From positions 7,219 through 71,218 of the forward strand of contig JAQTMH010000002.1 of NCBI GenBank assembly GCA_028714495.1: 64,000 bases of DNA, read 5' to 3'. How positions within the stretch are numbered: the first letter of the stretch is position 1; each line of letters begins with the position of its first letter. Positions 1 through 64,000 of the stretch are shown piece after piece. The DNA comes from Patescibacteria group bacterium (GTDB taxonomy: Bacteria; Patescibacteriota; Patescibacteriia; JAHIZJ01). The notes under the pieces are model-generated. The model had not been told where the DNA came from and searched no databases. It saw nothing but the letters and a program-made list of their open reading frames with translations. Both the position numbers and the translations under genes were made by a program.

Positions 1-399
1 ATCTCTTCATCGTCTGCACCGCAACCATTGTCACCGTTCAGCATGGCGGCTTTATTGCCAAAATAATTCTCAACAGTTACACCATAATGCTGTGACCAAG
101 GATCGGTAATTAAATGACCAGCCGTATAACTTTGAAAATCGTCAGCATAAGGAATTCCCACGGTAGTAGTTGCTAATACGGGGGGCGTATTGTCTGGACT
201 GCAAAATTGTACTTCATTTTTAACGCCTTCATCTTCAAGGCTCGCCTCTCCCTTATAAACCTCCGTGGCTGTTTTATAAACAGCTTCTTCAGACGCGCTG
301 TGAGCGACTTGGGGTAAAATAAAGATGCTTAGACCGGAAAAATAAAATATCATTGCCAGCTGGGCCGTGATGTTAATTCCCTTGATCAATGTTCTTTTC
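1..399 (-). CDS. Partial CDS, N-terminal part of a secreted protein; start codon at 399-397, gene continues beyond the window start
   Basis: My own translation of the minus strand gives MKRTLIKGINITAQLAMIFYFSGLSIFILPQVAHSASEEA..., a signal-peptide-like N-terminus. The reading frame stays open to position 1. It is absent from the ORF track because there is no stop in the window. Confidence 0.4.
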
Positions 400-575
400 A
401 TAAGATTTATTACTAATTTTATAAGATTAATATACTAAAAACTAACCACGCAATGGTTAGCTAATACTAGCCTAATTTGTTGGTAATGAATATTTTTCAA
501 ATCTCTCGGCATTTATATATCAAATTTGTACTGATATAGCTTAACGAATGTCCACCATTTTGTCAAGTAAAAATG

Positions 576-1124
576 CTATTTGTTCTCGGAAGGTGTTTCT
601 TCCTGATTATTTTTGTGGTCAGATTTTTTTGGCCGGAAAAGCAGCCAAACTCCGAACACAATCAAAAATACCGGCCAGACTGTCCAATCGGCGATGGTGG
701 CGAAAAATATTATCAAGCTGACAGCCAATAAAATCCAAGCCGGCACAAGATACCCACGGTTTCTCTCACCCAACAGATAGGGAGCGAAAAAGGCCAGTGA
801 AATAATCAGGGTGTAAACGAAGCCAGTGTCTCCTTCATATTTCCAATCAGTAAACGACTGGAAAAAGAAAAACGCGCCCAGGCCCAAAAGAATCGTTCCC
901 GGTATTAATACTCCTTCAATTCCCCGCTGGTGACGCTTCGAAAAATACAACAGCCAAAATCCCAGACCCGGCACTGCCAAAAATATCGGCCAAAAATCAC
1001 CCAGATTGATATTTACTCCCAGTTCGTTTAACAGTAATACAACGCCGATTAGAATAATAATTACCCCCCAGACTGGGCGCATATCAAATCGTTTTTTCAA
1101 CATGTCGTTGTCCATGGTTTTCAT
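576..1124 (-). CDS. Integral membrane protein, hypothetical (multiple TM helices)
   Basis: ORF track 182 aa with several long hydrophobic segments (VWGVIIILIGVVLLL, FWPIFLAVPGLGFWLLYF, AWILLAVSLIIFFATI). Confidence 0.5.
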   Translation of the reverse strand: MKTMDNDMLKKRFDMRPVWGVIIILIGVVLLLNELGVNINLGDFWPIFLAVPGLGFWLLYFSKRHQRGIEGVLIPGTILLGLGAFFFFQSFTDWKYEGDTGFVYTLIISLAFFAPYLLGERNRGYLVPAWILLAVSLIIFFATIADWTVWPVFLIVFGVWLLFRPKKSDHKNNQEETPSENK

Positions 1125-1217
1125 GATAAATGATTATACCTATATCATAGCGCATTAAACGTTTGATGAAAAGAAAAAGGGGCTCGCCGGAATTTGATTC
1201 CATTGAGCCCCACGCGC

Positions 1218-2189
1218 TTACTCGGTGAAGGGATTACTGATGATTCGATCGCGGACGATTCCGCTGAATACCTCGCGGAACAGTCCATTTGGATCAACCA
1301 CCAGCCGCGACAGATTACGTATGTCTGTGCCGCTCTGAACCTGGATCAGCTTGGAAGCGTCTCCGGTTGCCCAGACTGGCGTGGCCGGACTGGCAGTCAA
1401 CTCTCCGCCATTCTTGGTCATCACCAGACGCGCCTGGCGATTCACGCGCCGAAACACATTCGGATCATTCCGGTGGCTCCATATGCCCCCGGCTTCGCTC
1501 ATTCGCTCTAGGCGATAACGTGCAGACTTGAGCGGCGGTTTGACCGCGCTGAACCACGCGACTTCCCAGGGAACATCCGCTACTTGGGTATTCGGCGTGT
1601 AGATCATTCTTCCGGTCCGAGGACGATTCGGATCATAGGGCCGGATACCGTGTCCGCCTGCCTGGACGTGGAAGGTTGGCCGCTGGGTAGTCGGATCAAT
1701 CCAGAGAGGCCGCACATTGTAAGCCATCCGACTTCTGGTTTGGACCCTCGCTTCCTCACGCGCTCCGAAATACCACCAGGCATGGAATACTGATGCTCCG
1801 GCCACCACCTGATCCTTCTGAGAGTCATACACCACCATGATCCATTCCAGATCCTGGGGATGCGATCCCATGCTGAAGGGCAGGTAGTACTTCTGGTCAA
1901 TCGGGTGATACAGTTGATAGACTACATACCAGTACCGATTTCCCTGGATTACTTCATAGTAGATCCAGGCCGGCATTTGCGGGATTTTCAGGGCGACTGC
2001 TGGATTCTGCGCCACGTGACTCCAATCTCCTTGAAAATCAACGCGGGTTAGTGCGTCAACTCGCTGTACCTTCTGACTTGTCCCCCCTGTATCATGATAG
2101 ATCAGGGGCGAGCAGGTCCGGTACACGATGCTCCAAAGCGTCCTTTGCGTCAGTGCCATGGAACTCACCCCTTTCAGGTAAGGCGCCAA
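1218..2189 (-). CDS. Hypothetical protein, Trp/Tyr-rich, in a locally G+C-rich segment
   Basis: ORF track 323 aa with protein-like composition (YWYVVYQLYHPIDQKYYLPF, WWYFGAREE). No family recognised. Overlapping plus-strand ORFs are likely antisense artefacts of the G+C-rich DNA. Confidence 0.4.
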   Translation of the reverse strand: MAPYLKGVSSMALTQRTLWSIVYRTCSPLIYHDTGGTSQKVQRVDALTRVDFQGDWSHVAQNPAVALKIPQMPAWIYYEVIQGNRYWYVVYQLYHPIDQKYYLPFSMGSHPQDLEWIMVVYDSQKDQVVAGASVFHAWWYFGAREEARVQTRSRMAYNVRPLWIDPTTQRPTFHVQAGGHGIRPYDPNRPRTGRMIYTPNTQVADVPWEVAWFSAVKPPLKSARYRLERMSEAGGIWSHRNDPNVFRRVNRQARLVMTKNGGELTASPATPVWATGDASKLIQVQSGTDIRNLSRLVVDPNGLFREVFSGIVRDRIISNPFTE

Positions 2190-2361
2190 AAACTCGACTT
2201 CTCACGTTGAGAAGCTTGTATACTTGTCAAGGTTCAATCGAATAACAGAGCATATTATCACCTTTTGGATTGTTTGTCAATATCAGCCGATTAGACATCA
2301 GTACTCGAACCCAATACTCACTGAACCGGGTAAAAGACGATATGCTATAATTACCATATCT

Positions 2362-3807
2362 ATGGATCCAACGGAAAAAACAATTAAAGGGGAATCGCGG
2401 GAAAAATGGTATACCCAGGGTTTTAACGCGGTGCCGGCCTTTATTGTACCGAGCGCCTGGAGTGGTTTTACCATGAAATCAACACTTGGATTTGGCTATT
2501 CCAAGTTTCTTTTTCATTTCAAAAATGATTATTGCGAAATGCGTTACTTAAAATCTGATATGCGCCGTAACTGGCTGAAGATACAAAAAATATTGAAAGT
2601 AAAGCCCGACTATTTTATCAAAATGAGGCGACTTTATAAATCAAGATTTCAGGAATATCTGACGGCTTTTTCATCTATCGATCGTCAGAATTTGGCTTCA
2701 TTGTCCGATCGTGAACTTTTTAACATGCTTAAACGTTGCGTAGAAGCCCAGATTGAATCGGTTGGTACAAGCCATCTGATTGAATCAGCGGGTTCTGCCC
2801 TGGAAGCTGAATTTGCCAAACATCTTACCGAAATAGTTCGTGATAAAAAAAAGTTTAATCTATGCTTTAGTATCTTAACCACTCCCACGGCTCTTTCGTT
2901 TGTCAGCCGGGAAGAACGCGACTTGCTGAAAATTAAAAAACTTAAGTATGGACGAAGGAACGCGGCCCTGAAGAGACACTATTTTCAATATCATTGGATT
3001 CGCAACAGCTACGTTGAAGAAAAAAAACTGTCAGTGGAATATTTTTCACGCCGGCTAGACAAGCTTCAACCCGCATCAACCAATCTAGCGGCACCCCGGC
3101 GAAAAAAGGCAAAGCTGATAAAAAAACTTAGCTTAAACCGCTCCGCCGTCCAGCTGATCAAATGGATTGATACTTGCACGATCTGGCAGGACGAAAGAAA
3201 AGAAAACGTCTTACGCTCTATCACCTATCTGGGGCGCGTATTAAATGAGATTAGCCGCCGCTCAGGCCTTCCTCGTAATTATCTGCACAATCTTAGTTCA
3301 CTGGAAATGCTGAAATTAAGCTCGGTCCGTGAGATTATATCGCTAAAAAATATTTTAGCAAAACGTTCACGAGGCTGTTTTATCCTGGCTAAACCAACCA
3401 GTGAAATATTTTTCTACGGGAAGAATTACAATGCCTTAGGCCAAGTCAAGAAGATTTCCTCCCAATCTCTAGTCGCCTCCAGCGATGAACTTCATGCTAC
3501 CACCGCCAACGTGGGCACGGCGATTGGTCGAGTCATTGTCTGTAAAGGCCTTGAATCCCTGAAAAAAGTAAAGCCTGGAGATATAATAGTCACCTCTATG
3601 ACGCGACCGGAATTCGCTCCGGCATTAAAAAGAGCCGCCGCCATCATTACGGACGAAGGCGGAATTACCTGCCATGCCGCTATTGTTGCTCGTGAGCTGG
3701 GCATACCCTGCGTCATCGGCGCAAAAATTGCCACAAAATTATTTAGAGACGGTATGATTGTTGAGGTCAGGGCAAACCACGGAATAGTAAAAATACTGAA
3801 GTACTAA
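2362..3807 (+). CDS. PEP-utilising enzyme mobile-domain protein (phosphoenolpyruvate synthase / rifampicin phosphotransferase-like C-terminus)
   Basis: C-terminus GDIIVTSMTRPEFAPALKRAAAIITDEGGITCHAAIVARELGIPCVIG is the PEP-utilising enzyme mobile (phospho-His) domain. I place the start at the internal ATG 2362 (MDPTEK...), not the upstream 2224. Confidence 0.6.
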   Translation: MDPTEKTIKGESREKWYTQGFNAVPAFIVPSAWSGFTMKSTLGFGYSKFLFHFKNDYCEMRYLKSDMRRNWLKIQKILKVKPDYFIKMRRLYKSRFQEYLTAFSSIDRQNLASLSDRELFNMLKRCVEAQIESVGTSHLIESAGSALEAEFAKHLTEIVRDKKKFNLCFSILTTPTALSFVSREERDLLKIKKLKYGRRNAALKRHYFQYHWIRNSYVEEKKLSVEYFSRRLDKLQPASTNLAAPRRKKAKLIKKLSLNRSAVQLIKWIDTCTIWQDERKENVLRSITYLGRVLNEISRRSGLPRNYLHNLSSLEMLKLSSVREIISLKNILAKRSRGCFILAKPTSEIFFYGKNYNALGQVKKISSQSLVASSDELHATTANVGTAIGRVIVCKGLESLKKVKPGDIIVTSMTRPEFAPALKRAAAIITDEGGITCHAAIVARELGIPCVIGAKIATKLFRDGMIVEVRANHGIVKILKY

Positions 3808-3875
3808 ATCCCATCACAAAAACGGGCGGCTCGTAACCACCCGTTTAAATATGTTTTTATTTGGTTTTTCTAAAT

Positions 3876-5309
3876 TTATATTACGATAACCGGCGTGCCT
3901 ACATCCACCCGGTCATAGACGATTTTCGATGCTGGCACTGGCAAGCGCACGCAACCGTGTGAAACCTTGCGACCGAGATGGTTCTCGCCTTCGTAATAAA
4001 CACCGCCGCCTTTTAATCTCCAGAAAGGCAATCCGTGAATCCCGTGTCCTTTGCTGGTGAACGCCATCCAGTTCGGCATATAAAGCTGGTAGGGTTTTGA
4101 GTAGGCCAGAGGCGCCTTGCTTAAAACCTTGTAAGTTCCGTGGGGCGTGTCCATACCGGGTTTGCCCGTGGAAACGGGATACTCGGCTATTTTAATTCCA
4201 TTTTCGTAATAATATAGCATCTGTTTTTCAGTATTGATCTCGATGTATTTTGCCAGGTCAATCCTGCCTTCGGCGATCCGGCGTCCAGGCAAGGTAAGTA
4301 TTTCGGCTTTTGAATCGCCCTGGATATCAGCCGCGGCGACTGAAACACCGCCTCGAAAATTCGTTTCATAGGCAAAGAAGTTTAGACCGAGCGCCTTGCC
4401 GTCGCCCTCAAAAGCCCTCACTTGCGGCCCACCCCCGGCGTTGGCTCCGGCTAGAACTTCATCTAAGCCATCGCCGTCAATGTCACCGCTGGCAACATTC
4501 ACTCCGCCAAGAAAATTTTCCGGGAAAGCCAAAAAGTCCCCCAGGATGGTTTTTTGTTCATTGGTTTTATATACCCTCACCCAAGCTTTGCCGTAAGCGT
4601 GGATTCCCATTACTATTTCTTCCTCTGTTCCGCCGTCAACATTGGCGCAGGCAACCGATACTCCGCCCTGATCAGTCGTATTAAACGGCCGGAAATCTAA
4701 GCCGGTATATTTGCCGTAGCGATCAAAGACCCTTACGTGCGGCTGGCTATTTACCCCTGAACCTACGACAATCTCCTTCTTGCCGTTTCCATCCACATCG
4801 CAGGCAGCTACTTGAATGCCTCCGTTATAATCAGTGGCAAAAGCGAAAAAGCCGGGAGTGAACTTCTCTTTGCCGGCGCCATCAAATATCCTGACCTGAG
4901 CGCCACCGCGAAAACGTGGCGCCGTGATTATTTCTTCCTGGCCATCGCCATCAAGATCTCCGGTTGCTATCTCAATCCCGCCTTGAAAACTTTCCGGGTA
5001 GGCGTAAAAGTTTGTTATCGGCGATCCGTCCAAGCGAAAAGTTCTAACTTGAGGTCCGCCGTATGGGCCAGCGCCGACAATAATCTCTTTAACGCCATCA
5101 CCGCCTAGATCGCCTACGGCCATCGAACCGCCCCCTTTAAATGTTTTTTCAAAGGCATAAAACTCTTTAACATTCTTCAGGGTCGAGCTGTCTGTTATTT
5201 TTAACAGAGGCTCCCGGGTAGTCGAAGCCAGCGCCGGCTCGGCAAACAAAAAAGCCGTACCGGCAAAGGCACCGCCTAAAATAAAAAGGGTTACTAAAAA
5301 TCTTTTCAT
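3876..5309 (-). CDS. Secreted FG-GAP/VCBS-repeat protein with C-terminal L,D-transpeptidase (YkuD) catalytic domain
   Basis: N-terminal signal peptide MKRFLVTLFILGGAFAGTAFLFA. Repeated GDLDGDG..EI..G..GGGPQVR units. C-terminal HGIHG...GRKVSHGCVRLP motif (His/Cys catalytic pair of L,D-transpeptidases). Confidence 0.7.
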   Translation of the reverse strand: MKRFLVTLFILGGAFAGTAFLFAEPALASTTREPLLKITDSSTLKNVKEFYAFEKTFKGGGSMAVGDLGGDGVKEIIVGAGPYGGPQVRTFRLDGSPITNFYAYPESFQGGIEIATGDLDGDGQEEIITAPRFRGGAQVRIFDGAGKEKFTPGFFAFATDYNGGIQVAACDVDGNGKKEIVVGSGVNSQPHVRVFDRYGKYTGLDFRPFNTTDQGGVSVACANVDGGTEEEIVMGIHAYGKAWVRVYKTNEQKTILGDFLAFPENFLGGVNVASGDIDGDGLDEVLAGANAGGGPQVRAFEGDGKALGLNFFAYETNFRGGVSVAAADIQGDSKAEILTLPGRRIAEGRIDLAKYIEINTEKQMLYYYENGIKIAEYPVSTGKPGMDTPHGTYKVLSKAPLAYSKPYQLYMPNWMAFTSKGHGIHGLPFWRLKGGGVYYEGENHLGRKVSHGCVRLPVPASKIVYDRVDVGTPVIVI

Positions 5310-5473
5310 TGTTTTTTTGTTTTTGTTTTATGTCCTCTTAACCATATGAGGCTGCGTGAGGGAAATCGGGGAAAGTGAGGCTAGGCATCGCAGTCTCTGG
5401 CGGACCCTTTGTGGGTCCTGAGGCTAGTATGACACCTAGCCTCTTTTTGTGTTTGTTTTGATTTCCCTCTGCT

Positions 5474-5502
5474 ATAATATTAGCAGATATTTGGAGTTTT
5501 GT
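5474..5502 (-). promoter_or_regulatory. Sigma70-like promoter (TTGACA-N17-TAATAT on minus strand) upstream of the FG-GAP/LDT gene; 5' UTR contains GAGGCTAG...CTAGCCTC hairpins
   Basis: Reverse complement reads TTGACAaaactccaaatatctgcTAATAT. It lies about 160 nt upstream of the start at 5309. Confidence 0.35.
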
Positions 5503-5537
5503 CAATCCCCCGCTCGCGGGCGGCTGGGTTGACCAAG

Positions 5538-6278
5538 CTATCCCCCATTTACATTTTTCAGCATAATAAATGAAATCATCGTCTCCAGTAATTTTGGTTT
5601 ATCTCGCCGGTTTGAAAAATATATTTTATCCAGGCAAAAGGTGCATTGTTTTGATAATCCAATGTTCTCTTTTTTAATTCCAGCAAATAAAAGCTGCTGG
5701 ACAATTATCCCTTCAAGATCAATAAAAATCTTTTCGCCTTTTTGTTCAATGCATTCTGAATAGGCCAGGTAGTGCGGTAAGGTTTCTGGTTTGATTTCGA
5801 AATGGCATTTACCAATACCCGGGCCAATCCCTACCAAAATATCTTTCTTCAAACTTTGGCAATAAATCGTGAGGGTTTTAATCAGATTGGGAACGACTCC
5901 GCCAACCACGCCTTTCCAACCGGCGTGCGCTAATCCGATGACTTTCTGAACCGGATCGTAAGCGTACACCGAAAAACAATCTGCGCTGGTAATCGCTAGC
6001 ACAACTCCGGTTAATTTTGTCACGACACCGTCAGCAACCGGCTGAGATTTTAATTCGTTTTGTTTATTTATAACCACAATGATGTTTCCATGCTCCATAT
6101 TTGGAAAAAATACCTGGTCAGAGTTAATCCCTTGCTTGCGAAAATAAACCTTCCGATTATTAAAATGCTCCGGTTTTGAGTAACCGGGCGTGGTATATCC
6201 CATTGAACCATCCGCTTGTTCAGTGATGCCGTAGACGATTTCTGGGTGCTTATTAAATAGATTAAATTTTAGGGGCAT
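5538..6278 (-). CDS. pgeF: Peptidoglycan editing factor PgeF / YfiH (DUF152, multicopper polyphenol oxidoreductase-laccase family)
   Basis: ITSADCFSVYAYDP...GLAHAGWKGVVGGVV matches the conserved Cys/His region of YfiH/PgeF. Confidence 0.7.
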   Translation of the reverse strand: MPLKFNLFNKHPEIVYGITEQADGSMGYTTPGYSKPEHFNNRKVYFRKQGINSDQVFFPNMEHGNIIVVINKQNELKSQPVADGVVTKLTGVVLAITSADCFSVYAYDPVQKVIGLAHAGWKGVVGGVVPNLIKTLTIYCQSLKKDILVGIGPGIGKCHFEIKPETLPHYLAYSECIEQKGEKIFIDLEGIIVQQLLFAGIKKENIGLSKQCTFCLDKIYFSNRRDKPKLLETMISFIMLKNVNGG

Positions 6279-6434
6279 ACCAGGGTAGATTAATCAGACA
6301 ACCTATTAACCTTTTAACTAAAAGGTTTTAATGATAAAATGTTTTACTGGCTTGCAATATTTATCCGAGTTTTGATATAATACACATGTTCTGGAGGGGC
6401 CTAGCCGTCCCTTCCAACCTCCGCCAGGGGTGTT

Positions 6435-6569
6435 CTTTCTCTCGGCTGCCGCCAGTTTTGGTGTGAGTAGTTGACCCTAGTCGCACGAGATTCCCGAAAT
6501 GGGAACCGCGCTAGTCGGTACCAAGCTCTGGGCACTCAGTACCCAACACCATTCTGGCGGCTCTTTTTT
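6435..6569. ncRNA. Candidate structured RNA / long hairpin (closing stem GCCGCCAG...CUGGCGGC, internal GGUUCCCAUUUCGGGAAUC hairpin, U-run on plus strand)
   Basis: Roughly 200-nt non-coding, G+C-rich stretch between pgeF and a NUDIX gene with extensive self-complementarity. I could not assign a family or strand. Confidence 0.2.
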
Positions 6570-7036
6570 TATTTTCCTGCTTCAAGGTAAATCGCTTGGC
6601 CCTTTTGAAGCGCTTCAAGACATTTTGGCAATCTCGTCTTAAAATTTTCGCTTAAGAGCCGTGAAGCTTCGTTTATCTCAACAAAGCGATATTCGCTTAT
6701 TTCATCTTTTGGAATTTTAATATTCTCAATTTGCCCGGGTTGTAGAATACCGCCGGAAAATATGAAATGTAGCGCTTCACTTTTTTCTTCTTTCGGATAA
6801 AAATAATCAACGCAGATAAATTCCAGCCGACCAAGCGACAATCCGGTTTCTTCTTTTACCTCTCTCAAACAGGCTTGCCTAGGAGATTCGTTTTCATCGG
6901 CTACGCCGCCAGGCAGCGACCAGTGATCTTTATATGTTGGCTTAACAATCAAAAGTCTCCCCTGCTCATCAAATATCAAAGCTCCGGCGCTGATTCTTTT
7001 TTTTGGTAAATTTTGATAGTAGTTTTTTATATCCAC
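6569..7036 (-). CDS. NUDIX hydrolase
   Basis: Nudix box GGVADENESPRQACLREVKEETGL (GX5EX7REVXEETG). Confidence 0.75.
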   Translation of the reverse strand: MDIKNYYQNLPKKRISAGALIFDEQGRLLIVKPTYKDHWSLPGGVADENESPRQACLREVKEETGLSLGRLEFICVDYFYPKEEKSEALHFIFSGGILQPGQIENIKIPKDEISEYRFVEINEASRLLSENFKTRLPKCLEALQKGQAIYLEAGK

Positions 7037-7105
7037 AGAGGATTCATCCCTTCCAAAGCATCCCCGAAAATTGAATTTTCGGGGACGTCATATAGTCTGC
7101 TAGTA

Positions 7106-7624
7106 CTAATTATTTCCACTAAATAATTTTATTGTTTTCTCGATTTCTTCTGGAATGCCCTTTATGCACTCGTACTTTTTTACTTCCTCCGCATTAACCC
7201 AGGCGTAATCTGAAAAAGCGCCATCTTCAGGTTTTGCTTCCCCGCTTTTATATTTCGCGGCGAATTTGACCAGAACCACTGGGATTTCATCAGGTCTGAC
7301 AAAGGCGACGCTGTTTATGTATTTTAAATCCCTTTCGATATCAACACCGCCCTCCTCTTTAACCTCTCTAACTAATAACTCTTCAACCGCGTTTTCATAA
7401 TCCAAAACATCGCCATTCAACCTTGTCGGTTTAGTGATATCCATCTGCCCCCATTCTAATTTACCGCCAGGCACGCAATATATGCCTGGATGCACTTTTT
7501 CCTGATTGCTCCGCTTGAGAATCAGGCATCTTTTATCGCTTTCTCGGTAAACCACAACATTCGCCACAAAGTAGAATAGTTTGTTTTCCTTGGCTTTTTG
7601 TAGACTTATTTTAGTTGCTGGCAT
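7106..7624 (-). CDS. NUDIX hydrolase (second of three tandem copies)
   Basis: GGKLEWGQ...ENAVEELLVREVKEEGGV Nudix box. I prefer the internal start MPATKISLQ at 7624 over 7708 because it avoids overlap with the upstream gene. Confidence 0.6.
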   Translation of the reverse strand: MPATKISLQKAKENKLFYFVANVVVYRESDKRCLILKRSNQEKVHPGIYCVPGGKLEWGQMDITKPTRLNGDVLDYENAVEELLVREVKEEGGVDIERDLKYINSVAFVRPDEIPVVLVKFAAKYKSGEAKPEDGAFSDYAWVNAEEVKKYECIKGIPEEIEKTIKLFSGNN

Positions 7625-7667
7625 ATAGTGTTTAATTGCCCTCTTTATTCTATGACGCTTTTTACTT

Positions 7668-8216
7668 TTATTTCCGCGTCCCGGAGAATTTGAATAGATT
7701 CTTAACAATCATTATTCCAAAAGCCGCGATTGTCGGGCTGTCTTTAATTAAACCCTTGATAATCATGTTCTGAAATTCTTTAAGCGTGGCTCTTTTCAAT
7801 TTCATCCCCTTTTCGCTTTCTTGCAATTCCCGCTTGCCCTGGGATAGCTTTGTAGCCAGAAAAACATGGCAAATTTGGGAAGCTAAGCCGGGGGCCAGGA
7901 ATAAGCGGCTTATTTCTCTTATCTTATGGGCGGTTAATCCGGTTTCTTCTCTTAACTCTTCCTTGGCGGTCTCGTTGATTGATTTATGCTCAAAGTGTCC
8001 CTGGGGAAATTCCCACGAGAATTTATCAACCGGATAGCGGTATTGCCCGACCAAAAATAAATGGCGTCCGTTCCAAGGGATAATCAGGGCGAATGGTTTT
8101 TTACGCACTACTCCAAAGGTAAATTTCTTTCCAAACTCCGTAACCACCCGATCTTCCGCAACCTCCATCCAGTTATTTCTATAGATTGTTTTTGATGAAA
8201 GTTTTTTCCATTTCAT
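7668..8216 (-). CDS. NUDIX hydrolase (ADP-ribose pyrophosphatase-like)
   Basis: PQGHFEHKSINETAKEELREETGL Nudix box. Confidence 0.7.
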   Translation of the reverse strand: MKWKKLSSKTIYRNNWMEVAEDRVVTEFGKKFTFGVVRKKPFALIIPWNGRHLFLVGQYRYPVDKFSWEFPQGHFEHKSINETAKEELREETGLTAHKIREISRLFLAPGLASQICHVFLATKLSQGKRELQESEKGMKLKRATLKEFQNMIIKGLIKDSPTIAAFGIMIVKNLFKFSGTRK

Positions 8217-8219
8217 GAA

Positions 8220-9122
8220 CTAATAAATTAAATTAATTGGATCGCCCTTGATATAAGCTTCAATATTATCAATCATCATTTTGTTCCCCACCCGGTCAGT
8301 AACATCAGTGTTGTGAGCAATATGCGGAGTGGCTAGCACTTTCGAGTGTTTGGCATATTTTATGTATGATTCGTTATGGACATCACCGAACTGAATTGAA
8401 CCGCAGTCGCTGGCAATACCGGCCAGTTTTCCTTTATCTAGGGCTCCAAACATCGCTTTTTCATCATATATTTCCGAGCTTGTTACTGTGATAAAATACG
8501 AACCCTTTTTGAATGAATTGAAAAAATTCCTATCTAGCAGCCCTTTTGTACTTTCGTTTAAACTTAAAGCGTCAACCACAATATCAGCATCTTCTATTGA
8601 ATTGATTAAATCATCACCCCGAAGAAAAAATTTAACGTTCATATCGAATGATTCGCATATTTTACCAACTCTCGAACCAACATTTCCTTTACCTAAAATC
8701 GTGATATTCTTCCCGGTTAATCCTTTTGATGCCTCCGGTCGCCTAGTCTTCAAATTAAGAACATTGAGATAATTAGGCAATTCCCTAAACAAATTTAAAA
8801 TCATCGCAACTATCCACTCGCTAACAGCATCTTTATTACAGCCCGGACATCTGGATACTTTAATATTTCGAGCTTTTAATCTTTCGAGATCAAAAAATCC
8901 AACTCCTACAAAAGGTAAAGAAATAAAAATATCTTTTAGCTCATATACCTTTTGCTTTAAACCAAATTTTCCCGTACAAATAATATCAGCATTTTTACAT
9001 CTTTCTAGCCACTCGTCTGGTGTTTCGGCTAAGTCCTCATAATATTCAACTGTCCCTAATTTATTTAGTCTTTCCCTCTCCTCATTATTTAAATTTAAAT
9101 TTTGGGCGATTACGATTTTCAT
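8220..9122 (-). CDS. D-isomer-specific 2-hydroxyacid dehydrogenase family protein (NAD-binding)
   Basis: Rossmann motif ITILGKGNVGSRVG and catalytic-region ATPHIAHNT typical of D-2-hydroxyacid dehydrogenases. Confidence 0.7.
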   Translation of the reverse strand: MKIVIAQNLNLNNEERERLNKLGTVEYYEDLAETPDEWLERCKNADIICTGKFGLKQKVYELKDIFISLPFVGVGFFDLERLKARNIKVSRCPGCNKDAVSEWIVAMILNLFRELPNYLNVLNLKTRRPEASKGLTGKNITILGKGNVGSRVGKICESFDMNVKFFLRGDDLINSIEDADIVVDALSLNESTKGLLDRNFFNSFKKGSYFITVTSSEIYDEKAMFGALDKGKLAGIASDCGSIQFGDVHNESYIKYAKHSKVLATPHIAHNTDVTDRVGNKMMIDNIEAYIKGDPINLIY

Positions 9123-9227
9123 ATCATTTTATAAACGCTATTATTTCCCATGACACCCCGCATAACTCCACTGTACCGATGGCTTAGCACTCTGGTACAG
9201 GGTCGTTTGTGGGACAAGCTTTTTAGT

Positions 9228-11987
9228 TTATTTCCCATGACACTTTTTAAACTTCTTGCCGGAGCCACAAGGGCAGGGGTCGTTGCGGCCGATTTTTGAG
9301 CCGTCTTTGAGTCGCAACCTGCCTCCCTTAATTACCGTTCCGTCAATCGGTCCAGGCTTGGTCACGGTAGCGTCTTCTCCCGACGACACTTCATTATTTT
9401 TCTCAACCGGCGCCTGGGTCTGAATTTGCTGGAATTGTCCCCGGCCCTCCTGCATGGTCTTTGACGGGCCTGATTCGACTACTGGCCGCTGTTTTAAATC
9501 TTCCGGAGCCGCGTCCTTGGCTAGGCCAATCTTATAAATGCTGTAAACGACCTGGCTCTGGACGCTGGCGATCAGGCGCGAGAACATGTCAAAAGCCTCT
9601 TTTTTGTACTCAATCAGGGGGTCGCGCTGGCCATAACCGCGCAGGCCGATTCCCCTGCGCAAATAGTCGATCTCCTCGAGATGCTCCATCCAAAGAACAT
9701 CAATCGCCCGGAGCATGATCGCTCCTTCAATCTGATGCATGAGTTCGGGGTTATTGATTTTCTTCAACAACTGGTCATAGGCCTGATGAGCCAGCTCAGC
9801 GCAATAATTGTTCAGCTCGGTGCGAAGCTGGGCGACTTGCAACTTATTGCCCATGGCTGAAACCATCTGCTGCATTTTTTGCGGAACTTCGGAAGAAACG
9901 GGGAAGATTGTTGCCAGAACTTCGCATATTTCTTTAATATTCCAGTTCTCCCCTTTTTCATCCGAGGTATGGAAAAGAATTACCTGTTCAATCTCGTTTC
10001 CGACCATTTCCAGGATTTTTTCCCGAAGCTGCCCCTCATGTTCAGCCGCGTCCAAAATATCATTACGCTTTCGGTAAATTACTTCGCGATGCTTGTTAAT
10101 CACGTCATCGTATTCGACCAAGCGCTTTCGAATATCGAAATTGTAACCCTCAACCTTCCGCTGGGCCGACTCGATTGATTTTGAAATCATCCGGTTTTCA
10201 ATCGGCATGTCGTCCGGCACGCCCAGGCGCTCCATTATTTTCTTCAAACGCTCCGAGCCGAAAATCCTCATTAAATCATCGTCCAGCGAAACGTAAAAAC
10301 GCGACGCCCCGGGATCGCCCTGACGGCCAGACCGGCCGCGCAATTGATTGTCTATGCGACGGGCTTCGTGCCGCTCCGTGCCGATGACATAGAGTCCGCC
10401 CTCCTCAATCACTTTTTTGGCGTCGGCTTCGTCAAACGGCGTTCCGCCGAGCTTAATGTCCACGCCGCGGCCAGCCATGTTCGTAGCAATCGTAACCGCT
10501 CCGGGCTGGCCAGCCTGGGATATAATATTGGCCTCTTTTTCATGCTGCTTGGCGTTTAATATCTGGTGCGGGATTCCCTCGCGCTCCAGCGCTTCGCTCA
10601 AGCGCTCGTTTTTTTCTATGGAAATCGTGCCGACTAATACCGGCCGGCCCTTTTCGTGATTGCGCCTGATGTCTTCGATCACCGCTTGGAATTTGGCGGC
10701 CTCGGTTTTATATATATAATCACTGTTGTCTTTGCGAATCATCGGCTTGTGGGTCGGGATGATAACCACATCGAGACTGTAAATTTTCGAGAATTCCTCG
10801 GCCTCGGTCGCGGCCGTACCAGTCATGCCGGCTAATTTACTGTATATTCGAAAAAGGTTCTGGAAGGTGATCGTAGCCATGGTCCGGCTTTCCTGCCTGA
10901 TCGTTACTCCCTCCTTCGCCTCAATCGCCTGATGGAGTCCTTCGGAATACCGCCGGCCCGGCATCATTCGGCCGGTAAATTCATCAACGATAATCACCTC
11001 GCCCTCGCGCACCACGTAATCCTTGTCGCGTTTGTACAGGGCATAGGCCCGGAGCGCCTGTTCGATATGATGGACGTATTCTATGCCGCCGGTTACGTAG
11101 ATATTGCCGACTCCCAGCCACTTTTCCATTTTTTCAATGCCCGCTTCAGTTAAAGTGGCGGTCCGCATTTTTTCGTCAATGTTGTAATCTTCATTTTCCT
11201 TGAGCCGCGGGATCAGCTGGGCGAATTTGTAATACAGCTCATTTGACTCTTCGGCCGGGGAAGAGATAATCAAGGGCGTCCGGGCTTCGTCTATTAATAT
11301 GCTGTCCACCTCGTCAACGATGGCGTAATTGAGTTCGCGCTGGACCTTCTGCCTTTTGGAACTCACCATGTTGTCGCGCAAATAGTCAAAGCCAAATTCG
11401 TTGTTAGTGCCATAGGTAATATCAGCCAGGTAGGCTTCGGCGCGGCTGACCGGCCGCAGATACTTCATCGACTCTTCCCCTTCGGTATATTCGGGATCAA
11501 AAAGAAAAGCGGTTTCGTGCTGGATGCAGCCGATTGACAAGCCAAGTTTGTAATAAATCGGGCCCATCCAAACCGTATCGCGCCTGGCTAAATAATCATT
11601 TACGGTAATCAAATGCGCGCCTTTACCCGCGAGAGCGTTCAAAAAAAGCGGCAAGGTGGCGACCAGGGTTTTTCCTTCACCCGTCCGCATCTCCGTAATT
11701 TTGCCACGATGCAACACGATACCGCCCAATATTTGAACATCAAAAGGCCTCATGCTGACAAACCTTTTAGCTGATTCGCGCGCCAACGCAAAAGCCTCTG
11801 GCATTATATCGTCCAGAGACTTCCCCTGCTTCAATTGTTGCTTTAGCTCCTCGGTTTTTCTCCTTAGTCCCTCGTCATTCAAGCGTTTTATGCCAGGCTC
11901 AAAGGCATTGACTTTTAGAACCTCCTGCTCGAATTTAGCTACGATTCGCTTATTCGCGTCGCCGAAAAGCTTAGAAAGAAACGGCAT
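9228..11987 (-). CDS. secA: Preprotein translocase ATPase SecA
   Basis: 919 aa with DEAD-like motor motifs and a C-terminal zinc-binding tail CPCGSGKKFKKCHGK. Typical SecA N-terminus LSKLFGDANKR. Confidence 0.95.
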   Translation of the reverse strand: MPFLSKLFGDANKRIVAKFEQEVLKVNAFEPGIKRLNDEGLRRKTEELKQQLKQGKSLDDIMPEAFALARESAKRFVSMRPFDVQILGGIVLHRGKITEMRTGEGKTLVATLPLFLNALAGKGAHLITVNDYLARRDTVWMGPIYYKLGLSIGCIQHETAFLFDPEYTEGEESMKYLRPVSRAEAYLADITYGTNNEFGFDYLRDNMVSSKRQKVQRELNYAIVDEVDSILIDEARTPLIISSPAEESNELYYKFAQLIPRLKENEDYNIDEKMRTATLTEAGIEKMEKWLGVGNIYVTGGIEYVHHIEQALRAYALYKRDKDYVVREGEVIIVDEFTGRMMPGRRYSEGLHQAIEAKEGVTIRQESRTMATITFQNLFRIYSKLAGMTGTAATEAEEFSKIYSLDVVIIPTHKPMIRKDNSDYIYKTEAAKFQAVIEDIRRNHEKGRPVLVGTISIEKNERLSEALEREGIPHQILNAKQHEKEANIISQAGQPGAVTIATNMAGRGVDIKLGGTPFDEADAKKVIEEGGLYVIGTERHEARRIDNQLRGRSGRQGDPGASRFYVSLDDDLMRIFGSERLKKIMERLGVPDDMPIENRMISKSIESAQRKVEGYNFDIRKRLVEYDDVINKHREVIYRKRNDILDAAEHEGQLREKILEMVGNEIEQVILFHTSDEKGENWNIKEICEVLATIFPVSSEVPQKMQQMVSAMGNKLQVAQLRTELNNYCAELAHQAYDQLLKKINNPELMHQIEGAIMLRAIDVLWMEHLEEIDYLRRGIGLRGYGQRDPLIEYKKEAFDMFSRLIASVQSQVVYSIYKIGLAKDAAPEDLKQRPVVESGPSKTMQEGRGQFQQIQTQAPVEKNNEVSSGEDATVTKPGPIDGTVIKGGRLRLKDGSKIGRNDPCPCGSGKKFKKCHGK

Positions 11988-12396
11988 AATTGCGTTTTAC
12001 TAGTTTAATGAACCCGTCCGCCGTATCAGCGTCCAAAGACAGTCGCTCCATGGGGCATAAATCCCGAAGATTCTTATCCAATATTCGGTCAACTTTTTTA
12101 AGGTAATTGACAGGTATCCGGCTGGACCTCAGAATTTCTATGGCGGGCCGGCTGATAATCGGAGTATTAACCTTACGAAATTTGACTGAAATAATCAAGA
12201 AGGCCGCCGCCCGGCCGACGACTTTATCGTAGATTTCCGCGCCAGCCACCTCTTCTTTTGACAATTGATGAATTGCCTGCCATAACGGACTTATTCCGCC
12301 CATATTTGAACGGAATAAGACTTTGTTTCTCTGGGTAATAACAATTGACCAGGGTCCGGCATTAAACCGTTCCAGGTCAGATTTAGTTTTGGTCAT
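11971..12396 (-). CDS. Hypothetical protein
   Basis: ORF track 141 aa. No family recognised. Confidence 0.4.
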   Translation of the reverse strand: MTKTKSDLERFNAGPWSIVITQRNKVLFRSNMGGISPLWQAIHQLSKEEVAGAEIYDKVVGRAAAFLIISVKFRKVNTPIISRPAIEILRSSRIPVNYLKKVDRILDKNLRDLCPMERLSLDADTADGFIKLVKRNYAVSF

Positions 12397-12941
12397 TTAT
12401 TATCCTTTTCCAGATAATGAAACAGCCATTTAACCAGTATGACGACTAGAGCGAATTGGATCAATATTCCAGGCCAGCCGACCTTTACCACGTTGACAAT
12501 GATATCCATGAATCCGATTTTTGAGCCGAGAAACAGCGCGGCCACAGCCAGAGCTAACCGACCGATCACCATCGCGCCAATTAATGAAACCCAGGTATTC
12601 ATCTTCAATGGACCTCTTAATACCCCCGCTGATAAACCGTAGGCGGCGATTTCGACTGTAATTTGGGGCAGTACCGGAAGCAGGGGCATGCCCGAAACTA
12701 AATAACTGACCAGGGGCGTAATAATCCCGACAGCCAGACCGACTCGCCAGCCGGCTAACAAGGCAGCCACTAACACAAAAAAGTGCATGGGCAGATAGAC
12801 CGAGCCGGCCAGATTGAATTGATGGGCTACCCAGGGCAATCCGACTGACAAGGCCGTGAAAATAGTTGAGAATAAGGCCCATTTAAGCGTGGATAGTTTT
12901 ACGGTTGTTCTGGAATAGATTTGGGCAGGCGAATTAAACAT
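12393..12941 (-). CDS. Membrane protein, ECF-transporter S-component-like (substrate unknown)
   Basis: 182 aa, about 5-6 TM helices, Gly/Pro-rich helices (GIITPLVSYLVSGMPLLP) resembling ECF substrate-capture components. It sits downstream of the polyamine operon. Confidence 0.4.
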   Translation of the reverse strand: MFNSPAQIYSRTTVKLSTLKWALFSTIFTALSVGLPWVAHQFNLAGSVYLPMHFFVLVAALLAGWRVGLAVGIITPLVSYLVSGMPLLPVLPQITVEIAAYGLSAGVLRGPLKMNTWVSLIGAMVIGRLALAVAALFLGSKIGFMDIIVNVVKVGWPGILIQFALVVILVKWLFHYLEKDNK

Positions 12942-12951
12942 ATATTTTCTC

Positions 12952-13842
12952 CTATTTATTACGCAGTAGATTTATTATTATATGATAGGTTAATTTTGCC
13001 GCTAAAAAATTCGGGGCGTCGAGACCGGGAATCGGCTTTAATTCCACGACATCAGCGCCGACTAGATTGACCTTGGCCGCGACTTTATTGATAATCTCCA
13101 AAACCTGATACCAGCCCAAGCCGCCTGGTTCGGGCGTGCCAACTGACGGCATAATCGACGGATCCAGGCAATCAAGGTCAAAGGTTAAATAAACGTTTTT
13201 GGTTAATCCTTTTAAAATCTTTTCAAGTGGCGGAATCTCCGGCGCAAAATAGATATTCTTTAATTTCTTCGCCTTGATATATTCCCGCACCTCTGGATTC
13301 ATGTTCCGAATGCCGATCGAGACAAAAGGTATTTTCAACTCACTGATCCGCCGCATAGTACAGGCATGGGAATATTTTGTTCCATCAAGCGAATTCATCA
13401 AATCAGTATGGGCGTCTAAGTGGAGAATTGAGATATCTCTGTATTTCTTCCTGAGCGCCCTGACCGCGCCGATGGTAATCGTATGCTCGCCACCAAGCAT
13501 TAATGGAATTTTATTGTGCCTGATTACTTCATTATTAACCGCCTGTTCAATTCCTGCTATCGCTTCCAGCGCTGAATTTTTCGAAACATTCACTTCATCT
13601 AGCGTAAATATATCAGTCGCGTGTAAACCTATGACTTCCCCGGTTTCTTTCGGATCATCCAGCTCGTCCAGTTCCCGCGAACTCTCAATGATCGCCTGCG
13701 GTCCGGCGCTCGTCCCGGTTCCGGATGAAACGGTTGCTTCATAGGGAATGGGTAAAACAACGACTTTAGCGGCGCTGAAATCCTGCCTTTTAATCGTGCC
13801 GAAATTAAACGGCCAAAGATCGTAAAGTTTTTTCATTATCAA
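12952..13842 (-). CDS. speB: Agmatinase / ureohydrolase (arginase family)
   Basis: Arginase-family Mn-binding motifs GGEHTITIG, LHLDAHTDL and TFDLDCLDPS. Confidence 0.75.
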   Translation of the reverse strand: MIMKKLYDLWPFNFGTIKRQDFSAAKVVVLPIPYEATVSSGTGTSAGPQAIIESSRELDELDDPKETGEVIGLHATDIFTLDEVNVSKNSALEAIAGIEQAVNNEVIRHNKIPLMLGGEHTITIGAVRALRKKYRDISILHLDAHTDLMNSLDGTKYSHACTMRRISELKIPFVSIGIRNMNPEVREYIKAKKLKNIYFAPEIPPLEKILKGLTKNVYLTFDLDCLDPSIMPSVGTPEPGGLGWYQVLEIINKVAAKVNLVGADVVELKPIPGLDAPNFLAAKLTYHIIINLLRNK

Positions 13843-14965
13843 AATTCTTCTTAATCTTCTTTTTAGCCTTATCTAATCTTTCAATCGCGCCCTTAATCAA
13901 TAGCGGCCAGACCATGGTGGCGTCGCTTAAAACCTCCGCTTGCTGGCCACCGTTTTTTTGGTCAACAAACTTCCCCCATGATACTCCCTCGGAATAGGTA
14001 CAACCGGATAAACCGCCCCAATTAACCGGCTCGGGACAAATTCTTACTCCGTATTTGTATGGTTTCCAATAAGGACTCTTTTCATCAAAATATTTTTCCT
14101 TTTTTGATTTATCCACGATACGGTAGCGTATCAAATCCAGATACGGCGCGACTTGCTGAGCCCAATTGCGCGGCACGCCTCCGCCGATGGTAAAAATCCC
14201 GGTAGTTTTTTGGCGGAAAATCAATTCGGTAAAGTGCTCCAGGTCGGCGAAAGGATTGTAATTAAGCGGTTTTTTATTGGCTAGTTTTCGCCTTCTGTTA
14301 TAAAGAGCGAAATCGAGACCCAGCTCTGAATCAGTAAGCGCCGGGATATAAACCGGGATGTTGTTCTCAAAAGCGCTTTTTAATATGCCCCGTCCCTGAC
14401 TTTGCTTATGTAGATATTCACCAATACTCTGAGACAATAGGCGCGAGCAAATCGTATCCTCAGGAGTGAATTCCACGAATACTTTGTCCACAATTTCATT
14501 AAGGTCGTCTAGGTTTTTCTCGACCTCCAAAGTGTCGTAAACCCGATCAAAACCCTCCTTGTATAATACCTTATCCGACACGTCAAAATCATACTTGAAG
14601 TGAGTCATGCCGGTATTTTCGACCAGTCCGTGGGTAATTAGCGCTCCAGTAGAAACAATCGCCTGAACCATTCCTCTTTCGATCATCTCACAGATAATCA
14701 AGCCCATCTTGGCCACCGTCATGGCTCCAGATAAAGTCATAACCACGAAACAGTCCGGATCGGTAACCATATTATAAAATACGTCAGCCGCCTCGCCCAG
14801 TTTCCTCCCGCCAAAGGACGTCTTCGACATAGCCTGAAGCAACTCATCGGCATTATGAATCTTATTTAAATCCAACGATTCAACCGGCGTGAAATTAAGG
14901 TGCTTTGCTGAATTTGCCCCTCCAGGCGATTGTGCGCGTTTCCTCATAGTTTTATTACCAACCAA
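13805..14965 (-). CDS. Deoxyhypusine synthase-like protein (DHS / homospermidine synthase-like, NAD-dependent)
   Basis: MVTDPDCFVVMTLSGAMTVAKMGLIICEMIERGMVQAIVSTGALITHGLVE matches the DHS family core. Confidence 0.7.
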   Translation of the reverse strand: MVGNKTMRKRAQSPGGANSAKHLNFTPVESLDLNKIHNADELLQAMSKTSFGGRKLGEAADVFYNMVTDPDCFVVMTLSGAMTVAKMGLIICEMIERGMVQAIVSTGALITHGLVENTGMTHFKYDFDVSDKVLYKEGFDRVYDTLEVEKNLDDLNEIVDKVFVEFTPEDTICSRLLSQSIGEYLHKQSQGRGILKSAFENNIPVYIPALTDSELGLDFALYNRRRKLANKKPLNYNPFADLEHFTELIFRQKTTGIFTIGGGVPRNWAQQVAPYLDLIRYRIVDKSKKEKYFDEKSPYWKPYKYGVRICPEPVNWGGLSGCTYSEGVSWGKFVDQKNGGQQAEVLSDATMVWPLLIKGAIERLDKAKKKIKKNFDNEKTLRSLAV

Positions 14966-16481
14966 ATAATTTTGTTATATCATCTGGTGTTTGCCGCCTG
15001 ACCGCCACTTTTATTTCTCCATTCCGGGCCACGATTTTTGCCGGCGAGGACAGCAGGCAGTGGTTACAGGCTAATGAATCCTGATAAGCGCCAGTGCTTA
15101 GAAAGGCGATGTATTGAGCTTCACCTTCGGGCAGGTATTCCAAATTTGGCAATAATACGTAAGTTCCATTGGCCGTATATTTATCATCCGAGTCGCAGCT
15201 CGATCCGGCCACCCAGCTTCGGATTAACTTCCTTCCCGAATAATTCAAATGGTTTACCGGTACGACGTGCCACCTCTGATGAATCGTCCAAGTGTCCGGT
15301 AAATCATTCATGAAACTGCCGTTGATCACCTGCCATTTTTTGGCATTGCCATGGATAATTTTTTTTTCGCCGATAACCTTATAAATGGTCACCTGGGCGG
15401 GCGACACCATGAATCTGCCCCATTCACAGACAATATTGGGATGAGGGATGTCGTATTTATCAGCCTTAGATTGGAGAAAGCGGATTATCTTTCTGGCTAG
15501 GCCTTCAAAGCCGTAACGCTTTTGCAAGTCATAAGGAATCGGCATGCCTCCGCCGATATCAATCGTATCAAGCGAGGGATTGTGCTTTTTCAGCTCGGCG
15601 TATATCTTAAAACATTTTTTCAAAGGGGTCATCAGATCGTGCATATGCTCGACTTGCGAACCCACGTGATAGTGAATCAGGCAAAGGTTTCTTATTTTTT
15701 TCATTTTCAATACTTCATCAGTGGTCAAACCATAACGGTTTATCTTTTTATCCCAGTGCGAGGTAACCTTCACATCTAAATCAACCCGGACGCCGAGCTC
15801 CCCTTTATACTTCGAAAAAAATTCCAGTTCGTTGGTATCTTCGATAACCGGTATTATCTTTAAATTTTTGCCTTGCAGCTCTTCGATTAATTCCAGATAT
15901 TCGCGGGTCTTTGGTCCGTTGCAAATAACTCTAATGCTCGGCAAAAAGCTGTTTTGTTCCCAGAGTTTTTTTACCAGGTACAGTTCATTATAGGAAGCCG
16001 TCTCTAGATTCGCGCCCTCGGAAACCATCGATAGGATCACTTCCTTGTTCTGGTTCACTTTCATCGGGTAGTGATAGAAAAATTTTCCGTGGTAACGATG
16101 GTATTTTATTAACAGATTAAAAAGGTCAATTAAATTTTGCAGACGATCTTTTACGATAAACGGAAAAAATATCTCAACCGGCGTTCCATATTTTTCGACG
16201 ATATCCTTTACTGTGTATTGATAATTCCCTTCCTTGACAACCAGATTGCCGTCACGACTGACGTCAAAATAATCCGTATGAAAATCCTTTTGACCGAGAC
16301 GCCAAAAATTTCTCAGACGCTTGAGCTGAATTTGTTTTATCAGGGTTTCTGTCTCGGCAATTTCTTCGCGGCCGTTCTTCGCTGCGACTGGTGGCTCAGA
16401 CGGTTTATCCGTTTTAATCGGCCGACCATTTTTTTCTGGCGACTTTATCTCAACTTCAGTCGCTATCTTTGTTTGATTAAT
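14955..16481 (-). CDS. speA: SpeA-type biosynthetic arginine decarboxylase (PLP fold-III Orn/DAP/Arg decarboxylase). The ATG-initiated ORF (start 16064) is N-terminally truncated; the frame is open upstream to 16508
   Basis: The track ORF begins inside the PLP-lysine motif (YHYPMKVNQNKEV, equivalent to YPIKVNQ). The in-frame upstream translation has no stop for about 148 codons. It reads RNFWRLGQKDFHTDYFDVSRDGNLVVKEGNYQYTVKDIVEKYGTPVEIFFPFIVKDRLQNL, which matches the SpeA N-terminal region. GGG motif DIGGGMPI and EPGR-like CEWGRFMV are further downstream. There is no in-frame ATG/GTG/TTG upstream. Candidate AUU start at 16481-16479 is preceded by AAGGAG. The end coordinate is uncertain. Confidence 0.65.
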   Translation of the reverse strand: MNQTKIATEVEIKSPEKNGRPIKTDKPSEPPVAAKNGREEIAETETLIKQIQLKRLRNFWRLGQKDFHTDYFDVSRDGNLVVKEGNYQYTVKDIVEKYGTPVEIFFPFIVKDRLQNLIDLFNLLIKYHRYHGKFFYHYPMKVNQNKEVILSMVSEGANLETASYNELYLVKKLWEQNSFLPSIRVICNGPKTREYLELIEELQGKNLKIIPVIEDTNELEFFSKYKGELGVRVDLDVKVTSHWDKKINRYGLTTDEVLKMKKIRNLCLIHYHVGSQVEHMHDLMTPLKKCFKIYAELKKHNPSLDTIDIGGGMPIPYDLQKRYGFEGLARKIIRFLQSKADKYDIPHPNIVCEWGRFMVSPAQVTIYKVIGEKKIIHGNAKKWQVINGSFMNDLPDTWTIHQRWHVVPVNHLNYSGRKLIRSWVAGSSCDSDDKYTANGTYVLLPNLEYLPEGEAQYIAFLSTGAYQDSLACNHCLLSSPAKIVARNGEIKVAVRRQTPDDITKLFGW

Positions 16482-16537
16482 TTCCTTAGCTCCTTTTTTG
16501 GTAAATAATTATTTTAACAACTTTAATAACATTGATT

Positions 16538-16906
16538 CTATTTACTCGCTTGTGGATAACTTTTATCAAAATTTTTATCTGAAGACTTCCTCAATTTTCG
16601 CATCCGACGCGAATATTTTTTTTCTTTGTAACGAATTAGTTGGTTGGCTATTTTTTCATAAGCCAAGTCTATCGCCTCATGCATTTCCGAAGCCTTGATT
16701 CCGGTTTCCAGCGTTTTTTCCGGTAAATATAGCCAAATTTCAACGCGATTGATATCTCCAGATTTTTGATTCCGGTCAAAGTCAAGCTCTACCTTCGCTT
16801 TCAAAATTTCCCGATAATATTTTTCCAGATGAGAAATTTTATCAGTCACGTAACTTTTTAGCGAAGGCGTTAATTTAAAATTTTTTCCTGTTAAAATTAT
16901 TTTCAT
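16538..16906 (-). CDS. hpf: Ribosome hibernation promoting factor / RaiA (sigma-54 modulation protein family)
   Basis: MKIILTGKNFKLTPSLKSYVTDKISHLEKYY...VELDF is typical of HPF/YfiA. Confidence 0.8.
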   Translation of the reverse strand: MKIILTGKNFKLTPSLKSYVTDKISHLEKYYREILKAKVELDFDRNQKSGDINRVEIWLYLPEKTLETGIKASEMHEAIDLAYEKIANQLIRYKEKKYSRRMRKLRKSSDKNFDKSYPQASK

Positions 16907-16981
16907 ATAATAACTATTTCAACTTCCCTAGTATAAAATTTTATTCCAAAAAAAGCAAGGCCTCAAACTAACCGGCCTTGA

Positions 16982-17449
16982 TCAAATTACGGCTCCGGAT
17001 TTCATTTTATTTATTTTTTTCGGCTTGGTAATATTCGGAGGATGGTTGTATATGGGTTTTACAAATTCTGTTTTACTGATTTTTCCCAGTCGCATCCTAT
17101 CAAAAACATTTTTAATCATGAAATCACCTGTTTTGGCAACGGCATATAACGGCATCTGAAGAGAAAAATGCAACGCGTTGGCTATGGCCACGCTGACTCG
17201 CACTGCCGTGAATGGTCCCGGCCCCTTCACCACGACCAGTCCTGTTAAGTCTCTAAGCTTGATATTCTTGCGATGAAGAAAGCGCTTCAAGGTGACCAGA
17301 AGCTCGTCCCTATTTTGATAATCTGTGGCTGATTTAAACGCGTAATATCTCTGGCCCAAGATTAGCCCAAATTCAACTTTGTCTTGACCCGTAGCATCAA
17401 TTATCAATATTTTATTGCTTCGTTTTTTTGGTCTATTCTCATTTGCCAT
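16982..17449 (-). CDS. tsaB: tRNA threonylcarbamoyladenosine biosynthesis protein TsaB-like (YeaZ N-terminal domain, short form)
   Basis: ILIIDATGQDKVEFGLIL...LTGLVVVKGPGPFTAVRVSVAIANAL resembles the TsaB/YeaZ N-lobe. Confidence 0.55.
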   Translation of the reverse strand: MANENRPKKRSNKILIIDATGQDKVEFGLILGQRYYAFKSATDYQNRDELLVTLKRFLHRKNIKLRDLTGLVVVKGPGPFTAVRVSVAIANALHFSLQMPLYAVAKTGDFMIKNVFDRMRLGKISKTEFVKPIYNHPPNITKPKKINKMKSGAVI

Positions 17450-17538
17450 AATAACCGGCCTGATAAGCTAAATAAAATTATTCAAGCCTAAGCGGCCCAA
17501 ATTATATTTGCTAATTAATGACTGTGATCGAAATACCT

Positions 17539-18111
17539 TCAGGGCTTTTTAGATTTTCTAAGTTTATCAACGACCACTATTTTTTTATTTTCCAAAACTT
17601 GAAAAAGGAATCTGTCGGTTAACTGCCGCCGGTATTCGAATTCCTTTACAGTCATAATCGTGTAATTGATGTCGTGGTCAAAATATTCCTGAAATTTTTT
17701 CATCAGCCGACTGAGTTTTTGGCGATTTACCTGGCCCACGAGCAAGAGATCGGTGGCAATATCTTTCCGGCCGACAAATTGTCCGGTTAAAACTAAAAAG
17801 CTGATTTTGCCTAATTGACTGATCGCCCGCGTAAAATTTTTCTCCAGCATGACCTGGGCCTTCAGCATCAATGATTTAAGCTCGGGATAGAGCGGGAAAT
17901 CTTTTTTTAAAGTGTAATATTTCTTGCGCTTACTTTCACGCGTTTCAACTATCCCCATTTCTTCAAGGTTGTTTAGTTCCTGGCGGACGCTGTTGATGCG
18001 CTGGTTTATTTTTCGCGTAAGTTCACGGACAAAATATGGTTGATCGGGATTAGAAAAAAATAGTCTAAATAGCTTTACCCGCGTTACTGAACCAAATAAT
18101 TGTTCAAGCAT
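17539..18111 (-). CDS. Winged-helix (HTH) transcriptional regulator, hypothetical
   Basis: N-terminal VTRVKLFRLFFSNPDQPYFVRELTRKINQRINSVRQELNNLEEMGIV winged-helix pattern. Divergently arranged with the PP2C-like gene. Confidence 0.45.
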   Translation of the reverse strand: MLEQLFGSVTRVKLFRLFFSNPDQPYFVRELTRKINQRINSVRQELNNLEEMGIVETRESKRKKYYTLKKDFPLYPELKSLMLKAQVMLEKNFTRAISQLGKISFLVLTGQFVGRKDIATDLLLVGQVNRQKLSRLMKKFQEYFDHDINYTIMTVKEFEYRRQLTDRFLFQVLENKKIVVVDKLRKSKKP

Positions 18112-18209
18112 TTTATTCTAAACTATTATATTAATTTACACAGTCAGTATAGGCCATTGTTGCCTGGCTGTAAAGAAAATATATTATCCTTGCCTTTATC
18201 CAAAATATA

Positions 18210-20543
18210 TTGTATAAATATAGAAGAAGTTGCATCATTCCACCCTATTTTATGCCCAGCGTTAGAACAGACATCAGTCCCTTTTTACTGCACAATCCTC
18301 AATCTAGCAATGAGGAAATTTCGCTTTTAGTCAGCCACCCGAGCCCCCAGGAGCTCCAGTCCCTGGGTCGCCTTTTTATGCTTCTGAAATTGTCGCCGGC
18401 CAATGAACAGACCAAGAAAATCATCGGCACCATTGAGCAGGAGGGGAAGCTTTTCTACTATCAACAGCTCGAGTCCAACGTTGAACTGGCATTTGAAACC
18501 ACGCTGAAAAAAATTAACGAGCTTCTGAGCAATTACCTCGAGCACGTCTCGGCTGAATGGCTGAATGACTTCAACGCGATTATCGGAGTAATCCGCGGCA
18601 GCGACATGTACTTCGCTCAAGTCGGCAATTTTCAGGCCTTTCTCATCCACCGCATGCGGGTGGTCAATATTCTCGAAAAAACCAAGGGCGCGGAAACCAG
18701 AATCAACCCTCTCAAAATATTTTCTCAGACTATTTCCGGCCAGCTAAACCCTGATGATGCCCTGGTTTTTTGCACCTCAACCGTGCTCGATTATCTTTCC
18801 TTGGAACGCCTCCGCACAATCATCCAGTCCTCCCCCACTTCCCAGGCAGCTCTGACTCTGGAAAACCTGCTCATGTCAAACAGCGATACCAGCGGTTTCG
18901 CGGCTTTGCTTATCAAATTAGTGCCGGAAACCATTGCCGTACCCTCGTTGGCCAGGACCAGCCAGCCCGGCTACAGCCGAGGAGCGCCCCAGGAGTCGAT
19001 GGAACAGCTTCGGAGCCGCGAATCTTCGACTACCGAGCTTCTGGCCCCTTCGAGCGCGCTGTTTTTCAAGAATCTATTTCGCCGAGCCGGAGACCGCATC
19101 GGAAAAATCTCTGAAAATATCGGCCTTAAGCCAAAGATTTCCCAGCGCCACCGCCCGACAGAAGTTCAGTACTATGCCCCAGTCCGGGAAAGCTATAAAC
19201 AGTCGCGGCGGCCGCGATATTCCTCACGCTTCGTTTACGTGTTGGGACGGATTCTGACCGGACTCCAGTTGACCGCGAATTTCTTGAAAAGAATGTTCCT
19301 GGGATTATTCGGCGTAATCAGCGGCCGAAAAAATATCACCCAAAAACTTCAGCATCTTCCAACCAACGCCTCGACCTCGGTTTCCAAGCAGATTGTCTTC
19401 TTCCAAAAACTCACTCGGCGCAGGAAAGTTCTGCTGCTGGTCTTTGTCCTGATAATTTTCATCTTCGCTCAAAGTGTGATTATTATAAACCGGAATAAGG
19501 AAACTAAAAAACAATTAGCCACTTACCAAGACTCTCTCAACCAGGCTACGACCAAGGAGCAGGACGCCGAGGCGGCCATGCTTTATGGCGACGAAAATAA
19601 TACCCGCACGCTTCTGAAACAGGCCACGGATCTGATAGCCAGCATACCGGAAAAGGAACGAGAGCACCGCTATCAGGCCGAGATCGCCGGGCTGATGACA
19701 AAAATTGACTCGCTCGCCCTCAAAACTAAGCATATCAACACCATCGCCGAGCCGACGCTGCTGGCTGATTTAGCGACGGCCGGCACCGAAGTTGCCGCTG
19801 GCGGCCTGGCCGGAATATTCGGCAGCGACATCGTCGCTTATTCAACAAATAAATCAGAACTTTACCAGGTGAATGTCGACGAGAAAAAGCCGGCCAGCAT
19901 CGCCTTCACCGAAGCCAAGGATCAAACTGTCCGCTTTTCCGCTCCCCTTTCGAATAATACGGCTCTGCTGTATTTATCCAACGACACTTTGCTCCAATAC
20001 AAATCAACTGACGATTCCTTCACTGCCCTGACTATCGATTTCGAAAACCAGGACCGGACCCTGGCGGGTATGGCAAGTTACCTTGACCGAATCTACACTC
20101 TCGACACGAAGAATAACCAGATCTTCCGCCATCAAAAATCCGGCAATCAATACCAAAAAGGCGCGAGCTGGCTGACCCAGGCTGAGGCGGATGTGAAAAA
20201 CGGGGTTGACCTCGCAATTGACGGCTCAGTCTTTGTCCTGAGATCAGACGGCCAGCTGACTAAATTCGTCCAGGGCGCGACTGATACGTCATTTTCCTTG
20301 AATGCGATTGATCCGGCCATCTCCAGCCCGACCAAGCTCTGGCTCGATGTAGACACTACCTATCTCTATATCCTCGAACCCAGCCAAAAACGCCTGCTCG
20401 TCTTCACCAAAACCGGCAAACTGAAAAACCAGTACGCTTCCAATGCTTTTGATAATCTTCTGGATATGGCAATAAACGAAAAGGACAAGAAGGCCTATTT
20501 GCTCAATGGGACAAAGATTTTCGGGGTGGATTTGCTGGAGTAG
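18210..20543 (+). CDS. PP2C-type (SpoIIE-like) serine phosphatase domain, one TM helix and a C-terminal beta-propeller-like repeat domain
   Basis: PP2C-like core IIGVIRGSDMYFAQVGNFQAFLIHRMRV...DALVFCTS. TM segment VLLLVFVLIIFIFAQSVIII. C-terminal repeated beta-strand motifs (DRIYTLDTKNNQIF, GSVFVLRSDGQLTKF, YLYILEPSQKRLLVF). Exact start uncertain. Confidence 0.55.
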   Translation: MYKYRRSCIIPPYFMPSVRTDISPFLLHNPQSSNEEISLLVSHPSPQELQSLGRLFMLLKLSPANEQTKKIIGTIEQEGKLFYYQQLESNVELAFETTLKKINELLSNYLEHVSAEWLNDFNAIIGVIRGSDMYFAQVGNFQAFLIHRMRVVNILEKTKGAETRINPLKIFSQTISGQLNPDDALVFCTSTVLDYLSLERLRTIIQSSPTSQAALTLENLLMSNSDTSGFAALLIKLVPETIAVPSLARTSQPGYSRGAPQESMEQLRSRESSTTELLAPSSALFFKNLFRRAGDRIGKISENIGLKPKISQRHRPTEVQYYAPVRESYKQSRRPRYSSRFVYVLGRILTGLQLTANFLKRMFLGLFGVISGRKNITQKLQHLPTNASTSVSKQIVFFQKLTRRRKVLLLVFVLIIFIFAQSVIIINRNKETKKQLATYQDSLNQATTKEQDAEAAMLYGDENNTRTLLKQATDLIASIPEKEREHRYQAEIAGLMTKIDSLALKTKHINTIAEPTLLADLATAGTEVAAGGLAGIFGSDIVAYSTNKSELYQVNVDEKKPASIAFTEAKDQTVRFSAPLSNNTALLYLSNDTLLQYKSTDDSFTALTIDFENQDRTLAGMASYLDRIYTLDTKNNQIFRHQKSGNQYQKGASWLTQAEADVKNGVDLAIDGSVFVLRSDGQLTKFVQGATDTSFSLNAIDPAISSPTKLWLDVDTTYLYILEPSQKRLLVFTKTGKLKNQYASNAFDNLLDMAINEKDKKAYLLNGTKIFGVDLLE

Positions 20544-20579
20544 GTAAAAAAGTTATTTTAGGCAAAAGTATTAACCAAT

Positions 20580-20606
20580 CCCTCCCTCCATTAAAGAGGG
20601 CTTTTT
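20580..20606 (+). terminator. Intrinsic terminator (CCCTCC-loop-GAGGG followed by CTTTTT)
   Basis: Hairpin plus T-run immediately after the stop of the 777-aa gene. Confidence 0.4.
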
Positions 20607-20746
20607 GGTTAGTGGAATATCTGGCATTATTTCGCGAAACATGCAATAATAGGGGTGTTATAAGCCTTTAGTTCGCATAATAACTAGTTATGGTGCGCCT
20701 GCTTTCGAAAATCTGGAAGCCGCCCACTTTACTATATTAAACATCC

Positions 20747-21436
20747 ATGGACTGGAGAGTTTTCCTAAAAAAGGATGATGTCGAATATCGCGCCTTTAAA
20801 ATCGTACAAGGTGCAAGTTTGGATATTACATTTATTCCAAAGACTTCCCTCTGGATATCAAAAGAACATCTTATTGGGTATAATATAGGGGATCAATTAC
20901 TACTTCAGGTTGAAAGCGATCAAGGCTTTGTAAATCACTACAGCGCGCATTCTCGAACTGGACAGAGACATATTAAGATCTCCGATCAACCCTACGCCAT
21001 CGAACCGTTTCACGGTCAACCCTTTAGAAAAATAGACCAGGTCATTCCTCTTTTGACCTACATTGCCGTTACTACTCCATCCACCAAGGAAGCCCCCTCA
21101 AAAGGTAAATGGTACGGATACACAATCCCTGAGAACGTCAATTACTGTATTTTTGACCTAATTGCATTTCCCAAAGGCTCGAACCTTAATATTAACTTTC
21201 AGCTCGGTACAGTCGTAAATACGAAGAAGTCGATAGAGACTTTTGGCCAAAAGATCCTCGAATTTCGCAACTGCAATATTTGTGTCCTGCTTCGGACTAG
21301 CACTCATGACAAATCAACGTTAAAACAGAATGTGCTCATACAACAGAACGAGGGTATAACCACCTCGATAGTGAGAGTTATGGACAATCAGGTTCTTCTC
21401 ACCGTTGCTGAGACTCAAATTGGGAACGTTAGTTAG
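20747..21436 (+). CDS. Hypothetical protein
   Basis: ORF track 229 aa. No family recognised. First gene of a plus-strand cluster of small hypothetical genes. Confidence 0.45.
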   Translation: MDWRVFLKKDDVEYRAFKIVQGASLDITFIPKTSLWISKEHLIGYNIGDQLLLQVESDQGFVNHYSAHSRTGQRHIKISDQPYAIEPFHGQPFRKIDQVIPLLTYIAVTTPSTKEAPSKGKWYGYTIPENVNYCIFDLIAFPKGSNLNINFQLGTVVNTKKSIETFGQKILEFRNCNICVLLRTSTHDKSTLKQNVLIQQNEGITTSIVRVMDNQVLLTVAETQIGNVS

Positions 21437-21569
21437 CTACTTAGGTCAAAACCCGGCGCGCCACTTCATCTAACAGCGTGTATACGACATACGAGTACGG
21501 TCGCATGACACGCAAACGTTAGACGAAATTCAAAAATCAAGCCTACCAGAAGTATAATAATATATTTAT

Positions 21570-21950
21570 ATGAAAACCACTAAAAATTATCAAATTCTGA
21601 TTGGATTAATCTTTTTTGTTTTGCTATTATCGGGATGTTCATACAAAAAAAGTGAGCAACAACCCCTTCCATCTGAGCAAGATAAATTATCCTCACTGAG
21701 TGGCATCTTTAGAAGCGTTAAAGGAGTTATGGATCCTTTAAGTTGTTATTGTTTAAACAGTGGATACTTGATTACAAAAGATAATAAAGAAGTACCGGTC
21801 TGTTTTGAAGACAATGATAAAGATATTCAGTGCAATCAAATAACGATTATGGGAGATTATGAAACAAAAAAAATTAATCCAGAATCAACAAATCCTTGTC
21901 CTGCTGGAGAAATGACTTATTTTAATGCTTTATCTTATTCATGCAACTAA
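21570..21950 (+). CDS. Cys-rich lipoprotein (possibly DUF333 putative-hemolysin-like)
   Basis: Signal peptide with lipobox LLSGC. 8 Cys in the mature part (SCYCLNSGYL...CFEDNDKDIQCNQ...CPAGE). Confidence 0.45.
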   Translation: MKTTKNYQILIGLIFFVLLLSGCSYKKSEQQPLPSEQDKLSSLSGIFRSVKGVMDPLSCYCLNSGYLITKDNKEVPVCFEDNDKDIQCNQITIMGDYETKKINPESTNPCPAGEMTYFNALSYSCN

Positions 21951-22021
21951 ACGATTTTTAATTCTTGAACATCGTCTAGTACGGGCTAGCCGGTTCGCGA
22001 GCTAAATACTAACAAATACTC

Positions 22022-22372
22022 ATGAACGAAAGATTTCAAGAAGAAAGGCTGGGAGAAACCCCAAAATCAATTGATGCTTACATCAGTCGCCATCATCGGG
22101 CTGATGAGGCTCGGGACATAGAAGAGCGTAGTTATAGCGAGCTAGGTTTATCGACTGTTCGTCCTCAAGATGTAGCGGTTGGAGATGTAATATATCTCAA
22201 ACGTGGCAGTAAATATTTTCCGTGCAGAGCCGTCGATCGGGGCGGTTCCTTGGGTCTTGAGACGATTGAGCAAATGCCAAGCAGTATCGGCGGCACGCAA
22301 CTCCCTGCTGGTGATTTTCTCCCAATGCAAATGTTTGACCCAGATAGTGAAGAGTTCTACGTAAAATCCTGA
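22022..22372 (+). CDS. Hypothetical protein
   Basis: ORF track 116 aa. No family recognised. Confidence 0.4.
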   Translation: MNERFQEERLGETPKSIDAYISRHHRADEARDIEERSYSELGLSTVRPQDVAVGDVIYLKRGSKYFPCRAVDRGGSLGLETIEQMPSSIGGTQLPAGDFLPMQMFDPDSEEFYVKS

Positions 22373-22382
22373 AAATTATATT

Positions 22383-22910
22383 ATGATAAAAATTGAAGAA
22401 ATCTTACAACTAAAAATAAAACCAAAGGAAAAGCAAACGAAGCTAGTCGAAACCGTTGTTTCAAAGAAAATATCGGCAAAAGAATTTATTGCGTTTTTTG
22501 AGTCTGCTTCTGATGTTGATAAAGGCACTTGCGCTGATGTGATGAAGCATGTTTCGGCGAAAAGCCCCGCAATACTTATGCCGTATATTGATGTTCTCGT
22601 GAAATACATCAATTACAAAGCTCCGCGGGTCAAATGGGGCGTGCCGGAGGCGATTGGCAATATGGCAAAAGATTATCCTGATAAAACAGCAAAGGCTATC
22701 CCCCATCTTCTTGAAAATACCACTGATGACATAATAAATACCACGGTGATAAAATGGTGCGCCGCTTTTGCTTTTTCGGAAATCGCTAAACATAATCCCA
22801 AAACCAGAAAACAGCTGAGGCCGATTTTTGAAAAGATAATAAAAGGAGAGAAGAATAACGGGGTTAAGAATGTTTATGTTAAAGCAATAAAAACAATTGA
22901 AAAACAGTGA
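22383..22910 (+). CDS. Hypothetical alpha-helical repeat (HEAT-like) protein
   Basis: 175 aa, helical repeats. Possible but unproven resemblance to DNA-alkylation-repair HEAT-like proteins. Confidence 0.4.
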   Translation: MIKIEEILQLKIKPKEKQTKLVETVVSKKISAKEFIAFFESASDVDKGTCADVMKHVSAKSPAILMPYIDVLVKYINYKAPRVKWGVPEAIGNMAKDYPDKTAKAIPHLLENTTDDIINTTVIKWCAAFAFSEIAKHNPKTRKQLRPIFEKIIKGEKNNGVKNVYVKAIKTIEKQ

Positions 22911-23020
22911 TGCGATTATTCAATAATAAAAAGGACTTGGGAAAAACAGCACATAACAGCGCATAAGACAGGACTCGTTGAGTGAAATCACCAAGCCGAA
23001 TATTTTAAAAAACATTCTTC

Positions 23021-23440
23021 ATGGATTCATTTGGACAAAAATATGGAATAAAAGAAGATGATAAGGTAAAAGACTACCATCGAAGCCGAAGAATGTTTTG
23101 TATTTATCAAGGCAAGCTTTATATCGCGGATCAAAATTTGTCGTATTCCCATGCCACCTGGTTTGAAAAGGAGGGCTGGACAGCAAATGAAAGAGATGGA
23201 TTGATGGATAAAATAACCAGGGGCATAATTGATGATCAGGGCGATATATATTTTTACGCCGGTTTTGATTTCAGGGTAAATGATGAAATCGAATCTATCT
23301 TTTTCGCCCACCTTAAAGAGCTGGTTGAGAAATTAAAACTAGACGCCCGCGCTCGGATATTTGGAGGCACAATAAAATCGGAACCCGGAAAAAAATGGCC
23401 GCCAGCTAAAGAATACGGCACAATAAAAGATTATCTATGA
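23021..23440 (+). CDS. Hypothetical protein
   Basis: ORF track 139 aa. Confidence 0.4.
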   Translation: MDSFGQKYGIKEDDKVKDYHRSRRMFCIYQGKLYIADQNLSYSHATWFEKEGWTANERDGLMDKITRGIIDDQGDIYFYAGFDFRVNDEIESIFFAHLKELVEKLKLDARARIFGGTIKSEPGKKWPPAKEYGTIKDYL

Positions 23441-23526
23441 ATTGATGCGTGGCCACTGCTTAAGTGAAATAACCGTAATTATCTGTCATTAACATTAAAC
23501 GATAAGTTCTTACTTACCATCATAAT

Positions 23527-23877
23527 ATGGGAGAAATACTAAAATTTAATCCAAATAGACAAACAGGTGGTGAAAATGGTCAACCGGAGAGCGAGCTAAT
23601 AATGCCTGACGCTGATCGGGTTGATTTTTTTACGAAATTCCTGTCAGACGGAAGCGCTGGAAAATTAATGAGCCTGGATGCTTCAACATCATCATCACGA
23701 CAATCTCGTGAAATAGTAACAAGCTACACGTTTGATGAACTATTTGACTGGCTGGAAAAGTCTAGTGAAAACGACTGGAAAATAAGACCCGCATTTTACC
23801 AAGCTGTTTTTGAAGAATTAAAATCTAGATTAGACCATATACTGAAAAAATTTCATCTGGAAAATAAAAAGGAGTAA
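23527..23877 (+). CDS. Hypothetical protein
   Basis: ORF track 116 aa. Confidence 0.4.
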   Translation: MGEILKFNPNRQTGGENGQPESELIMPDADRVDFFTKFLSDGSAGKLMSLDASTSSSRQSREIVTSYTFDELFDWLEKSSENDWKIRPAFYQAVFEELKSRLDHILKKFHLENKKE

Positions 23878-23887
23878 TTTCTGCTAA

Positions 23888-24484
23888 ATGCATAATTTTG
23901 CTCGTATGGATGCAAAAATTGAAAAACGTATTCAAGAATTAGTAAAAGAAGAGATATCTATCGTCCCCTACAATCCGAATTGGCCCCGAATGTTTGAAGA
24001 TGAGGCGGATTTTTTACGCGCGAAACTGCCGAAGAATCTAGTCAAAAGAATCGAACATTTCGGGAGCACGGCCGTACCGGGATTATCAGCTAAGCCGATT
24101 ATTGATATTTTGGTTGAGACCACAAGTCTGGAAGAAACTAAAAAGCAAATCGTGCCTATTTTAATTGCCGAGGGGTATGAATACTTTTGGCGGCCGGCAA
24201 TCGGCGATCAGCCGCCGTACTATGCCTGGTTTATTAAACGGGGCGCCCAAGGCCAGCGCACCCACCACATCCACATGGTTGAGTCGGATTCAGAGCTGTG
24301 GGATCGGCTGTATTTCCGGGATTATCTCCGGCAATTTCCCGAGGAGGCCCGGCGCTATGACGAACTCAAGCGTGACCTGTCAAATAAATATTCCCACGAC
24401 CGAGTCAAATACACCGTGGCCAAAAGCGATTATATCCAGACGGTGACGGAAAAGGCGAAGAAGTATTACCAAAATTTAAATTAA
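23888..24484 (+). CDS. GrpB family protein (UPF0157, nucleotidyltransferase-fold)
   Basis: IEHFGSTAVPGLSAKPIIDILVE and the C-terminal FRDYLRQFPEEARRYDELKRDL are characteristic of GrpB. Confidence 0.7.
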   Translation: MHNFARMDAKIEKRIQELVKEEISIVPYNPNWPRMFEDEADFLRAKLPKNLVKRIEHFGSTAVPGLSAKPIIDILVETTSLEETKKQIVPILIAEGYEYFWRPAIGDQPPYYAWFIKRGAQGQRTHHIHMVESDSELWDRLYFRDYLRQFPEEARRYDELKRDLSNKYSHDRVKYTVAKSDYIQTVTEKAKKYYQNLN

Positions 24485-24507
24485 CATTCGCTTAATCAAT
24501 AAACATT

Positions 24508-24535
24508 CACCTTTTAGCTAAAAGGTGTTTTTTAT
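24508..24535 (+). terminator. Intrinsic terminator, member of a recurring palindrome family CACCTTTTAGCTAAAAGGTG plus T-run
   Basis: Perfect 9-bp stem, 2-nt loop, followed by TTTTTTA. Related copies at 6308-6327, 34667-34688 and 35036-35055. Confidence 0.6.
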
Positions 24536-24544
24536 TCCAAAAGA

Positions 24545-25100
24545 AAAAGGACTGTCCAGGAGACAGTCCTTGTGAAAAAAATGGGGGCTGGGTAGCCAGC
24601 TGGCCTGACGAAGAAATCCGACCTTGCTCGGAACGCACCCCTAGGGTTCTGACCCTGCCAGATTCAGGCTTCTGTCGTCAGCCAATGCCGCCCGCCTGCT
24701 GTCTGGCGCGCTCCCAGCCACCCACAACGAGCGAATTTATAAAAATATATTAAACTATTCTGTTTTTAGTGTCAAGAAAAGTTATCAACACACAAATATT
24801 GAACCATTGGATTACCAGGCTGAAAAAGAAAAACCCCCGACGCGCGCATCGGGGGCACCCTACATTCCGGCACGGCAACTTCGGCCGTGACCGGTTGTCA
24901 GCGAGAAATCGGGTGGGTTTTCCTCGCTACCCGCCGGACAAAACATCCTGGAAAGGCGGCAGGCCAGCCTAGAACTCCAGGAACCCAGTATGAGGACATT
25001 GGTTGCCTTAGAAGGTTGTTGCCCATGACGAGCCACTGGGAAGCTCCGGGCAATCCGGCAACCGTCTCTCCGCAAGGTATAGCCAGTGTTGCTGGTTAGC
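24545..25100. other. G+C-rich non-coding, highly structured segment (candidate structured RNA(s)), with a minus-strand intrinsic terminator at about 24810-24842
   Basis: Only short ORFs on both strands. Hairpins GGACTGTCC...GGACAGTCC. Nested stems GGCUGGG...CCCAGCC and CUGACGA...UCGUCAG. CCCCCGAcgcgcgcaTCGGGGG is followed by an A-run on plus, which is a U-run on minus. I could not match tmRNA, RNase P or SRP consensus. Confidence 0.2.
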
Positions 25101-25456
25101 TATGGTGCTCTTGCCACGACACGCTCACGACGAACTGTAAAATCCCCGCCGCAGTTGTAACAATGGCATGTTACGTCGCGAGTCTGGTAGATGTCACCAC
25201 AAGACGTCTTTTTGTAGTTTCCCTCAGCGCTTCTCATGCCTAAAGCCGCCGCTATGCTGTAGCCCGCGCAGATGCAGCGCGCGTCCTCAACGTGTTCAGG
25301 ATTCACAACAGCCCACCTCTTGAGTTTCACGTTGTACGAATTGCATTCGGGACAGGCTGTACCTCTGAAAAAAGCAACCATGATTCTAAAGAGCTTGGAC
25401 ACATCAGCCTCCTTCAATTTGGTTCCTGCATAGGCCCCTGGGAAGACTTCAGTCAA
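25100..25456 (-). CDS. Hypothetical Cys-rich (zinc-ribbon-like) protein in a G+C-rich segment
   Basis: 118 aa with CPEC...C.C...CHCYNCG cysteine pattern. Protein-like composition. Uncertain. Confidence 0.35.
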   Translation of the reverse strand: MTEVFPGAYAGTKLKEADVSKLFRIMVAFFRGTACPECNSYNVKLKRWAVVNPEHVEDARCICAGYSIAAALGMRSAEGNYKKTSCGDIYQTRDVTCHCYNCGGDFTVRRERVVARAP

Positions 25457-25551
25457 TACGGTAATTTAAGGTATCATACAAAAATAATTATGTCAAGTAT
25501 ATAAAAGCAGGCGGGCAAACGTTTGCCCGCCTACATCTATTTTTTTCTTAA

Positions 25552-25962
25552 TTATTTCAGAGTCACTGTCGCGCCTGCCTCTTCCAGTTTCTTTTTCAAT
25601 TCCTCAGCCTGTTCCTTGGGCACGTCTTCTTTTACTACCACCGGCGCTGACTCGACCAGCTTTTTCGAATCCTGGAGACCTTTTTCAGTAATCTCCTTGA
25701 CGACCTTGATGACCGAAATCTTGTTTGATCCGGCGCTGGTCAGCTCAACGTTGAAAGCGCTCTTTTCTTCGGCTTCAGCGGCTCCGGCGCCCGCTGCCGG
25801 ACCAGCCGCCATCATCATCGGAGCGGAGGCGGATACGCCGAATTTGTCCTCGAGAATTTTTACGAGTTCAGCCAGCTCTAGCACGCTCATTTTTTCGATT
25901 TGCTCAATGAGCGGCTTGAACTTTTCCGGAACTACGATGTCTTTTTTTGCTTCGTCTGCCAT
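25552..25962 (-). CDS. rplL: 50S ribosomal protein L7/L12
   Basis: MADEAKK..., an Ala/Gly-rich hinge, and a C-terminal EAGATVTLK typical of bL12. I take the internal Met at 25962 as the start. Confidence 0.9.
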
Positions 25963-26000
25963 AGAGTTCAATTTAAAATTAATAATTTATAATTAAAAAT

Positions 26001-26528
26001 TTAGGAAGCTGGTTTTTTATTGGCGATCGCTTTCAAGGCATAGACCAATCCTCGGAGATTACCGCCTAAAACGTTCACAAAGCCCGTAATCGGCGCTTTA
26101 ATCGTAGCCACAGTCTTAGCAATGAGTTCCAGCCTGGTTGGCAAGCTGGCCAAAGCCTGAATTCTTTCTTGATCCAAGCTCTTGCCCTCAAGAAAGCCGG
26201 CGATCAGCTGAATCTGGGGATTCTCCTTTGAAAAAGTTTTTAAAACCTTCGCGGCTGTCACCTCGTCATGGCTGAAAGCCAATCCAGTCAAGCCCTTGAT
26301 AGCCTCGATATCCGCGCCTTCATACTTTAATTCAGCCAGCGCCCGGCGGAGCAGGGTTTTCTTGACCATGACCAGTTCGGCGTCCTGGCCGCGAAGCTCT
26401 TTTCTCAAGGCCTCGGCTTTTTTGACAGTCAATCCCTCAAGCGAAGCTAAAACAGTCAGGAGGTTTTCTTTAGCCTTTTTCACTATTGCCGTCACGTCTT
26501 TTTCCTTTTTTTGTCGTGTTTTGGCCAT
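26001..26528 (-). CDS. rplJ: 50S ribosomal protein L10
   Basis: 175 aa uL10-like sequence immediately upstream of rplL, which is the canonical rplJL operon. Confidence 0.9.
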   Translation of the reverse strand: MAKTRQKKEKDVTAIVKKAKENLLTVLASLEGLTVKKAEALRKELRGQDAELVMVKKTLLRRALAELKYEGADIEAIKGLTGLAFSHDEVTAAKVLKTFSKENPQIQLIAGFLEGKSLDQERIQALASLPTRLELIAKTVATIKAPITGFVNVLGGNLRGLVYALKAIANKKPAS

Positions 26529-26700
26529 AAATGTATTTAAAAAATCTGCTTTCCCGCAGACATAAAAAGGTTATTATTTACCTCGGAAGGCTTATTTTTA
26601 ACCCCGTACCGGAGCGTTAGCGACTGGTATAGGGACCCTCTGTCTGCGGTATTTATCCTATTATATCAAATGAGCAATTTGTGTCAAATATTAAGAAATA
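26529..26700 (-). promoter_or_regulatory. rplJ leader region (possible L10(L12)4 autoregulatory structure) plus promoter
   Basis: Roughly 170-nt untranslated leader with complementary CUGCGG/CCGCAG and repeated UGUCUGCGG segments. Assigned by position only. Confidence 0.25.
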
Positions 26701-26705
26701 GGCCC

Positions 26706-27404
26706 TTATTTATCTCTTTTTATTAGCGTACCTCGGAATGGCTGGTCAGCCAAATGGCGGATGAACTGACCGAGTTTCCGGCCATTTATTATGGCAACAT
26801 TGAGACGATTCTTCTGGGCCAGACGCGAAGCAATCGGATCAAACGGGGTATTGAGCCGCGGACTCCAGCGGCTGGGGATCATTTTCAAATATTTTGACCA
26901 AGTGGTTTCAAGCACTCGCTTGGCCTCGGGAAATTTTCGGGGATCTTTGGTATAGACGAAATCAATGTTAGTCAGATTTATAATCTCCGAACAGCCAAAG
27001 GTACTGGCCAGCAAGACCGCGTCTTTATCCGTCGAGCAACCCGGCTTCCACCCGCAGGCGCAGATAATCGGCTGTTTCGCTTTTATCCGACGGGTTGGAT
27101 TAGTCAATACTTCCGGATGAGCGAATCCACCAAAAATTATCCTGATTAACTCCGCGTGAAATCTGGTCGCCGCAATACCTAGTCGATCAAGCTCAATCGG
27201 CTTTGGCTGAATTACCTTTTTAACCGCCTGATTGTACTGCTTGTTTAGTTGGCCGCCGCCGGTAACGATAATCGCCTGCCGTTTTTTCGCCACGATGTGT
27301 TTTAATACTATCTGCCGAAATTTTTTTAAAAAATTTATGTCTAGATAGCCGGGCCGCGGCGACATGATTGACCCGCCCAACGAAATGATAATCCGATTGT
27401 TCAT
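26706..27404 (-). CDS. pyrH: Uridylate kinase, archaeal-type (amino-acid kinase family)
   Basis: IIISLGGSIM ... AIIVTGGGQL ... GWKPGCSTDKDAVLLAS ... DFVYTKDP matches the archaeal-type UMP kinase pattern. Confidence 0.65.
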   Translation of the reverse strand: MNNRIIISLGGSIMSPRPGYLDINFLKKFRQIVLKHIVAKKRQAIIVTGGGQLNKQYNQAVKKVIQPKPIELDRLGIAATRFHAELIRIIFGGFAHPEVLTNPTRRIKAKQPIICACGWKPGCSTDKDAVLLASTFGCSEIINLTNIDFVYTKDPRKFPEAKRVLETTWSKYLKMIPSRWSPRLNTPFDPIASRLAQKNRLNVAIINGRKLGQFIRHLADQPFRGTLIKRDK

Positions 27405-28462
27405 TAATTTAAATATTTGGCTTTGTTTAGTTTATGCTCCTCAAAGGTCTTACTGAAAATAGTCTGGCCGTCCGGGGCGTTGAGATAATATACATAATCA
27501 TTCGGCTCCGGGTTCACGGCCGCGTTGATGCTGTCCAGCGAGGGATTGCAGATCGGTCCAGGAGGCAATCCCTTGTAGAGATAGGTGTTGTAGGGGGAAT
27601 CTACCTTGGTATCGTCAATTGAAGGTTGCAGCTCGCTTTTACCCGTGACATAATTCACTGTGGCGTCGGATTGAAGCGGCATGCCGTTTTGAATCCGCCG
27701 CCAGAAAATGTCAGCCACCATCTTTCGGTCTTGGTCAGTGCGGGCTTCTTTTTCCACAATGGAGGCCATAGTTACGATTTCAAAAATCGTGTGCCCGCCG
27801 GCTGATATTTTTTGGCGTATTTCGCTATCCAGCTTTTGATCGAAATTATCCAGCATTTTTTGGATAATTTGGGCCGGTGTCGCGTCCTTATAAACACGGT
27901 AGGTATCGGGGAAAAGATAGCCTTCGAGTCCGGCGGTTTTTGGTTTATCCACCAAAAAGCCAAAAGTATCGCCGGGAATTATATTTCGTGAATCAGTCGT
28001 ATCGGCAGCCTGAATAAATTCCTGCGCTAGAGTGGCCTCGTCTTTATTTCTATCCGAGGAAAATTTTTCTCCGTAATAGCTGGCAATTTTCTCTAAAGAC
28101 CAGCCCTCGAGTACTTGGAATTCAGTCTCCCTCGAAAGCGCCTGTCCGGCTGTAATGATATCCAAAATCGTGGCCATCTTCTGGCTGGTGTTCAATTGAT
28201 AGGTGCCGGCCTGGATTTTCGCAGTTACACCCTCGAGCCAGACATACCATTCAAAAGCCGAAGCACTTCGAATTACGCCGGCTTTTTCCAGATTCGCGCC
28301 TATTTCCTTCACACCCTGGCCGGACGTTATTTCAAAATTTACTTCTTTTGCCTTAGACGCGGAATCTGGCGGGTTCAATAGCGTGGTGAAATACCAGAAA
28401 CCCAAACCCGCGAATAACAGTCCTACCACCAGAAAAATTATTATTATGTTTAGAATTTTCAT
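27404..28462 (-). CDS. mltG: Endolytic murein transglycosylase MltG (YceG family)
   Basis: N-terminal TM anchor, AGTYQL motif and catalytic-region TMASIVEKEA. Confidence 0.8.
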   Translation of the reverse strand: MKILNIIIIFLVVGLLFAGLGFWYFTTLLNPPDSASKAKEVNFEITSGQGVKEIGANLEKAGVIRSASAFEWYVWLEGVTAKIQAGTYQLNTSQKMATILDIITAGQALSRETEFQVLEGWSLEKIASYYGEKFSSDRNKDEATLAQEFIQAADTTDSRNIIPGDTFGFLVDKPKTAGLEGYLFPDTYRVYKDATPAQIIQKMLDNFDQKLDSEIRQKISAGGHTIFEIVTMASIVEKEARTDQDRKMVADIFWRRIQNGMPLQSDATVNYVTGKSELQPSIDDTKVDSPYNTYLYKGLPPGPICNPSLDSINAAVNPEPNDYVYYLNAPDGQTIFSKTFEEHKLNKAKYLN

Positions 28463-28465
28463 GGA

Positions 28466-29551
28466 TTAGAGCCAGCGTTCAAACTTATGTTCTTTGAGCC
28501 GCTCAACCAGTGTTTTCACGTCGCCCGATTTGTCCTTTGAGCAAACCAACAGGGCGTCGCCAGTATCAACAATAATCACGTTCTTCACCCCGACTACGCC
28601 AGTCAACTTGCCCTTGGCGCTGTAAATCAGCGAGTCCTCGACTCCCACCGTAACCACCCGGCCCCGGGTGACATTGTGCTTTCCTGGAATTTGCAAATCC
28701 TTAATCAAATACCATTTTCCAGTATCGCTCCAGCCGAAATCTCCGGCGGCCACAGCTATGTTTTTGGCTTTTTTCGCCACGGCTTCTTCAATGCTCTGAC
28801 TAGGCATCTGCTTGAAGTGGGCTTCCAGCTCTTTATGAAAACTGGCTGATCCATAAGCTTGCTGGATTTTTCTGGCTAGTTCAAAAACTTTCGGCTCATG
28901 CTTTTCAAAAAGCGATAAGACCGTCGAAGCCTTCCAGACATATATTCCGGTATGAGCGAAAACCCTTGGGTTCTTGTGCAGCCGGGTCAGGGCTCCGCCG
29001 CTCGGCTTCTCAATCCAGCGGAGAGAGCGATTAAAGGCTTGGCTGCCGTATCGGGTGATCTGGCGGCCAATTTCGACATAGCTTAGACCCGGATCCGGTT
29101 GAGCCACGCTCGAGGCAATCGCCACAATCCACAAGGGATGATGCTTCAAAAAATGTTCGCTTTCCCGCAGGGCCTTGCGAAATCCGCCCGCCTCCTTAAA
29201 AACGTCATCCACGGTCAGGCTGGCGATCACCGGATCGTCTTTGCCTTGGCTGGCTGCTTCAATGATTACCGTTTCCAGGGCAATCGCCGGGCCGGTATTG
29301 CGACCGCAAGGCTCGGCGATTATATTCTTGGCAGGCAATCGCGGCACCATGCGACGAACCAGGGCCACAAAAGGCTGGGACACTGAGATATACAAATCAC
29401 TCCAATGCCTAAGCAGAGGCTTTAATTCTTCCACCTTTTCCTCCAGCAACGAACGCTGTCCGAGAAGAGGAAGAAAGTGCTTGGGTTTTTTCTGTCGCGA
29501 GACCGGCCAGAGTCGCGTACCACTGCCGCCGGCGCGAATGACAATTTTCAT
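28466..29551 (-). CDS. Mannose-1-phosphate guanylyltransferase-like nucleotidyltransferase
   Basis: MKIVIRAGGSGTRLWPVSRQKKPKHFLPL is the N-terminal sugar-nucleotidyltransferase signature. I place the start at the internal Met at 29551. Confidence 0.6.
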   Translation of the reverse strand: MKIVIRAGGSGTRLWPVSRQKKPKHFLPLLGQRSLLEEKVEELKPLLRHWSDLYISVSQPFVALVRRMVPRLPAKNIIAEPCGRNTGPAIALETVIIEAASQGKDDPVIASLTVDDVFKEAGGFRKALRESEHFLKHHPLWIVAIASSVAQPDPGLSYVEIGRQITRYGSQAFNRSLRWIEKPSGGALTRLHKNPRVFAHTGIYVWKASTVLSLFEKHEPKVFELARKIQQAYGSASFHKELEAHFKQMPSQSIEEAVAKKAKNIAVAAGDFGWSDTGKWYLIKDLQIPGKHNVTRGRVVTVGVEDSLIYSAKGKLTGVVGVKNVIIVDTGDALLVCSKDKSGDVKTLVERLKEHKFERWL

Positions 29552-29636
29552 ATTATCTAAGATATTTAACTTAAACAAATAGGTGATATCCACCCATATT
29601 CAGTTTATCAAATTTTTGAAGTTTTGTCCCAAAGGT

Positions 29637-30278
29637 CTACTCTTTTGACTCAACCAGCGGTACAAAAACAAACCCGGGGAAGCGTTTTTCCGTAATCGTA
29701 CCATCCGGCGATTTGCTTATTTGCACCATATCCTGAAGACCGACCCCGACTGGGATTACCATCTTGCCACTTTTAGCCAATTGATCAATTAAAAATTGAG
29801 GAATGCTCTTGGCCGCGGCCGCCACGTGGATTTTATCATAAGGCGCTTCAGCGGGATAACCCCTTGCGCCATCACCATGAATAAACTTTAGGTTGTGAAA
29901 AATATACTTTCGGGCATTGGCCTCGCCGAACTTTTTAAGCTTCAAAATTCTTTCCAATGCGATCACCCGACCAGCTGAACCGGCCAACTTCGCTAAAAGG
30001 CAGGCTACCCAGCCAGAGCCTGAGCCTACGTCCAGCACCCTATCCCCTGTCCGAACCTGCAACAGCTCCAGCATAAAAGCCACGGTCAGCGGCTGGGAAA
30101 TTGTCTGACCTTCGTCAATCGGCAATGGCGCGTTGATTTCCGACTCCGCCTCAAGCTCCTCTTGGCTGCGCTCGCCTGGCAATAAAAAATCCGTCCGGTT
30201 AACCTGACGAAAAGCCTGAATAATCGCTGGCGTTTTCAGATAGCCTTCTGATATCAAATTGTCAATGAGTTTTTTCAT
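29637..30278 (-). CDS. pcm: Protein-L-isoaspartate O-methyltransferase
   Basis: SAM motif RVLDVGSGSGWVACLLAKL, post-I GRVIALE, YDKIHVAAAA, and GKMVIPVG. I place the start at the internal Met at 30278. Confidence 0.8.
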   Translation of the reverse strand: MKKLIDNLISEGYLKTPAIIQAFRQVNRTDFLLPGERSQEELEAESEINAPLPIDEGQTISQPLTVAFMLELLQVRTGDRVLDVGSGSGWVACLLAKLAGSAGRVIALERILKLKKFGEANARKYIFHNLKFIHGDGARGYPAEAPYDKIHVAAAAKSIPQFLIDQLAKSGKMVIPVGVGLQDMVQISKSPDGTITEKRFPGFVFVPLVESKE

Positions 30279-30340
30279 GGGGTTGATTTTTTCGTGAAAA
30301 TATGATATACTTATTACAGTAAAACAAAAATCAAAAACAA

Positions 30341-31162
30341 ATGGTAACAATGGTCAAACGTCATATTGGATTTGGAGTAAAATCTATCCTGGTTGGGGTA
30401 GGCGCTTTGAGCCTGCTTTTTTATTTCCCCAACCTGGCCTCGGCTGAAGTGATCCACCCCGTCCTCGACGTCGTCTATCTGACCAACCAGGAACGCGCAA
30501 AAAACAATTTAGCGCCCCTGGCCTTAAACGCGCGACTTACCGCTGCCGCCCACCAAAAAGCCCGCGACATGCTGGCCCAGGGCTATTTCGATCACACCAG
30601 TCCGGACGGCCGAGAACCTTGGGATTTCATATCGGCCGCTGACTATCCCTATACCTTCGCCGGAGAAAACCTGGCCATCAATTTTATAAATCCCCTAACC
30701 ACATTCCAAGCCTGGATGAACAGCCCTTCACATCGCGATAACATTCTTTTTCCCCAGTACCAAGAAATCGGAGTAGCCACGCACAGCGCTGAGTTTAAAG
30801 GAAAAATGACTACCGTAACGGTTCAGCTCTTTGGCAGCCGCGAAGACTTCACTCCCTATGCTTCCTATCTCGGCGACAGCCAGTCTATGCCTCAAAAAAC
30901 CGAAGCCTTCATGGATGCTTCAACTACAGATAATAAGGGTCTAACCGGCTATGTCGCTTCTTCGATTTCAATCAATCGCAACCGGTCGAATAGCCAAGTC
31001 AGCCAGCCTTCTCCCCTCTTCCTCTGGGTAATGCTTGGAGTTTACCTCGTTTTGGTGGTCGGATTGCTCTGCTTCTTTACTCAAAAGCGGCTTTTTTACA
31101 GTTTTGTTAAAAGAACGGCTGTTTTTTTCTGGAGTATCGCGATTTTTATCCTGTTAATTTAA
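30341..31162 (+). CDS. CAP/SCP/PR-1 domain protein (YkwD-like), secreted with C-terminal TM anchor
   Basis: Signal peptide, YLTNQERAKNNLAPL, GYFDHTSPDG, GENLA, W..SP.HR.NIL motifs of the CAP superfamily. C-terminal hydrophobic helix. Confidence 0.7.
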   Translation: MVTMVKRHIGFGVKSILVGVGALSLLFYFPNLASAEVIHPVLDVVYLTNQERAKNNLAPLALNARLTAAAHQKARDMLAQGYFDHTSPDGREPWDFISAADYPYTFAGENLAINFINPLTTFQAWMNSPSHRDNILFPQYQEIGVATHSAEFKGKMTTVTVQLFGSREDFTPYASYLGDSQSMPQKTEAFMDASTTDNKGLTGYVASSISINRNRSNSQVSQPSPLFLWVMLGVYLVLVVGLLCFFTQKRLFYSFVKRTAVFFWSIAIFILLI

Positions 31163-31978
31163 GACCTGGGTTAAAAGCAATACTACCAAGACTAGACCCA
31201 GAATTAGGCGGTAATAAGCAAAAGGGGCCAGCGAACGGCTCTTTAAATAGCGCAGGAAATATTTAACGCAGAAATAACCACTCGAAAGGCTGGCCAAAAA
31301 ACCTACCAGGTATATTAACCAATCCTGGGTTAGAGCGCCTCCTTGCCATAAATCGATGGTTTTTTTTAATCCCGCGCCGCCAATTACCGGAATTGACAGA
31401 AGAAAAGCGAACCGGGCGGCTGCCTCTCTCTTCAACCCCACGAATAAACCTGTTATAATGGTAATGCCTGAACGCGACACTCCGGGAATCAAGGCCAGCG
31501 ACTGGCTTAGGCCGATAGTCAAAGCTTTTCCGGCATTCACTGATTCAATCGGTTTGTCCTTCCGGCTTAATCGCTCTGCCAAAAAAATAAGTCCCGCCCC
31601 AGCCGCTAACGCGACCACCACCACCCAGAGCGAGCGTAGTTGATTCTCAATCTCACTTTCAAAGAAATAGCCGATGATAGTTGCCGGTATTGTGCCAATA
31701 ATTATCAGCCAGGACAGACGCTGATCTAGATCATTTTGCCAATTCCAATGTTTAAAGCTCCTGAAAAATCCCTTGAGATATTTCACAATATCAGCATAGA
31801 AAAAGAAAAAGAGGGCAAAAAACGTACCCGCGTGCAAAATAACATCAAAACCCAAATCCGAGGCTAAATCCATTGGCCAAACCTCGTGAAAAATAACCAG
31901 ATGACCGGTGCTTGAAACCGGTAAAAACTCCGTTAAGCCCTGGATGATCCCAAAAATTATTGAATAAATTACCAGCAT
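31154..31978 (-). CDS. uppP: Undecaprenyl-diphosphatase
   Basis: N-terminal IIQGLTEFLPVSSTGHLVI and GVSRSGITI motifs of BacA/UppP. Confidence 0.85.
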   Translation of the reverse strand: MLVIYSIIFGIIQGLTEFLPVSSTGHLVIFHEVWPMDLASDLGFDVILHAGTFFALFFFFYADIVKYLKGFFRSFKHWNWQNDLDQRLSWLIIIGTIPATIIGYFFESEIENQLRSLWVVVVALAAGAGLIFLAERLSRKDKPIESVNAGKALTIGLSQSLALIPGVSRSGITIITGLFVGLKREAAARFAFLLSIPVIGGAGLKKTIDLWQGGALTQDWLIYLVGFLASLSSGYFCVKYFLRYLKSRSLAPFAYYRLILGLVLVVLLLTQVLN

Positions 31979-31985
31979 ACTTTAA

Positions 31986-32423
31986 ATGGAACTTCCTAAA
32001 ATATTAATCGCTTCTTTAAGCGCCGGAATCCTCACTCAGCTTTTTAAATTTTTCCGTGAAGTTTTTTATGGCCGCGTTCAGTGGTCGCTGCTAAACAGCT
32101 ACGGGGGCATGCCGTCCGCCCACACCGCCTTTGTCTCCGCCTTGACTGCCTCGGTTTGCTTTAGTGAAGGCATTGATTCTCCGGCTTTTGCGATTTCCTT
32201 CATTCTTTCCGCCATCATCGCCCGCGACGCCATAGGCTTCCGGCGTTATTTAGGAACGCACGGGCGAGTAATCAACATGCTGATGCGCGAATTGCCCGAC
32301 GGCGAAGCGCTGAAATATCCGCCTCAGCTCCGCGAACGCGTCGGCCATACACCGCTCGAAGCCTTGGTTGGTATGATCATCGGTATCAGTATTGCCACTA
32401 TCTTCTACCTCTTAATTTATTAA
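31986..32423 (+). CDS. Divergent PAP2 family membrane protein (DUF212)
   Basis: SYGGMPSAHTAFVSALTASV signature of the divergent PAP2 / acid phosphatase-related family. Confidence 0.7.
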   Translation: MELPKILIASLSAGILTQLFKFFREVFYGRVQWSLLNSYGGMPSAHTAFVSALTASVCFSEGIDSPAFAISFILSAIIARDAIGFRRYLGTHGRVINMLMRELPDGEALKYPPQLRERVGHTPLEALVGMIIGISIATIFYLLIY

Positions 32424-32428
32424 GACTC

Positions 32429-33301
32429 TCATTTCTGGCAATTCGGGCAAAAATGGCTAGACCGGCTACCCAGCCGGATCTTTTTTATTTTAGCTTTTCT
32501 GCAACGAAGACACAACTTTCCTGACCGGCCATAAACCATAAGATGTTTTAACATTCCGCCCGGCTGGCCCAAGCCACCTCGATAATTCCTTATGGTCGTG
32601 CCGCGCTGGCTGATGGCTTTTTTTAATACCCGGCGGCTATTCTTGACAATCAGTTGCAATTCAGAGTTCTTTAATGTCTTGACTCGTCGCATCGGTTTAA
32701 TCTTTGATTGGAAAAGCGCCTCGTCAGTATAAATATTCCCCAAACCGGCAACGATTGACTGGTCAAGCAAAGCGGCTTTAATCGTCGACTTCTTTTTACT
32801 CCTGAGCGCCTGGCTTAGGTATTCAAAGGTAAATGATTTGGCAAACGGCTCAATGCCTAGTTTTTTCTCCTGAAAAAATTTCTCCAGATTATCTGTCGGC
32901 CAAAGCAGCAAATAGCCAAACTGACGCAAATCATTGAAATAAAGATAATTCGAACCCCTTAGCTTAAAAATCACGTGGGTGTATTTATTCGGCAAATTCT
33001 TATCGCCATTGGCTATGTCATGACCGCCTTTTTGTTTATACCCGTTTTTCGATACATAAATCAGCTGGCCGGTCATTTTTAAATGAATCACTAAAGTTTG
33101 GCCATTGGCTAGCTTGATTAGGATCATTTTCCCACGACGTTCAACCGCCACGATCTTTTTACCTCTGACCAACCTTTGAAATCGTCTGAGTGACATCTTC
33201 ACCATTTTTGGCAACCGAACATCCACTCTGGAAATCACCTTACCTTTTAAATAGGGTCTCAAATCGCGAACTACTGTTTCGACTTCTGGAAGCTCGGGCA
33301 T
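32429..33301 (-). CDS. mutM: Formamidopyrimidine-DNA glycosylase (Fpg/Nei family)
   Basis: N-terminal MPELPEVE (catalytic Pro2, Glu3) and C-terminal zinc finger CLRCRKAKIKKIRLGSRSSHFCPNCQ. Confidence 0.85.
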   Translation of the reverse strand: MPELPEVETVVRDLRPYLKGKVISRVDVRLPKMVKMSLRRFQRLVRGKKIVAVERRGKMILIKLANGQTLVIHLKMTGQLIYVSKNGYKQKGGHDIANGDKNLPNKYTHVIFKLRGSNYLYFNDLRQFGYLLLWPTDNLEKFFQEKKLGIEPFAKSFTFEYLSQALRSKKKSTIKAALLDQSIVAGLGNIYTDEALFQSKIKPMRRVKTLKNSELQLIVKNSRRVLKKAISQRGTTIRNYRGGLGQPGGMLKHLMVYGRSGKLCLRCRKAKIKKIRLGSRSSHFCPNCQK

Positions 33302-33307
33302 GATAAT

Positions 33308-33934
33308 TTATATCTTTAATTGTTTCCTGGCTTCGCCATAAACAGTTCGAGCCGGGTCTTTCAGGCTATCGTGAAGAAGGGGCCTGGCTTTGTCTCTAAA
33401 ATCAGGATTAACTTTGCAAAAATCCCCCATAATTTTTATGGCTCGACAGCGTACCGTGGGTTCTCGATCGCGTAAGCCAATGGTGATGGCATGAAAAGAC
33501 AGATCTCGAAACGAGGCGTCTGACTGACCCAGATTACTTATTCCGGTAATTGCCGCTTCCCGGACAACCGGGCTTTGGCTCGTTAAAAGCTCAGTCAGCT
33601 GTTCTATCGTTTCATGTTTTTCAGCCTCGTTAATCCCGGGAATGACGCCTCCTAAAAATTTTCGCGTCTGCCGGTAACTCGTAAAAACATAATCAAAAAG
33701 TTTCAGAGCCAGCCGCCGGCTAAAACCGTAAAGTAGCCTGGGATTAAGCTTGGCTGCGGTGGTAATTGCGTAAATCGCCCTTTGCCTGATTATTTCCCGC
33801 CGATCCTGAAGCAGTTCCAAAACCACCCTTAAAACCTGCTGGCTTTTTAAAATCCACTGGGCGACTTCGTTTGCGCCGCTGTTTCCCTTTTTCTGCCTGG
33901 CTAATTTTTTTACTATCTTATCTTGAAGCTTCAT
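33308..33934 (-). CDS. HEAT-repeat (PBS-lyase-like) protein, hypothetical
   Basis: Repeated E.VR..A..AL/G-type helical repeats. Co-oriented immediately upstream of mutM. Confidence 0.4.
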   Translation of the reverse strand: MKLQDKIVKKLARQKKGNSGANEVAQWILKSQQVLRVVLELLQDRREIIRQRAIYAITTAAKLNPRLLYGFSRRLALKLFDYVFTSYRQTRKFLGGVIPGINEAEKHETIEQLTELLTSQSPVVREAAITGISNLGQSDASFRDLSFHAITIGLRDREPTVRCRAIKIMGDFCKVNPDFRDKARPLLHDSLKDPARTVYGEARKQLKI

Positions 33935-34257
33935 GCTTGGCCAAAAACGTACAGGCTGACAAAAAATAAGCAGAAGATTACTAAAATTGTCGCCAGTGTT
34001 ATAACCGACATCAATACTGCCTCGCGAAATTGTTTTTTAGTAACCAGGTAAACCGGATAGCCGAAGACGATCAGGCCCGAGAGGCCGGCGCTGAAGACGA
34101 ATAAAGTAATCATGACTGCGAATGACAGTATCGGCGTGCCGTCTGAATCAAAAAGATTATTAGCGCTCATGATAAACAAGCCCACCAAAAGAATATAAAG
34201 TCCCTGAGTTACGCCGGCCAAAATTCCTAATTTAAAAATTCTGTTTTCAATTTTCAT
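33931..34257 (-). CDS. Small membrane protein, hypothetical
   Basis: 108 aa, 3 hydrophobic helices. Confidence 0.4.
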   Translation of the reverse strand: MKIENRIFKLGILAGVTQGLYILLVGLFIMSANNLFDSDGTPILSFAVMITLFVFSAGLSGLIVFGYPVYLVTKKQFREAVLMSVITLATILVIFCLFFVSLYVFGQA

Positions 34258-34267
34258 ATTTTATTGT

Positions 34268-34600
34268 TTATTCAGATTTAAAACTATCGCCTGGCTCAAT
34301 CTCAACCCACAGGCTGGAATCTTCATCATACTTGTAAGCCTTGAGCGCGTGAACCATCTCTTCGCTTGAATACTCTTTCTGGATTGTCTTGCTTGAGCCA
34401 ATCCGGCGCGAACCAATCGCCCGTTCGCCTAAAACTACCGGCCTGGAAATTCTCTCCAGTTTCATCTTGCCCAAGGGCCCTTTAAAAATTATAATCTCGA
34501 CATTTCCTGGCTCATCCAGCAGATCTTCATTCTTTTCTTCCAAAACCTCAAACGAGTCTTTTATCTGGCCTTTGGTTTCCTGCCATTTTTCGTCGGTCAT
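34268..34600 (-). CDS. Hypothetical protein
   Basis: ORF track 110 aa, acidic. No family recognised. Confidence 0.4.
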   Translation of the reverse strand: MTDEKWQETKGQIKDSFEVLEEKNEDLLDEPGNVEIIIFKGPLGKMKLERISRPVVLGERAIGSRRIGSSKTIQKEYSSEEMVHALKAYKYDEDSSLWVEIEPGDSFKSE

Positions 34601-34666
34601 AGTATTACAATAATAACAAAAAGGACTTAAAATGTAAATTCTGCGTGTTTTGGTTTATTGAGCCGA

Positions 34667-34688
34667 ACACCTTTTAGTTAAAAGGTGT
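34667..34688. terminator. Palindromic hairpin ACACCTTTTAGTTAAAAGGTGT overlapping the stop of the ArsR-like gene (terminator family)
   Basis: Same palindrome family as 24508 and 35036. Confidence 0.4.
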
Positions 34689-34953
34689 CTTGATTTATAT
34701 GATCATTTACAGCAAAACTCTTTGAGATGTGAAAATTAACTTTTTGCCCATCGCGTTTTCCCTCAATGATGTGGCAGCGTAAAAGCAAATGTAGATGCTT
34801 CGACACCGCCGATGGCCTGATACCAAGTTTTTCCACCAACTCTTTTCCGGTATGGCCTCGCTGAGAGAGCAAATGCAGGACCCAAAGACGCCGTTCATTC
34901 CCAAGTGCGCGATAAAACAAGGCTGTTTTTCGCAATTGTGGATGTGTGTGCAT
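34678..34953 (-). CDS. ArsR/SmtB family transcriptional regulator
   Basis: LGNERRLWVLHLLSQRGHTGKELVEKLGIRPSAVSKHLHLL is the ArsR HTH. Confidence 0.75.
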   Translation of the reverse strand: MHTHPQLRKTALFYRALGNERRLWVLHLLSQRGHTGKELVEKLGIRPSAVSKHLHLLLRCHIIEGKRDGQKVNFHISKSFAVNDHINQDTF

Positions 34954-35035
34954 AAATAAACAAAAAACGGGTTAGATTCCCGTCAACATCAATGATAGCA
35001 TGACGTGATTTTATGTCAAATGTAAATCATATAAT

Positions 35036-35055
35036 TCACCTTTTAGTTAAAAGGT
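35036..35055 (-). terminator. Intrinsic terminator hairpin CACCTTTTAGTTAAAAGGTG downstream of the EamA gene
   Basis: Perfect palindrome 26 nt past the stop at 35081, U-rich tail on the minus strand. Confidence 0.5.
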
Positions 35056-35080
35056 GTTATTGCTAATATTGCTAATTATA

Positions 35081-35968
35081 TCAAGTAATTAAAAATATCC
35101 CGCCGATAATAAATATAATCGCCACAATCTTCTGGAAAGCGATTTTTCTATTGATTTCCTCGTTAATCAAACCAGGTTTTAGCTTCGCCAGTAAAAGCGT
35201 CCAGAGAAAAACGAAAAGATACTGGATCGTGGACGCGGCTGAAACTAAAGAAATATACCAAAAAGACATGGCGGTAATATAGGCGAAATTTGCCAGGCCC
35301 GAATTGCCTTCAGAAACTATCATCAGCCAGAAACCCCGCCGATCACTCTCGTGTCTTAAAATGATATATTCTTTTATGCTCCGATAGAAAACCACTAAAC
35401 CGAGTAAACCAGCCATCAGATATATCCAGCCGAAAACCGACCAGTAGTTGTAATAATTCGATAGATATTTCTCGATAATCGCCGTACCAGCCGCTCCTGT
35501 AGCTGAGACGATCATCAGGCCCAGTACGCGACTCTTGAAAATCTGCTTCAAATTTCCCCTTGATAAAATTAATATCGAACCGACAAGGATAATTATTATC
35601 CCCAGATATATCTTAAGTGAAAATATTTCGTTTAAAAATATTCCGCTGAATATTAGAATAAGTACCGGAGTCAGGGCGAAAAGCGGAGCGACCCGCGATA
35701 TTTCCTCGAGTTGGGCTGATCTAAAATAAACGTAGCCCATGATAATCCATAATATCGCGGCAATAACGATTAATAATAAATGTCCAATCTTTGGGATCTG
35801 GCCATCATAAATTAAAGCCACACCGCCCATTAATAATGATACCAGGCTTAGCGGCAAGTAAATCTGGCTGACTTTTCTTATATATTTCGTAACGACTGTC
35901 TTATCAAGTAAATTCGTAACCGACCAAAGGAAACCGGCGGCAATAGCGAATATTATTCCTAAATTCAT
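35081..35968 (-). CDS. EamA/DMT-family transporter
   Basis: 295 aa, about 10 TM helices with the two-repeat DMT architecture. Confidence 0.7.
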   Translation of the reverse strand: MNLGIIFAIAAGFLWSVTNLLDKTVVTKYIRKVSQIYLPLSLVSLLMGGVALIYDGQIPKIGHLLLIVIAAILWIIMGYVYFRSAQLEEISRVAPLFALTPVLILIFSGIFLNEIFSLKIYLGIIIILVGSILILSRGNLKQIFKSRVLGLMIVSATGAAGTAIIEKYLSNYYNYWSVFGWIYLMAGLLGLVVFYRSIKEYIILRHESDRRGFWLMIVSEGNSGLANFAYITAMSFWYISLVSAASTIQYLFVFLWTLLLAKLKPGLINEEINRKIAFQKIVAIIFIIGGIFLIT

Positions 35969-36132
35969 TTGGTTAAATTAATAAATATTCCCAGCTTATA
36001 ATATTTATAAGTTCATTATCAGTCGTTGTGCCGTGAACGAAATAGGTTATTTTAATGCTCATAATAGTGTTTTTCTCGTAGCCAGGGTCTTTAGACCCGC
36101 AGCCACACGGAATAATAAATGGTTCTATGTGC

Positions 36133-36156
36133 AGGCGAACAAGCGCTTGTTCGCCT
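36133..36156. terminator. Perfect 24-nt palindrome AGGCGAACAAGCGCTTGTTCGCCT with flanking T/A runs; bidirectional terminator downstream of rarA
   Basis: Seen directly. Followed by GGGGTTATTTTTTATT on plus. Confidence 0.5.
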
Positions 36157-36162
36157 ACGGGG

Positions 36163-37431
36163 TTATTTTTTATTATAATACTTCCTCCCCTTCAACTCCT
36201 CCGGCAAATACTCCTGCTTGCCTTCTTCTGGTGTATAATCGTGCGAATACTTGTAATCCTGGCCATAGCCGATATCCTTCATCAAATCAGTCACGGCATT
36301 GCGCAGATGAAGCGGAACTGAGGTGTTTAAAGTTTTTTTCACGTCTGCCTTGGCTTCCATCAATGCCTTGTAGGAAGCATTTGATTTGGGGGCGAGCGCG
36401 AGATAAATAACGGCTTGAGCCAAATTAAGCTGGGCTTCTGGAAAACCTACGTATTCAACAGCGTGAGCGGCGGCATTGGCTACCAATAGTGCCATCGGAT
36501 CAGCATTGCCAATATCCTCGGAGGCGAGTATCACCATGCGCCGGGCGATAAACCGCGGGTCCTCCCCTGCCTCAATCATCCGGGCCAGCCAATAAATCGC
36601 GCCGTCCGGGTTTGAGCCACGCATCGACTTGATAAAAGCCGAGATGACATTGTAATGCTCTTCCCCTCCTTTATCATAGAGCAGGGATTTGTGCTGAAGC
36701 GCGTCTTCGATTGTCTGCTTCTGGATATGGCGAAACCCCTGCTTGTCAGACCGGGTGCTTTTAACGGCGATTTCGATCGCGTTCAGGGCGGTCCTGGCGT
36801 CGCCGTTTGAACCCTTGATTATCAAATCAAGCGCGGTTTTGCCGATTTTGACCTTGTATTTTCCCAAGCCGACTTTTTTATCTTGCAGGGCTTTTTTCAA
36901 AATCCGGCCGATATGCTCCGGATCCAGCCGCTTCAATACATAGACTCGGCTGCGCGACAATAAAGGCGAGATTACTTCAAATGAAGGATTTTCCGTGGTC
37001 GCGCCAATCAGCACAATCGTGCCATTTTCCACATACGGCAAAAAAGAATCCTGCTGGGCTTTGTTCCAGCGGTGGATTTCATCAACAAATAGAATCGTCC
37101 GCTGGCTCTGGTATTTTCTCAAATCCTGAGCCTCTTTTACCACCTTGCGTAATTCGGCAACCCCGGCGGCAACAGCGGAAATCTGGACGAATTTTGATTT
37201 TGTCAGCCGGGCGATTATTCTGGCCAGGGTGGTTTTCCCTGAACCTGGCGGCCCCCAGAGAATCATCGAAAAAAGCTCGTCGTTCTCAATCGCCTGGCGC
37301 AGTACTTTCCCCTGGCCTACAATCTCATCCTGCCCCAAAAAGCCCTCTAATTCTAGCGGCCTGATCCGGTCAGCCAGCGGCGCCTCGCGGGCCATTTCTT
37401 TCTCCATTTTTTGGTCAAATAAATCGGACAT
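36163..37431 (-). CDS. rarA: Replication-associated recombination protein A (AAA+ ATPase)
   Basis: Walker A ILWGPPGSGKTTLARIIA, Walker B LFVDEIHRWNKAQQD, and the MgsA C-terminal region. Confidence 0.85.
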   Translation of the reverse strand: MSDLFDQKMEKEMAREAPLADRIRPLELEGFLGQDEIVGQGKVLRQAIENDELFSMILWGPPGSGKTTLARIIARLTKSKFVQISAVAAGVAELRKVVKEAQDLRKYQSQRTILFVDEIHRWNKAQQDSFLPYVENGTIVLIGATTENPSFEVISPLLSRSRVYVLKRLDPEHIGRILKKALQDKKVGLGKYKVKIGKTALDLIIKGSNGDARTALNAIEIAVKSTRSDKQGFRHIQKQTIEDALQHKSLLYDKGGEEHYNVISAFIKSMRGSNPDGAIYWLARMIEAGEDPRFIARRMVILASEDIGNADPMALLVANAAAHAVEYVGFPEAQLNLAQAVIYLALAPKSNASYKALMEAKADVKKTLNTSVPLHLRNAVTDLMKDIGYGQDYKYSHDYTPEEGKQEYLPEELKGRKYYNKK

Positions 37432-37595
37432 ATAACAATAATAACATATACCTGTTTCGCGGGCGAATAAGACCTGTCCCGTCGTAGCATGGTATCTTGT
37501 CCACCTACGTAATTTGCTAATTCATTCAGACTGGTGACTTTCTGTAAATAAAAAAGTCCCACTTTTGGGACTTGCGCACATTTCCTCTGAAGGTG

Positions 37596-38066
37596 CTAGG
37601 CGTGTCTCTCGGCGAACCGACCACGGCCATATCCGGGAAACCGCCGGAAAACCCTTGGCTTGAATGGACAAACAACTGTCACCGATGGGAGCATCGAACA
37701 CGCACCGTCATGAATCACCGGATAGGTAGCACTGATCAGAACGTCATCACCAGGCGAATCGCCAAGTACAATCACCGCCGCCTCGTCAGCAATGGGCTGA
37801 CCGAGTTCCATCTTACGCCATCGCTCCGGATTCACGCCGGCGGGCGGTTCCGGAGTCGGATCCAGGATATCCGGCTCGCCGCTTCCCTCCCTGACCATCA
37901 CCGCCAAAACACTGCTCCGGTCCACATCCGCGATGCACACCATGCCAAGCAAACTCTTTACTTCAGGTAACCGCTCTAATCCCGTAGAAGCCACCACCGG
38001 TCCCTCCTTTGCCAATTTACGCAGCTCGACAGGCTGCAACATGGCGTTGGTATTATATATCACCAT
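37596..38066 (-). CDS. Hypothetical protein in a short G+C-rich segment (coding strand ambiguous)
   Basis: 156 aa minus ORF overlaps a 132 aa plus ORF. Local G+C is clearly above the flanks. No family recognised. Confidence 0.3.
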   Translation of the reverse strand: MVIYNTNAMLQPVELRKLAKEGPVVASTGLERLPEVKSLLGMVCIADVDRSSVLAVMVREGSGEPDILDPTPEPPAGVNPERWRKMELGQPIADEAAVIVLGDSPGDDVLISATYPVIHDGACSMLPSVTVVCPFKPRVFRRFPGYGRGRFAERHA

Positions 38067-38207
38067 TGAAAAGCGTCAAGTCGTTTTTAGTAAATTTAGC
38101 AAATATAATCATCATTACCATTTAACCGTAGCACCTTACTTCATGATTTTTAACTTTTAGTAATACAAAAAAACGGGCTAGACCGTTTTACCTTTGATTA
38201 TTCAATA

Positions 38208-38930
38208 TTACTTCCCGAAGCGCCTTTGCCTGGATTGAAAATCCTTAATCAGTTGATCGATATCGCTTTCATTAAAATCCGGCCAGTGCTTTTTAATAAA
38301 CGCGTATTCGGCGTATTCCAATTGCCAGGGCAGAAAACCCGAGGTACGCTGTTCACCAGATGTTCTGACAATCAAATCAGGATCAGGCAGCCCGGGAGTA
38401 TAGAGGTGGCTGTTAATTGTCTTTTTATTAATCCGATCGGGTGATACTTTTTCTTTGATTATCTTTTTCACCATATCAATGATTTCCGATCGACCGCCGT
38501 AATTTAGGCAAAGATGGACAATGCCTCGGGTATTATTCTTAGTTCTGGCAACCGCCCGTTTTATATAGTATTGAAGTTTACTGGGAAATTCATCAGTCCG
38601 TCCCGAAACCAGGAGTTTAATGTTCTCCTTATCAAACTTCTCTAAGCGGTTTTTAAAAACATCCTCGAACAATTTGAACAGATAATTCACCTCACGTTTA
38701 GCGCGTTTCCAATTCTCGGTTGAAAAAGCCCAGAAGGTCAGAACCTTTACTCCCCGATCAAGCGCGGCATAGCAAGTCTTTTCCATTACATCAACACCCC
38801 GCTTGTGTCCAAAAAAAGCAGGTAGATGTTTTGCTTTCGCCCACCGCCGATTGCCGTCCGGGATTATGGCTATATGAAGAGGGATCGCTGGTGTTTCCAT
38901 GGTTAAATAAAAATTAACGGTTTCGCGCAA
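38208..38930 (-). CDS. uppS: Undecaprenyl diphosphate synthase (cis-prenyltransferase)
   Basis: HIAIIPDGNRRWAK and the C-terminal RFGK typical of UppS. Confidence 0.85.
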   Translation of the reverse strand: MRETVNFYLTMETPAIPLHIAIIPDGNRRWAKAKHLPAFFGHKRGVDVMEKTCYAALDRGVKVLTFWAFSTENWKRAKREVNYLFKLFEDVFKNRLEKFDKENIKLLVSGRTDEFPSKLQYYIKRAVARTKNNTRGIVHLCLNYGGRSEIIDMVKKIIKEKVSPDRINKKTINSHLYTPGLPDPDLIVRTSGEQRTSGFLPWQLEYAEYAFIKKHWPDFNESDIDQLIKDFQSRQRRFGK

Positions 38931-39993
38931 CCAAATAATCTGTCAATATCATTAACATCCTAGCACTTTTCGCCGATATTTGTCTAGCCCCCTTTAGCGA
39001 CTTTTTGGCTAAAGATACGTATTTTCGCGCTAATTTCCGCGATTTTTCAAGTGAACCAGATTTAATCATCAACTGGCGTATCCGGCTGATATCTCGCTGG
39101 TTTAAATTCGTTTTTCCGTAATGATTTTTCAGCCATAATCTGTCTTGGCGATTTGAACCGCTCAGCGCTTCAAAATACAAAAGTGTTTGCTTGCCTTCTT
39201 TGATATCAGAATCGACCGGTTTGCCCAGTTCCTTTTTACTGCCGAATACCCCCAGAATATCGTCGCGAATTTGAAAAGCCAGGCCAGCTGGAATGGCGAA
39301 TCGACTTAGCCGTCGTATTTGATCTTTCTTAGCACCGGCTAAAATCGCTCCCATAACCAACGGCGCTTCGAATGAGTATCGGGCCGTCTTTAGTTTATAA
39401 ACTCGCAAGATACCTTTTTTCGAAACTAACACCCGTGCTTCGTTATTAATATCCAGAAGCTGACCATAGTTTGTCTCCAGCAAGATCTGCCCCAAATAGT
39501 TAATAACCTTCATTCTTCGTGCTGGCGGAAACTTCGCCCGCGCGACCAAGTTGTTAGCCAGGTAATTTCCGACTACCCCGATTAAAATCGCGGTTGATAA
39601 ACCGAAATGCCTTGAATCGCCTAGAGCCAGATTTTTTCGGTGGTATTTTTCAAAATATTTGTGGACGGTGATTCCCTGCCGGCGCCAATCGTCACGGTCA
39701 ATAACATCATCGTGAATTAAAAGATAGCTGTGGATTATTTCAACAGCCGCTGAAATATCTATTATCCCTATCGGCGCTTTCTTACCAACGGCTTCATACC
39801 CGATTTTCACCAAACTGGCCCTGATTCTTTTGCTGGATCCGCGCAGCGTGAATTCAGCCAACCGGCTTATCGTTTGGACTAAGAACGGCGAAATGCCGGC
39901 TGTCTTATTTTTTTCAGTTTTAAAAAAAGTTTTGAGCCTTCGCTCAACCTGACTTTTGTACGATGAAATTTCGCGTTCAAACTCGTTTATCAT
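38914..39993 (-). CDS. trans-Polyprenyl diphosphate synthase (FPP/GGPP/long-chain type)
   Basis: First DDxxD LLIHDDVIDRDD and second FQIRDDILG aspartate-rich motifs. I place the start at the internal Met at 39993. Confidence 0.8.
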   Translation of the reverse strand: MINEFEREISSYKSQVERRLKTFFKTEKNKTAGISPFLVQTISRLAEFTLRGSSKRIRASLVKIGYEAVGKKAPIGIIDISAAVEIIHSYLLIHDDVIDRDDWRRQGITVHKYFEKYHRKNLALGDSRHFGLSTAILIGVVGNYLANNLVARAKFPPARRMKVINYLGQILLETNYGQLLDINNEARVLVSKKGILRVYKLKTARYSFEAPLVMGAILAGAKKDQIRRLSRFAIPAGLAFQIRDDILGVFGSKKELGKPVDSDIKEGKQTLLYFEALSGSNRQDRLWLKNHYGKTNLNQRDISRIRQLMIKSGSLEKSRKLARKYVSLAKKSLKGARQISAKSARMLMILTDYLVARNR

Positions 39994-40834
39994 TGTACTT
40001 GAGCAATAGCTCAGCCTCACGCTCCAGCTGGCCGAACTGATTGCGTTCTGATTTCGTAAACTTATCCCAGTCTTTGAACGAAACAACGTCTTCAACTGTC
40101 ACTACATTAAGTCCAAAAAGTTTCCGTTTCAAATGCGCACTAAGAGTTAACAATACCGTAATCGGATAAAGTTTGGTTTTGGCGATTAACTGTTCCAAGC
40201 CCCCGCCCTCAGGGTGTCCCCAGCTGATGATCTTTATCCCGGCGCAGGCCGCGTATTTTTCAGCTTCGGTGGTGTGCTTAGTGTTGGTAACCAGCCAAGC
40301 CTGATGCATTTTTTCGGTCGGAGCCAGACGCCTGGGATCAGTTTTTTCCTTAAGCGCCTCGGCAATATCATCGAAACGTGCCTTAACATACAGCACGGTT
40401 TTTACATTTGTCCGATTGCCCTTAAACTGGTGAAATTTACATTCGAATAAATGAGTCAGATTATCCTTGTGCGCCAAGATGTCTACTTCATGAGAGACGC
40501 AATACCCGCGTACAAAAACATTGGTTTGAACCTCGTAGCCCAGTTTTTTCAGAATTCTGGCAACATATTGCTCAAACGGATAACCCGTAGGTCCGAACTC
40601 GAATAAGGCTTTTTTCAGGCTGTAGCGCATGGCCGATCCCTTATCCTCCCGGGAAAGCTCCCGGTGGGCATAGTCAAAAAGGTGTTCAGTCGATTTGAGC
40701 TTGGCCTCTAATTTCTCCGCCTGTTTGCTCAAATTCCAGACGAATTTTTCGCTCGCTCCAGATTTCAAAAGTGACCGGTGGAACTTATCTCGGTCAAAAG
40801 GCTGATATTCGCCGGTGGATTTTTTCAGCTGCAT
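39977..40834 (-). CDS. ATP-cone domain fused to Mrr-cat-like (PD-(D/E)xK) restriction-endonuclease domain
   Basis: N-terminal IKKSTGEYQPFDRDKFHRSLLKSGA resembles an ATP-cone. The central GYPFEQYVARILKKLGYEVQTNVFVRG...HEVDILAHKDNLTHLFECKFH resembles the Mrr catalytic core (E...D..EcK). Confidence 0.55.
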   Translation of the reverse strand: MQLKKSTGEYQPFDRDKFHRSLLKSGASEKFVWNLSKQAEKLEAKLKSTEHLFDYAHRELSREDKGSAMRYSLKKALFEFGPTGYPFEQYVARILKKLGYEVQTNVFVRGYCVSHEVDILAHKDNLTHLFECKFHQFKGNRTNVKTVLYVKARFDDIAEALKEKTDPRRLAPTEKMHQAWLVTNTKHTTEAEKYAACAGIKIISWGHPEGGGLEQLIAKTKLYPITVLLTLSAHLKRKLFGLNVVTVEDVVSFKDWDKFTKSERNQFGQLEREAELLLKYNDKRV

Positions 40835-41138
40835 ATTTTAAGCATACGCCTTCTATTGTCAAAAAACAAGGGTAAATTTTTCAGTCTCGACGAATCAATT
40901 GTTCTGCTCTTGTCTTCGACAGTAAGCCAAACTCCCCAAACCTCCATGCTCCATTCTTATTCTTTCGACCGAACTTTAGTTCGGGTTGAGAAAGCTTCAG
41001 CTTGAATGAAGATTCCTCGCCTTTGGCTCCGCTTACATATTTGGTGAAATCATCGTATTGCAACTCTACAATTGTTGTCGTGAAGGCAAAGAAAAAGACG
41101 GTTCTTTTTCAGAACCGTCGTGCGACGCGTCATGCCTG

Positions 41139-41660
41139 CTATCCAGGCAACTGAGTCGGGACTCTTTCAGCCTCGAAACCTTGGAGTCGCAAACGACTAA
41201 ACATCACCCGCAGGAAATCATGCGCCCAAATCAGCAGATTACGGGCTTCACTACGCTGGGCTCGTTTCCCCTCATGGACAGAATCCTTGATGGTCTTTCC
41301 GTCCCGCATATGACCGAGATGCGCTGAGGGTAATCTATCAGCCGGGACAACCGAGTCAATGAACCAGTGTCTCAACCCGACTTCCAGGGACCACAAGTTA
41401 GTGTTCCGAAACCCGCGCAAGCCCAAAGCGACTTTGGCGCAATGCAGCATGGAGAAATAGGCCTGCTCAACCGTGTCATCGAAGTCGCCCGAGAGAAAAC
41501 TCCGGCGAGCCCGAGCCAGCTCGCTGAGAGCAGTCTCCAGTTCTCCTGCCGCGGCTTGAGGGTTTGATTCGATCTTGACCAATTTGCGCCCTGCTACCGC
41601 ACCGTCAAACTGACTCATAGCACTCACCTCCTGGTTTGGCGAACTTGAACCGCTGCCCAT
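41139..41660 (-). CDS. HEPN-like hypothetical protein (G+C-rich segment)
   Basis: 173 aa. All-helical with AYFSMLHCAKVALGL and R....H-like positions suggestive of HEPN. Weak. Confidence 0.35.
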   Translation of the reverse strand: MGSGSSSPNQEVSAMSQFDGAVAGRKLVKIESNPQAAAGELETALSELARARRSFLSGDFDDTVEQAYFSMLHCAKVALGLRGFRNTNLWSLEVGLRHWFIDSVVPADRLPSAHLGHMRDGKTIKDSVHEGKRAQRSEARNLLIWAHDFLRVMFSRLRLQGFEAERVPTQLPG

Positions 41661-41950
41661 TCCCTATCACCAGCACAGAAGTGCTGCTTCCCTGTACACT
41701 CCAATCTATATGAAAAGAGCTTGATTTTCACCGGACAGACAAAATTAGCACGGCTAATTGGCTGATGTCAAGAGCTGAGATTATAGCGGTTCTTGAATTG
41801 GTAATAAGCCATCCAACGCACAGCTCAAACGGAATTAGCTTCTTCTTAAATGCTTGACTTAGAATGAAATATGTAATATGCTTGCAGCCGGTACTTCACT
41901 TGTGTTCGTTACAGGTTATTTGACCAAATAACGCCAAAGGGGGTGGGCTC

Positions 41951-42397
41951 ATGAAAGCGTGGTTGCCGGTTCTGGCCCTTCTGTCTCTGGCTCTGGTTTC
42001 ATCCGTGTCAGCCCAGGAGATCATCATGCCTGATTCCAGTCAAATCGTCCAATGCGTCGTCCACCTGAAACAGGTCGTGACACTCGGTGATCTCTCCTTC
42101 GGTCTTGACGGCAACCAACCCGGGCTTCTCTATGTCAAATACCGCGGACGCTGGCAGCCGGATCCGACCTTCGCTTTTGACGGCATCTCAATCAATGCCC
42201 TGGCCGTCGATCCAAAGACCCAGGAGCTACTTCTGGCTGGCTGTTACTACGATGAAGGAATCCCAGTCTGGATTCGAGTGAGTTATGAAATGATACCAAC
42301 CGGTCAATTCATTGCCGAGGTCCAAACAAGCCCGGAAATGCTTCCGGACTTTGAGCAGTTGCGCGATCCAATCATTGAACCCTGCTATCAGCGCTGA
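41951..42397 (+). CDS. Secreted hypothetical protein (signal peptide), G+C-rich
   Basis: MKAWLPVLALLSLALVSSVSAQ signal peptide. 148 aa. No family recognised. Confidence 0.45.
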   Translation: MKAWLPVLALLSLALVSSVSAQEIIMPDSSQIVQCVVHLKQVVTLGDLSFGLDGNQPGLLYVKYRGRWQPDPTFAFDGISINALAVDPKTQELLLAGCYYDEGIPVWIRVSYEMIPTGQFIAEVQTSPEMLPDFEQLRDPIIEPCYQR

Positions 42398-42447
42398 GCC
42401 TTGTCCTTTTCCGACCCGACCAGAGGATGAAAACCCTGGTCGTTTTT

Positions 42448-43329
42448 TTATATTAATCTTTCGCAAGCCCGCCCATTCGTGTCGGCATCAATTAGGTGAA
42501 CGTCCCTGCCGGTTTTTGCCCGGCAACAGTCGTAAAGGCTTTGAGCCTCGGCCTGTGTTTTAAAATCGCGACAGTCGTAATAATTTTCATCACAAAAGCA
42601 TTCCGGCGCATCCTCGAGTATTTCAGTACTGGACGAATCGGATTGGTATTCAGCCGTTTCAGCCCTTTCCGGCGTAGTCCTTTCCCAGAGATTTAAACTT
42701 TTCGAATCGCAAGCGCCCCACAATCCCCGGCTGGCTTTTCTTGATTCATCTTCCAGATCGAGAAATTCCTCCTCATGAGCCACATCCGGAGGTACTGGGA
42801 AAGCCCTGGCATAGCCCAGGGCTACCAGCTCGCGGTTCACAAAAGTCTCCCCGATATAAACATACCGCAAAAGCCTGCCATAACGGTCTTTGTCGCGAAC
42901 ATCTTTGACGAGCCGAACCTGTTTGCCTTCAACCAGCTCGCGATTTTTTTCAGTTGCCACTTGAGCAAAACAGTCTGGTGGTTTATGATTGGTTTCCGGC
43001 GTATCAATGCCAATATAACGAACCTTATCGCCAGTTTCAATTTCGATAGTGTCGCCGTCAATTATCTTGCTAACTTTTACAACATCACCTGGGACGGGTA
43101 TTTCAGTTTGAGCAACCGATTCAATACTTGTCTCTACGTCTATCTGATTGGAATCATCCTGAATATCATTTTGGCGATCAATCTGAAACCAAGAAATAAA
43201 TAATCCAAAGACAATAACTATTACCAATTCCCTTTTAGACGCTCGCGCAAAAATATTTTTAATAAAAGATATGATTTTTGACATATATTTATTGTCTGTC
43301 ATCATATCATAAACAAATAGGAAGACCAA
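42448..43329 (-). CDS. Membrane-anchored extracellular thermonuclease (SNase-like) with C-terminal Excalibur Ca-binding domain
   Basis: TM anchor. SNase core VSKIIDGDTIEI...VRYIGIDTPE...RLLRYVY. C-terminal CDENYYDCRDF and DADTNGRACE Excalibur motif. Confidence 0.75.
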   Translation of the reverse strand: MVFLFVYDMMTDNKYMSKIISFIKNIFARASKRELVIVIVFGLFISWFQIDRQNDIQDDSNQIDVETSIESVAQTEIPVPGDVVKVSKIIDGDTIEIETGDKVRYIGIDTPETNHKPPDCFAQVATEKNRELVEGKQVRLVKDVRDKDRYGRLLRYVYIGETFVNRELVALGYARAFPVPPDVAHEEEFLDLEDESRKASRGLWGACDSKSLNLWERTTPERAETAEYQSDSSSTEILEDAPECFCDENYYDCRDFKTQAEAQSLYDCCRAKTGRDVHLIDADTNGRACERLI

Positions 43330-43389
43330 AGCCGCTTGCTGGCCCGGCTTCCCCGGGTCGAAAGCGGCAAGCGCGTAAGTCTAAAATTA

Positions 43390-44805
43390 CTATTGATGGA
43401 CTATCACCGGCACGCCTACGTAAGCCCAGTTGTATAGCCATTCAGAATTCTCGCGGTTGATGTTTATGCAGCCGTGGCTCATCTTGTGGCCAAAGTTATT
43501 ATGCCAGTAGGCATAGTGCAGGTAGTAGCCATTATTAAAACGCAGGTTAAAATCAACGTCTTTCAGGTCGTAGTTGTCCGGATGATTCGGCCCATAGGAC
43601 CATTCATAATCCTTTGTCGGTATTTTGGCCAAGACTTCGAAGTTTCCGGTCGGCGTGGGATATTTATTGATTCCGGTTGAAACCAAAAATGTCCGGTCGA
43701 GCATTCCGTTTTTGTACGCGTAAAGCCGCTGCTCTTTGATATTAACTTCAATGTATTTGTAATAGTCGGTCCGTCCCTGGATGGTTTTTCTTCCCGGAGC
43801 CGTGATAATTTCGTTTAGTCCGTCTTTATCAATATCGCCGATTGCCAGATGGACGCCTCCACGGAAATCGCTCTCGTAGGCAAAAAAGTTCTGGGGCATT
43901 ATTTTGCCACTGCCCTCAAAAGCCCTGACCTGCGGACCGCCGCCAGCCGCTACGGCAACCAGGATTTCATTAAAACCATCTCTATCCAAATCACCCGAGG
44001 CGATCTGAAATCCTGTCTGGACCGCTTCTGGCCAACCCTCAAACTCAGCTAGAATCGTCCGCTGGGCATTCGCTTTGTAAGTCTTTATCCTGGATCGGCC
44101 AAACCGGTAGATTGAAGTGATAATCTCGGATTCTTTCCCGCCATCGACATTTCCGACTGCCACATCCACTCCGCCTTGATCCCTCTCGGCATAGGGGTAA
44201 ATATCCAAATTCTTCGAAACCCCAAAACGGTCAAAAACCTTGACGTGCGGCCGGGCGCCCACTCCCACGCCTGTCACAATTTCCGAAAAGCTGTCACCGT
44301 CAACGTCCCCACAAGCCACATTTATTCCGCCGCGAAAATCCGGATGAAAGGCGTAAAAGCCCGGCGTGAAAATTGCCTCACCCAGATAAGTCAAAGTTCT
44401 GACATGCGGCCCGCCGCCTTCACCCGAGCCAGTGACGATTTCAGCGGTTCCATCATTGTTCAAATCACAAGCTGCCACCTTGATGCCACCCCGGAAAGAC
44501 TGCGGATAGACAAAAAAGGTTGAGATCTGCGAGCCATCGGCCCGCAATACCCTTATGTTCGGTCCGCCGCCCGGCCCAGCGCCGACAATGATCTCATTAT
44601 CGCCATCACCATCCACGTCACCGATAGCCACAGAAGCTCCGCCTTTAAAGCCTTCGGCGTAGGCCAGCCAGGAATTTTCGAGATTTACCTTGGCGCCATC
44701 GTAAATTCTGATTTCGGGGCTGCGATAGTCGCTGGCCTGGGCTTTTGGGATAATAAACAAAAATAACCCGAAAACCGGAAGACTGAAGTAAATAAACCGT
44801 TTCAT
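43390..44805 (-). CDS. Secreted FG-GAP/VCBS-repeat protein with C-terminal L,D-transpeptidase domain (paralog of 3876..5309)
   Basis: Signal peptide, repeated GDVDGDG..EI..G.G.GGGP.VR units, and C-terminal HNNFGHKMSHGCINI catalytic motif. Confidence 0.7.
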   Translation of the reverse strand: MKRFIYFSLPVFGLFLFIIPKAQASDYRSPEIRIYDGAKVNLENSWLAYAEGFKGGASVAIGDVDGDGDNEIIVGAGPGGGPNIRVLRADGSQISTFFVYPQSFRGGIKVAACDLNNDGTAEIVTGSGEGGGPHVRTLTYLGEAIFTPGFYAFHPDFRGGINVACGDVDGDSFSEIVTGVGVGARPHVKVFDRFGVSKNLDIYPYAERDQGGVDVAVGNVDGGKESEIITSIYRFGRSRIKTYKANAQRTILAEFEGWPEAVQTGFQIASGDLDRDGFNEILVAVAAGGGPQVRAFEGSGKIMPQNFFAYESDFRGGVHLAIGDIDKDGLNEIITAPGRKTIQGRTDYYKYIEVNIKEQRLYAYKNGMLDRTFLVSTGINKYPTPTGNFEVLAKIPTKDYEWSYGPNHPDNYDLKDVDFNLRFNNGYYLHYAYWHNNFGHKMSHGCININRENSEWLYNWAYVGVPVIVHQ

Positions 44806-44899
44806 AAATTGATAATAATATTGAAAAATATTCTATTTCAATGATAGCTTTATTCGCGGTTTTAGTAAAGAAAAAGTCCGGCCTTTTACAGCTGGACTT

Positions 44900-45973
44900 C
44901 TAGGTTTGTGCTATTTGGGAAGCCCGATCCGATTTGGCTCCTGTTCCGCTTTCATTTCGGCCGTTCAAGCCAAGCTCTTGTCTGATCCGGCTGGCCAGTT
45001 CGCCAAGCCGACCATCCATCGCTTCAGGAGTCACAATAAGTCTCTGCCAATCTGCTCCGTTACGATAGGTCACGATTACGCCAAGCTGGCCAGTTTCGAC
45101 TTCAGTCGGCTGCGAGGCGTCATTAAGTCCGTCATGTTCAGCCGCTCTCACAGAACTCACTCCCGGGATTTCACTGATCAAACGGGCGATCTCACGACAA
45201 CCGGTGATGAACCGGTCATCGCAAACGCGTCCTGCCTTGCCATCTCCCCTGGTCAGCGCCAATGCCTGGCTTCGACGAATCATGCTGTTCAGATCGAAAT
45301 GCCGCCGACTTAGAATCTCGGTTCTCAGGGCAGCTGGATTCATCGCGATCGTCGTCACGACTCGAATCGCTCTTTTGATGCTTCTTCCGTGGAACGTGAC
45401 CAAAAGTTCATAGCCGCGAATTTCGACTTCCTTACTGACTTCGCTGGCAATCCGGTCCCTGACTATAACCTCGCCCGGAATCACCTGGGCCACGCCGCGC
45501 CAACGACTTAGCTGTCCGCAGAAGATATCGCAGGCGATGGTTTCCTTGTCAACCAGTCTAACCAGACCCCGATTGGGCAATTTGTCATAACTGGCACCCA
45601 GACCAAAACCGCCTTCGAGAGCGATCCCACTTTCAGTCATGACCTGGCTGTATATGCCCTGAATGTCAATCCGCGAGCCAACCATCCGAATCAATTCCCA
45701 CATCAGCACTGAGCTGGTTACTCCGCTGATCGGTATGACATTAAACCGGCGGATTGTCTCGATCCCAATCATGGTTCCCTTAACCGAATACCCATCCTCC
45801 AGAAAACAGACGTTTGGGACTCTCAACTCCCCTTTTCTGGGTTTAACGGACTCAAGGAGTTCGACCGCCTGGACATGGGGCAACCCACTCAGAAATTCTA
45901 ACAGTTTCTCAACTGCCCTTTCGTCGATCATGGCGCCTTTAGGCTCCATTTCGTTCGTGGAAGCAGCGTCCAC
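44900..45973 (-). CDS. Hypothetical protein, G+C-rich segment
   Basis: 357 aa with protein-like composition. Overlapping plus-strand ORFs are probable antisense artefacts. Confidence 0.4.
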   Translation of the reverse strand: MDAASTNEMEPKGAMIDERAVEKLLEFLSGLPHVQAVELLESVKPRKGELRVPNVCFLEDGYSVKGTMIGIETIRRFNVIPISGVTSSVLMWELIRMVGSRIDIQGIYSQVMTESGIALEGGFGLGASYDKLPNRGLVRLVDKETIACDIFCGQLSRWRGVAQVIPGEVIVRDRIASEVSKEVEIRGYELLVTFHGRSIKRAIRVVTTIAMNPAALRTEILSRRHFDLNSMIRRSQALALTRGDGKAGRVCDDRFITGCREIARLISEIPGVSSVRAAEHDGLNDASQPTEVETGQLGVIVTYRNGADWQRLIVTPEAMDGRLGELASRIRQELGLNGRNESGTGAKSDRASQIAQT

Positions 45974-46111
45974 GCCTTTCCCCCCCTTTCTCTATGAAAA
46001 GAACTGTCTTTTTCAGTTATTCGCCTCTGCTGCAACACAATGTCAAAAGCTTATAGAATTTGTTAAGCCGTGTCAATGACTTTATTTTGGGGGTATGGGG
46101 CATGAGAGATA

Positions 46112-46432
46112 TTGACAAAACAAAAGCAATCATTTAATATCCCTAATTATCGCCGTTCTTTGACCCATACCAAGGAGGAGGGATTCGTGAAGCGAAAAGG
46201 AGTTCAAAATCCAAGAAGCGAACAAGTTCTATGGCAAGCCAGATGTACCAGGGGCAATGGAGTTCGTCCCCGGAGATATGTCATCACCGGCGGTTGCTGC
46301 GTCACAAGGTGGCCGACTGTCCGCATAATCAGGGAACCAAGAGGCATCTGTCTTATCAGCACGAAGGGGCGGCGTCTGGTCATGACTCCGAACCTCCGGG
46401 CAACTCCATCCCTTCCGCGTTTTCCGCGCTGA
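46112..46432 (+). CDS. Small Arg/Cys-rich hypothetical protein (uncertain), strong RBS and GTG/ATG start region
   Basis: AAGGAGGAGGG lies 5-8 nt upstream. It is followed by an intrinsic terminator at 46450-46480. The composition is Arg-rich, so it could be non-coding. Confidence 0.2.
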   Translation: MTKQKQSFNIPNYRRSLTHTKEEGFVKRKGVQNPRSEQVLWQARCTRGNGVRPRRYVITGGCCVTRWPTVRIIREPRGICLISTKGRRLVMTPNLRATPSLPRFPR

Positions 46433-46449
46433 GGCGTGGATCCAAAAAA

Positions 46450-46480
46450 GGCGTTTCGCTAGAGACGCCTTCTTATTTTT
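46450..46480. terminator. Intrinsic terminator GGCGTTTCGCTAGAGACGCC plus T-run, placed between convergent transcription units
   Basis: Seen directly. The minus-strand permease stop is at 46491. Confidence 0.45.
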
Positions 46481-46490
46481 GCTGAAGACA

Positions 46491-47723
46491 TTATTCCTTG
46501 AACAACACCCCTTCTTTCTGGTAAATCCGGCTGGCAATATACATCGTCACCAAAGCCGTGACAATCATCATGCCGACGGTCAGAAGTATGTGGCTGGTAT
46601 TATAAACGCCGATTAGTACTTCTTTGAACAAGAGCACGGTATTGACTATGGGTATGGCGAAAAATCCCAAGGTCGCCTGAAAGCTGGGAAGCATGTTAAC
46701 GAGCACGACTGGTAAAATGACTACGAGATACGACGGCCCGATATAGCTTTGGGCTTCTTTGTAACTTTTGGCGAAAATCGCCACCGAAAGATTTAGGGCG
46801 GAGAAAAGCATGACCAATAAAATGCTCACCCCGAACATTATGGCCACGGCTTGGGGTTCAAGCGAAAAATTTATGCTAGAAGTATTGGATTGAATAACTC
46901 CGCTGGCCTGCGAACTCGTAGCCGCCGTGAAAAAATCAGCTCCGCCAAAGGCAAATACCGCGTACATGCTTCCCAGCGCGACTATTTCCGAGGTTAAGGC
47001 GGCTGTCGCTACGGCTAGAAATTTGCCAAAGACGATCTGCAAACGGCTGACCGGCGTAAGAATCAAGGCCTCCAATGTTTTACGTTCTTTCTCGCCGGCT
47101 GATGTGTCAACCGCCGCGTTCTGCCCCCCGATTACGGCCCACATAATAATAAACAGAGGTAGAAGATAGCTCAGGCCAAAACCGCCCAATTCTTGCTCAG
47201 TCGCTACCTCTTTGGCTTGGAGAGACAGACCGTTTTGGATTTCCGGTGTGATGTTTTTACTTCCGAGCCGTCCCTGAAGAATCAGCTGATTGTACTGGGT
47301 TACCGCGGTCGTGAGCCTGGCTAAAGCGGTTGATGATTTCGAATTAAGAGAATTTCGGTAGACTTCAGCGACAACCGGTTCTTCGGCCTTTATGGCTGAC
47401 TGGAAATTATCCGGAAAAACCACGGCTGCGTCAACTTTCTTATTTTTAACTTCGGCTTGGAAATCGCCGGCCAGAGCTTTTACTTCAACTTTTGGTAATT
47501 GGCGTAGAATTGTTACAAAATCTTGGGCGACCGCTTCGTTCACGACGCCGATAATCACAGCCTGCTCTTGGGCGTTCTTGATTTGCGCCATAGTAAACTT
47601 ACCCATGCCAACTATTATCCCAGGCATCAGAACCATCGGTAAAATTATGGTCGACATCAAGGTCCGGCGATCGCGGATATTGTCTTTTAGCTCTTTTTTC
47701 CAAATGGTAAAAACATTCTTCAT
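46491..47723 (-). CDS. ABC-2 family transporter permease
   Basis: N-terminal TM, large extracytoplasmic domain, and five C-terminal TM helices. Start at internal Met MKNVFTIWKKELKDN, overlapping the ATPase stop (ATGA). Confidence 0.7.
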   Translation of the reverse strand: MKNVFTIWKKELKDNIRDRRTLMSTIILPMVLMPGIIVGMGKFTMAQIKNAQEQAVIIGVVNEAVAQDFVTILRQLPKVEVKALAGDFQAEVKNKKVDAAVVFPDNFQSAIKAEEPVVAEVYRNSLNSKSSTALARLTTAVTQYNQLILQGRLGSKNITPEIQNGLSLQAKEVATEQELGGFGLSYLLPLFIIMWAVIGGQNAAVDTSAGEKERKTLEALILTPVSRLQIVFGKFLAVATAALTSEIVALGSMYAVFAFGGADFFTAATSSQASGVIQSNTSSINFSLEPQAVAIMFGVSILLVMLFSALNLSVAIFAKSYKEAQSYIGPSYLVVILPVVLVNMLPSFQATLGFFAIPIVNTVLLFKEVLIGVYNTSHILLTVGMMIVTALVTMYIASRIYQKEGVLFKE

Positions 47724-48670
47724 AGATTTTTTACCTTTCTCTGGAACCTTTTTGCGATGAAAGATAAAATGATGCCTAGAGCTGCTAGCCCATATCCAAT
47801 AGTAACATTGTACCAACCCAGAAAATTTCCTAGAAAGCCGAAGACAATCAAAACAATCGCGGTGATTCTTAGAATTAGGATAGTTTGAAAAGAAGACAAC
47901 CTCTTGCCCTTAGTTTTCTTTTCGCCTTGATCAATTATCGCTGGCTGATCTCCGCGAATCATATTGACAAAGGCGCTTTCTAAATCCACCGCCCGAGTAT
48001 GCTGCTTGATCGCCGCGACTGTATCCACCGCGATAATCCTGCCTTTGTGCATTATCGCCACCCGGTCGCAGAGCTTTTCCGCGTCAGCCATTTCGTGGGT
48101 TGAAAGAATTACCAGCCTGCCTTCTCCCCTGACCCGCTGGATAAACCTCATGACTGTTTGCGAAGCTAAAACATCCAAACCGGCAGTCGGCTCATCGAAA
48201 ATTATCACTTTTGGGTCGTGAATCACTGATCGGGCAATGGCCAGTTTCTGCTTCATGCCGGTTGAATATTTGCCAGATCGTTTATCGGCAAAATCCCGCA
48301 TATCCAATAAATCAATCAATTCATTTATCCGGTTTTCCAGCTTTTCGCCCGCTAAGCCATAGAGTTCGCCGAAATACCTGAGATTCTCACGGCCGGTAAA
48401 ACGTTCATAGACTCCAATTTCAGTAGTTAATACGCCGACATTCTGCCTAACTTCTTTGGATTGTCTAGAAATATCAAAACCAGCTACCTCGGCTGTACCT
48501 GAGGTTGCCTGTAAAACCGTGGCAATGACTCGAATCGTCGTGGTCTTCCCCGCGCCGTTTGGCCCCAATAATCCAAATACTTCCCCGGATTTAGCCTGCA
48601 AACTTACATTATCAACGGCTGTAAAGGTATTAAATTTCTTGACTAAATTCTTGATATCGAGAAGTAACAT
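47720..48670 (-). CDS. ABC transporter ATP-binding protein with unusual C-terminal two-helix membrane extension
   Basis: Walker A GPNGAGKTT, signature YSTGMKQKLAIA, Walker B IIFDEPTAGLD. C-terminal ILILRITAIVLIVFGFLGNFLGWYNVTIGYGLAALGIILSFIA. Confidence 0.8.
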   Translation of the reverse strand: MLLLDIKNLVKKFNTFTAVDNVSLQAKSGEVFGLLGPNGAGKTTTIRVIATVLQATSGTAEVAGFDISRQSKEVRQNVGVLTTEIGVYERFTGRENLRYFGELYGLAGEKLENRINELIDLLDMRDFADKRSGKYSTGMKQKLAIARSVIHDPKVIIFDEPTAGLDVLASQTVMRFIQRVRGEGRLVILSTHEMADAEKLCDRVAIMHKGRIIAVDTVAAIKQHTRAVDLESAFVNMIRGDQPAIIDQGEKKTKGKRLSSFQTILILRITAIVLIVFGFLGNFLGWYNVTIGYGLAALGIILSFIAKRFQRKVKNL

Positions 48671-49249
48671 AGTCCTATAGCATATCAAATTTATACTTAT
48701 TGTTCAAACCAAGGTACCAAAAAAGAGGAACAACGGAGTGTTTCTTTCCTACCGTGGCGGTTCAACCGAAGCGGTTTTTTTCTACCCGGCTTAGCCGATT
48801 TTTTACTTCCGACTTCTACTCGGCTTTAGCCGAGGGTCTCAAAGGCTTTAGCCCTGATAGTCTATCATAATCTATCCAACCCTTACTATCCTCACCAGTA
48901 TCAATAACTGAATATACCAATTTCCGTGCGTATTCTTCACCAAATTTATCTTCAATCTGTCGATAACTAGAAAATGGATTTTCTCTCAATTCCTGAAAGG
49001 TATTTACCTCTTTTCACCACACTACCTTCTAACTGACTTTAGTCAGGTTGGTAATTTAGTAGCGATAACCCCGCCCCCATCCTAACATAGGCCGCAGATG
49101 ATAGACGCTAAACCGCTAGGCGGCTTCGCCTTATGACCATTATATACCAAGGCTGTGGTTGGGATGGAGACGGGGTTATTTGCGGTGACTTCGACGTCGG
49201 CCTGACTATGGTTATTTACTTTTACCCATTATTTTTGCTAGTTCTATGC

Positions 49250-49645
49250 AAATAAAAAATGGGGCACCGAGTATGATCCCCTTACTTACCTTAGCTCGGT
49301 CGCCCCATGCCCGGGTTTCGTAATGAACAATCGCACTCGCTTGCGCGCTATATCAGTCCCGATTTGCGGGACGACTCCCGGTTAAAGGAGGGAGGATTTA
49401 AACCTCCTGCGCACTAGGCAGCCAACCTGACGTGAAAGGGTGAAACACCTTTTCCTCGCCCGCGAGGCTAGCCAGTCACCTCCTTTTCTCTTTGCCGTCG
49501 CCAGCACGGCGAGGCAAACCACACGCGCTTGCTTGTGGACTCTCGGACCCTAGGGACCCGAGAATGAGCATGCCTAGAGCCGTTTCCAGCCTAGGCACTA
49601 CTATCATATATTAATATAAAAACTTGTCAACCTAGGGGGTCGGGA
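49250..49645 (-). ncRNA. Candidate structured non-coding RNA (unassigned family) with its own promoter-like element and intrinsic terminator, immediately downstream of tRNA-Pro
   Basis: Roughly 400 nt, G+C-rich, with no credible ORF. Many stems (GCCUAGGCUGGAAACGGCUCUAGGC, GGAGGUUUAAAUCCUCC, GCGAGG...CCUCGC). GUGAAAGGGUGAAACACC-like motif on the opposite strand. Terminator-like GGGGAUCAUACUCGGUGCCCC plus U-run near 49255. TTGACA-N16-TATGAT on the minus strand near 49600-49640. Confidence 0.25.
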
Positions 49646-49681
49646 CAAGTTTGAAAATATGGCATTCCCACCTTTCTCCAG

Positions 49682-49755
49682 TCGGGGTGGAGAGACTTGA
49701 ACTCTCGACCTCACGCACCCGAAGCGTGCGCTCTAGCCAACTGAGCTACACCCCG
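49682..49755 (-). tRNA. tRNA-Pro (anticodon CGG)
   Basis: Reverse complement CGGGGTG-TA-GCTC-AGTTGGCTA-GAGC-G-CACGC-TTCGGGT-GCGTG-AGGTC-GAGAG-TTCAAGT-CTCTC-CACCCCG-A folds as a canonical 74-nt cloverleaf. No encoded CCA. Followed by a hairpin/T-run terminator. Confidence 0.85.
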
Positions 49756-49907
49756 ACTGAAGAAACGTGTTGTACGTCTTACCCTATTTTATCAATAATG
49801 GTTAAAAAAATAAAGGCTGTTTGACGGCTGCTGGTAAATCGTATCCTAATATATTTTTTTAGCAAACCTTAGCAAAATTAAGTGCATAACTGGTGCAAAA
49901 GCCGGCA

Positions 49908-49936
49908 TTGACAGCGGTCTAATTCAGAACTATACT
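49908..49936 (+). promoter_or_regulatory. Sigma70-like promoter TTGACA-N17-TATACT
   Basis: Seen directly. About 80 nt upstream of the 50015 ORF. Confidence 0.45.
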
Positions 49937-50014
49937 TGATTGTTTCGGAAAGTGAAGGGTATGGTTCTTGACTGACCGGTCCTTTCAAAACCGAACACCA
50001 AAAGGGCTTGCATC

Positions 50015-50551
50015 ATGAAAGGGGTGGTCATTATGACTAGCCGCAACGGTCTAGCGAAAGGGCAGTCCGGCAGACTCCCGAATAGGAAAACAGTGGAGGA
50101 GATCAACCGAATCAATCGGGGGCTCCATTCCATGTACATCCTGTTCTCTGTCTTCACCGGCGTCTACGTAGCTCTGATGTGGTTCGAGGCGTTTCAGAAG
50201 GTAGGTTTCCTGGAGTGCGTTTACGCTGCACGCTGGACAGGGATCTCCTATCCAGCTTGCGTGGCCTACAACGCGTTCCTGGCTATCTACGTCTACAACA
50301 AAGAGCAAACACGCAAGTGCTTGCTCAAACGAACAACTCGGCGTGGTGGTCGCTGGGTTGCGATCTGGTGGCTGAGCCTAGGTACCATCTTGCTGCTGCA
50401 AGTCTTCGTCACTGGCGTATCGCTTCCTCACCTGCTCGTTCCGCAGTGCATCATTGTGCTATTCGTCTTCTTTGGCAGCGAGGCATTCAAGAAGCGATTC
50501 ATCAAGAAGATGGGCGGCCAAGCAGATGACATGATTGACACAACTTGCTAA
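50015..50551 (+). CDS. Membrane protein, hypothetical (G+C-rich segment)
   Basis: 178 aa, four hydrophobic helices. Promoter upstream. Confidence 0.5.
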   Translation: MKGVVIMTSRNGLAKGQSGRLPNRKTVEEINRINRGLHSMYILFSVFTGVYVALMWFEAFQKVGFLECVYAARWTGISYPACVAYNAFLAIYVYNKEQTRKCLLKRTTRRGGRWVAIWWLSLGTILLLQVFVTGVSLPHLLVPQCIIVLFVFFGSEAFKKRFIKKMGGQADDMIDTTC

Positions 50552-50654
50552 GCCCAAATGGTGTTTCGTGAAGGGGCATTCCGCGATCGGAGTGCCCCTT
50601 TTTCTAATAGAAAAGCCCGGCTGCTTCAAGCAAACCGGGCTAGACCAATAGGCG

Positions 50655-51833
50655 TTAGGACGCCATCGGCCATTCATCAGCGTCTGTCTGATCAGCCGGA
50701 TTATCCGTCTGACCAAATTCATTCGCTGACTGACCAAAGAGCATTTCACCGGCGATTTCCTTCAAGGTGGCCAGGACGCGATCATGGCCAATCCCTGATT
50801 CCTGGGTTCTTGTGTAATCAACCGCCCTGATTACCACCTCGAAATCACCAACCGAATTCCACTCCTTTAGGTGACAGGCAAGGCGATCCAGTTCAGCCGG
50901 ATCAGCCAGAGCGCTTTCAACCAGTATCTGATCCAGTACGCGCCAATCACCTACAACCGCTACCAGTTTGTCCGCCTGTCTCTCCCAGAAGCGGCGGCGA
51001 GCCTCCTGGACCATATGGTAGGCAATCCAGAAAAGCGTCGTGTACACCGGGTCGGGATCCCTGCGCCTGAGCCAGTCAAACATTATCTGCGTGATCTCAT
51101 GGGCCTTGACTAGGCGCTTGAGTGGAGGCTTTTTGCCCCAGCCACGCAGGATTTCGACCAAGCGGTGATGATCCTGCGGATCACCCGGCAAATCGCACGC
51201 GTAGGCGATGTCTGAAAGCACCCTCCAACCGCCCACATCAACCGCGATGTTATGCAGGCAGTCTCCCGGACTGACCGCGGCTGAAGCCAATTGATTCTGG
51301 AGGCGGCTTGTGAACAACGGCTGAGTAGTTTCAGCAGGGTTATGCCCCTTCCCGCCTAAATCAGGAAGTTCAGTCTGTCTGTCAGGTTCAGCGGTTTGGT
51401 CAATCGACGACCCTTTCAGCTCATGAGTTGGGCCTGACCGTTCCAGATTGCCCTGATTGTGACCGATGGCGCGGAACAACGCGGCATTCACAATCAGCCG
51501 GAACAGCGCTGGATTTACTGACCGAGGAATGAAACCGTCGGCTCCGCACTGTCTCGCTGCTTTACGGCACATCGCGTGGTTCTGACCGGCCGGGATATTA
51601 GCCATCAGATAAATCGGGGGCCGCAAAATCAGCCTAAGCTTCTTGCTTTCCTGGACCAGGCGCAGACCAGGCGATTCATCAGATTCGGCTAAGACTAGAT
51701 CGGGCTGAAAGCAAGAGATCATAGTCAGGGCTGAGGCCAAATCGGACGCGCCGCAGACCTCAACCCCAGCCAGCAGATCGGAGTAACTAGCCAAACGACC
51801 CAGATTGATGTCAAATACCAGGATTCGTTCCAT
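50655..51833 (-). CDS. Response-regulator receiver (REC-like) domain protein with large uncharacterised C-terminal domain
   Basis: N-terminal RILVFDIN...PDLVLAES...PIYLMANIP...GADGFIPRSV follows the CheY-like (beta-alpha)5 pattern. The phospho-acceptor position is atypical. G+C-rich. Confidence 0.45.
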   Translation of the reverse strand: MERILVFDINLGRLASYSDLLAGVEVCGASDLASALTMISCFQPDLVLAESDESPGLRLVQESKKLRLILRPPIYLMANIPAGQNHAMCRKAARQCGADGFIPRSVNPALFRLIVNAALFRAIGHNQGNLERSGPTHELKGSSIDQTAEPDRQTELPDLGGKGHNPAETTQPLFTSRLQNQLASAAVSPGDCLHNIAVDVGGWRVLSDIAYACDLPGDPQDHHRLVEILRGWGKKPPLKRLVKAHEITQIMFDWLRRRDPDPVYTTLFWIAYHMVQEARRRFWERQADKLVAVVGDWRVLDQILVESALADPAELDRLACHLKEWNSVGDFEVVIRAVDYTRTQESGIGHDRVLATLKEIAGEMLFGQSANEFGQTDNPADQTDADEWPMAS

Positions 51834-52118
51834 GACCCAACCTCCTCTTTGTGACTCATAATAAAAAGAGCCTCATTAGAGGAGGCGTCATTTCTAGGGA
51901 CTAATCCTTATTGTCCCTGAGCTTTGTAACTATAACCTTGATGCCGGTTACGCTACTGGCTCCCGATGAACTGTACCCCTTAGCTAAAGCTATGGGGTAA
52001 AGCGTCCAAATTCAGTTCATCGTTCGACGCCTCATCATTACTACCCTAGTGTTTCCAGGATAGTAAAAAAACATTAGCATATTGTTTTCAGAATGTCAAG
52101 CCCCTGCGGATACTGCCC

Positions 52119-52147
52119 TTGACTAATCAAATCTTTGCTGATATTAT
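52119..52147 (+). promoter_or_regulatory. Sigma70-like promoter TTGACT-N17-TATTAT driving a short plus-strand unit
   Basis: Seen directly. Downstream leader has a 9-bp hairpin CTCCAGCGG...CCGCTGGAG that partly sequesters a GGAGGG Shine-Dalgarno. Confidence 0.45.
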
Positions 52148-52232
52148 GGAATGCTCTTTTACAAATAGACATTCTCTCCAGCGGGGAGCGTAGAAACCAT
52201 ATTCCGCTTTCTCCGCTGGAGGGAATCGAAGG

Positions 52233-52298
52233 ATGATGGCCAAAATCATCGAATCACGAGTTCGTCGCGTGGTTCGCTCCTTCACTCTCCGGGCTTAA
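52233..52298 (+). CDS. Candidate 21-aa leader/micro-peptide MMAKIIESRVRRVVRSFTLRA
   Basis: GGAGGG lies 9 nt upstream of ATGATG. It sits in a promoter-to-terminator unit. Not in the ORF track (<60 aa). Confidence 0.25.
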   Translation: MMAKIIESRVRRVVRSFTLRA

Positions 52299-52317
52299 GC
52301 AACTAAACAGCAAAGCC

Positions 52318-52470
52318 ATGCGGTTTCTCTTCCTGCTCGTACTGACCATCATTCTTCTGAAGCTCTTTCTGCCTGAACTTGCCATCCCCGCCATTGAAAT
52401 CCTCCACCGACTGTTGACGATCCTTGGCGAGTTCCTTAAGCAGTTCACAAGTTCTATCCCCGGCATTTGA
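52318..52470 (+). CDS. Candidate 50-aa hydrophobic peptide MRFLFLLVLTIILLKLFLPELAIPAIEILHRLLTILGEFLKQFTSSIPGI
   Basis: Lies between the leader ORF and the terminator at 52493-52534. No obvious SD. Competing minus-strand ORFs (52303..52509, 52254..52502) overlap. Coding strand uncertain. Confidence 0.2.
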   Translation: MRFLFLLVLTIILLKLFLPELAIPAIEILHRLLTILGEFLKQFTSSIPGI

Positions 52471-52492
52471 TGCTGGAGATAGACACACCTCG

Positions 52493-52534
52493 AGCGCCCC
52501 AAAGACCATCTGGTCTAGGGCGCTCTTTTCTTTG
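52493..52534 (+). terminator. Intrinsic terminator GAGCGCCC-(nested loop)-GGGCGCTC plus TTTTCTTT
   Basis: 8-bp G+C stem with an inner AGACCATCTGGTCT hairpin in the loop, followed by a T-run. Confidence 0.5.
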
Positions 52535-52576
52535 CCATAGAACCAATAAAAGTGATGAGTAGAAGATAATCCTTTG

Positions 52577-52612
52577 GTAACTACATTATCGAAGCCTAGG
52601 GCAAAGACCCGC
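52577..52612. repeat. Direct repeat copy 1 (about 36 nt, GGTAACTACATTATCGAAGCCTAGGGCAAAGACC)
   Basis: Near-identical copy at 52745-52780 (GGTTATTACATTATCGGAGCCATAGGCAAAGAAC). Each is followed by a local hairpin. Confidence 0.5.
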
Positions 52613-52744
52613 CGAAGGCCGCTTTGAATAACCTATTTGATGGTGAAAAGAAATTACTGCTTAGTGAAGTAAGTGTAAATAACTGGTGACCGGAGGCGGG
52701 TAAACAATTTGCTACGCCAAAAGGTAAATAAATGCCATAATTTG

Positions 52745-52780
52745 GTTATTACATTATCGGAGCCATAGGCAAAGAACACC
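52745..52780. repeat. Direct repeat copy 2
   Basis: See copy 1. Spacing about 168 nt in a non-coding G+C-rich stretch. Confidence 0.5.
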
Positions 52781-52965
52781 CGTACCACTTCGGGTACGGG
52801 GCAGGCTGCCGAGCCCCGGCCTTAAGTGCCGAGGGGAGGCGGGTATGGTTAATTAATCACCCCCCGGTTGATATTGGAGATGCCGGATCAGGTCCGGCAT
52901 GACTACTGTGTGGTATCTTCAAGCCAAAGCAAATTCCGCCCAAGGTTCAAGCACTTAATAAAAAA

Positions 52966-52994
52966 CAACAGCCCCGTCTTCCAGGGCCGTTGTC
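52966..52994 (-). terminator. Intrinsic terminator (ACAACGGCCC-loop-GGGGCUGUUGU followed by UUUUUUAUU on the minus strand)
   Basis: Lies 10 nt downstream of the micropeptide A stop. Confidence 0.55.
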
Positions 52995-53003
52995 TCTAGT
53001 ACC

Positions 53004-53051
53004 TTAGCAAGTGCAAGGATCATTGCCACAGGTTGGGCATGGTTCTGTCAT
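53004..53051 (-). CDS. Cys-rich micropeptide, 15 aa: MTEPCPTCGNDPCTC (CPxCG knuckle)
   Basis: AAGGAGA lies 8 nt upstream of ATG. Possible -10 TATAAT with adjacent TG at 53087-53094 (minus strand); the putative -35 is poor. In-frame stop 7 codons upstream, so no longer ORF exists. Strong terminator immediately downstream. Not in the ORF track (<60 aa). Confidence 0.35.
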   Translation of the reverse strand: MTEPCPTCGNDPCTC

Positions 53052-53265
53052 GGTGGAAATCTCCTTATATTAATGACTTTAAGAATATTATACAGTATTT
53101 TCCTTTTTTAAAAAACAATATTTTTATGGCTAACATTAGTCAATTTTTAGATATTATACAATATAAATATTACCTATTTACCTAATAAATGCCTTGTTTT
53201 TATTGCTTATTTACATATTTCAGCTATAATTAGAGCATAATGTTAATAACTTATTAAGGAGACGT

Positions 53266-53550
53266 ATGTCGAAATCAATGAGTAAGTCTCAGCTACACGC
53301 GCTTCTGGCCGAGAAATCAGGACGCTCAAAAAAAGAGGTCAGTGATTTCCTGGACCTATTGGTGACCACCGCCTACAACGAAGCAAAAAATGGCGGCGAG
53401 TTTTCACTGCCAGGTCTTGGTAAACTGGTCAAGAAGCATCGCGCAGCTCGTCAAGGACGCAACCCTGCCACTGGAGCCACTATCCAGATCCCGGCGAAAA
53501 CGGTTTTGAAGTTCCGCGTGGCCAAAGCAGCCAAAGACGCGATTCTCTAG
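53266..53550 (+). CDS. hup: HU family DNA-binding protein
   Basis: GRNPATGATIQIPAKTVLKFRVAKAAKDAI matches the HU/IHF arm signature (GRNP.TG). Promoter TTGCTT-N16-TATAAT and AAGGAG RBS upstream. Confidence 0.9.
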   Translation: MSKSMSKSQLHALLAEKSGRSKKEVSDFLDLLVTTAYNEAKNGGEFSLPGLGKLVKKHRAARQGRNPATGATIQIPAKTVLKFRVAKAAKDAIL

Positions 53551-53562
53551 TTACTAGAAAGT

Positions 53563-53600
53563 CAAAACCAAAAAAGGTCTTCAATCGAAGGCCTTTTTGG
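53563..53600 (+). terminator. Intrinsic terminator after hup (AAGGTCTTCAATCGAAGGCCTT plus TTTTGG)
   Basis: Seen directly. Confidence 0.45.
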
Positions 53601-53622
53601 TTATCATTTTTTAATATGGTTT

Positions 53623-54060
53623 TTATCTTCTCCGATATAAACCCACCAATTCAGCTGAGTCAAGGCTGTGCTTATTAACTTCAGAAACGAAATTCTGACG
53701 GTTAAGATTTTCCAGTTTTTCGGTATCCAGAGCGTAAACCGTGAAGATATAGTGATGCACCCCCGAAGGCGGGCAAGGACTGCCATAAGATGTTTTGCCA
53801 TAGTCATTTTCAACCTCCGTAGCTCCGGCTGGACAACCGCAATTCTCTGGCAATTCCCTAGTGCTGACCGGGATGTTTGACACCAGCCAGTGAGCAAATT
53901 CACCGCCAGGCGCATCTGGATCAAGGCAGGTCAGGGCAAAGCTTTTTGTGCCATCAGGAAAACCTTCCCAAGCCAAATGCGGAGAAATTTCATCCCCATC
54001 GCAAGTGTAGGTTGGCGGGAGGTTTCCTTCGTGTTCAAAGTTTTTACTTTTTAGATTCAT
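53623..54060 (-). CDS. YbhB/YbcL family PEBP (Raf-kinase-inhibitor-like) protein
   Basis: FALTCLDPDAPGGEFAHWLVSNIP contains the DPDAP PEBP signature. Confidence 0.8.
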   Translation of the reverse strand: MNLKSKNFEHEGNLPPTYTCDGDEISPHLAWEGFPDGTKSFALTCLDPDAPGGEFAHWLVSNIPVSTRELPENCGCPAGATEVENDYGKTSYGSPCPPSGVHHYIFTVYALDTEKLENLNRQNFVSEVNKHSLDSAELVGLYRRR

Positions 54061-54140
54061 ATAGTCTAATGTTTCGTCTCATGCTGCGTTGTTTTGCTAT
54101 AACATATACACCATATTGTATGCCGTAATACGAGGAGTCA

Positions 54141-54785
54141 TTATTCCAAAATCAGTTTAGTATAAAGCTCAAAAAGCAGATGTTTCTCTCCTCGGTATGG
54201 AATAACGATATTTTTATTAAAATCTGCATGCTTCATATTTTTTATCACTATATTGTCTGCTCCTTCGATTGTTTTACGGCCAAATCCAAAATGTAATAAT
54301 TTACGACCTAGATTTAAAAACATATCTTCGTTTGAAAAAATATTCGTTATCTTGACCGGTTGCGGAAAATCCACGAAGCTTTTTTTATGAGGAGTCGCAA
54401 CATAGATAAGATGGATAATACCCCCTAGTTCTTTAGAGTATCTGAGTGAATCTTCTGCAACAATTCCCCCAAGGCTTTTGCCTAATAGTACTACTCGATC
54501 ATATCCAGGTCGTTTCTTTAAAAATTTAGAAAGTTTTTTAGCGGCTAGATTGATAAAAATAATATTGTAAAATCCCTTAATCCATTTGAAAACATGTATA
54601 TCAATTTCTGGGGTATGTTTTTCAATATGATCTTTTAAGACGTAAGCCCAGGCATCTCCTTGTCTATCTACGCCAAAGTAATTATAGAACTTGTGAAAAT
54701 ATTTTTTCAAAAATCGAGGGATTCCAGCTCCCGATCCAGGAATAATTATTAATAAGGTTCGCATGAAGTTATTATTTATAAACAA
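54141..54785 (-). CDS. Alpha/beta-hydrolase (lipase/esterase-like, GXSXG)
   Basis: N-terminal LLIIIPGSGAG oxyanion-hole-like region and nucleophile elbow LLGKSLGGIVA. Confidence 0.55.
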   Translation of the reverse strand: MFINNNFMRTLLIIIPGSGAGIPRFLKKYFHKFYNYFGVDRQGDAWAYVLKDHIEKHTPEIDIHVFKWIKGFYNIIFINLAAKKLSKFLKKRPGYDRVVLLGKSLGGIVAEDSLRYSKELGGIIHLIYVATPHKKSFVDFPQPVKITNIFSNEDMFLNLGRKLLHFGFGRKTIEGADNIVIKNMKHADFNKNIVIPYRGEKHLLFELYTKLILE

Positions 54786-54818
54786 GCTGCTCGTATTTTG
54801 TCATATAACTAATATTCA

Positions 54819-55541
54819 TTAATCAAACTCATTCCGGCTGTGGTTCCAGACGCAGTACTCGCAGGCTGTGTGGCTTTTTGGCAATGGCCCGCGCAGTACC
54901 TTCACCGCTTCTTCAAAAGTCTTTTTGGCAGAATCAAGGCTGGTCGTAACCTTAACAATATGAGTATTGAAATCGACTCGGCCGGCTGGCAATACTTCTT
55001 TGGGATAGTAATACAGAAGATAGGCGAAGTCTCGGGTTTTATAGTTATTGGCCGATAGTAAAAGACTGTATGACTCGAGCTGAGTCCGGTAATATCTTTC
55101 CGAATCGCCTTCTCTCGGACTGCTGCCCCGGGTCTTGTAATCCAGCGGGATGTAAAAACCATCGTCGTACAAACAATCGTCCAGCGCTCCGAACAGCACG
55201 GCGTTGATTTTCTTGTCCTCGTATTCCAAGCCCGTCCGCCAATTGCGCCATTTGTTCAAAACCTTCACATCCGGAAAAAGTCCTCCCTCAACCTGTCCAG
55301 CCAGCTCTGGCGGCATCTCGCCCTTTTTCCGAAATGTGTCCATGTAATCCTTGATCACCAAATCCATCCCGCCTGGCAGTGAAGGGAATATTCCCCGAGG
55401 CCGGTGGATATTTTTATTGTAGTGCAGCCAAAAACAGCGTGGGCATTCCTTGAACAAGCTTAAACCCGAACTGGGCGATAAACGTATCAAATTTGTAGTC
55501 ATAGGCTTCTTTATCTTATCAAATAGAGTGTTTTGTGTCAC
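54819..55541 (-). CDS. PD-(D/E)xK nuclease-fold protein with four-Cys cluster (Cas4/RecB-nuclease-domain-like), orphan
   Basis: N-terminal CPRCFW and C-terminal CEYCVWNH cysteine pairs (Fe-S-like arrangement seen in Cas4/AddB). Central GALDDCLYDDGFYIPLDYKT (D...D.K) motif. No CRISPR/cas nearby. Confidence 0.45.
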   Translation of the reverse strand: MTQNTLFDKIKKPMTTNLIRLSPSSGLSLFKECPRCFWLHYNKNIHRPRGIFPSLPGGMDLVIKDYMDTFRKKGEMPPELAGQVEGGLFPDVKVLNKWRNWRTGLEYEDKKINAVLFGALDDCLYDDGFYIPLDYKTRGSSPREGDSERYYRTQLESYSLLLSANNYKTRDFAYLLYYYPKEVLPAGRVDFNTHIVKVTTSLDSAKKTFEEAVKVLRGPLPKSHTACEYCVWNHSRNEFD

Positions 55542-55558
55542 CTTGAATATTTTAACCT

Positions 55559-56242
55559 TTAATGATTGTCTTTTTTAATTTGATCGAAATCTTTGGTAAA
55601 TTTATTCTCAAGCTCCCGCAGACTGATCGCCCCTTCCTTTCGGTACTCTCCAACCCTGATTCTCTCTAATTCCTTTAAATATCCGCCAGTACTAAGATTC
55701 TTACCAATATCGCGAGCCAGTGAACGGATATAAACACCGGGCCCAGTCACCACTTTTATTTTTAATTCAGGCCAGTTATAATCTAAAAGTTCGATTTTTT
55801 TTATCAAGACCGGCCTCGGCTCTAGACGCACTGCTTGTCCTTGGCGAGCGTATTTGTAGGCGGCACGACCTTTTATTTTAATCGCACTGTAAATCGGAGG
55901 GGTTTGAAGAATTTCACCTTGGAATTTTTCTAGGGCGGCCTGAACCTCTTCTTCATTAGGAAATCGGCTCGGCGCCATTTTTGTTCTTTCGCCTTCAGCA
56001 TCGTCGGTTGTACTCTCCTCGCCCAATTGAACAGTCGCCAGATATTCCTTTTCCTTGGTCACGATTTTCGCCAATTGCCTTGTCGCTTCCCGGCCTAAGC
56101 CGACAACTAAAACACCCTTGGCCAAAGGGTCGAGGGTACCGGCATGACCGACTTTTTTGATTCCGGTAATTCTTCTAATTTCATCAATGATATCGTGCGA
56201 GGTCGGACCAGCCGGTTTGTATATTCCAAAAATACTGTCCAT
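55559..56242 (-). CDS. truB: tRNA pseudouridine(55) synthase
   Basis: GIYKPAGPTSHDIIDEIRRITGIKKVGHAGTLDPLAKGVLVVGLG contains the catalytic Asp motif of TruB. Confidence 0.85.
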   Translation of the reverse strand: MDSIFGIYKPAGPTSHDIIDEIRRITGIKKVGHAGTLDPLAKGVLVVGLGREATRQLAKIVTKEKEYLATVQLGEESTTDDAEGERTKMAPSRFPNEEEVQAALEKFQGEILQTPPIYSAIKIKGRAAYKYARQGQAVRLEPRPVLIKKIELLDYNWPELKIKVVTGPGVYIRSLARDIGKNLSTGGYLKELERIRVGEYRKEGAISLRELENKFTKDFDQIKKDNH

Positions 56243-56291
56243 ATTTTCAGACTAACCTGGTTTGGTATCTAATGTCAAAGGCGGGCAAGCG

Positions 56292-58106
56292 TTAAATAGT
56301 CTTTCCTTCACGGGCCAGTTTTTTTGCCACGGCTTGATCAAGTGTTTTTTTCCTGATTCGGATAGATTTGGGGGTAACTTCAACCAATTCATCATCGTTG
56401 ATATATTCCAGCGCGTCATCTAAATCCATGATTTTCGGCTGGTTAAAATGTTCGGCCCCGCCATCGCCCTTTGAACGCATATTCGACAGCTGCTTGGTTT
56501 TACAGACATTCACGTGAATGTCTTCACTGCGGGAATTTTGGCCGACAACCTGTCCTTTGTAAACTTCGACGCCCGGACCGATAAAAAAGGTGCCCCGATT
56601 CTGAACATTCAGCAACCCGTAAAGATTGCTAACTCCGCTTTCATGAGCTACGAGTGAGCCTTGCTCCCGTTCGCGCCAATTGCCAGGATCCGGAAAATAA
56701 CCTTCAAACAATGTATTAATAATTCCCAGACCGCGGGTATCAGTCAGGAAATCGCCGCGGTAGCCAAAAAGACCGCGCGTCGGAATTACAAATTCAAGAA
56801 AAGTCGTACCTTCGCGCGACTCAAGATCGTGCATTTGCCCGCCCCGCGAACTAAGCTTTTGAATCACGATGCCGCTGAGTCCATCCGGAACCTCGACAAA
56901 TACCCGCTCAAACGGCGCGTGGATTTTTCCTCCGATTTCTTTCAAAATCACGTGGGGTTGCGAGATCTGAAGCTCATAGCCTTCGCGCCGCAGCCGTTCT
57001 ATAAAAATCGCGTGATGCAATTCGCCCCGGCCTGACACGATCCAGCCGCCTGACTTGTTTTCCTCAACGCGCAGAGCCAGATCAGTCTCTAGTTCTTTCA
57101 TTAGACGTTCGTGGATTTGGCGGGAGGTGCAATAAATTCCCTCGCGGCCGGCAAAGGGCGAATTATTTACGCTAAAAGTCATTTTTACAGTCGGCTCCTC
57201 AATGTCAATAAGCGGCAAGGCGATCGGCTGTTCAGCGTCAGCAATCGTTTCTCCGATTGTCGCTTCGGGGATGCCCGCGATGGCTACGATATCCCCAACC
57301 GACGCTTCAGGAACTTCCACGCGCTCTAAGCCTATGTAAGTCATGAGCGAAGCAATGCGGTACGGTTTTTTTTCACCGGAACGGTTGATGTAAATAATAT
57401 CCTGCCCAGACTTGATTAGGCCATTAGCAATTCGCCCAGTAGCCAGCCTGCCTTTGAAAGTATCCGGGCTGATCTGGGTAATCAACAATTGCAGTGGTTT
57501 TGCCGAATCGCCTTTTGGTTCGGGGATCTCGCTTAGGATCGTATCAAAGATCGGGGTAATATCAGCTGAACTCTTTAAATCGGCTGTGAGCCCGGCCTTG
57601 CCTTGCTTGGCCGAGGCGTAAATCACCGGGAAATCCAGGGTTTGATCATCCGCGCCCAGTTCGACGAAAAGGTCAAATGTCCGATTCAGCGCCTCCTCGG
57701 GCCGGGCGTCGGGTTTGTCTATCTTGTTTATCACGACAATAATGCGCAGTTTCATCGCCAGCGCCTTTTTTAAGACAAAGCGTGTTTGCGGCATCGGCCC
57801 TTCCTTCGCGTCAACCAGCAATAAGCAGCCATCAGCCATATTCAAAACGCGCTCCACTTCGCCGCCGAAATCAGCGTGCCCAGGCGTGTCAATAATGTTA
57901 ATTTTCACCCCCTGCCAGACCACTGAGGCATTTTTTGAAAAAATAGTAATGCCGCGTTCGCGCTCCAGATCGTTTGAATCCATAATCAACTCGACCCCGG
58001 CATACTCCTTATTTAACCGAGTTTTTGATTGACGCAAAAGCGCGTCCACCAGGGTGGTTTTTCCATGGTCAATATGGGCAATGATTGCTACGTTTCGAAT
58101 ATTCAT
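56292..58106 (-). CDS. typA: Translational GTPase TypA/BipA
   Basis: NIRNVAIIAHIDHGKTTLVDALL G1 motif, DTPGHADF, NKIDKP, and the BipA C-terminal domain. 604 aa. Confidence 0.9.
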   Translation of the reverse strand: MNIRNVAIIAHIDHGKTTLVDALLRQSKTRLNKEYAGVELIMDSNDLERERGITIFSKNASVVWQGVKINIIDTPGHADFGGEVERVLNMADGCLLLVDAKEGPMPQTRFVLKKALAMKLRIIVVINKIDKPDARPEEALNRTFDLFVELGADDQTLDFPVIYASAKQGKAGLTADLKSSADITPIFDTILSEIPEPKGDSAKPLQLLITQISPDTFKGRLATGRIANGLIKSGQDIIYINRSGEKKPYRIASLMTYIGLERVEVPEASVGDIVAIAGIPEATIGETIADAEQPIALPLIDIEEPTVKMTFSVNNSPFAGREGIYCTSRQIHERLMKELETDLALRVEENKSGGWIVSGRGELHHAIFIERLRREGYELQISQPHVILKEIGGKIHAPFERVFVEVPDGLSGIVIQKLSSRGGQMHDLESREGTTFLEFVIPTRGLFGYRGDFLTDTRGLGIINTLFEGYFPDPGNWREREQGSLVAHESGVSNLYGLLNVQNRGTFFIGPGVEVYKGQVVGQNSRSEDIHVNVCKTKQLSNMRSKGDGGAEHFNQPKIMDLDDALEYINDDELVEVTPKSIRIRKKTLDQAVAKKLAREGKTI

Positions 58107-58204
58107 TTAGTTTTGTGATGGTAAAAAAAATATCGGGCAGACCCGACCGGGACAATAATGATAATACCACAGTCGCAAACTTTGTCAAGCCCAATTAAGA
58201 GATA

Positions 58205-58237
58205 TCAAAAAAACACAAAAGCCGGATTACTCCGGCT
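58205..58237 (-). terminator. Intrinsic terminator (AGCCGGAGUAAUCCGGCU plus UUUGUGUUUUUUU) downstream of the metallothionein-like gene
   Basis: Seen directly. About 30 nt past the stop at 58270. Confidence 0.5.
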
Positions 58238-58269
58238 CTCGTGTTATATCTGCTTTCTGTTATTCTTTC

Positions 58270-58371
58270 GGCGCGCATTTGCAGGAACAATCTTTATCGC
58301 ATTTGCAATTTTCGACAGTCTCCCCGCACCCGCAAGGGCACATTTCTTTATCATTTTCCATATTTTTTCCG
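58270..58371 (-). CDS. Metallothionein-like Cys-rich peptide, 33 aa: MENDKEMCPCGCGETVENCKCDKDCSCKCAPKE
   Basis: 8 Cys in CxC/CKC/CSCKC arrangement. Promoter TTGAAA-N17-TATTAT at 58402-58430 (minus). Terminator downstream. The ORF-track plus ORF 58158..58382 is its antisense. Confidence 0.4.
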
Positions 58372-58401
58372 CTTACTTGTAAGGTAATTACATAATACAC
58401 C

Positions 58402-58430
58402 ATTTTGGCTTTTGTTTCAAGTCCCACTTC
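58402..58430 (-). promoter_or_regulatory. Sigma70-like promoter TTGAAA-N17-TATTAT for the metallothionein-like gene
   Basis: Seen directly on the reverse complement. Confidence 0.45.
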
Positions 58431-58502
58431 AAACCAAAGATTTTATTCATCAGAATATAAAACACCCGACTGCATGGAAATGGACTATGAATCTCTGTAT
58501 TT

Positions 58503-58619
58503 CTATTCCTTTTTCTTGTTCGCCTTGGCCAAAAGATAAATAAACGTACCCAGGAAAACTAGAAACAGTCCCGTTCCAATTGGCGAGCCCCAGCCTAAAA
58601 CTGAATAAATGTCGCTCAT
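58503..58619 (-). CDS. Small hydrophobic protein, 38 aa (MSDIYSVLGWGSPIGTGLFLVFLGTFIYLLAKANKKKE), co-transcribed downstream of the MacB-type ABC pair
   Basis: Strong RBS AGGAGG 8 nt upstream. One TM helix. Not in the ORF track (<60 aa). Confidence 0.4.
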   Translation of the reverse strand: MSDIYSVLGWGSPIGTGLFLVFLGTFIYLLAKANKKKE

Positions 58620-58671
58620 TTTTATTACCTCCTATGTTATTAATAATTCCCGACGAGATTTAACTCGCGCC

Positions 58672-59349
58672 TTAGGCTAGCTTCCCGTCGACGATTTTGA
58701 TCACCCGGTCGCAGAAGCGGGTTAAATCTTCATTATGCGTGACCATAACAATAGTTTTTTGCTTCTTTCTAACCAGGTCGCGGAGTAGCTCAACAATCGC
58801 TTCGGAATTTTTTGTGTCCAGCTCGCCGGTCGGCTCATCAGCCAGGATCAGCCGGCCGTCATTCATCAGCGACCGAGCAATGGCCACGCGCTGTTGTTCT
58901 CCGCCAGATAGTTCGGCTGGGGTATGGTCAAACCTCTCAGTTAATCCGACCTCAGTCAGTAATTCTCTTGCTCTGGTCGCGGTGATTTTGGCTGGCAAGC
59001 CAGCATAGTCTCCAGCCAGTATGACATTCTCCAGAGCAGTCAGAGTTGAGAGCAAATTAAATCCCTGGAAGATGAAACCCAGTTCTTTAGCCCGCAAATC
59101 AGCCTGACCATTGTCCTTTAGTTGGGACAATAGCTTTCCAGCGATTTCCACATCGCCCTTAGTCGGCCGATCGAGCGCGCCCAAGAGGTGCATAAAGGTT
59201 GATTTGCCGGAACCGGACGGTCCGATTACGGCCACAAATTCGCCGGCGCGGAACTCGGTGGTAACGCCTTTTAAGGCCTTCACCTCATTGTGCTGACCTG
59301 GTGAATAAACTTTTTCGAGATTAATTGTTCGAGCAATGATATTTTCCAT
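58672..59349 (-). CDS. ABC transporter ATP-binding protein (MacB/LolD-like)
   Basis: Walker A GPSGSGKST, signature LSGGEQQRVAIARSL, Walker B LILADEPTGELD. Confidence 0.85.
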   Translation of the reverse strand: MENIIARTINLEKVYSPGQHNEVKALKGVTTEFRAGEFVAVIGPSGSGKSTFMHLLGALDRPTKGDVEIAGKLLSQLKDNGQADLRAKELGFIFQGFNLLSTLTALENVILAGDYAGLPAKITATRARELLTEVGLTERFDHTPAELSGGEQQRVAIARSLMNDGRLILADEPTGELDTKNSEAIVELLRDLVRKKQKTIVMVTHNEDLTRFCDRVIKIVDGKLA

Positions 59350-59350
59350 A

Positions 59351-60514
59351 TTATTCGTATCTTAATGATTCAACCGGATTAAGCTTCGAGGCGCGCCGGG
59401 CTGGAAAAAACCCAGCCACTATGCTGATCACGATCGAGAAAATAAGTACGTAAATCAGTAGTCGCGGCGTCACTAAAAAGAGCAGTAGACCTTTGGATCG
59501 CGATGATTCATTGAGAATCCAGGTCATCAGCACGCCAAGGCCGATACCGGCTAACCCGCCGATCACGCCAATCACTCCAGCTTCAATCAAAAACTCTTTT
59601 AGGATGCGGCTGGACCGAGCACCAACCGCTTTTTTTATGCCGATCTCGCGAGTCCGCTCAATCACCGAAAAGGTCAGAGTATTCATAATTGAGAACCCTC
59701 CGACAATGATGGCAATCAGCGCGCCGGAAAGAATGATCATATTGAAAATTACCATGCTTTGGCCGATCTGGTCTTTGAAGTAAGACGGACCATAGGCTTT
59801 CACGCCCTCAACTTGCTCCTGAATCCTTTTGGCGACTTCCTCACCCTGGGCGACATCTTTCAGATACACATCAAATTCAGAGACAATGGTTTCGGGTTTG
59901 ATGCTTTGTTTAAAGGCCTCGGGCAAAGTCTCATAAGTAAGCTCCTGCGCGTCCCGGAGTGAGACAACGGCTGAATTGTCCGGCGCGGTCAAAGTCTTGT
60001 CATAGACGCCAATCACTTCAAAATCCTTGCCGCGCAACTTAACGGTTTTGCCTACATCTGTTTTCAAGTTCTTAACGAGATCAGAACCAAGCGCAACCTT
60101 ACCGCGGTCATCGGCGGTTAAATCCCGGCCCCTGGCGATTTTTATCTTAAATGTTTCATACTGAGTGGCTTCTGTGTCACCAGATACTATCATTGAGGGC
60201 ATGCCAAAAGAAACGTTCGTTTCTTCATCGAGCATTAAACTAACGACCGGCGAGGCGTAAACCACGCCTTCGACTTTCTGAATAGCCGCTTGTTTATCCA
60301 TGGTTAGCGGCGCGCCGCCCATCATCAATGAAGCGCGCGCGTCAACCACCATTACTTTCGTGCCGTAGTAGTCCACACCCCCCTTAACCAAAAGGCTTAA
60401 TTTTTCCGACATCGCGCCCATGACTGTCAGGGCAAATACGCCGATAACGATTCCGCCGACCGTCAGGACTGTCCGGAGCTTCCGGCGAAGAAGGTTCCTG
60501 AGAATTATACGCAT
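59351..60514 (-). CDS. ABC transporter permease, FtsX/MacB type (large periplasmic domain plus 4 TM)
   Basis: N-terminal TM, about 220-aa extracytoplasmic domain, C-terminal FtsX-like helices (GIKKAVGARS motif). Confidence 0.8.
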   Translation of the reverse strand: MRIILRNLLRRKLRTVLTVGGIVIGVFALTVMGAMSEKLSLLVKGGVDYYGTKVMVVDARASLMMGGAPLTMDKQAAIQKVEGVVYASPVVSLMLDEETNVSFGMPSMIVSGDTEATQYETFKIKIARGRDLTADDRGKVALGSDLVKNLKTDVGKTVKLRGKDFEVIGVYDKTLTAPDNSAVVSLRDAQELTYETLPEAFKQSIKPETIVSEFDVYLKDVAQGEEVAKRIQEQVEGVKAYGPSYFKDQIGQSMVIFNMIILSGALIAIIVGGFSIMNTLTFSVIERTREIGIKKAVGARSSRILKEFLIEAGVIGVIGGLAGIGLGVLMTWILNESSRSKGLLLFLVTPRLLIYVLIFSIVISIVAGFFPARRASKLNPVESLRYE

Positions 60515-60747
60515 AGCGAGTTGATTAGTTATAAAATATTAACATTTCAACACCAACGCGCGCCACCGGACACATACCGCTGGAGCGATTGTGCTAAAAG
60601 GCATTATTTGAATTATAAGTCATTAACTCATACTGTCAAGGCGACACCATATTAACTTGACTTTTTCTACTCCCAAAGGTAAGTTAAAAAGCTCAAAATA
60701 AAGCGAAAACCGGTCTTTCATAACCTATAGACCAAAGGAGGGGGCTT

Positions 60748-61923
60748 ATGCAAAGGACTAGCATGCAAGGAGTGGAGCGGGTGTACTGTGATGTCTGCAT
60801 CCACGCCCTAGTTGCGGCCTGGCGTGAACTGCTGGATTCACCAGCTAGCGAAACGCTCAGACATACCAAATACGGCAAGGGTGATACGCTGGGTCTGGAC
60901 GCAATCACCGAAATCATTATTCACGACCGGCTGTGTGACTTTGACCGCCATGCCATTCTGGTCACCGAGGAATTGGATGATGATGCCCGCGAGCGCTGGC
61001 CAACTGACGCTGAACCGATCCGGCAGCCGCTCATGTTCTTCTCTGACCCGACTGACCGATCCAGACAACTCAGAGAATACATCGAGACAATCAGCAGGGA
61101 AACGCCCATCAGAAGGCTCGGACTGCTCATGGGCCGGGACAAGGGCATCCAGGTCTGGGAAAGAATGTTCGAGAAACCGGCAATGATCACTGGAGCTACT
61201 TCTTCCATCACCTGCGTGCGCAAAGGCCAGATCATCTTCTCGGTCATTCTCAACATCGTCACCCAGACCATTTTCGTGGCGACTCCACTGGGCAATGTCG
61301 TGATGCGCCTGCCCCGGTTCGGTGATCCAGTCTGCGATCAAGTCGACCTGAACTATGTTCTGGGGCATGGCCGGCCACTGATTTTCCCGCCAGCTAAGAT
61401 CACCTGCCAACGGCCAGATGACTTCAAGCGTTTTGTTACCTTCCTCGGTAAAGAAGACTATGAGAAGAACTTTATTGACAGTATGGTCTTCGTTGAGAAT
61501 CCCGATGACTTTCTGCACCACACCCTACCTGGCGGACCGGCAAGAATCCTCTATCTCTCCGAGCTCCAGCGTGGCCATGGACCGATTGGCTTTATCATGG
61601 CCAATGGCGAAAAGATCGGCGAATGGATCCACTGGCTGGCCTTTGCCAAATTCGCCATGCGCGAGCACGGCGGCCACCAGCTCAGGATTTTCGAGATCGC
61701 CATTCCCCGACCCCATTACAAAGACGGCGTCCTGATGTCCACGGCTCCGGCTTACAGCATTTTCAGCCAGCTTGGTTCGACTGTCTATCTGGATGTCAGC
61801 CGGTTGCGGACCTTTGAGACACCGAGCCGCTTCCGCTCCATGCTCGTGGTAGCGCCGTTTGACAACGAACGGATCGCCCACATCATGCGGCAGCACTGCT
61901 ACCGCGAAATCGACCTGTCTTAG
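60748..61923 (+). CDS. Hypothetical protein, G+C-rich segment
   Basis: 391 aa. Strong RBS AAAGGAGGGGG 5 nt upstream of ATG. Minus-strand ORFs 60838..61521 and 60921..61295 are probable antisense artefacts. Confidence 0.5.
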   Translation: MQRTSMQGVERVYCDVCIHALVAAWRELLDSPASETLRHTKYGKGDTLGLDAITEIIIHDRLCDFDRHAILVTEELDDDARERWPTDAEPIRQPLMFFSDPTDRSRQLREYIETISRETPIRRLGLLMGRDKGIQVWERMFEKPAMITGATSSITCVRKGQIIFSVILNIVTQTIFVATPLGNVVMRLPRFGDPVCDQVDLNYVLGHGRPLIFPPAKITCQRPDDFKRFVTFLGKEDYEKNFIDSMVFVENPDDFLHHTLPGGPARILYLSELQRGHGPIGFIMANGEKIGEWIHWLAFAKFAMREHGGHQLRIFEIAIPRPHYKDGVLMSTAPAYSIFSQLGSTVYLDVSRLRTFETPSRFRSMLVVAPFDNERIAHIMRQHCYREIDLS

Positions 61924-62018
61924 TACAAACCTACCCTCGTTAGTAATAACGGGGGTGTTTTTATTTCGATAAATAGTATTAATTAGGCTGGAGTAATTAA
62001 CTAACCTATTATTTCGAT

Positions 62019-62576
62019 CTAATATTTATTGAAATTTGAAATCTCGCTGATGTCTTTCCGGTTTTTCTTATGGACTTCGTAACCATCTTTTGGATAGCCA
62101 AGGGTTATCAGCAAACCGATTTGTTGGCGCTTTGGTACGGCTAAAATCTTTTTCACCTTCTGTTCATCAAACCAGCCGACGATGCAGGTACCCAGGCCTA
62201 ACTCCGTAGCCTGCAGGCAAAAATGCTCGGTGGTAATGCCGATGTCAATCAGCGGTAATTCCCTATTATCCAGCCAGGAGATAATCTGGGCCGGCGTGGC
62301 GATTTTCGGCGGCTCGATCACCACCGCTATGATCACCGGCGCTTTGAATAAATGTTTATTCAGAACTGGCAGGAGCGGACTGGTGGCGGCTTTAGCGATT
62401 TTATTTTTCACCTCGGCATTATCAACCACGACAAATTTCCAGGGCTGGGCATTTCTGGCTGACGGCGCCAGCCTGGCGGCTTCGAGGCACTGCAAGATTT
62501 TATCCTTTTCCACCGGCTGATTTGAATATTTCCGTACGCTTTGACGTTGTTTTATTATGTCTAATAGGTCTTTCAT
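62019..62576 (-). CDS. Nitroreductase family protein
   Basis: RQSVRKYSNQPVEKDKILQCLEAARLAPSARNAQPWKFVVV is the nitroreductase N-terminal signature. Confidence 0.8.
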   Translation of the reverse strand: MKDLLDIIKQRQSVRKYSNQPVEKDKILQCLEAARLAPSARNAQPWKFVVVDNAEVKNKIAKAATSPLLPVLNKHLFKAPVIIAVVIEPPKIATPAQIISWLDNRELPLIDIGITTEHFCLQATELGLGTCIVGWFDEQKVKKILAVPKRQQIGLLITLGYPKDGYEVHKKNRKDISEISNFNKY

Positions 62577-62587
62577 GGTACTTGATT

Positions 62588-62612
62588 TATTGGCAGGGGT
62601 GGAGGGAATCGT
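62588..62612 (-). repeat. tRNA 3'-end-like fragment (copy 1; ...GGACGATTCCCTCCACCCCTGCCA)
   Basis: Resembles the T-arm/acceptor 3' end of the adjacent tRNA-Trp but cannot fold as a tRNA. Confidence 0.4.
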
Positions 62613-62671
62613 CCCGCATCAAAGAGCGCGATATTTTACGTTGCTACGGTTTTTACCCAACCTATCGTCAT

Positions 62672-62755
62672 GTGGCAGGGGCGGAAAGTGTCGCACTCTC
62701 GTTTCTGGTTTGGACCCAGCCGTTCGCGAACGGCTGGGTGGAGACCGTTAATCGT
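62672..62755 (-). repeat. tRNA 3'-end-like fragment (copy 2; ...GACACTTTCCGCCCCTGCCA) preceded by perfect palindrome CCCAGCCGTTCGCGAACGGCTGGG
   Basis: Shares the CCGCCCCTGCCA tail with tRNA-Trp. No cloverleaf possible. Confidence 0.4.
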
Positions 62756-62761
62756 ATAAGG

Positions 62762-62835
62762 TGGCAGGGGCGGAAGGGATCGAACCCTCGTCTGAGGTTT
62801 TGGAGACCTCCGTCCTACCACTGGACGACGCCCCC
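62762..62835 (-). tRNA. tRNA-Trp (anticodon CCA)
   Basis: Reverse complement GGGGGCG-T-C-GTCC-AGTGGTA-GGAC-G-GAGGT-CTCCAAA-ACCTC-AGAC-GAGGG-TTCGATC-CCTTC-CGCCCCT-G-CCA is a 74-nt cloverleaf with encoded CCA. Confidence 0.85.
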
Positions 62836-62861
62836 GTCATCTTATGCGATTAAACTAGAAT

Positions 62862-63107
62862 CTATTTTAAATGAAGTCTTGCTAGAAGTCCATGATATGC
62901 TGAACCATACATTTTCAATTTGCGCTCTCTTTCGGCTGCCGATTGTTGATCGTAATAGGCTTCAAAATATATCAATTTCAAAATACCCATTCTTCGAGTC
63001 GTGTATGTCGACCCTCTTTTATGCTCCGACATTCGCCTTTCAATATCATTTGTTGTACCGACATACTTCTTGCCTCTATTATCACACAGCAAATAAATAT
63101 AATACAT
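62862..63107 (-). CDS. GIY-YIG nuclease superfamily protein (UPF0213-like small endonuclease)
   Basis: MYYIYLLCDNRGKKYVGTTNDIERRMSEHK matches the GIY-YIG motif. I place the start at the internal Met at 63107. Confidence 0.7.
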   Translation of the reverse strand: MYYIYLLCDNRGKKYVGTTNDIERRMSEHKRGSTYTTRRMGILKLIYFEAYYDQQSAAERERKLKMYGSAYHGLLARLHLK

Positions 63108-63139
63108 ATTACCCTTCCAGCTCCCAGCCGATCTTCTTT

Positions 63140-63559
63140 TTATTTCTTCATTTTTAAGTACAGCCATTCCCGCGCCATTTCCGACTGCTCAAAGAATTTC
63201 AGCTTACCGGTCTCTTTCGTGGTTGCCAGCAATAGCTTGCGAATGGCCACCTGAAAGGTGTGGCCCGCTTTCAGCACGGCAGTTCTTAAGATTCTGTCGC
63301 TCTTTAACAGATCAGAGAACAGCTCATTCAGCGCTAGGGCTTCTTTCTGGCTGACCGCCACCTTGCTCATGTCCACCAGCGCCGACCAAAAGGCGTTTGG
63401 GAATTGCTCCTTAAGCTTGGCCAGCTCGCCCCGGAACCAAAGCAGTTCAGCTAGAGCGCTATCCTGGCTGTTTCTATCTGGACCCAGCTTCAATTCAATG
63501 ATATTCTGAGCTTCCAATCGCATCGTGCTTTGGGTCTCGGGACAAGTGCTTAAAGGCAT
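63140..63559 (-). CDS. Hypothetical protein (possible STAS-like fold, very tentative)
   Basis: 139 aa. C-terminal KLLLATTKETGKLKFFEQSEMAREWL loosely resembles the STAS-domain C-terminus. Immediately downstream of rpmG. Confidence 0.35.
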   Translation of the reverse strand: MPLSTCPETQSTMRLEAQNIIELKLGPDRNSQDSALAELLWFRGELAKLKEQFPNAFWSALVDMSKVAVSQKEALALNELFSDLLKSDRILRTAVLKAGHTFQVAIRKLLLATTKETGKLKFFEQSEMAREWLYLKMKK

Positions 63560-63564
63560 AAAAG

Positions 63565-63720
63565 CTATTTTGTTTCTTTATGCAAAGTGTGTTTCTTGCA
63601 TTGTTTGCAGTACTTCTTGAGCGACAGCCGGTTCTTTAAAACCTTTTTGTTCTTGCGCGAATTGTAATTTACTTTTTTACACTCGGTGCATTCGAGTTTG
63701 ATAAGATTATCCTGTGACAT
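63565..63720 (-). CDS. rpmG: 50S ribosomal protein L33 (zinc-binding type)
   Basis: My translation [51 protein letters not shown] matches the bL33 pattern (C.EC..NY...KNK....L.LKKYC..C.KHT.H.E.K). Not in the ORF track (<60 aa). Confidence 0.8.
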
Positions 63721-63783
63721 CGTTTTCTTTCATTTATATTATTAATTTATGTAATTGAATCGTTGCCCCGCCTGCCGATCGCC

Positions 63784-63859
63784 TGGAGCCGATGGTCGGA
63801 TTCGAACCGACGACCTACTGTTTACAAAACAGTTGCTCTACCAACTGAGCTACATCGGC
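63784..63859 (-). tRNA. tRNA-Thr (anticodon UGU)
   Basis: Reverse complement GCCGATG-TA-GCTC-AGTTGGTA-GAGC-A-ACTGT-TTTGTAA-ACAGT-AGGTC-GTCGG-TTCGAAT-CCGAC-CATCGGC-T-CCA is a 76-nt cloverleaf with encoded CCA. Confidence 0.85.
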
Positions 63860-63860
63860 G

Positions 63861-63905
63861 CTCGGCGACTGGCGGGCGGGTCTACCAACTGAGCTACTCC
63901 GGCAA
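63861..63905 (-). repeat. Partial tRNA 5' half (acceptor plus D-arm: GCCGGAGTAGCTCAGTTGGTAGA) duplicated immediately upstream of tRNA-Thr; tRNA fragment / pseudo-tRNA
   Basis: Near-identical to the first 24 nt of tRNA-Thr, then diverges (CCCGCCCGCCAGTCGCCGAGC). No anticodon or T arm. Confidence 0.3.
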
Positions 63906-64000
63906 ATGGCTTTTGTGAGACAAGCCACAACTAACCAATTAACCAATAAACTAATTAACTAATTAACAAATCATATTACTTCAAGTCTTGCCATTATGTC

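Follow-up and report, generated by a model that had tools for sequence, protein, structure and literature searches.

An ATP-Cone–Nuclease Fusion Protein and a Neighbouring G+C-Rich Insertion in a Patescibacteria Genome

Gene Organization of the Locus

The window, meaning the whole 64,000-nucleotide stretch of Patescibacteria DNA that was analysed, carries a gene for a 285-aa nuclease-like protein, the gene of a polyprenyl synthase and a G+C-rich block of two genes, one for a HEPN-like protein and one, divergently transcribed, for a secreted 148-aa protein (orf148) (table 1). Both the nuclease gene and its overlap with the polyprenyl synthase gene, as described in an earlier note on this DNA, were found. 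The ATG of the synthase (39993-39991) lies inside the 3' end of the nuclease gene, whose stop codon is at 39977-39979, giving an overlap of 17 nt, and the identical overlap is annotated in L001, an independent metagenome-assembled genome. A longer synthase of 393 aa starting at TTG 40095 was rejected in favour of ATG 39993 on homologue alignments, annotation and the Shine-Dalgarno sequence. For the HEPN gene, the start was placed at ATG 41618 (M15 of the listed 173-aa ORF), which has AGGAGG just before it and at which all relatives start; the 173-aa version from ATG 41660 was rejected on the same three kinds of evidence.

The candidate promoter TTGACA-16-TAAAAT abuts the nuclease ATG directly, and a -10-like hexamer is found 0-7 nt 5' of this ATG, likewise in L001 and in the related loci L002, L003 and L006. 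No Shine-Dalgarno sequence is present before the nuclease ATG. Because the promoter-like site ends at the ATG and a Shine-Dalgarno sequence is absent, the nuclease mRNA may be leaderless. A putative intrinsic terminator 3' of the HEPN gene would separate the HEPN transcript from the nuclease gene. We also considered whether an RNA gene might be hidden between the coding regions or within the 758-nt insert, and rejected this, since Rfam gave no match at E <= 1 in window positions 37300-42500 or in L001 5380-5920.

Table 1. Coordinates of genes, domains and predicted signals at the locus
Feature	Position	Strand	Evidence
Polyprenyl synthase gene	38914..39993	-	Pfam polyprenyl_synt, E 3.5e-51
Gene for 285-aa protein (ATP-cone, AF1548-type PD-(D/E)xK nuclease, C-terminal domain)	39977..40834	-	ORF list, 1Y88 match, AF2
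AF1548-like C-terminal helix-hairpin-helix-like domain and long terminal helix, residues 208-285	39980..40213	-	
PD-(D/E)xK (Mrr_cat) nuclease core, residues 84-205	40220..40585	-	Catalytic residues invariant
ATP-cone domain (beta-hairpin and helices), residues 1-80	40595..40834	-	
Promoter-like site TTGACA-16-TAAAAT	40835..40862	-	Consensus scan, 11/12 matches
Intrinsic-terminator-like hairpin (9 bp, then TTTTTCTTTG), 3' of HEPN gene	41097..41119	-	
Gene for 159-aa solo HEPN (PF05168/UPF0332-type) protein	41139..41618	-	Relatives, profile, fold
Hyperdivergent patch within HEPN gene	41311..41507	-	12-34% nucleotide differences from L001
Gene for 148-aa protein (orf148), predicted signal peptide and three Cys	41951..42397	+	ORF list, hydropathy
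Predicted signal peptide of orf148, residues 1-21	41951-42013	+	n/h/c pattern, VSA/QE

Domain Architecture of the 285-aa Protein

The N-terminus had been read as an ATP-cone, and the relatives and the fold bear this out, though the protein's own Pfam score is below the cut-off (PF03477, 17.4 bits against 25.8; E 0.0064, residues 2-63). PF03477 was matched by 48 of 66 aligned relatives at E <= 1e-3 (best 2.6e-9), positions 3-73 of the family profile align to NrdR residues 49-127, and the beta-hairpin-capped helical fold superposes on solved ATP-cones. Across the 66 family sequences K5, G8, F13 and K17 are invariant, forming a conserved N-terminal Lys...Phe...Lys signature whose spacing equals that of NrdR (VVK..(7)..F...K).

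The Mrr-type PD-(D/E)xK core was likewise confirmed: Mrr_cat (PF04471) scored 32 bits against a gathering score of 21 over residues 84-203, and all 66 relatives matched it. The catalytic D/E/K residues are conserved. E88, D118 and E131-x-K133 are invariant in 66/66 relatives (35-63% identity), as are further polar residues around them, and this set aligns with D38/E51/K53 of AF1548 from Archaeoglobus fulgidus (PMC1821046). NCBI contains an identical protein under the name 'restriction endonuclease'. The 285-aa protein matched the AF1548 structure (PDB 1Y88) at E 3.3e-29, and its AF2 model reached a pLDDT of 94.1. Homology to AF1548, itself an endonuclease by prediction only, spans both the nuclease core (PF04471) and the C-terminal domain (PF22357). 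The solved AF1548 chain differs in having only about 21 residues before its nuclease core, and therefore it has no ATP-cone.

The third domain (AF1548-like_C) and the terminal helix were overlooked in the earlier note. This helix-hairpin-helix-like part with its terminal helix probably serves in DNA or nucleic-acid binding or in dimerisation. No Mrr_N, SRA, winged-helix or modified-base reader match was found in the 285-aa protein or its relatives.

Distribution and Genomic Context of the Nuclease Family

The family comprises over 2,360 proteins from at least 599 species genomes (a lower bound) and was found in Patescibacteria, Bacteroidota, Nitrospirota, Dependentiae and Hadesarchaea. Its distribution is patchy across phyla, with identity of about 40% within phyla and between phyla alike, and 30 residues are invariant across phyla in the alignment of 66 relatives. 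The dN/dS of the nuclease (0.06) is close to that of its housekeeping neighbours YkuD (0.06) and RarA (0.03). As judged from its domains, there is nothing unusual about the 285-aa protein within its large conserved family, which joins a predicted ATP/dATP-sensing domain to a predicted DNA-cutting enzyme; our literature search found no paper on an ATP-cone and nuclease fusion. No family copy was found in the IMG/VR viral contigs; on this ground, and because ORF156 has no phage match, a phage origin was rejected.

The nuclease (REase) lies in a syntenic block together with YkuD, SNase, polyprenyl synthase, UppS and RarA, and this gene order extends no further than the six closest loci. The idea that the nuclease is functionally coupled to polyprenyl synthase or UppS was rejected, as this linkage is confined to the 6 closest loci of 84. 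In 68 diverse loci the first and second neighbours were heterogeneous housekeeping genes with no conserved partner, and neither a methyltransferase nor RNR/nrdR was among the 25 most frequent neighbour families listed. Only about 7 of the 136 immediate neighbours at these loci had PADLOC matches at E <= 1e-8, and CRISPR-related matches amounted to two Csx16-like and one Cas4-like. In PADLOC-DB 2.0 no full-length defence model matched the 285-aa protein itself. The partial matches were to CARF_PDDEXK (30.5 bits, nuclease part), to the candidate PDC-S02 (25.4 bits, residues 13-126, including part of the ATP-cone) and, at domain level, to ZorD.

The comparison with defence catalogues thus went against the proposal that the nuclease came in by lateral transfer as part of a defence or restriction module, as did its place in a syntenic housekeeping block and its low dN/dS. 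Neither the database label 'restriction endonuclease' nor the 'defence island' reading is supported. Context and evolutionary rate instead point to a putative role in cellular DNA/RNA metabolism or nucleotide economy, not in mobile restriction or defence.

The G+C-Rich Block

The sharp rise in G+C reported next to the nuclease is real in both genes of the block (HEPN gene 55.2%, orf148 53.5%; window mean 46.0%, sd 5.2% in 500-nt windows; 97th percentile), but it does not set the block apart. The G+C content of six further genes in the window is likewise high, at 52.9-56.9%, a level of 54% is reached by about 10% of all 300-nt windows, and the intergenic stretch between the two genes is at 44.6%. 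Base composition is mixed throughout this part of the genome. Since the same gene order recurs in L001, an independent assembly with 96-97% DNA identity, the block is not an assembly chimera, which had been raised as a possibility.

The block is missing at this spot in L003, L005 and L006, and L002 has two unrelated small membrane ORFs in its place; a HEPN-MNT pair at this spot in L002 was rejected, as both ORFs look like membrane proteins. On these comparisons the block is an insertion specific to this lineage and separate from the nuclease, at an intergenic spot whose content varies; no functional link between the two is evident. Of the suggested laterally acquired defence or toxin module, the accessory insertion therefore stands and the toxin or defence role does not.

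The assignment of the 159-aa protein as HEPN-like held through its relatives, profile and fold. It gave no direct Pfam or NCBIfam match at E <= 0.1. Exhaustive HMMER searching found 59 relatives, for which the JGI label is 'UPF0332 family', and 34 of 44 relatives matched PF05168 (best 7.1e-23). The family profile matched AF0298 (PDB 2HSB), a UPF0332/PF05168 HEPN protein, at E 1.4e-13. The top Foldseek matches of the AF2 model (pLDDT 96.8) were all HEPN structures (2HSB, 1UFB, 1O3U and 3O10; TM 0.70-0.79 normalised to target, 0.79 for 2HSB).

UPF0332/PF05168 proteins commonly supply the HEPN component of HEPN-MNT modules. In contrast, no MNT gene was found adjacent to the HEPN gene, elsewhere in the window, in L001 or at the loci of its relatives P0125, P0128 and P0140, the context of which looks chromosomal. 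The Rx4-6H residues of HEPN nucleases were also checked, and no conserved motif appeared in the family columns. At the canonical site the protein reads K111-D-S-V-H115 (41274-41288), or K-D-S-V-H-E where UPF0332 has R-E-x-A-D-Y; its own family has K/R-D/E-x-A/V-Y/D-Y. The candidate R109x4H114 reads Q..H in a 79% homologue, and R126x6H133 is unconserved (H in 5/44). Lacking both a conserved Rx4-6H and an MNT partner, the protein is not supported as a toxin.

The non-synonymous rate of the HEPN gene is 10-30 times that of its neighbours. Its hyperdivergent patch (dS 0.72, protein alignment columns 51-105) is flanked by sequence that mostly differs from L001 by 0-6%. A diversity-generating retroelement target was rejected, because the substitutions are not restricted to adenines and the window contains no template repeat; recombination with a divergent allele would fit the pattern better.

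The signal peptide described for orf148 was recognized by its hydropathy pattern, with a basic n-region, a hydrophobic h-region and an A-x-A-type cleavage site (N-terminus MK-AWLPVLALLSLALVSSV-SA/QE; hydropathy 2.2-2.6 over residues 5-19), and the pattern is kept in two homologues. No Pfam or NCBIfam match and no family were detected. The database search returned orf148 itself and one relative (P0124, 73%); a further copy lies in L001 (93%), against which dN/dS is 0.21.

Proposed Function and Alternative Explanations

ATP-cones of NrdR and RNRs work via nucleotide-dependent oligomerisation (PMC9110341, PMC11226230, PMC5794259). By analogy, a nucleotide-regulated nuclease is most likely the best mechanistic reading of the 285-aa protein. 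The N-terminal ATP-cone would sense adenine nucleotides (ATP, dATP or others), and the bound nucleotide would shift the oligomeric state or domain packing, as in RNRs and NrdR. Such a shift could toggle the nuclease, with its apparently intact E-D-ExK metal-dependent active site of the AF1548 type, on or off, so that nucleic-acid cleavage would be tied to the (deoxy)adenylate pool. The known ATP-cones (PF03477) of NrdR and RNRs have a Zn-ribbon DNA binder or a reductase as output, whereas here the output is a nuclease, and RNR or nrdR genes are absent from its most frequent neighbour families.

Taking structure, context and conservation together, we favour a stand-alone, chromosomally stable nuclease gated by adenine nucleotides, with a cellular role and with the G+C-rich block separate from it (probability about 0.6). 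Counting against this explanation are the ATP-cone score of the protein itself, which is under the gathering cut-off, and the nuclease core, which is closest to defence effector nucleases (Can2, Card1, MspJI, AspBHI and ZorD). The patchy distribution and the similar identity within and between phyla would also suit an accessory or defence gene that has spread horizontally. A single-gene anti-phage or abortive-infection nuclease might be imagined, by analogy with CARF- and SAVED-linked PD-(D/E)xK effectors that answer cyclic oligonucleotides; its ATP-cone would sense the disturbance of ATP/dATP during infection and unleash the nuclease. The sensor-plus-nuclease layout, the spread among phyla and the domain-level PADLOC matches agree with this idea, but these matches are partial, at about 25-30 bits, and no full-length model was matched. 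The family also differs from Can2, Card1 and VC1899, the CARF-PD-(D/E)xK proteins ancillary to type III CRISPR, in having an ATP-cone in place of CARF, an extra helix-hairpin-helix-like C-terminal domain and no consistent CRISPR or cyclase context. Housekeeping neighbours rather than defence islands, a stable position under strong purifying selection and 30 residues invariant across phyla, which is unusual in arms-race genes, make this alternative unlikely. The database name would suggest a type IV (Mrr-like) modification-dependent restriction endonuclease. Such enzymes need no methyltransferase, Mrr_cat is above threshold, and the catalytic domain is structurally similar to those of MspJI and AspBHI. 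Unlike Mrr, MspJI and AspBHI, the 285-aa protein has an ATP-cone at its N-terminus and no Mrr-type DNA-recognition domain, SRA-like or other reader of modified DNA, and its gene is conserved with core-like constraint in a syntenic place outside defence islands; we regard this origin of its function as very improbable.

The nuclease fold might instead serve for DNA binding only, making the protein an NrdR-like nucleotide-sensing regulator and not an enzyme. The repressor NrdR uses an ATP-cone as its sensor (PMC9110341), the 285-aa protein has a predicted helix-hairpin-helix-like DNA-binding domain, and inactive DNA-binding PD-(D/E)xK domains exist, one of which, NA-iREase1, was weakly matched by 2/66 relatives. 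The invariance of the full catalytic set and of nearby polar residues in the relatives argues for retained catalysis, and we hold the regulator to be most improbable. As for the G+C-rich block, the HEPN and orf148 genes could together be a toxin, immunity or defence module gained by lateral transfer. RNase toxins are common among HEPN proteins, the pair is inserted at a variable spot with a G+C content above that of the flanking genes, and the HEPN gene combines fast non-synonymous change with a recombination patch. But a conserved Rx4-6H is lacking, no MNT or other partner occurs here or at the three relatives' chromosomal-looking loci, the PADLOC match of the HEPN protein is marginal (E 5.8e-4) and orf148 has no detectable family, so such a module seems doubtful at best.

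For the window, the value of these results is mostly corrective, and they advise against annotating the neighbouring HEPN gene as a toxin. Experimental work on the ATP-cone has been confined to RNRs and NrdR, where it is the master switch of dNTP synthesis. Thousands of proteins with an ATP-cone before an intact nuclease site suggest a link between (deoxy)adenylate level and DNA/RNA cleavage. With somewhat less than even confidence, we propose that they form, alongside RNRs and NrdR, a third functional class of ATP-cone proteins, in which the pool of ATP/dATP or another adenylate would switch the activity or the oligomeric state of a nuclease. If true, nucleotide status and nucleic-acid cleavage would be directly linked in reduced-genome bacteria and in many Bacteroidota and Nitrospirota, possibly for nucleotide salvage, for control of replication or repair, or for infection sensing. 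Homologues occur in the cultured genera Chitinophaga, Arenibacter and Gelatiniphilus, and in these cultivable hosts the idea is directly testable.

Domain Architecture of the 285-aa Protein

The two domains that an earlier note had assigned to the 285-aa protein from the sequence, an ATP-cone and an Mrr-type nuclease core, proved real, and a third, an AF1548-like C-terminal domain, was found beyond them. When the protein was compared with Pfam alone, Mrr_cat was matched at residues 84-203 (32 bits, cut-off 21), the ATP-cone at residues 2-63 was below threshold (17.4 bits, cut-off 25.8), and the AF1548-like_C match was faint. The family comprises more than 2,360 homologues, nearly all of 272-311 aa. 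In a sample of 66 aligned homologues (35-63% identity to the query), Mrr_cat was matched by all 66, the ATP-cone by 48 (best E 2.6e-9), and AF1548-like_C by 44. The ATP-cone residues K5, G8, F13, and K17 were invariant in this alignment, and the family signature K-x7-F-x3-K also aligned to the ATP-cone of NrdR. The same was true of the catalytic D/E/K residues, the PD-(D/E)xK set E88, D118, E131, and K133 being invariant; their counterparts in AF1548 are the predicted catalytic residues D38/E51/K53 (PMC1821046). Judged from sequence, the predicted metal-dependent nuclease site is intact, and an ATP-cone with its nucleotide-binding signature is present.

The sole solved homologue, AF1548 (PDB 1Y88), was matched with E values of 3.3e-29 (single sequence) and 2.9e-53 (family profile), over the nuclease, the C-terminal domain, and the terminal helix, with the ATP-cone outside the match. 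Structural comparison gave scores of 22.7 for 1Y88, 9.6 and 9.3 for two NrdR structures, 7.4-8.6 for ATP-cone-bearing RNR chains, 10.4 for Can2 (23% identity), 10.0 for VC1899, 8.8 for Card1, 10.1-12.0 for AspBHI, FokI, and MspJI, 7.7 for a RAD51 paralogue, and 6.1 for Pol X; Foldseek was consistent with this overall picture. The last two matches suggest a helix-hairpin-helix-like fold for the C-terminal domain. Three cysteines (C112, C132, and C197) and two histidines (H115 and H135) were invariant or nearly so across the family; the cysteines are also kept in AF1548, and all five are separate from the catalytic residues. They may constitute a structural metal site.

An NCBI MAG protein labelled "restriction endonuclease", encoded on a contig of 258,610 bp, has exactly the sequence of the 285-aa product. 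The nuclease gene overlaps that of the polyprenyl synthase, as the note had stated: the synthase ATG (39993) lies inside the last 17 nt of the nuclease gene, the UppS gene follows, and the overlap is annotated alike in L001, the closest related locus, from an independent MAG. The mechanical ORF list gives a longer polyprenyl ORF with a TTG start, which was rejected as wrong. Because no Shine-Dalgarno sequence precedes the nuclease gene (window 40835-40862, compared with L001 and the further close loci L002, L003, and L006), and a -10-like hexamer lies 0-7 nt ahead of its ATG in all five of these lineages, a leaderless mRNA is suggested.

Coordinates of features in the window
Feature	Position	Strand	Remark
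Nuclease gene (285-aa ORF)	39977-40834	-	Patescibacteria (CPR) contig
Terminator hairpin	41097-41119		Good; between HEPN and nuclease genes
HEPN gene	41139-41618	-	159 aa
Divergent patch, mid HEPN gene	41311-41507	-	12-34% vs L001; most flanking sequence 0-6%
orf148	41951-42397	+	148 aa
156-aa ORF in 758-nt stretch	37596-38066	-	G+C 57%
Site resembling L001 element	49113-49229	-	Intergenic
Site resembling L001 element	52550-52680	+	Intergenic
Site resembling L001 element	52715-52845	+	Intergenic
c-di-GMP-II riboswitch	51933-52043	-	Rfam 58.9 bits, above gathering score
343-aa ORF	44900-45931	-	G+C 53-56%
Gene	1218-2189		G+C 53-56%
392-aa gene	50655-51833	-	G+C 53-56%
Gene	60748-61923		G+C 53-56%

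Genomic Context and Role of the Nuclease

The evidence says that the nuclease is not a defence or restriction gene, or at least is an untypical one, and the earlier proposal that it belongs to a laterally acquired defence/restriction module is opposed by conserved synteny, evolutionary rate, neighbours, and PADLOC results. The gene order YkuD, SNase, nuclease, polyprenyl synthase, UppS, RarA is kept in L001, L002, L003/L005, and L006. Against L001 (96-97% DNA identity), dN/dS was 0.06 for the nuclease, 0.06 for YkuD, and 0.03 for RarA. The polyprenyl synthase, UppS, and SNase neighbours are limited to the six closest loci; at 68 diverse loci, the immediate neighbours were heterogeneous housekeeping genes, among them MnmA (6), beta-CASP RNase (6), MgtC (5), and LOG (4), and the second neighbours fell into 162 Pfam families, each occurring at most four times. 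Neither DNA methyltransferase nor RNR was among the most frequent neighbour families listed. PADLOC matches (E <= 1e-8) were found in about 7 of 136 immediate neighbours, and the nuclease itself matched CARF_PDDEXK, ZorD, and the candidate PDC-S02 over part of its length, at 25-30 bits. No viral copies of the family were found in 2.9 million viral contigs (IMG/VR). Counted from one peptide pattern, which gives a lower bound, the family is present in at least 599 species-level genomes of Patescibacteria, Bacteroidota (cultured members including Chitinophaga, Arenibacter, and Gelatiniphilus), Nitrospirota, Dependentiae, and one Hadesarchaeon.

PD-(D/E)xK nucleases often require dimerisation. In NrdR and RNR, occupancy of the ATP-cone by ATP or dATP changes the oligomeric state (PMC9110341, PMC11226230, PMC5794259). 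On these two grounds, we infer as the most economical model that nucleotide occupancy of the ATP-cone would gate the assembly or exposure of the nuclease. CARF-nuclease effectors have a parallel layout, and among characterised proteins their nuclease cores are the nearest relatives; their sensor, however, is a different one, and the 285-aa protein has no signalling partner. Its biological role may be in nucleotide salvage, DNA metabolism, or immunity; context and evolutionary rate favour a cellular role. The sequence features given in the note are borne out, as is, at the level of domains, its reading of a nucleotide sensor joined to a nuclease. The 285-aa protein is an unexceptional representative of a family that is known but uncharacterised; a literature search found no paper on the fusion of ATP-cone and nuclease. 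As a target for experiments the protein is moderately interesting, since it may stand for a third functional class of ATP-cone proteins.

In two sets of family loci, L023/L024 and L040/L041/L042/L047, the match and neighbour-ORF coordinates are the same although the loci are assigned to different organisms (Terrimonas ferruginea and an "uncultured Citrobacter" MAG, for instance), a sign that contigs in the public genome collection may have been mis-binned or duplicated.

The G+C-Rich Block

The sharp rise in G+C beyond the nuclease gene is real (HEPN gene 55.2%, orf148 53.5%, window 46.0%; 97th percentile) but not unique, since six other genes in the window are equally G+C-rich. The HEPN gene and orf148 are both absent at the corresponding position in L003, L005, and L006, and two unrelated small membrane ORFs take their place in L002; therefore, the block is accessory and was inserted at a variable spot. 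Assembly chimerism, which the note had considered, was rejected because the independent MAG of L001 carries the same block. For this block, the idea of a defence or toxin module gained by lateral transfer is unproven. The signal peptide attributed to orf148 has a clear pattern; a database search returned orf148 itself and one relative, and a further copy is encoded in L001.

The HEPN gene starts at M15 (ATG 41618, with AGGAGG ahead), giving 159 rather than 173 aa; NCBI annotates the same start, and all relatives align from it. The protein had no direct Pfam match, and a search of 5.8 billion clusters gave just a single close homologue; an exhaustive profile search recovered 59 relatives. "HEPN-like" was nevertheless the correct description, because 34 of 44 aligned relatives were assigned to PF05168, the family profile matched AF0298 (PDB 2HSB; E 1.4e-13), and the top structural matches of the model (pLDDT 96.8) were all HEPN domains. 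The term "toxin" is unsupported: the Rx4-6H candidates are not conserved, R109x4H114 reading Q..H in a 79% homologue and R126x6H133 varying among relatives, the canonical site is K-D-S-V-H here versus K/R-D/E-x-A/V-Y/D-Y in the family, and neither this locus nor those of three relatives have a neighbouring MNT gene.

The HEPN gene is fast-evolving (dN 0.12, dN/dS 0.52). In its divergent patch, synonymous sites likewise differ more than elsewhere (dS 0.72). The substitutions are mixed and not adenine-specific, so retroelement mutagenesis was rejected, and the patch looks like recombination with an unseen divergent allele; the window holds no HEPN paralogue.

Other Insertions and Compositional Patches

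Between UppS and RarA/MgsA, the window has a 758-nt stretch (37450-38207) where L001, 96-97% identical, has only 59 nt. This is a second strain-specific insertion; it has no terminal repeats, and comparison of its 156-aa ORF with Pfam, NCBIfam, phage, and Rfam entries gave no match. Conversely, L001 has about 200 extra nt between the HEPN and nuclease genes (L001 5474-5732) that are absent from the window (41009-41067). Over roughly its first 120 nt, this extra segment is similar to three intergenic sites of the window, and they have the core ATCGAAGCC..GGCAAAGAACCCC in common. Each copy is found 300-450 nt upstream of a gene (ABC ATPase, HU-like protein, and, in L001, the nuclease); the segment had no Rfam match and is possibly a small intergenic element, either mobile or regulatory.

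A c-di-GMP-II riboswitch lies upstream of the 392-aa gene on this Patescibacteria contig. The 343-aa ORF has no Pfam match and is conserved in the closest relative only. Several genes of 53-56% G+C stand in this 46% contig, and thus compositional patchiness is widespread in this genome.

Follow-up and report, generated by a model that had tools for sequence, protein, structure and literature searches.

In tmRNA, the tRNA-like domain is formed by the 5' and 3' termini of the molecule; it carries the G3:U70 pair, which is the universal identity element for AlaRS, lacks an anticodon arm, and is connected with pseudoknots and a tag ORF. Y RNAs use their two ends to build the Ro-binding stem, and their tRNA-like part is devoid of a true anticodon loop; their genes are located beside rsr (Ro60). 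tRNA-shaped processing modules in long transcripts are found in MALAT1/mascRNA of vertebrates and in the 3'-ETS/tRNA-linked sRNAs of E. coli. The Patescibacteria (CPR), bacteria with tiny genomes, account for a large part of bacterial diversity, and insertions occur in their stable RNA genes. Apart from peculiarities of rRNA and tRNA, little has been reported, to our knowledge, on their noncoding RNAs.

The YrlA Y RNAs are bacterial ncRNAs with a tRNA-like domain (PMC4201824). tRNA-Other of Bacillus cereus is reported to be a tRNA-shaped, non-translational product that influences cell physiology (PMC3399842). In Patescibacteria, tRNA genes with group I introns escape annotation, and divergent group I introns may evade RF00028 (PMC13011429).

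Here, we describe a predicted RNA gene in a 64-kb stretch of patescibacterial DNA (hereafter called the window). Our preferred reading, to which we assign a probability of roughly 0.5, is that it encodes a new, narrowly distributed, tRNA-derived mimic RNA that is stable, structured and independently transcribed.

Anatomy and distribution of the RNA gene

The copy in the window (the window copy) was compared with loci in relatives, designated L045, L050, L051, L052, L054, and L056. In the window, the gene and its surroundings comprise the following features:

49681/2-49755, minus strand: tRNA-Pro(CGG), a separate upstream gene (ARAGORN; 65.7 bits with the Rfam tRNA model)
49650-49618, minus strand: hairpin and U-run of the tRNA-Pro terminator, overlapping the -35 box of the RNA promoter
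49603..49630, minus strand: predicted sigma-70-type promoter of the RNA, with -35 box TTGACA (49630-49625), a 16-nt spacer and -10 box TATGAT (49608-49603)
about 49254..49598, minus strand: whole predicted ncRNA transcript, ~345 nt (MFE z = -5.0, homologues, no Rfam match)
49254..49306, minus strand: predicted intrinsic terminator of the RNA, GGGGCGACCGAG...CUCGGUGCCCC, a 46-nt hairpin (49306-49261) followed by AUUUUUU (U6) in the MFE fold
48689..49250, minus strand: lineage-specific stretch of ~560 bp outside the RNA, between its terminator and the ABC gene
49063-49181, minus strand: long hairpin in this stretch, beside REP-like palindromes
48816-48989, minus strand: RAYT/IS200-like transposase remnant, matching the Y1_Tnp gene of L052 at the nucleotide level (86%)

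The 5' end of the RNA was predicted from the -10 box and its 3' end from the U-run. Homologues were found via synteny at L045, L052/L051, L054, and L056, and at L050 (3' part only), all of them in Patescibacteria MAG lineages. With the window copy, this amounts to five full-length copies from about four independent lineages. The distant members gave nhmmer E-values of 2e-7, 3e-11, and 7e-10, each prior to joining the profile.

In a promoter scan, TTGACA-16-TATGAT matched 11 of the 12 consensus positions, and an equivalent promoter, i.e., TTGAC(A/T)-16..18-TAnnnT, occupies the corresponding position in L045, L052, L054, and L056. Thus, the promoter is retained in all five full-length copies, and the terminator is found in all copies. 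The terminator hairpin of the window copy was overlooked by a simple terminator scan because its loop measures 23 nt, and it is visible in the MFE fold; the L052 version was detected by the scan. The sequence of the terminator helix is kept in 6/6 sequences, with changes on one side only. The fold energy of a 351-nt stretch is -156.8 kcal/mol as compared to -128.0 +/- 5.7 for shuffles (z = -5.0). An own promoter and an intrinsic terminator, both conserved at orthologous loci, are the marks of an independent sRNA gene and, as far as sequence signals go, confirm the prediction of a discrete, independently transcribed, structured ncRNA gene of ~345 nt adjoining tRNA-Pro.

A preliminary description of this region had proposed a structured RNA with its own promoter and terminator next to a tRNA-Pro(CGG) gene on the minus strand with its own hairpin/T-run terminator, and both assignments stand. 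Its estimate of ~400 nt for the RNA is too high, and the G+C content, which it considered far above background, is clearly higher than that of the whole window (0.57 vs. 0.46) but not to that extent. The 1.2 kb said to lack any credible ORF includes, at 48689-49250, the transposase gene remnant, the REP-like palindromes and the long hairpin; the closest relative, L045, does not have this stretch.

In Rfam 15, no family matched the RNA at E<=10 (the whole window was searched at the gathering threshold, and 1.2 kb and the 361-nt candidate at E<=10), leaving 49250-49620 empty, and literature searches yielded no description of it. The preliminary description had suggested RNase P RNA, tmRNA, 6S or something new, had considered a divergent family plausible in this lineage, and had recommended a search against Rfam. 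This search has now been run and, as no RNase P, tmRNA, 6S, or SRP model matched the 361 nt, the named families drop out and "something new" is what is left of the suggestion. By this measure, the family appears to have been uncatalogued until now.

A covariance model of the family (R1), which scores the window module at 119.7 bits, detected no further members in 396 kb of CPR and relative loci, including the loci of ABC homologues at 57-64% identity (L046, L058, L093, and L094). When a pattern drawn from all five members (acceptor strand, UYGGC, T loop) was searched for in JGI metagenome contigs, 34 matches were obtained, of which the L056 contig alone was genuine; the remaining ones were CRISPR repeats, type II tRNAs, or coding DNA. 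The same pattern yielded nothing in viral contigs, and blastn in distant mode found no match in phage and plasmid collections. A search of genome contigs with the neighbouring ABC ATPase gave only distant paralogues (<=44% identity) devoid of synteny, the clade not being among the GTDB representatives covered. Thus far, the family appears to be very rare and confined to a narrow clade of Patescibacteria.

The tRNA-like module and its flanking hairpins

The MFE folds predict a multi-hairpin architecture. From 5' to 3', the RNA contains three to four leader hairpins, namely H1, H2, the variable H3, and H4, followed by the tRNA-like module, hairpin C1, a variable stretch, and the terminator:

49570..49598, minus strand: H1 hairpin, GUGCCUAG...CUAGGCAU with a GAAA tetraloop, present in 5/5 full-length members; both-side changes in 5/9 pairs
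49542..49562, minus strand: H2 hairpin, CUCGGG...UCCGAG; both-side changes in 3/6 pairs, 100% of cells paired
49519-49538, minus strand: H3 hairpin, varying by lineage
49491..49518, minus strand: H4 hairpin, UUUGCCUCGCC...GGCGACGGCAAA, directly 5' of the tRNA-like module; both-side changes in 5/5 inner pairs (positional alignment)
49384..49486, minus strand: tRNA-like module, with an acceptor-like stem AAAGGAG (49486-49480)/CUCCUUU (49390-49384) around a D-region, an anticodon-like arm and a T arm (curated alignment)
49431..49479, minus strand: D-region, longer than a normal D arm by an insertion of ~30-44 nt, with the conserved motif GGCUAGCCUCGC and two small hairpins
49414..49430, minus strand: anticodon-like hairpin, UCAGG-UUGGCUG-CCUAG; both-side changes in 3/5 pairs
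49391..49407, minus strand: T-arm-like hairpin, GGAGG-UUUAAAU-CCUCC; both-side changes in 2/5 pairs, 100% of cells paired
49356..49372, minus strand: C1 hairpin, GUCCC-GCAAAUC-GGGAC, 11 nt past the tRNA-like module; both-side changes in 4/5 pairs (six sequences)

H1 of the window copy reads GUGCCUAGGCUG-GAAA-CGGCUCUAGGCAU, and its GAAA loop is not conserved among members. The hairpin GGAGGUUUAAAUCCUCC is the T arm of the embedded tRNA-like domain, and the GCGAGGCUAGCC stretch is located inside the D-region of the window copy. The stems quoted in the preliminary description, i.e., H1, the T-arm-like hairpin and the D-region stretch, do exist; that one of them is the T arm of a tRNA-like domain had been overlooked.

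Because MAFFT, applied to the raw sequences, aligned their structures poorly, the sequences were aligned by hand to fit the helices and padded with N. In these curated alignments, 94.5% of the cells in the core were paired, and changes on both sides were found in 10 of the 22 pairs, a number reached in none of 500 shuffles, whilst slid controls gave 0-2. For the 5' hairpins and the terminator, 96.9% of the cells were paired, with both-side changes in 13/31 pairs (0/500 shuffles as high). Such conservation and covariation in relatives had been named beforehand as the test on which the proposal of a structured RNA could fail, and it came through. The module is flanked by a leader of 97-119 nt and a trailer of ~125-140 nt inside one promoter-to-terminator unit. 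As their hairpins covary, leader and trailer are not mere discarded spacers, and an RNA of 300-350 nt that is under compensatory evolution in tiny genomes is unlikely to be idle.

The resemblance of the module to a tRNA varies between its parts. The curated alignment shows a cloverleaf with a 7-bp acceptor, a 5-bp T stem, and a 5-bp anticodon stem with a 7-nt loop and U33. The anticodon-like loop reads UUGGCUG, UCGGCUG, UUGGCAA, or UUGGCAC, and is enlarged to 8 nt in L056; U-GGC is the same in all members, in spite of variation at positions 32, 37, and 38. Tested against UUCRANY, the T loop is the canonical UUCGAAU in L045, L054, and L056, UUCUAAU in L052, and UUUAAAU in the window copy. Together with a C.A mismatch in the anticodon stem, the latter leaves the window copy with the weakest tRNA features among the members. 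The acceptor-like stem retains its sequence and scarcely covaries (1/7 pairs, 88.6% paired), its end being A/U-rich and prone to mismatches, which occur in L045, L052, L054, and L056. A normal D arm (3-4 bp stem and a 7-11-nt loop with G18G19) was not found, and neither was a consistent purine at position 37, which is U in the window copy, L045, and L054. The D-region insertion measures ~40 nt in the window copy and is shared by L045, L054, and L056 (30-44 nt); it is absent from L052, the only member with a D-arm-like segment, which contains two non-standard pairs. A segment of the D-region, UGGCUAGCCU, may alternatively pair with the anticodon-like loop, and covariation of this helix did not reach significance with five sequences. 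Both the MFE of the window copy, which favors a rod over the cloverleaf, and RNAalifold favor the rod helix.

How tRNA finders treat this locus is inconsistent: tRNA-Ala is called in one genome and nothing in four others. In L052, the homologous stretch (1634-1709) is called tRNA-Ala(GGC) by ARAGORN, and the Rfam tRNA model (RF00005) aligns end to end with 25.0 bits, which is below the gathering cut-off of 29 bits; none of the four other members, including the window copy at E<=10, matched the tRNA model. Could the gene, then, encode a genuine decoding tRNA-Ala(GGC), made as a monocistronic precursor whose structured leader and trailer are unusually long and whose D loop shows a lineage-specific expansion? 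The invariant GGC and U33, the 7-nt loop and the canonical T loop would agree with this, and so would the own promoter and terminator, like those of the neighbouring tRNA-Pro gene. Moreover, tRNA genes of Patescibacteria may escape annotation through insertions, in that case group I introns (PMC13011429). Nevertheless, we consider a decoding tRNA-Ala unlikely. G3:U70 was sought in either possible register and is absent from all members (3:70 is A-U in four of them and G-C in L052), position 37 is a pyrimidine in three of the five, acceptor mismatches are frequent, and even the best score stays under the Rfam cut-off. The insertion, present in 4/5 members, is too short for a group I intron. Such an intron in a tRNA gene would measure >200 nt, interrupt the anticodon loop and show a P1-P9 core between flanking tRNA halves; here, the 7-nt anticodon-like loop is uninterrupted, the sole insertion lies in the D loop, and no match was obtained with Intron_gpI (RF00028), a model that divergent introns may evade. 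Finally, leader and trailer hairpins kept through compensatory change would not be expected for sequences that are trimmed off.

Proposed mode of action and competing explanations

It is the shape of the module that suggests a function for the RNA, i.e., that it would act by tRNA mimicry rather than by decoding. The module may present the tRNA-recognising machinery, or a complementary GCC-containing partner, with an invariant GGC loop, a canonical T loop and a stacked acceptor and T arm in the shape of a tRNA. Probably, RNase P, RNase Z, and the CCA-adding enzyme act on the RNA, and processing would free the leader, the tRNA-like piece and the trailer. Since the D-region can pair alternatively with the GGC loop, the module may switch between cloverleaf and rod; the GGC loop and UGGCUAGCC would be exposed in the former and protected in the latter. 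The 5' acceptor strand, extended by four bases to AAAGGAGGUGA, is perfectly complementary over 11 nt to the canonical 3' end of 16S rRNA, and it is masked by the anti-SD-like strand CUCCUUU. A fuller version of the mechanism, which we put forward as speculation and hold to be improbable in all its parts together, is that of a trans-acting, non-aminoacylatable tRNA mimic which toggles between cloverleaf and rod (GGC loop exposed vs. paired with the conserved AGCC of the D-insertion), docks on the 30S subunit or on RNA with a GCC specifier or GCC codon, and reports or regulates translation capacity. If true, this would give minimal-genome bacteria an RNA for a role in translation capacity that is elsewhere fulfilled by protein factors. 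No gene for a tRNA-binding partner was found linked to the locus.

The mutually exclusive pairings of the GGC loop are equally what would be expected of a cis-acting leader, i.e., an attenuator or riboswitch-like element with the terminator as expression platform and the cloverleaf/rod transition as switch. Like an expression platform, the terminator helix keeps its sequence, and the start codon of a gene on the same strand follows the end of the terminator by about 15-45 nt, that of Ham1/RdgB in L054 and L056 and that of the ABC ATPase in L045 and L050. However, the downstream gene varies by lineage, being an ABC ATPase in L045 and L050, Ham1/RdgB in L054 and L056, the RAYT transposase in L052 and, in the window, 560 bp with the transposase remnant. 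In the window and L050, furthermore, a weak promoter-like sequence (TTGAAC/TTGAAT-17-TATGCT; in the window 8/12 and under the threshold of the scanner) is located between the terminator and the ABC start codon. No antiterminator pairing conserved in all members was found: one between H2 and the terminator is plausible in the window and L052 but fails in L054 and L056. A cis-acting leader is therefore, in our estimation, very unlikely. The RNA is retained in the window and L045 although neighbours present elsewhere, i.e., Ham1/RdgB and a gene for a 117-aa protein, have gone from the locus. The latter gene occurs in L052, L054, and L056 but not in the window; its product is an orphan, with no Pfam match and only four relatives among 5.8 billion proteins. 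What all relatives share is tRNA-Pro(CGG) upstream of the RNA on the same strand, at 0.1-4.3 kb.

The position beside tRNA-Pro and an IS200-like/RAYT remnant with REP-like palindromes also raises the thought of a non-functional relic, either of a tRNA gene in decay or of a mobile element that left its scar at a tRNA locus, whether or not it is transcribed. The degraded tRNA features of the window copy and the very narrow distribution would fit. However, the RNA is present in L054 and L056, where no transposase is nearby. Also the compensatory changes in 23 helix pairs argue against decay, and the promoter and terminator are kept across lineages with SecA only 77% identical (to the lineage of the L054 contig) and ABC ATPases only 61-62%. 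Between such diverged lineages, the RNA itself is alignable while the intergenic DNA around it is not. We thus regard a relic, too, as very improbable.

A highly divergent RNase P RNA, tmRNA, 6S or SRP RNA has next to no likelihood. In its favor, RNase P RNA and tmRNA are similar to the RNA in size (300-350 nt) and in their stand-alone gene anatomy, the T-arm-like hairpin is reminiscent of the tRNA-like part of tmRNA, and none of these four RNAs was found elsewhere in the window with Rfam. However, no model matched at E<=10 on 361 nt or in the relatives at E<=1, ARAGORN, which is also sensitive to permuted tmRNA, found none, and the module is internal with its own anticodon arm instead of being built from the RNA ends. 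G3:U70, a conserved tag ORF and a conserved P4-type long-range pairing are all absent. As the window is about a quarter of one 258.6 kb contig, the true RNase P and tmRNA genes can lie elsewhere.

Comparison with described RNAs

Several individual identities were tried and rejected. For bacterial RNase P RNA of types A and B, the conserved P4 formed by CR-I (GAGGAAAGUCC) and CR-V (ACAGAAnnCGGCUUA) is absent; the look-alikes GAGAGUCC and ACGAAACCCGGGCAU in the window are not complementary to each other, and ACGAAACCCGGGCAU is not conserved in L045, L052, L054, and L056. For 6S RNA, a long irregular hairpin with a central bubble was looked for, and for SRP RNA, helix 8 with a GNRA loop and conserved internal loops; the multi-hairpin architecture and the unconserved GAAA loop of H1 agree with neither. 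A small protein was also considered, as the strong SD-like AAAGGAGGUG precedes a 3-codon frame in the window and an unrelated open frame in L056; as these frames differ, there is no conserved ORF.

As compared to tmRNA, the RNA described here is likewise a large bacterial RNA (300-400 nt) with an alanine-type tRNA-like part and a canonical T arm. In contrast, it lacks the domain built from the ends, G3:U70, the tag ORF, and the pseudoknots. tmRNA, including its permuted two-piece form, was rejected by ARAGORN and Rfam (RF00023); a GGGG 5' strand, G3:U70, CCA and a tag ORF in all frames were sought to no avail, and reading the frames by eye revealed no tag or short ORF conserved among the members.

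With the YrlA RNAs, it shares the design of a stand-alone bacterial ncRNA with one tRNA-mimicking module that includes a T-arm-like element, whereas here the module is internal and bears a GGC loop of its own. None of the Rfam Y RNA families matched at E<=10, and no Ro/TROVE gene was present among the called neighbours at five loci.

The likeness to a canonical tRNA-Ala(GGC) consists of the 7-bp acceptor-like stem on a 5-bp T stem, UUCGAAU, U33, GGC, a variable loop of 5-6 nt, the unencoded CCA, as in the neighbouring tRNA-Pro, and a near-normal D arm in L052. The sub-cut-off score, the D-loop insertion, the missing alanine identity pair, U37 and the covarying leader and trailer set it apart.

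MALAT1/mascRNA and the 3'-ETS equally have a tRNA-shaped element in a longer RNA, in which cutting by RNase P or RNase Z may define the ends of the flanks. They belong to another domain of life or have another gene organisation, and the mascRNA-menRNA model of Rfam gave no match. tRNA-Other is similar in being a tRNA-shaped product at a tRNA or island-type locus, but it is tRNA-sized, recognised by gene finders and from an unrelated phylum, whilst the RNA described here is 4-5 times longer and has conserved flanking hairpins and a D-loop expansion.

If the preferred reading of a tRNA-derived mimic holds, the RNA would illustrate the recruitment of tRNA genes into new RNAs, and the covariance model and alignment can be used for annotating the family. 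With its tRNA-derived core, invariant GGC loop, canonical T loop, absent alanine identity pair, expanded D loop, and conserved flanking hairpins, its design would represent, beside tmRNA and the Y RNAs, a third bacterial way to embed a tRNA look-alike in a larger RNA.

The RNA gene and its relatives

A structured RNA of about 400 nt, beside tRNA-Pro and with its own promoter and terminator, had been proposed in the preliminary description. The arrangement was recovered, with a length of ~345 nt instead, and comprises the following features:

49755-49682, minus strand: tRNA-Pro(CGG) (ARAGORN; Rfam, 65.7 bits)
49650-49618, minus strand: hairpin and U-run belonging to tRNA-Pro, 3' of it
49630-49603, minus strand: sigma-70-type promoter TTGACA-16-TATGAT (11/12 consensus matches)
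49306-49261, minus strand: 46-nt terminator hairpin, then AUUUUUU, at the 3' end of the RNA

The near-consensus promoter overlaps the hairpin of tRNA-Pro, strong hairpins follow in a chain from ~49597 onward on the minus strand, and the RNA is a separate unit. A 351-nt stretch has a minimum free energy (MFE) of -156.8 kcal/mol versus -128.0 ± 5.7 in dinucleotide shuffles (z = -5.0), of which 0/100 were equally or more stable. The RNA was assigned to the minus strand because its helices hold many G·U pairs. Its G+C content is 0.57 versus 0.46 for the window, and an ORF scan found no notable ORF overlapping it.

The ABC ATPase encoded next to the RNA matches, at 100% identity, a protein that NCBI lists for a 'Patescibacteria group bacterium' MAG; the nearest named relatives of the SecA in the window, about 60% identical, are from Candidatus Buchananbacteria and Falkowbacteria. 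Contigs encoding homologues of the ATPase were searched with nhmmer, and the RNA was detected in each of those listed here.

Contigs containing the RNA, with the identity of their ABC ATPase to that of the window
L045 (GCA_028717285.1): 93%
L050: 73%; the contig begins inside the RNA, leaving just its 3' 142 nt
L052/L051 (GCA_018814765.1 and GCA_018824475.1): 62%
L054 (GCA_964594455.1): 62%
L056 (GCA_016294925.1): 61%

The distant members had E-values of 2e-7, 3e-11 and 7e-10, each before joining the profile. At equivalent relative positions, a promoter TTGAC(A/T)-16..18-TAnnnT is found in 5/5 full-length copies and a terminator hairpin with U-run in every copy. In all, tRNA-Pro(CGG) is encoded on the strand of the RNA, 0.1-4.3 kb upstream of it. 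Judged from the sequences, the gene is thus conserved and structured and has its own predicted transcription signals. No copy was found within ±10 kb in L046, L058, L093 and L094, four contigs with ABC homologues of 57-64% identity in other synteny. A pattern matching all five members retrieved 34 loci from JGI metagenomes, the L056 contig alone being genuine, and had no match in viral contigs; blastn against phage and plasmid collections gave no matches either. Within the searched data, all members fall in a single small clade.

Covariation and the tRNA-like core

MAFFT alone aligned the sequences poorly; they were segmented by hand and padded with N before pairs were counted. The set holds only five distinct full-length sequences, those of the window and L045 being close, and the hand alignment was fitted to the helices; independent single-sequence MFE folds show the aligned local hairpins too. 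Alignment A7 covers 22 pairs, those of the acceptor-like, anticodon-like and T stems and of C1, a hairpin 3' of the tRNA-like module. Standard pairs occupy 94.5% of its cells, and 10/22 pairs show changes on both sides. The observed values were reached by 0/500 column shuffles on four of five measures, and by 102/500 for 'further pair types'; with partners slid by 1-3 columns, 0-2 both-sided pairs were left. Alignment A3, comprising leader hairpins H1, H2 and H4 and the terminator, is paired in 96.9% of cells, with double changes in 13 of the 31 pairs (0/500 shuffles as high). The terminator helix changes on one side only, and the acceptor-like stem AAAGGAG/CUCCUUU is conserved in sequence, with scattered mismatches.

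The predicted core is tRNA-like and tRNA-derived. In every member, a 7-bp acceptor-like stem stacks on a T stem of 5 bp, the variable loop has 5-6 nt, and a 5-bp stem closes an anticodon-like loop (UUGGCUG, UCGGCUG, UUGGCAA or UUGGCAC(G)) in which U33 and GGC are invariant. The T loop reads UUCGAAU in L045, L054 and L056, UUCUAAU in L052 and UUUAAAU in the window. The D loop contains a homologous insertion of 30-44 nt with the motif GGCUAGCCUYGC in 4/5 members; the D arm of L052 is near-normal. ARAGORN called the exact centre of the L052 RNA (1634-1709) tRNA-Ala(GGC), and the Rfam tRNA model aligned with it from end to end, scoring 25.0 bits versus a cut-off of 29 (E = 0.004 on 341 nt). This is no ordinary tRNA-Ala: pair 3:70 is A-U or G-C, never G·U, three members have U37, and the acceptor end is A/U-rich. 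CCA is encoded neither in the module nor in the neighbouring tRNA-Pro, and the module is flanked, within one transcription unit, by a covarying leader of 97-119 nt and a trailer of about 125-140 nt. An aberrant but true tRNA-Ala(GGC) precursor, to which the ARAGORN call might point, is unlikely beside these features.

The segment AAAGGAGGUGA (49476-49486, minus strand), which comprises the 5' strand of the acceptor-like stem and four further bases, perfectly complements the canonical 16S rRNA 3' end UCACCUCCUUU over 11 nt. Its pairing partner CUCCUUU itself resembles an anti-SD, GGAGGUG is conserved in 4/5 members, and no ORF lies 3' of the SD-like segment in the window.

RNAalifold on A7 kept the acceptor, T and C1 helices. 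In place of the anticodon-like hairpin it formed a helix of 10 bp, pairing UGGCUAGCCU of the D-region with AGGUUGGCUG, a segment from the anticodon-like stem and loop. The single-sequence MFE fold of the window RNA shows this helix too. It is 90% paired across all five sequences versus 8-43% when slid, and its covariation was not above that of shuffles (46/500 and 122/500); the anticodon-like hairpin has double changes in 3/5 pairs. Both the cloverleaf-type and the D-region:loop fold may form, and a switch between them is conceivable.

Changing neighbours and a mobile remnant

The gene 3' of the RNA varies: L045 and L050 have an ABC ATPase gene there, L052 a gene for a RAYT-type transposase, and L054 and L056 the Ham1/RdgB gene, directly 3'. 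Directly 5' lies a gene for an orphan 117-aa protein (MxIIYGVD…) in L052 (1067-1420), L054 (2961-3314) and, frameshifted, L056 (8503-8848); it was not found in the window. A set of 5.8 billion proteins contains just four relatives of this protein, and Pfam gives no match. Retention of the RNA while its neighbours change speaks for selection acting on the RNA. A cis-acting leader, which the position 5' of the ABC gene might suggest, is quite improbable next to such varied partners, and so is a relic, for which the decayed surroundings might speak.

The window and L050 have a weak promoter-like site, TTGAAC/TTGAAT-17-TATGCT, 3' of the terminator and ahead of the ABC start codon. It was read directly from the sequence and in the window matches at 8/12, below the scanner's threshold. 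According to a 316-aa database protein, the ABC ATPase starts at 48670 (minus strand; region 48668-48707), ~8 nt 3' of the -10 box of this TTGAAC-17-TATGCT element, conserved in L050, so the ABC operon mRNA may be nearly leaderless.

L045, the closest relative, lacks a 560-bp stretch of the window (48689-49250). This stretch contains:

48816-48989, minus strand: C-terminal remnant of an IS200-like/RAYT Y1 transposase (57-aa ORF, …KEVNTFQELRENPFSSYRQIEDKFGEEYARKLVYSVID…)
48788-48853, plus strand: REP-like palindromes flanking the remnant (GGCTTTAGCC twice, CGGCTTAGCCG)
49063-49181: long near-perfect hairpin of 119 nt (22-nt arms, 86% complementary, extended by inner pairs)

The remnant shares 86% nucleotide identity with L052 over 200 nt, whereas identity between the housekeeping proteins of the window and L052 is only about 60-77%, suggesting that the element is mobile or was recently exchanged. 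The longer copy in L052 (1936-2532; Pfam Y1_Tnp, 23.3 bits) is interrupted by a stop codon and preceded by AGCTTTAGCT-type palindromes (1830-1915); palindromes and transposase are consistent with a RAYT/REP system. The long hairpin (MFE -59 kcal/mol, z = -4.7) is specific to the window genome, has no Rfam match and may be one end of the decayed element.

Elsewhere in the window, an ORF (50655-51833, minus strand) encoding a 392-aa protein without a Pfam domain is preceded by a c-di-GMP-II riboswitch (51933-52043, minus strand, 58.9 bits). The riboswitch also precedes Pfam-less proteins of 242-396 aa in L045, L054 and L056 (sub-threshold in L056, 50.9 bits), making these a candidate c-di-GMP-regulated factor in Patescibacteria. 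An L10_leader (ribosomal protein L10 leader; 26529-26667, minus strand) scores 44.4 bits versus a threshold of 44, and tRNA-Trp and tRNA-Thr are located at 62.8 kb and 63.8 kb; all three are ordinary features.

Family assignment and possible function

The RNA matches no Rfam family. At gathering thresholds, tRNA-Pro was the sole Rfam 15 match in the region; at E<=10, the RNA was matched neither in a 1.2-kb search nor as a 361-nt candidate alone with the laxest filters, and ARAGORN found no tmRNA, standard or permuted. On these grounds the candidates named at the outset, RNase P RNA, tmRNA, 6S and SRP RNA, were discarded as families for this RNA, and a divergent universal RNA is scarcely credible.

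The RNA is real and unusual, its distribution is narrow and few sequences stand behind the reading. It is very probably a new conserved tRNA-like ncRNA; that it is a non-decoding tRNA mimic is a tentative proposal. The overall reading, a new conserved tRNA-like ncRNA acting as a mimic, is given a probability of about 0.5. Such an RNA would work via tRNA mimicry rather than decoding, would probably be cleaved at the tRNA-like module by RNase P and RNase Z, and may toggle between two folds.

A literature search found no description of this RNA. The nearest reports concern group I introns inside Patescibacteria tRNA genes (PMC13011429), tRNA-mimicking bacterial Y RNAs (PMC4201824) and a pseudo-tRNA of B. 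cereus (PMC3399842). The RNA of the window would join the bacterial ncRNAs that carry a tRNA mimic within them.

Follow-up and report, generated by a model that had tools for sequence, protein, structure and literature searches.

A predicted c-di-GMP-II riboswitch, a conserved structured mRNA for a 50-residue hydrophobic protein and a lineage-specific repeat pair in one intergenic region of a Patescibacteria genome

Several described systems resemble parts of the region analysed here. The c-di-GMP-II class of riboswitches was reportedly described by Lee et al. in 2010. Among small toxin genes, hok/mok and tisB are type I toxin mRNAs, and agrA/agrB are located beside dinQ. PrrF1/2 are tandem duplicated sRNA genes, and REP/BIME are intergenic repeats. 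Haloarchaea have micro-proteins with a CPxCG zinc finger (for example, PMC2253796 and PMC10117724). The micro-proteins described so far have lengths of approximately 40–70 aa.

The sequence studied is a 64-kb window of a Patescibacteria genome, and all coordinates are positions in this window. Within the interval 51834–53000, a first-pass annotation had seen a regulatory-looking locus that nothing annotated explains. The first 230 nt of the interval, however, belong to the neighbouring gene as its minus-strand leader, which contains a c-di-GMP-II riboswitch, and the features as a whole are several independent small elements rather than one switch. It is likely that this crowded intergenic interval consists of four separate units (Table 1), namely the riboswitch leader, the unit of a 50-codon ORF (ORF50), a repeat pair, and the terminator of a gene for a micro-protein with four cysteines (Cys4). 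The riboswitch promoter and the ORF50 promoter, both predicted, lie back to back on opposite strands. A vague "regulatory-looking locus" is now resolved into concrete parts open to testing, and the repeats that first drew attention turn out to be less conserved than all the rest of the region.

Table 1. Features in and next to the interval 51834–53000 of the 64-kb window
Feature	Position	Strand	Remarks
392-aa gene downstream of riboswitch	50655..51833	-	ORF list; homologues found
Shine-Dalgarno (SD) of 392-aa gene	51842..51849	-	AGAGGAGG; can pair with upstream CCUCCUCU
Expression platform	51860..51889	-	Terminator-like site in pattern scan; sequence and pairing conserved in L022
c-di-GMP-II riboswitch aptamer (RF01786)	51933..52043	-	Rfam covariance-model match, 111 nt
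Predicted riboswitch-transcript promoter	52071..52099	-	TTGACA (52099..52094)-17 nt-TAATGT (52076..52071), read from sequence
Predicted ORF50-unit promoter	52119..52147	+	TTGACT-17-TATTAT, TG extension
H1, 5' hairpin, ~18–23 bp	52171..52226	+	3' arm contains GGAGGG
H2, long-range helix	52228..52357	+	GAAGGAUGAUGG (52228–52239) pairs with CCAUCAUUCUUC (52346–52357, ORF50 codons 10–13); encloses ORF50 start
Upstream 21-codon ORF	52233..52298	+	Start conserved; peptide and length vary; contains covarying hairpin H3
ORF50, 50-aa hydrophobic protein, predicted N-terminal transmembrane helix	52318..52470	+	Conserved coding sequence
Stop-codon hairpin of ORF50	52453..52483	+	13 pairs, 5 compensatory relative to L022
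ORF50-unit intrinsic terminator	52492..52533	+	Conserved in L022 and L023
Repeat unit 1	52573..52702	.	5' box 52573–52614, 3' box 52680–52702
Repeat unit 2	52741..52845	.	5' box 52741–52782, hairpin 52779–52800, 3' box 52823–52845
Intrinsic terminator of Cys4 micro-ORF	52955..52997	-	Predicted; 16-bp stem, then U6
15-aa micro-ORF MTEPCPTCGNDPCTC	53004..53051	-	SD AAGGAGA; just beyond the reported interval

The aptamer matches its Rfam covariance model over positions 1–84 of 84 with a score of 58.9 bits (gathering threshold 53.5), and it is the sole match to Rfam in the whole gap at E values up to 10. In the covariance-model alignment, the P3-loop sequence ACGC and the complementary GCGU of the 3' tail form the pseudoknot, for which the consensus has GCAC/GUGC; both strands have changed and pairing is preserved. 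The P3 loop also carries a 28-nt hairpin as an insertion. The aptamer of locus L001 has the same score, with zero substitutions relative to the window while the flanks vary, and the orthologous aptamer of the relative L022 scores 60.2 bits, above the Rfam threshold. Weaker copies, below the threshold of 53.5, are present in L023 (42.8 bits, with the identical pseudoknot pair ACGC/GCGU), L026 (42.1 bits) and L029 (38.9 bits), and no aptamer was found in L027 and L028. Homologues of the 392-aa gene are preceded by the aptamer in five other Patescibacteria loci; the homologues show 37% identity or have only the receiver (REC) domain in common. In the window the aptamer lies on the same strand as the gene, in its 5' leader, and ends 99 nt from the AUG. 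The promoter assigned to this transcript is putative because the pattern scan did not list the site; its counterparts are TTGACA-17-TACAAT at the same place in L022 and TTGACA-17-TACCAT in L023.

Fold predictions give the expression platform two mutually exclusive pairings, a terminator-like hairpin and a conserved switching helix. The switching strand is GACGCCUC (51889..51882, minus), and the small terminator is composed of GCCUC-loop-GAGGC (51886..51870, minus) followed by UCUUUUUAUU. In the MFE fold, the SD of the 392-aa gene is paired. An alternative leader fold lies only 2.5 kcal/mol above the MFE, and RNAalifold predicts the antiterminator helix unprompted, with one compensatory pair relative to L022. 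In the mechanism that we propose, the sigma-70-type promoter (52099..52071) would initiate the leader transcript of the 392-aa gene, whose product has the REC domain. In the absence of ligand, the aptamer 5' segment GAGGCGUC (52033..52026) would pair with GACGCCUC, and this pairing would block both the small terminator with its U-run and the sequestration of the SD by CCUCCUCU:AGAGGAGG. When c-di-GMP is bound, the aptamer would retain GAGGCGUC, the terminator or the SD-sequestering helix would form, and the gene would be off. We infer both this ligand and this polarity, that is, an OFF switch.

The 392-aa protein has no Pfam or NCBIfam match. Its AlphaFold model (pLDDT 77.6) has a REC fold at the N terminus, which a disordered linker connects to an all-helical domain at the C terminus, and the best Foldseek matches of the model are receiver domains (target TM-score ~0.8). 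The motif GG(D/E)EF does not occur within the 64-kb window. In the literature that we searched, no paper ties the c-di-GMP-II class to Patescibacteria (CPR). It is conceivable, if quite improbable, that a CPR-specific subfamily of c-di-GMP-II-like aptamers, several of them below the Rfam threshold and each preceding an orphan REC-domain gene, senses a cyclic dinucleotide perhaps not synthesized by the cell itself (host c-di-GMP or another ligand) and that ORF50 is co-expressed in the same response from the back-to-back promoter. The data show the conserved link between aptamer and gene and the absence of GGDEF motifs within one 64-kb window, and they speak neither for nor against that reading. 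The bacteria hosting these loci have reduced genomes and are probably episymbiotic. Second-messenger signalling is poorly known in Patescibacteria, and the repeated linkage of a c-di-GMP-II-type riboswitch to one orphan receiver-domain family is a handle both on such signalling and on what this family of proteins does.

On the plus strand, a promoter, a structured leader, the hydrophobic 50-aa ORF and a terminator make up what is, as predicted from sequence, a genuine transcription unit. The near-consensus promoter of the first-pass annotation is borne out (10/12, with a TG extension). It is the sole strong plus-strand promoter-like site in a relaxed scan, and L001, L022 and L023 retain its −35 and −10 positions with differing spacer sequences. 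A strong terminator had also been placed after the 50-codon ORF, and it is indeed present, with a stem GAGCGCCC/GGGCGCTC at 52492–52525 followed by TTTTCTTT to 52533; the pattern scan missed it because its loop is long. Transcription from this promoter, back to back with that of the riboswitch, would yield an mRNA of ~380 nt ended by the strong terminator. The 21-codon and 50-codon ORFs are both found as described. The minus-strand ORFs over this unit were rightly regarded as artefacts; stop codons interrupt them in L022.

ORF50 is an unannotated, conserved, predicted membrane protein of 50 aa, and its residues 1–25 have a hydropathy above 2. Two distant relatives have homologues of 56% and 52% identity, and 28 of the 50 residues are identical in L022; the L023 homologue is 51 aa long, and 20 residues are invariant in the alignment. 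Nucleotide differences from L022 number 19, 13 and 32 at the first, second and third codon positions, a third-position bias, and all other frames are interrupted. No homologues were found by word-indexed protein search, a profile search gave only one cluster, and there are no paralogues within the 64-kb window. ORF50 has no SD. The genome makes only moderate use of SD sequences, so that the missing SD says little, and it was dropped as an argument.

The structure of the ORF50 mRNA also appears to be under selection. The folding z-score is −7.1 for the window sequence and −7.7 for that of L022, and independent single-sequence folds of the two have the same architecture. Among 74 pairs counted against L022, 18 are compensatory and 0 are broken, compared with 0–4 compensatory pairs in slid control structures; across three lineages, 21 pairs have compensatory changes, the covariation being based on only 2–3 lineages. 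The share of paired cells is inflated, because RNAalifold retains a pair only if every sequence is compatible with it. A 9-bp hairpin over GGAGGG had been reported at the 5' end. The hairpin (H1) is there, with GGAGGG in its 3' arm, but it is larger, its arms (52171–52187 and 52210–52226) being 17 nt each and 88% complementary, with ~18 bp in the MFE fold. Relative to L022, H1 has 23 pairs, of which 3 are compensatory and 0 broken, and in L001 a 197-nt insertion takes the place of its apex and lengthens the rod. The long-range helix H2 is seen in the single-sequence folds of both the window and L022, with 12–15 pairs kept in three lineages; it need not block initiation, because it begins ~28 nt past the ORF50 AUG. 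The conserved fold would comprise a 5' hairpin, a long-range helix that closes off a domain with the ORF50 start inside it, a stop-codon hairpin and the terminator, and we infer that it governs the stability and/or translation of the ORF50 mRNA. The first-pass annotation had suggested comparing the conservation of the micro-ORFs with that of RNA structure. The coding signature of ORF50 and the compensatory pairs of the mRNA fold are both evident, but the 21-codon peptide is not conserved.

Downstream of ORF50 are two direct repeats, as noted previously, but they are 42 nt (79% identical) rather than 36 nt in length. A second repeat box, 78% identical between the two units, has an 11-nt core, GGAGGCGGGTA. 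Each repeat had been thought to be followed by its own hairpin; this is true of the second copy (8 bp), but the first has only a 3–4 bp stem. The 24-nt repeat core occurs twice in 64 kb (0.00 expected), both times at this locus, and the suggested check for further copies found none elsewhere in the 64 kb. The repeats exist only in this lineage, and the segment is replaced in the sister strain. An nhmmer profile of the repeat box detected no additional copies in any locus, and the repeat core had no matches in JGI metagenomes or IMG/VR. A pattern scan of one-genome-per-species contigs with the core gave 11 matches, all at chance level and in unrelated taxa; the match in CPR3 is merely a hairpin plus an SD. 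The blastn search of the gap against phages and plasmids gave no match. Resemblances to dif/Xer sites, nut-like boxA, hammerhead cores and SRP-like motifs were considered by eye and dropped, since each extends over only 6–10 nt, and the likeness of the terminator tail to the repeat core (inverted repeat I6) is at about chance level for a 1.5-kb region. CRISPR arrays and type III toxin-antitoxin (TA) antitoxin repeats, taken as at least three regularly spaced short repeats beside cas or toxin genes, were also rejected, because the repeat exists in no more than two copies, spaced 168 nt apart, with no cas or toxin genes adjacent. Two diverged copies of a lineage-specific segment would sit between two convergent terminators. 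The repeats are most likely a recently duplicated, recombination-prone spacer, possibly with backup terminators or small RNAs, the evidence for this being largely negative.

Other explanations have been considered for the ORF50 unit and for the repeats. The first-pass annotation favoured a plus-strand attenuator, in which an Arg/Val-rich 21-aa leader peptide controls ORF50, together with a protein-binding repeat array. Although the 21-codon ORF does have a suitably spaced SD-like GGAGGG inside a hairpin, its length is 21 codons in the window, 9 in L022 and 17 in L023, and the peptides are unrelated past the first residues. Its interior evolves as an RNA hairpin instead, with 4 of the 7 pairs of H3 compensatory, and neither the pattern scan nor the fold has a hairpin plus U-tract, that is, a terminator before ORF50, between 52233 and 52318. 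The upstream ORF probably does not encode a functional peptide. A binding-site array could not be shown for the repeats: they carry a short inverted motif, ATAAT-N12-14-ATTAT, but are present in only two copies, in only this lineage, and are unlike between sister strains. The attenuator and binding-array view is very unlikely and is already largely refuted by comparison with relatives. That ORF50 is a type I toxin is possible. Such a locus would have ORF50 as a membrane-active toxin, its mRNA kept inert by H1 and H2, and the repeat units or other nearby RNA as antitoxin sRNA(s). The size (below ~60 aa), hydrophobicity and one transmembrane helix of ORF50 fit this picture, as do its highly structured mRNA of conserved structure, the occlusion of GGAGGG by H1, the pairing of the upstream-AUG region by H2, and the tandem small units adjoining ORF50 in the manner of agrA/agrB beside dinQ. 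We nevertheless regard the complete type I TA locus as unlikely: there is no antisense promoter-like site within the ORF50 unit or at its 3' end, RNAduplex gives complementarity between the repeat units and the ORF50 mRNA not above that of shuffled controls, L023 keeps ORF50 without the repeat units, and ORF50 lacks similarity to plasmid-borne toxins as well as paralogues in the 64 kb.

For the repeats themselves, the alternative to a recombination-prone spacer is that the two units encode a pair of paralogous sRNAs, or structured RNAs that act in cis, belonging to a new family, comparable to PrrF1/PrrF2. The two-copy layout is kept in both strains despite the replacement of sequence, and conserved ACCCGCC...GGCGGGT pairing surrounds the variable segment. 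The paired boxes are, however, identical in sequence, giving no covariation, and folding z-scores of each unit on both strands (−0.05 to −2.1) are no better than those of shuffled sequences. An extended −10 (TGcCATAAT) precedes unit 2, and L001 has a plus-strand terminator after unit 1', yet in the window unit 1 has no promoter and no terminator is present. The repeats have no Rfam match, nor any match in one-genome-per-species bacteria and archaea, JGI metagenomes, IMG/VR, phages or plasmids. Overall, this sRNA-pair explanation seems to us somewhat unlikely. A further notion, already refuted, derives the repeats and hairpins from a diversity-generating retroelement (DGR), with template and variable repeats (TR/VR). 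It arises from L022, in which the stretch between ORF50 and the riboswitch carries genes for Avd and a reverse transcriptase together with a 123-nt TR/VR pair; 11 of the 12 mismatches of this pair are at template adenines. That DGR is on the opposite side of ORF50 from the repeats and its region has no nucleotide or protein similarity to the window or L001, and the mismatches between the window repeats are of mixed type, not adenine-specific. A tblastn search with the L022 reverse-transcriptase, Avd and target proteins gave no match in the window.

The last hairpin of the interval is the predicted terminator of a conserved gene for a 15-aa Cys4 peptide. In L001 the stem sequence of this terminator is changed with its pairing kept. 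The peptide is conserved in seven further loci: the L001 copy is identical, whereas L022 and five metagenome loci have related peptides. Genes so small are missed by standard gene callers, and a conserved 15-aa Cys4 micro-protein is identified here. Its CPxCG knuckle plus CxC, which together supply the four cysteines, are shared with the haloarchaeal CPxCG micro-proteins. In contrast to those proteins of ~40–70 aa, the peptide has 15–17 residues and is bacterial (CPR).

The repeat units share with tandem sRNA genes (PrrF1/2) or REP/BIME repeats the arrangement of two diverged adjacent copies between convergent genes, mosaic and variable between strains. They differ in that they are not dispersed, are not REP-like palindromes and have no clear promoters or terminators. 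The ORF50 unit has no detected antisense or trans antitoxin RNA, ORF50 is single-copy, and the upstream ORF neither overlaps nor abuts ORF50 in all lineages, unlike the situation in hok/mok and tisB. With these type I toxin mRNAs it shares a ~50-aa hydrophobic ORF on a highly structured, conserved mRNA, a short upstream ORF, an SD-like element buried in a hairpin, long-range 5' pairing and a strong terminator. The riboswitch differs from known c-di-GMP-II riboswitches in its Patescibacteria (CPR) host, its 28-nt P3-loop hairpin, its ACGC:GCGU pseudoknot and its regulated gene, which belongs to an orphan REC-domain family, and its CPR relatives score 39–43 bits, below the threshold. It nevertheless has in common with that class a match to the full model, P1–P3 with the pseudoknot, a 5'-UTR location, and a platform with a terminator or SD-sequestering helix.

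In the window, no long ORF was found in the 1.4-kb gap between the 392-aa gene and the HU gene; three relatives were informative for comparison with this gap. The sister strain L001 is 95–99% identical to the window in blocks; the REC protein of L022 is 37% identical to the window's 392-aa protein; and L023 has only the N-terminal domain of that protein in common with the window, with the gene order kept. A hypothetical protein of one Patescibacteria MAG matches the 392-aa ORF exactly, and a second MAG contains a homologue at 90–91% identity. Every feature named by the first-pass annotation, which had read promoter, leader peptide, terminator and repeats as one regulatory locus, is present, and its interpretation is borne out in part.

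Features of the gap, its flanking genes and related loci
Feature	Position	Strand	Remark
392-aa gene	50655-51833	minus	REC domain
Small terminator with U-run	51886..51870		downstream of aptamer
c-di-GMP-II aptamer (RF01786)	52043..51933	minus	full model covered, 58.9 bits (gathering score 53.5)
Putative promoter	52099..52071		TTGACA-17-TAATGT, upstream of aptamer
ORF50 promoter	52119-52147	plus	
H1			5' hairpin of ORF50 mRNA, contains GGAGGG
H2			pairs region of upstream AUG with ORF50 codons 10-13
H3			hairpin within the "leader ORF"
ORF50	52318-52470	plus	50 aa
Further ORF50 mRNA hairpin			over stop codon, terminator next
Terminator	52492-52533	plus	
Direct-repeat units 1 and 2	52573-52702; 52741-52845		
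Terminator hairpin	52997..52955	minus	16 bp and U-run, downstream of micro-ORF
Cys4 micro-ORF	53051..53004	minus	MTEPCPTCGNDPCTC, 15 codons, strong SD
Promoter-like site of micro-ORF	53115-53143	minus	
HU gene	53266-53550	plus	
Cys4 micro-ORF, other loci	L001 314-361; L022 ~1258-1311; L017-L021		

Sequence comparison indicates that the plus-strand unit is a genuine gene. Homologues of ORF50, 50 aa (L022) and 51 aa (L023) long, lie in syntenic position, with 28/50 residues identical in L022. Because the nucleotide changes relative to L022 are distributed 19/13/32 by codon position, and all other frames are broken, ORF50 is a coding sequence. All the elements reported earlier for this unit (promoter, hairpin, two ORFs, terminator) are present, and we agree that the minus-strand ORFs are artefacts, as are the antisense ORFs called by annotators in L001 and a Logan contig.

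Shuffled controls fold much less well than the ORF50 mRNA (window, z −7.1; L022, z −7.7), and the independent folds agree. Of the 74 pairs in the two-lineage alignment none is broken, and compensatory changes number 18, against 0–4 in slid controls; the three-lineage alignment has 21 pairs with compensatory changes. This covariation is supportive, short of statistical proof, as the sequences are few and the structure was itself derived from them. With H2 starting ~28 nt past the ORF50 AUG, and with this genome making only moderate use of SDs, the fold may act in mRNA stability or in presenting the start site, and not in repression. In the upstream ORF the AUG is retained and the length is 21, 9 or 17 codons; no peptide is common to the lineages and no terminator follows it, so the leader-peptide attenuator proposed earlier is rejected. 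What is conserved in the relatives is ORF50 and the mRNA fold, not the upstream peptide.

In L001, a 197-nt insertion (1117-1313, corresponding to window 52185-52204) lies in the H1 apex. It merely lengthens H1 into a long rod (folding z −8.5), and may be either a palindromic element of MITE type or a variable RNA domain.

On the minus strand, the c-di-GMP-II aptamer leads the 392-aa gene. Its pseudoknot is kept via changes on both sides, and it is also found upstream of homologues in L022 (60.2 bits), L023 (42.8 bits) and two further Patescibacteria loci, L026 (42.1 bits) and L029 (38.9 bits). Between the window and L001 there are no substitutions in the aptamer, whereas its flanks do carry substitutions. 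L022 and L023 have strong promoters at the position equivalent to that of the window's putative riboswitch promoter. Within the aptamer, GAGGCGUC can pair with its complement GACGCCUC in the expression platform; this helix is predicted unaided by RNAalifold (window and L022), with a compensatory pair, has an AGGCAU/AUGCCU counterpart in L023, and when forced costs only 2.5 kcal/mol. From these features, together with the terminator and the downstream SD of the 392-aa gene, which is open to sequestration by pairing, we infer a ligand-induced OFF switch that would act by termination and/or masking of the SD.

For the 392-aa protein, structure prediction gives a confident N-terminal receiver fold; its helical C-terminal domain is without a match. 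At residue 50 of the protein, Glu (PDLVLAE) stands in place of the phospho-acceptor Asp of the family consensus (PDLVLAD), and the REC domain may be a phosphorylation-independent pseudo-receiver. In L022, a complete diversity-generating retroelement (2051-4583) separates the riboswitch from the ORF50 unit; it comprises a 213-aa target gene with VR (2562-2684), TR (3049-3171), and genes for Avd and reverse transcriptase; 11/12 TR-to-VR mismatches are at template adenines.

The direct repeats, placed between the plus- and minus-strand terminators, are real, extending over 42 nt at 79% identity (36 nt had been claimed) with a second common box. Their core has two occurrences in 64 kb (zero expected), both at the locus. 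The L001-homologous block stops at 52605; in place of the window's following 347 nt, L001 has a different mosaic of 302 nt, again with two copies (69 nt, 93% identity). A faint relative at most is present in L022, and none in L023. The units fold no better than shuffles and match no Rfam family, and the collections searched (one-genome-per-species bacteria/archaea, JGI metagenomes, IMG/VR, phages and plasmids) yielded no relatives. Given this strain replacement and the lack of fold, match and relatives, the repeats are regarded as a young, recombination-prone duplicated spacer. The main alternative is a pair of lineage-specific small RNAs. An extended −10 lies upstream of unit 2 on the plus strand, and unit 2 is terminator-like when read on the minus strand.

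Next to HU, the Cys4 micro-ORF is unchanged in L001, with an altered terminator stem that keeps its pairing. A degenerate scan, in which the ATG, the stop codon and C-P-x-C-G-x-x-P-C-x-C were the sole fixed positions, recovered five loci from metagenomes that encode this type of peptide, differ synonymously, and have their own promoters and terminators; L022 encodes a 17-aa version. The micro-ORF (15–17 aa, consensus xxxPCPTCG[NK]DPCTC) occurs in eight loci of Patescibacteria-like contigs, unannotated in all, adjoining HU in three and a glutaredoxin-like gene in two. The peptide may be a metal-binding micro-protein.

Elsewhere in the window, a ~370-nt RNA candidate (~49250-49620, minus) beside tRNA-Pro (49681-49755) has no ORF, high GC, a TTGACA before it, a strong terminator at its end, and a T-loop-like GGTTCGAATCC or GGTTTAAATCC. 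Its folding z is −5.9, it has no Rfam match, and it is 88.5% identical in L001 (105 pairs, four compensatory, none broken) and absent from L022. A second strain-variable intergenic segment (48641-49251; 610 nt in the window versus 69 nt in L001) has three short palindromes of the GGCTTTAGCC type (48780-48850). The perfect hairpin GCRTCCCCGMAAATTGAATTTKCGGGGACG (30–37 nt), ~90% identical at unrelated places in the window (7056-7092) and L001 (419-455), may be a dispersed repeat. A ribosomal protein L10 leader (RF00557; 26529-26667, minus) just reaches its gathering threshold (44.4 versus 44 bits) and is an ordinary feature.

The most secure content of the first-pass annotation is ordinary. The ORF50 unit resembles type I toxin mRNAs, and it is possibly a type I toxin, yet it differs from them in the antitoxin: neither an antisense promoter at the unit nor an RNA complementary to its mRNA was found. 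The repeat units match no known family. The minus-strand leader belongs to a known riboswitch class, in a host group with which no paper in the literature searched connects c-di-GMP-II riboswitches, and in a newly seen gene association.
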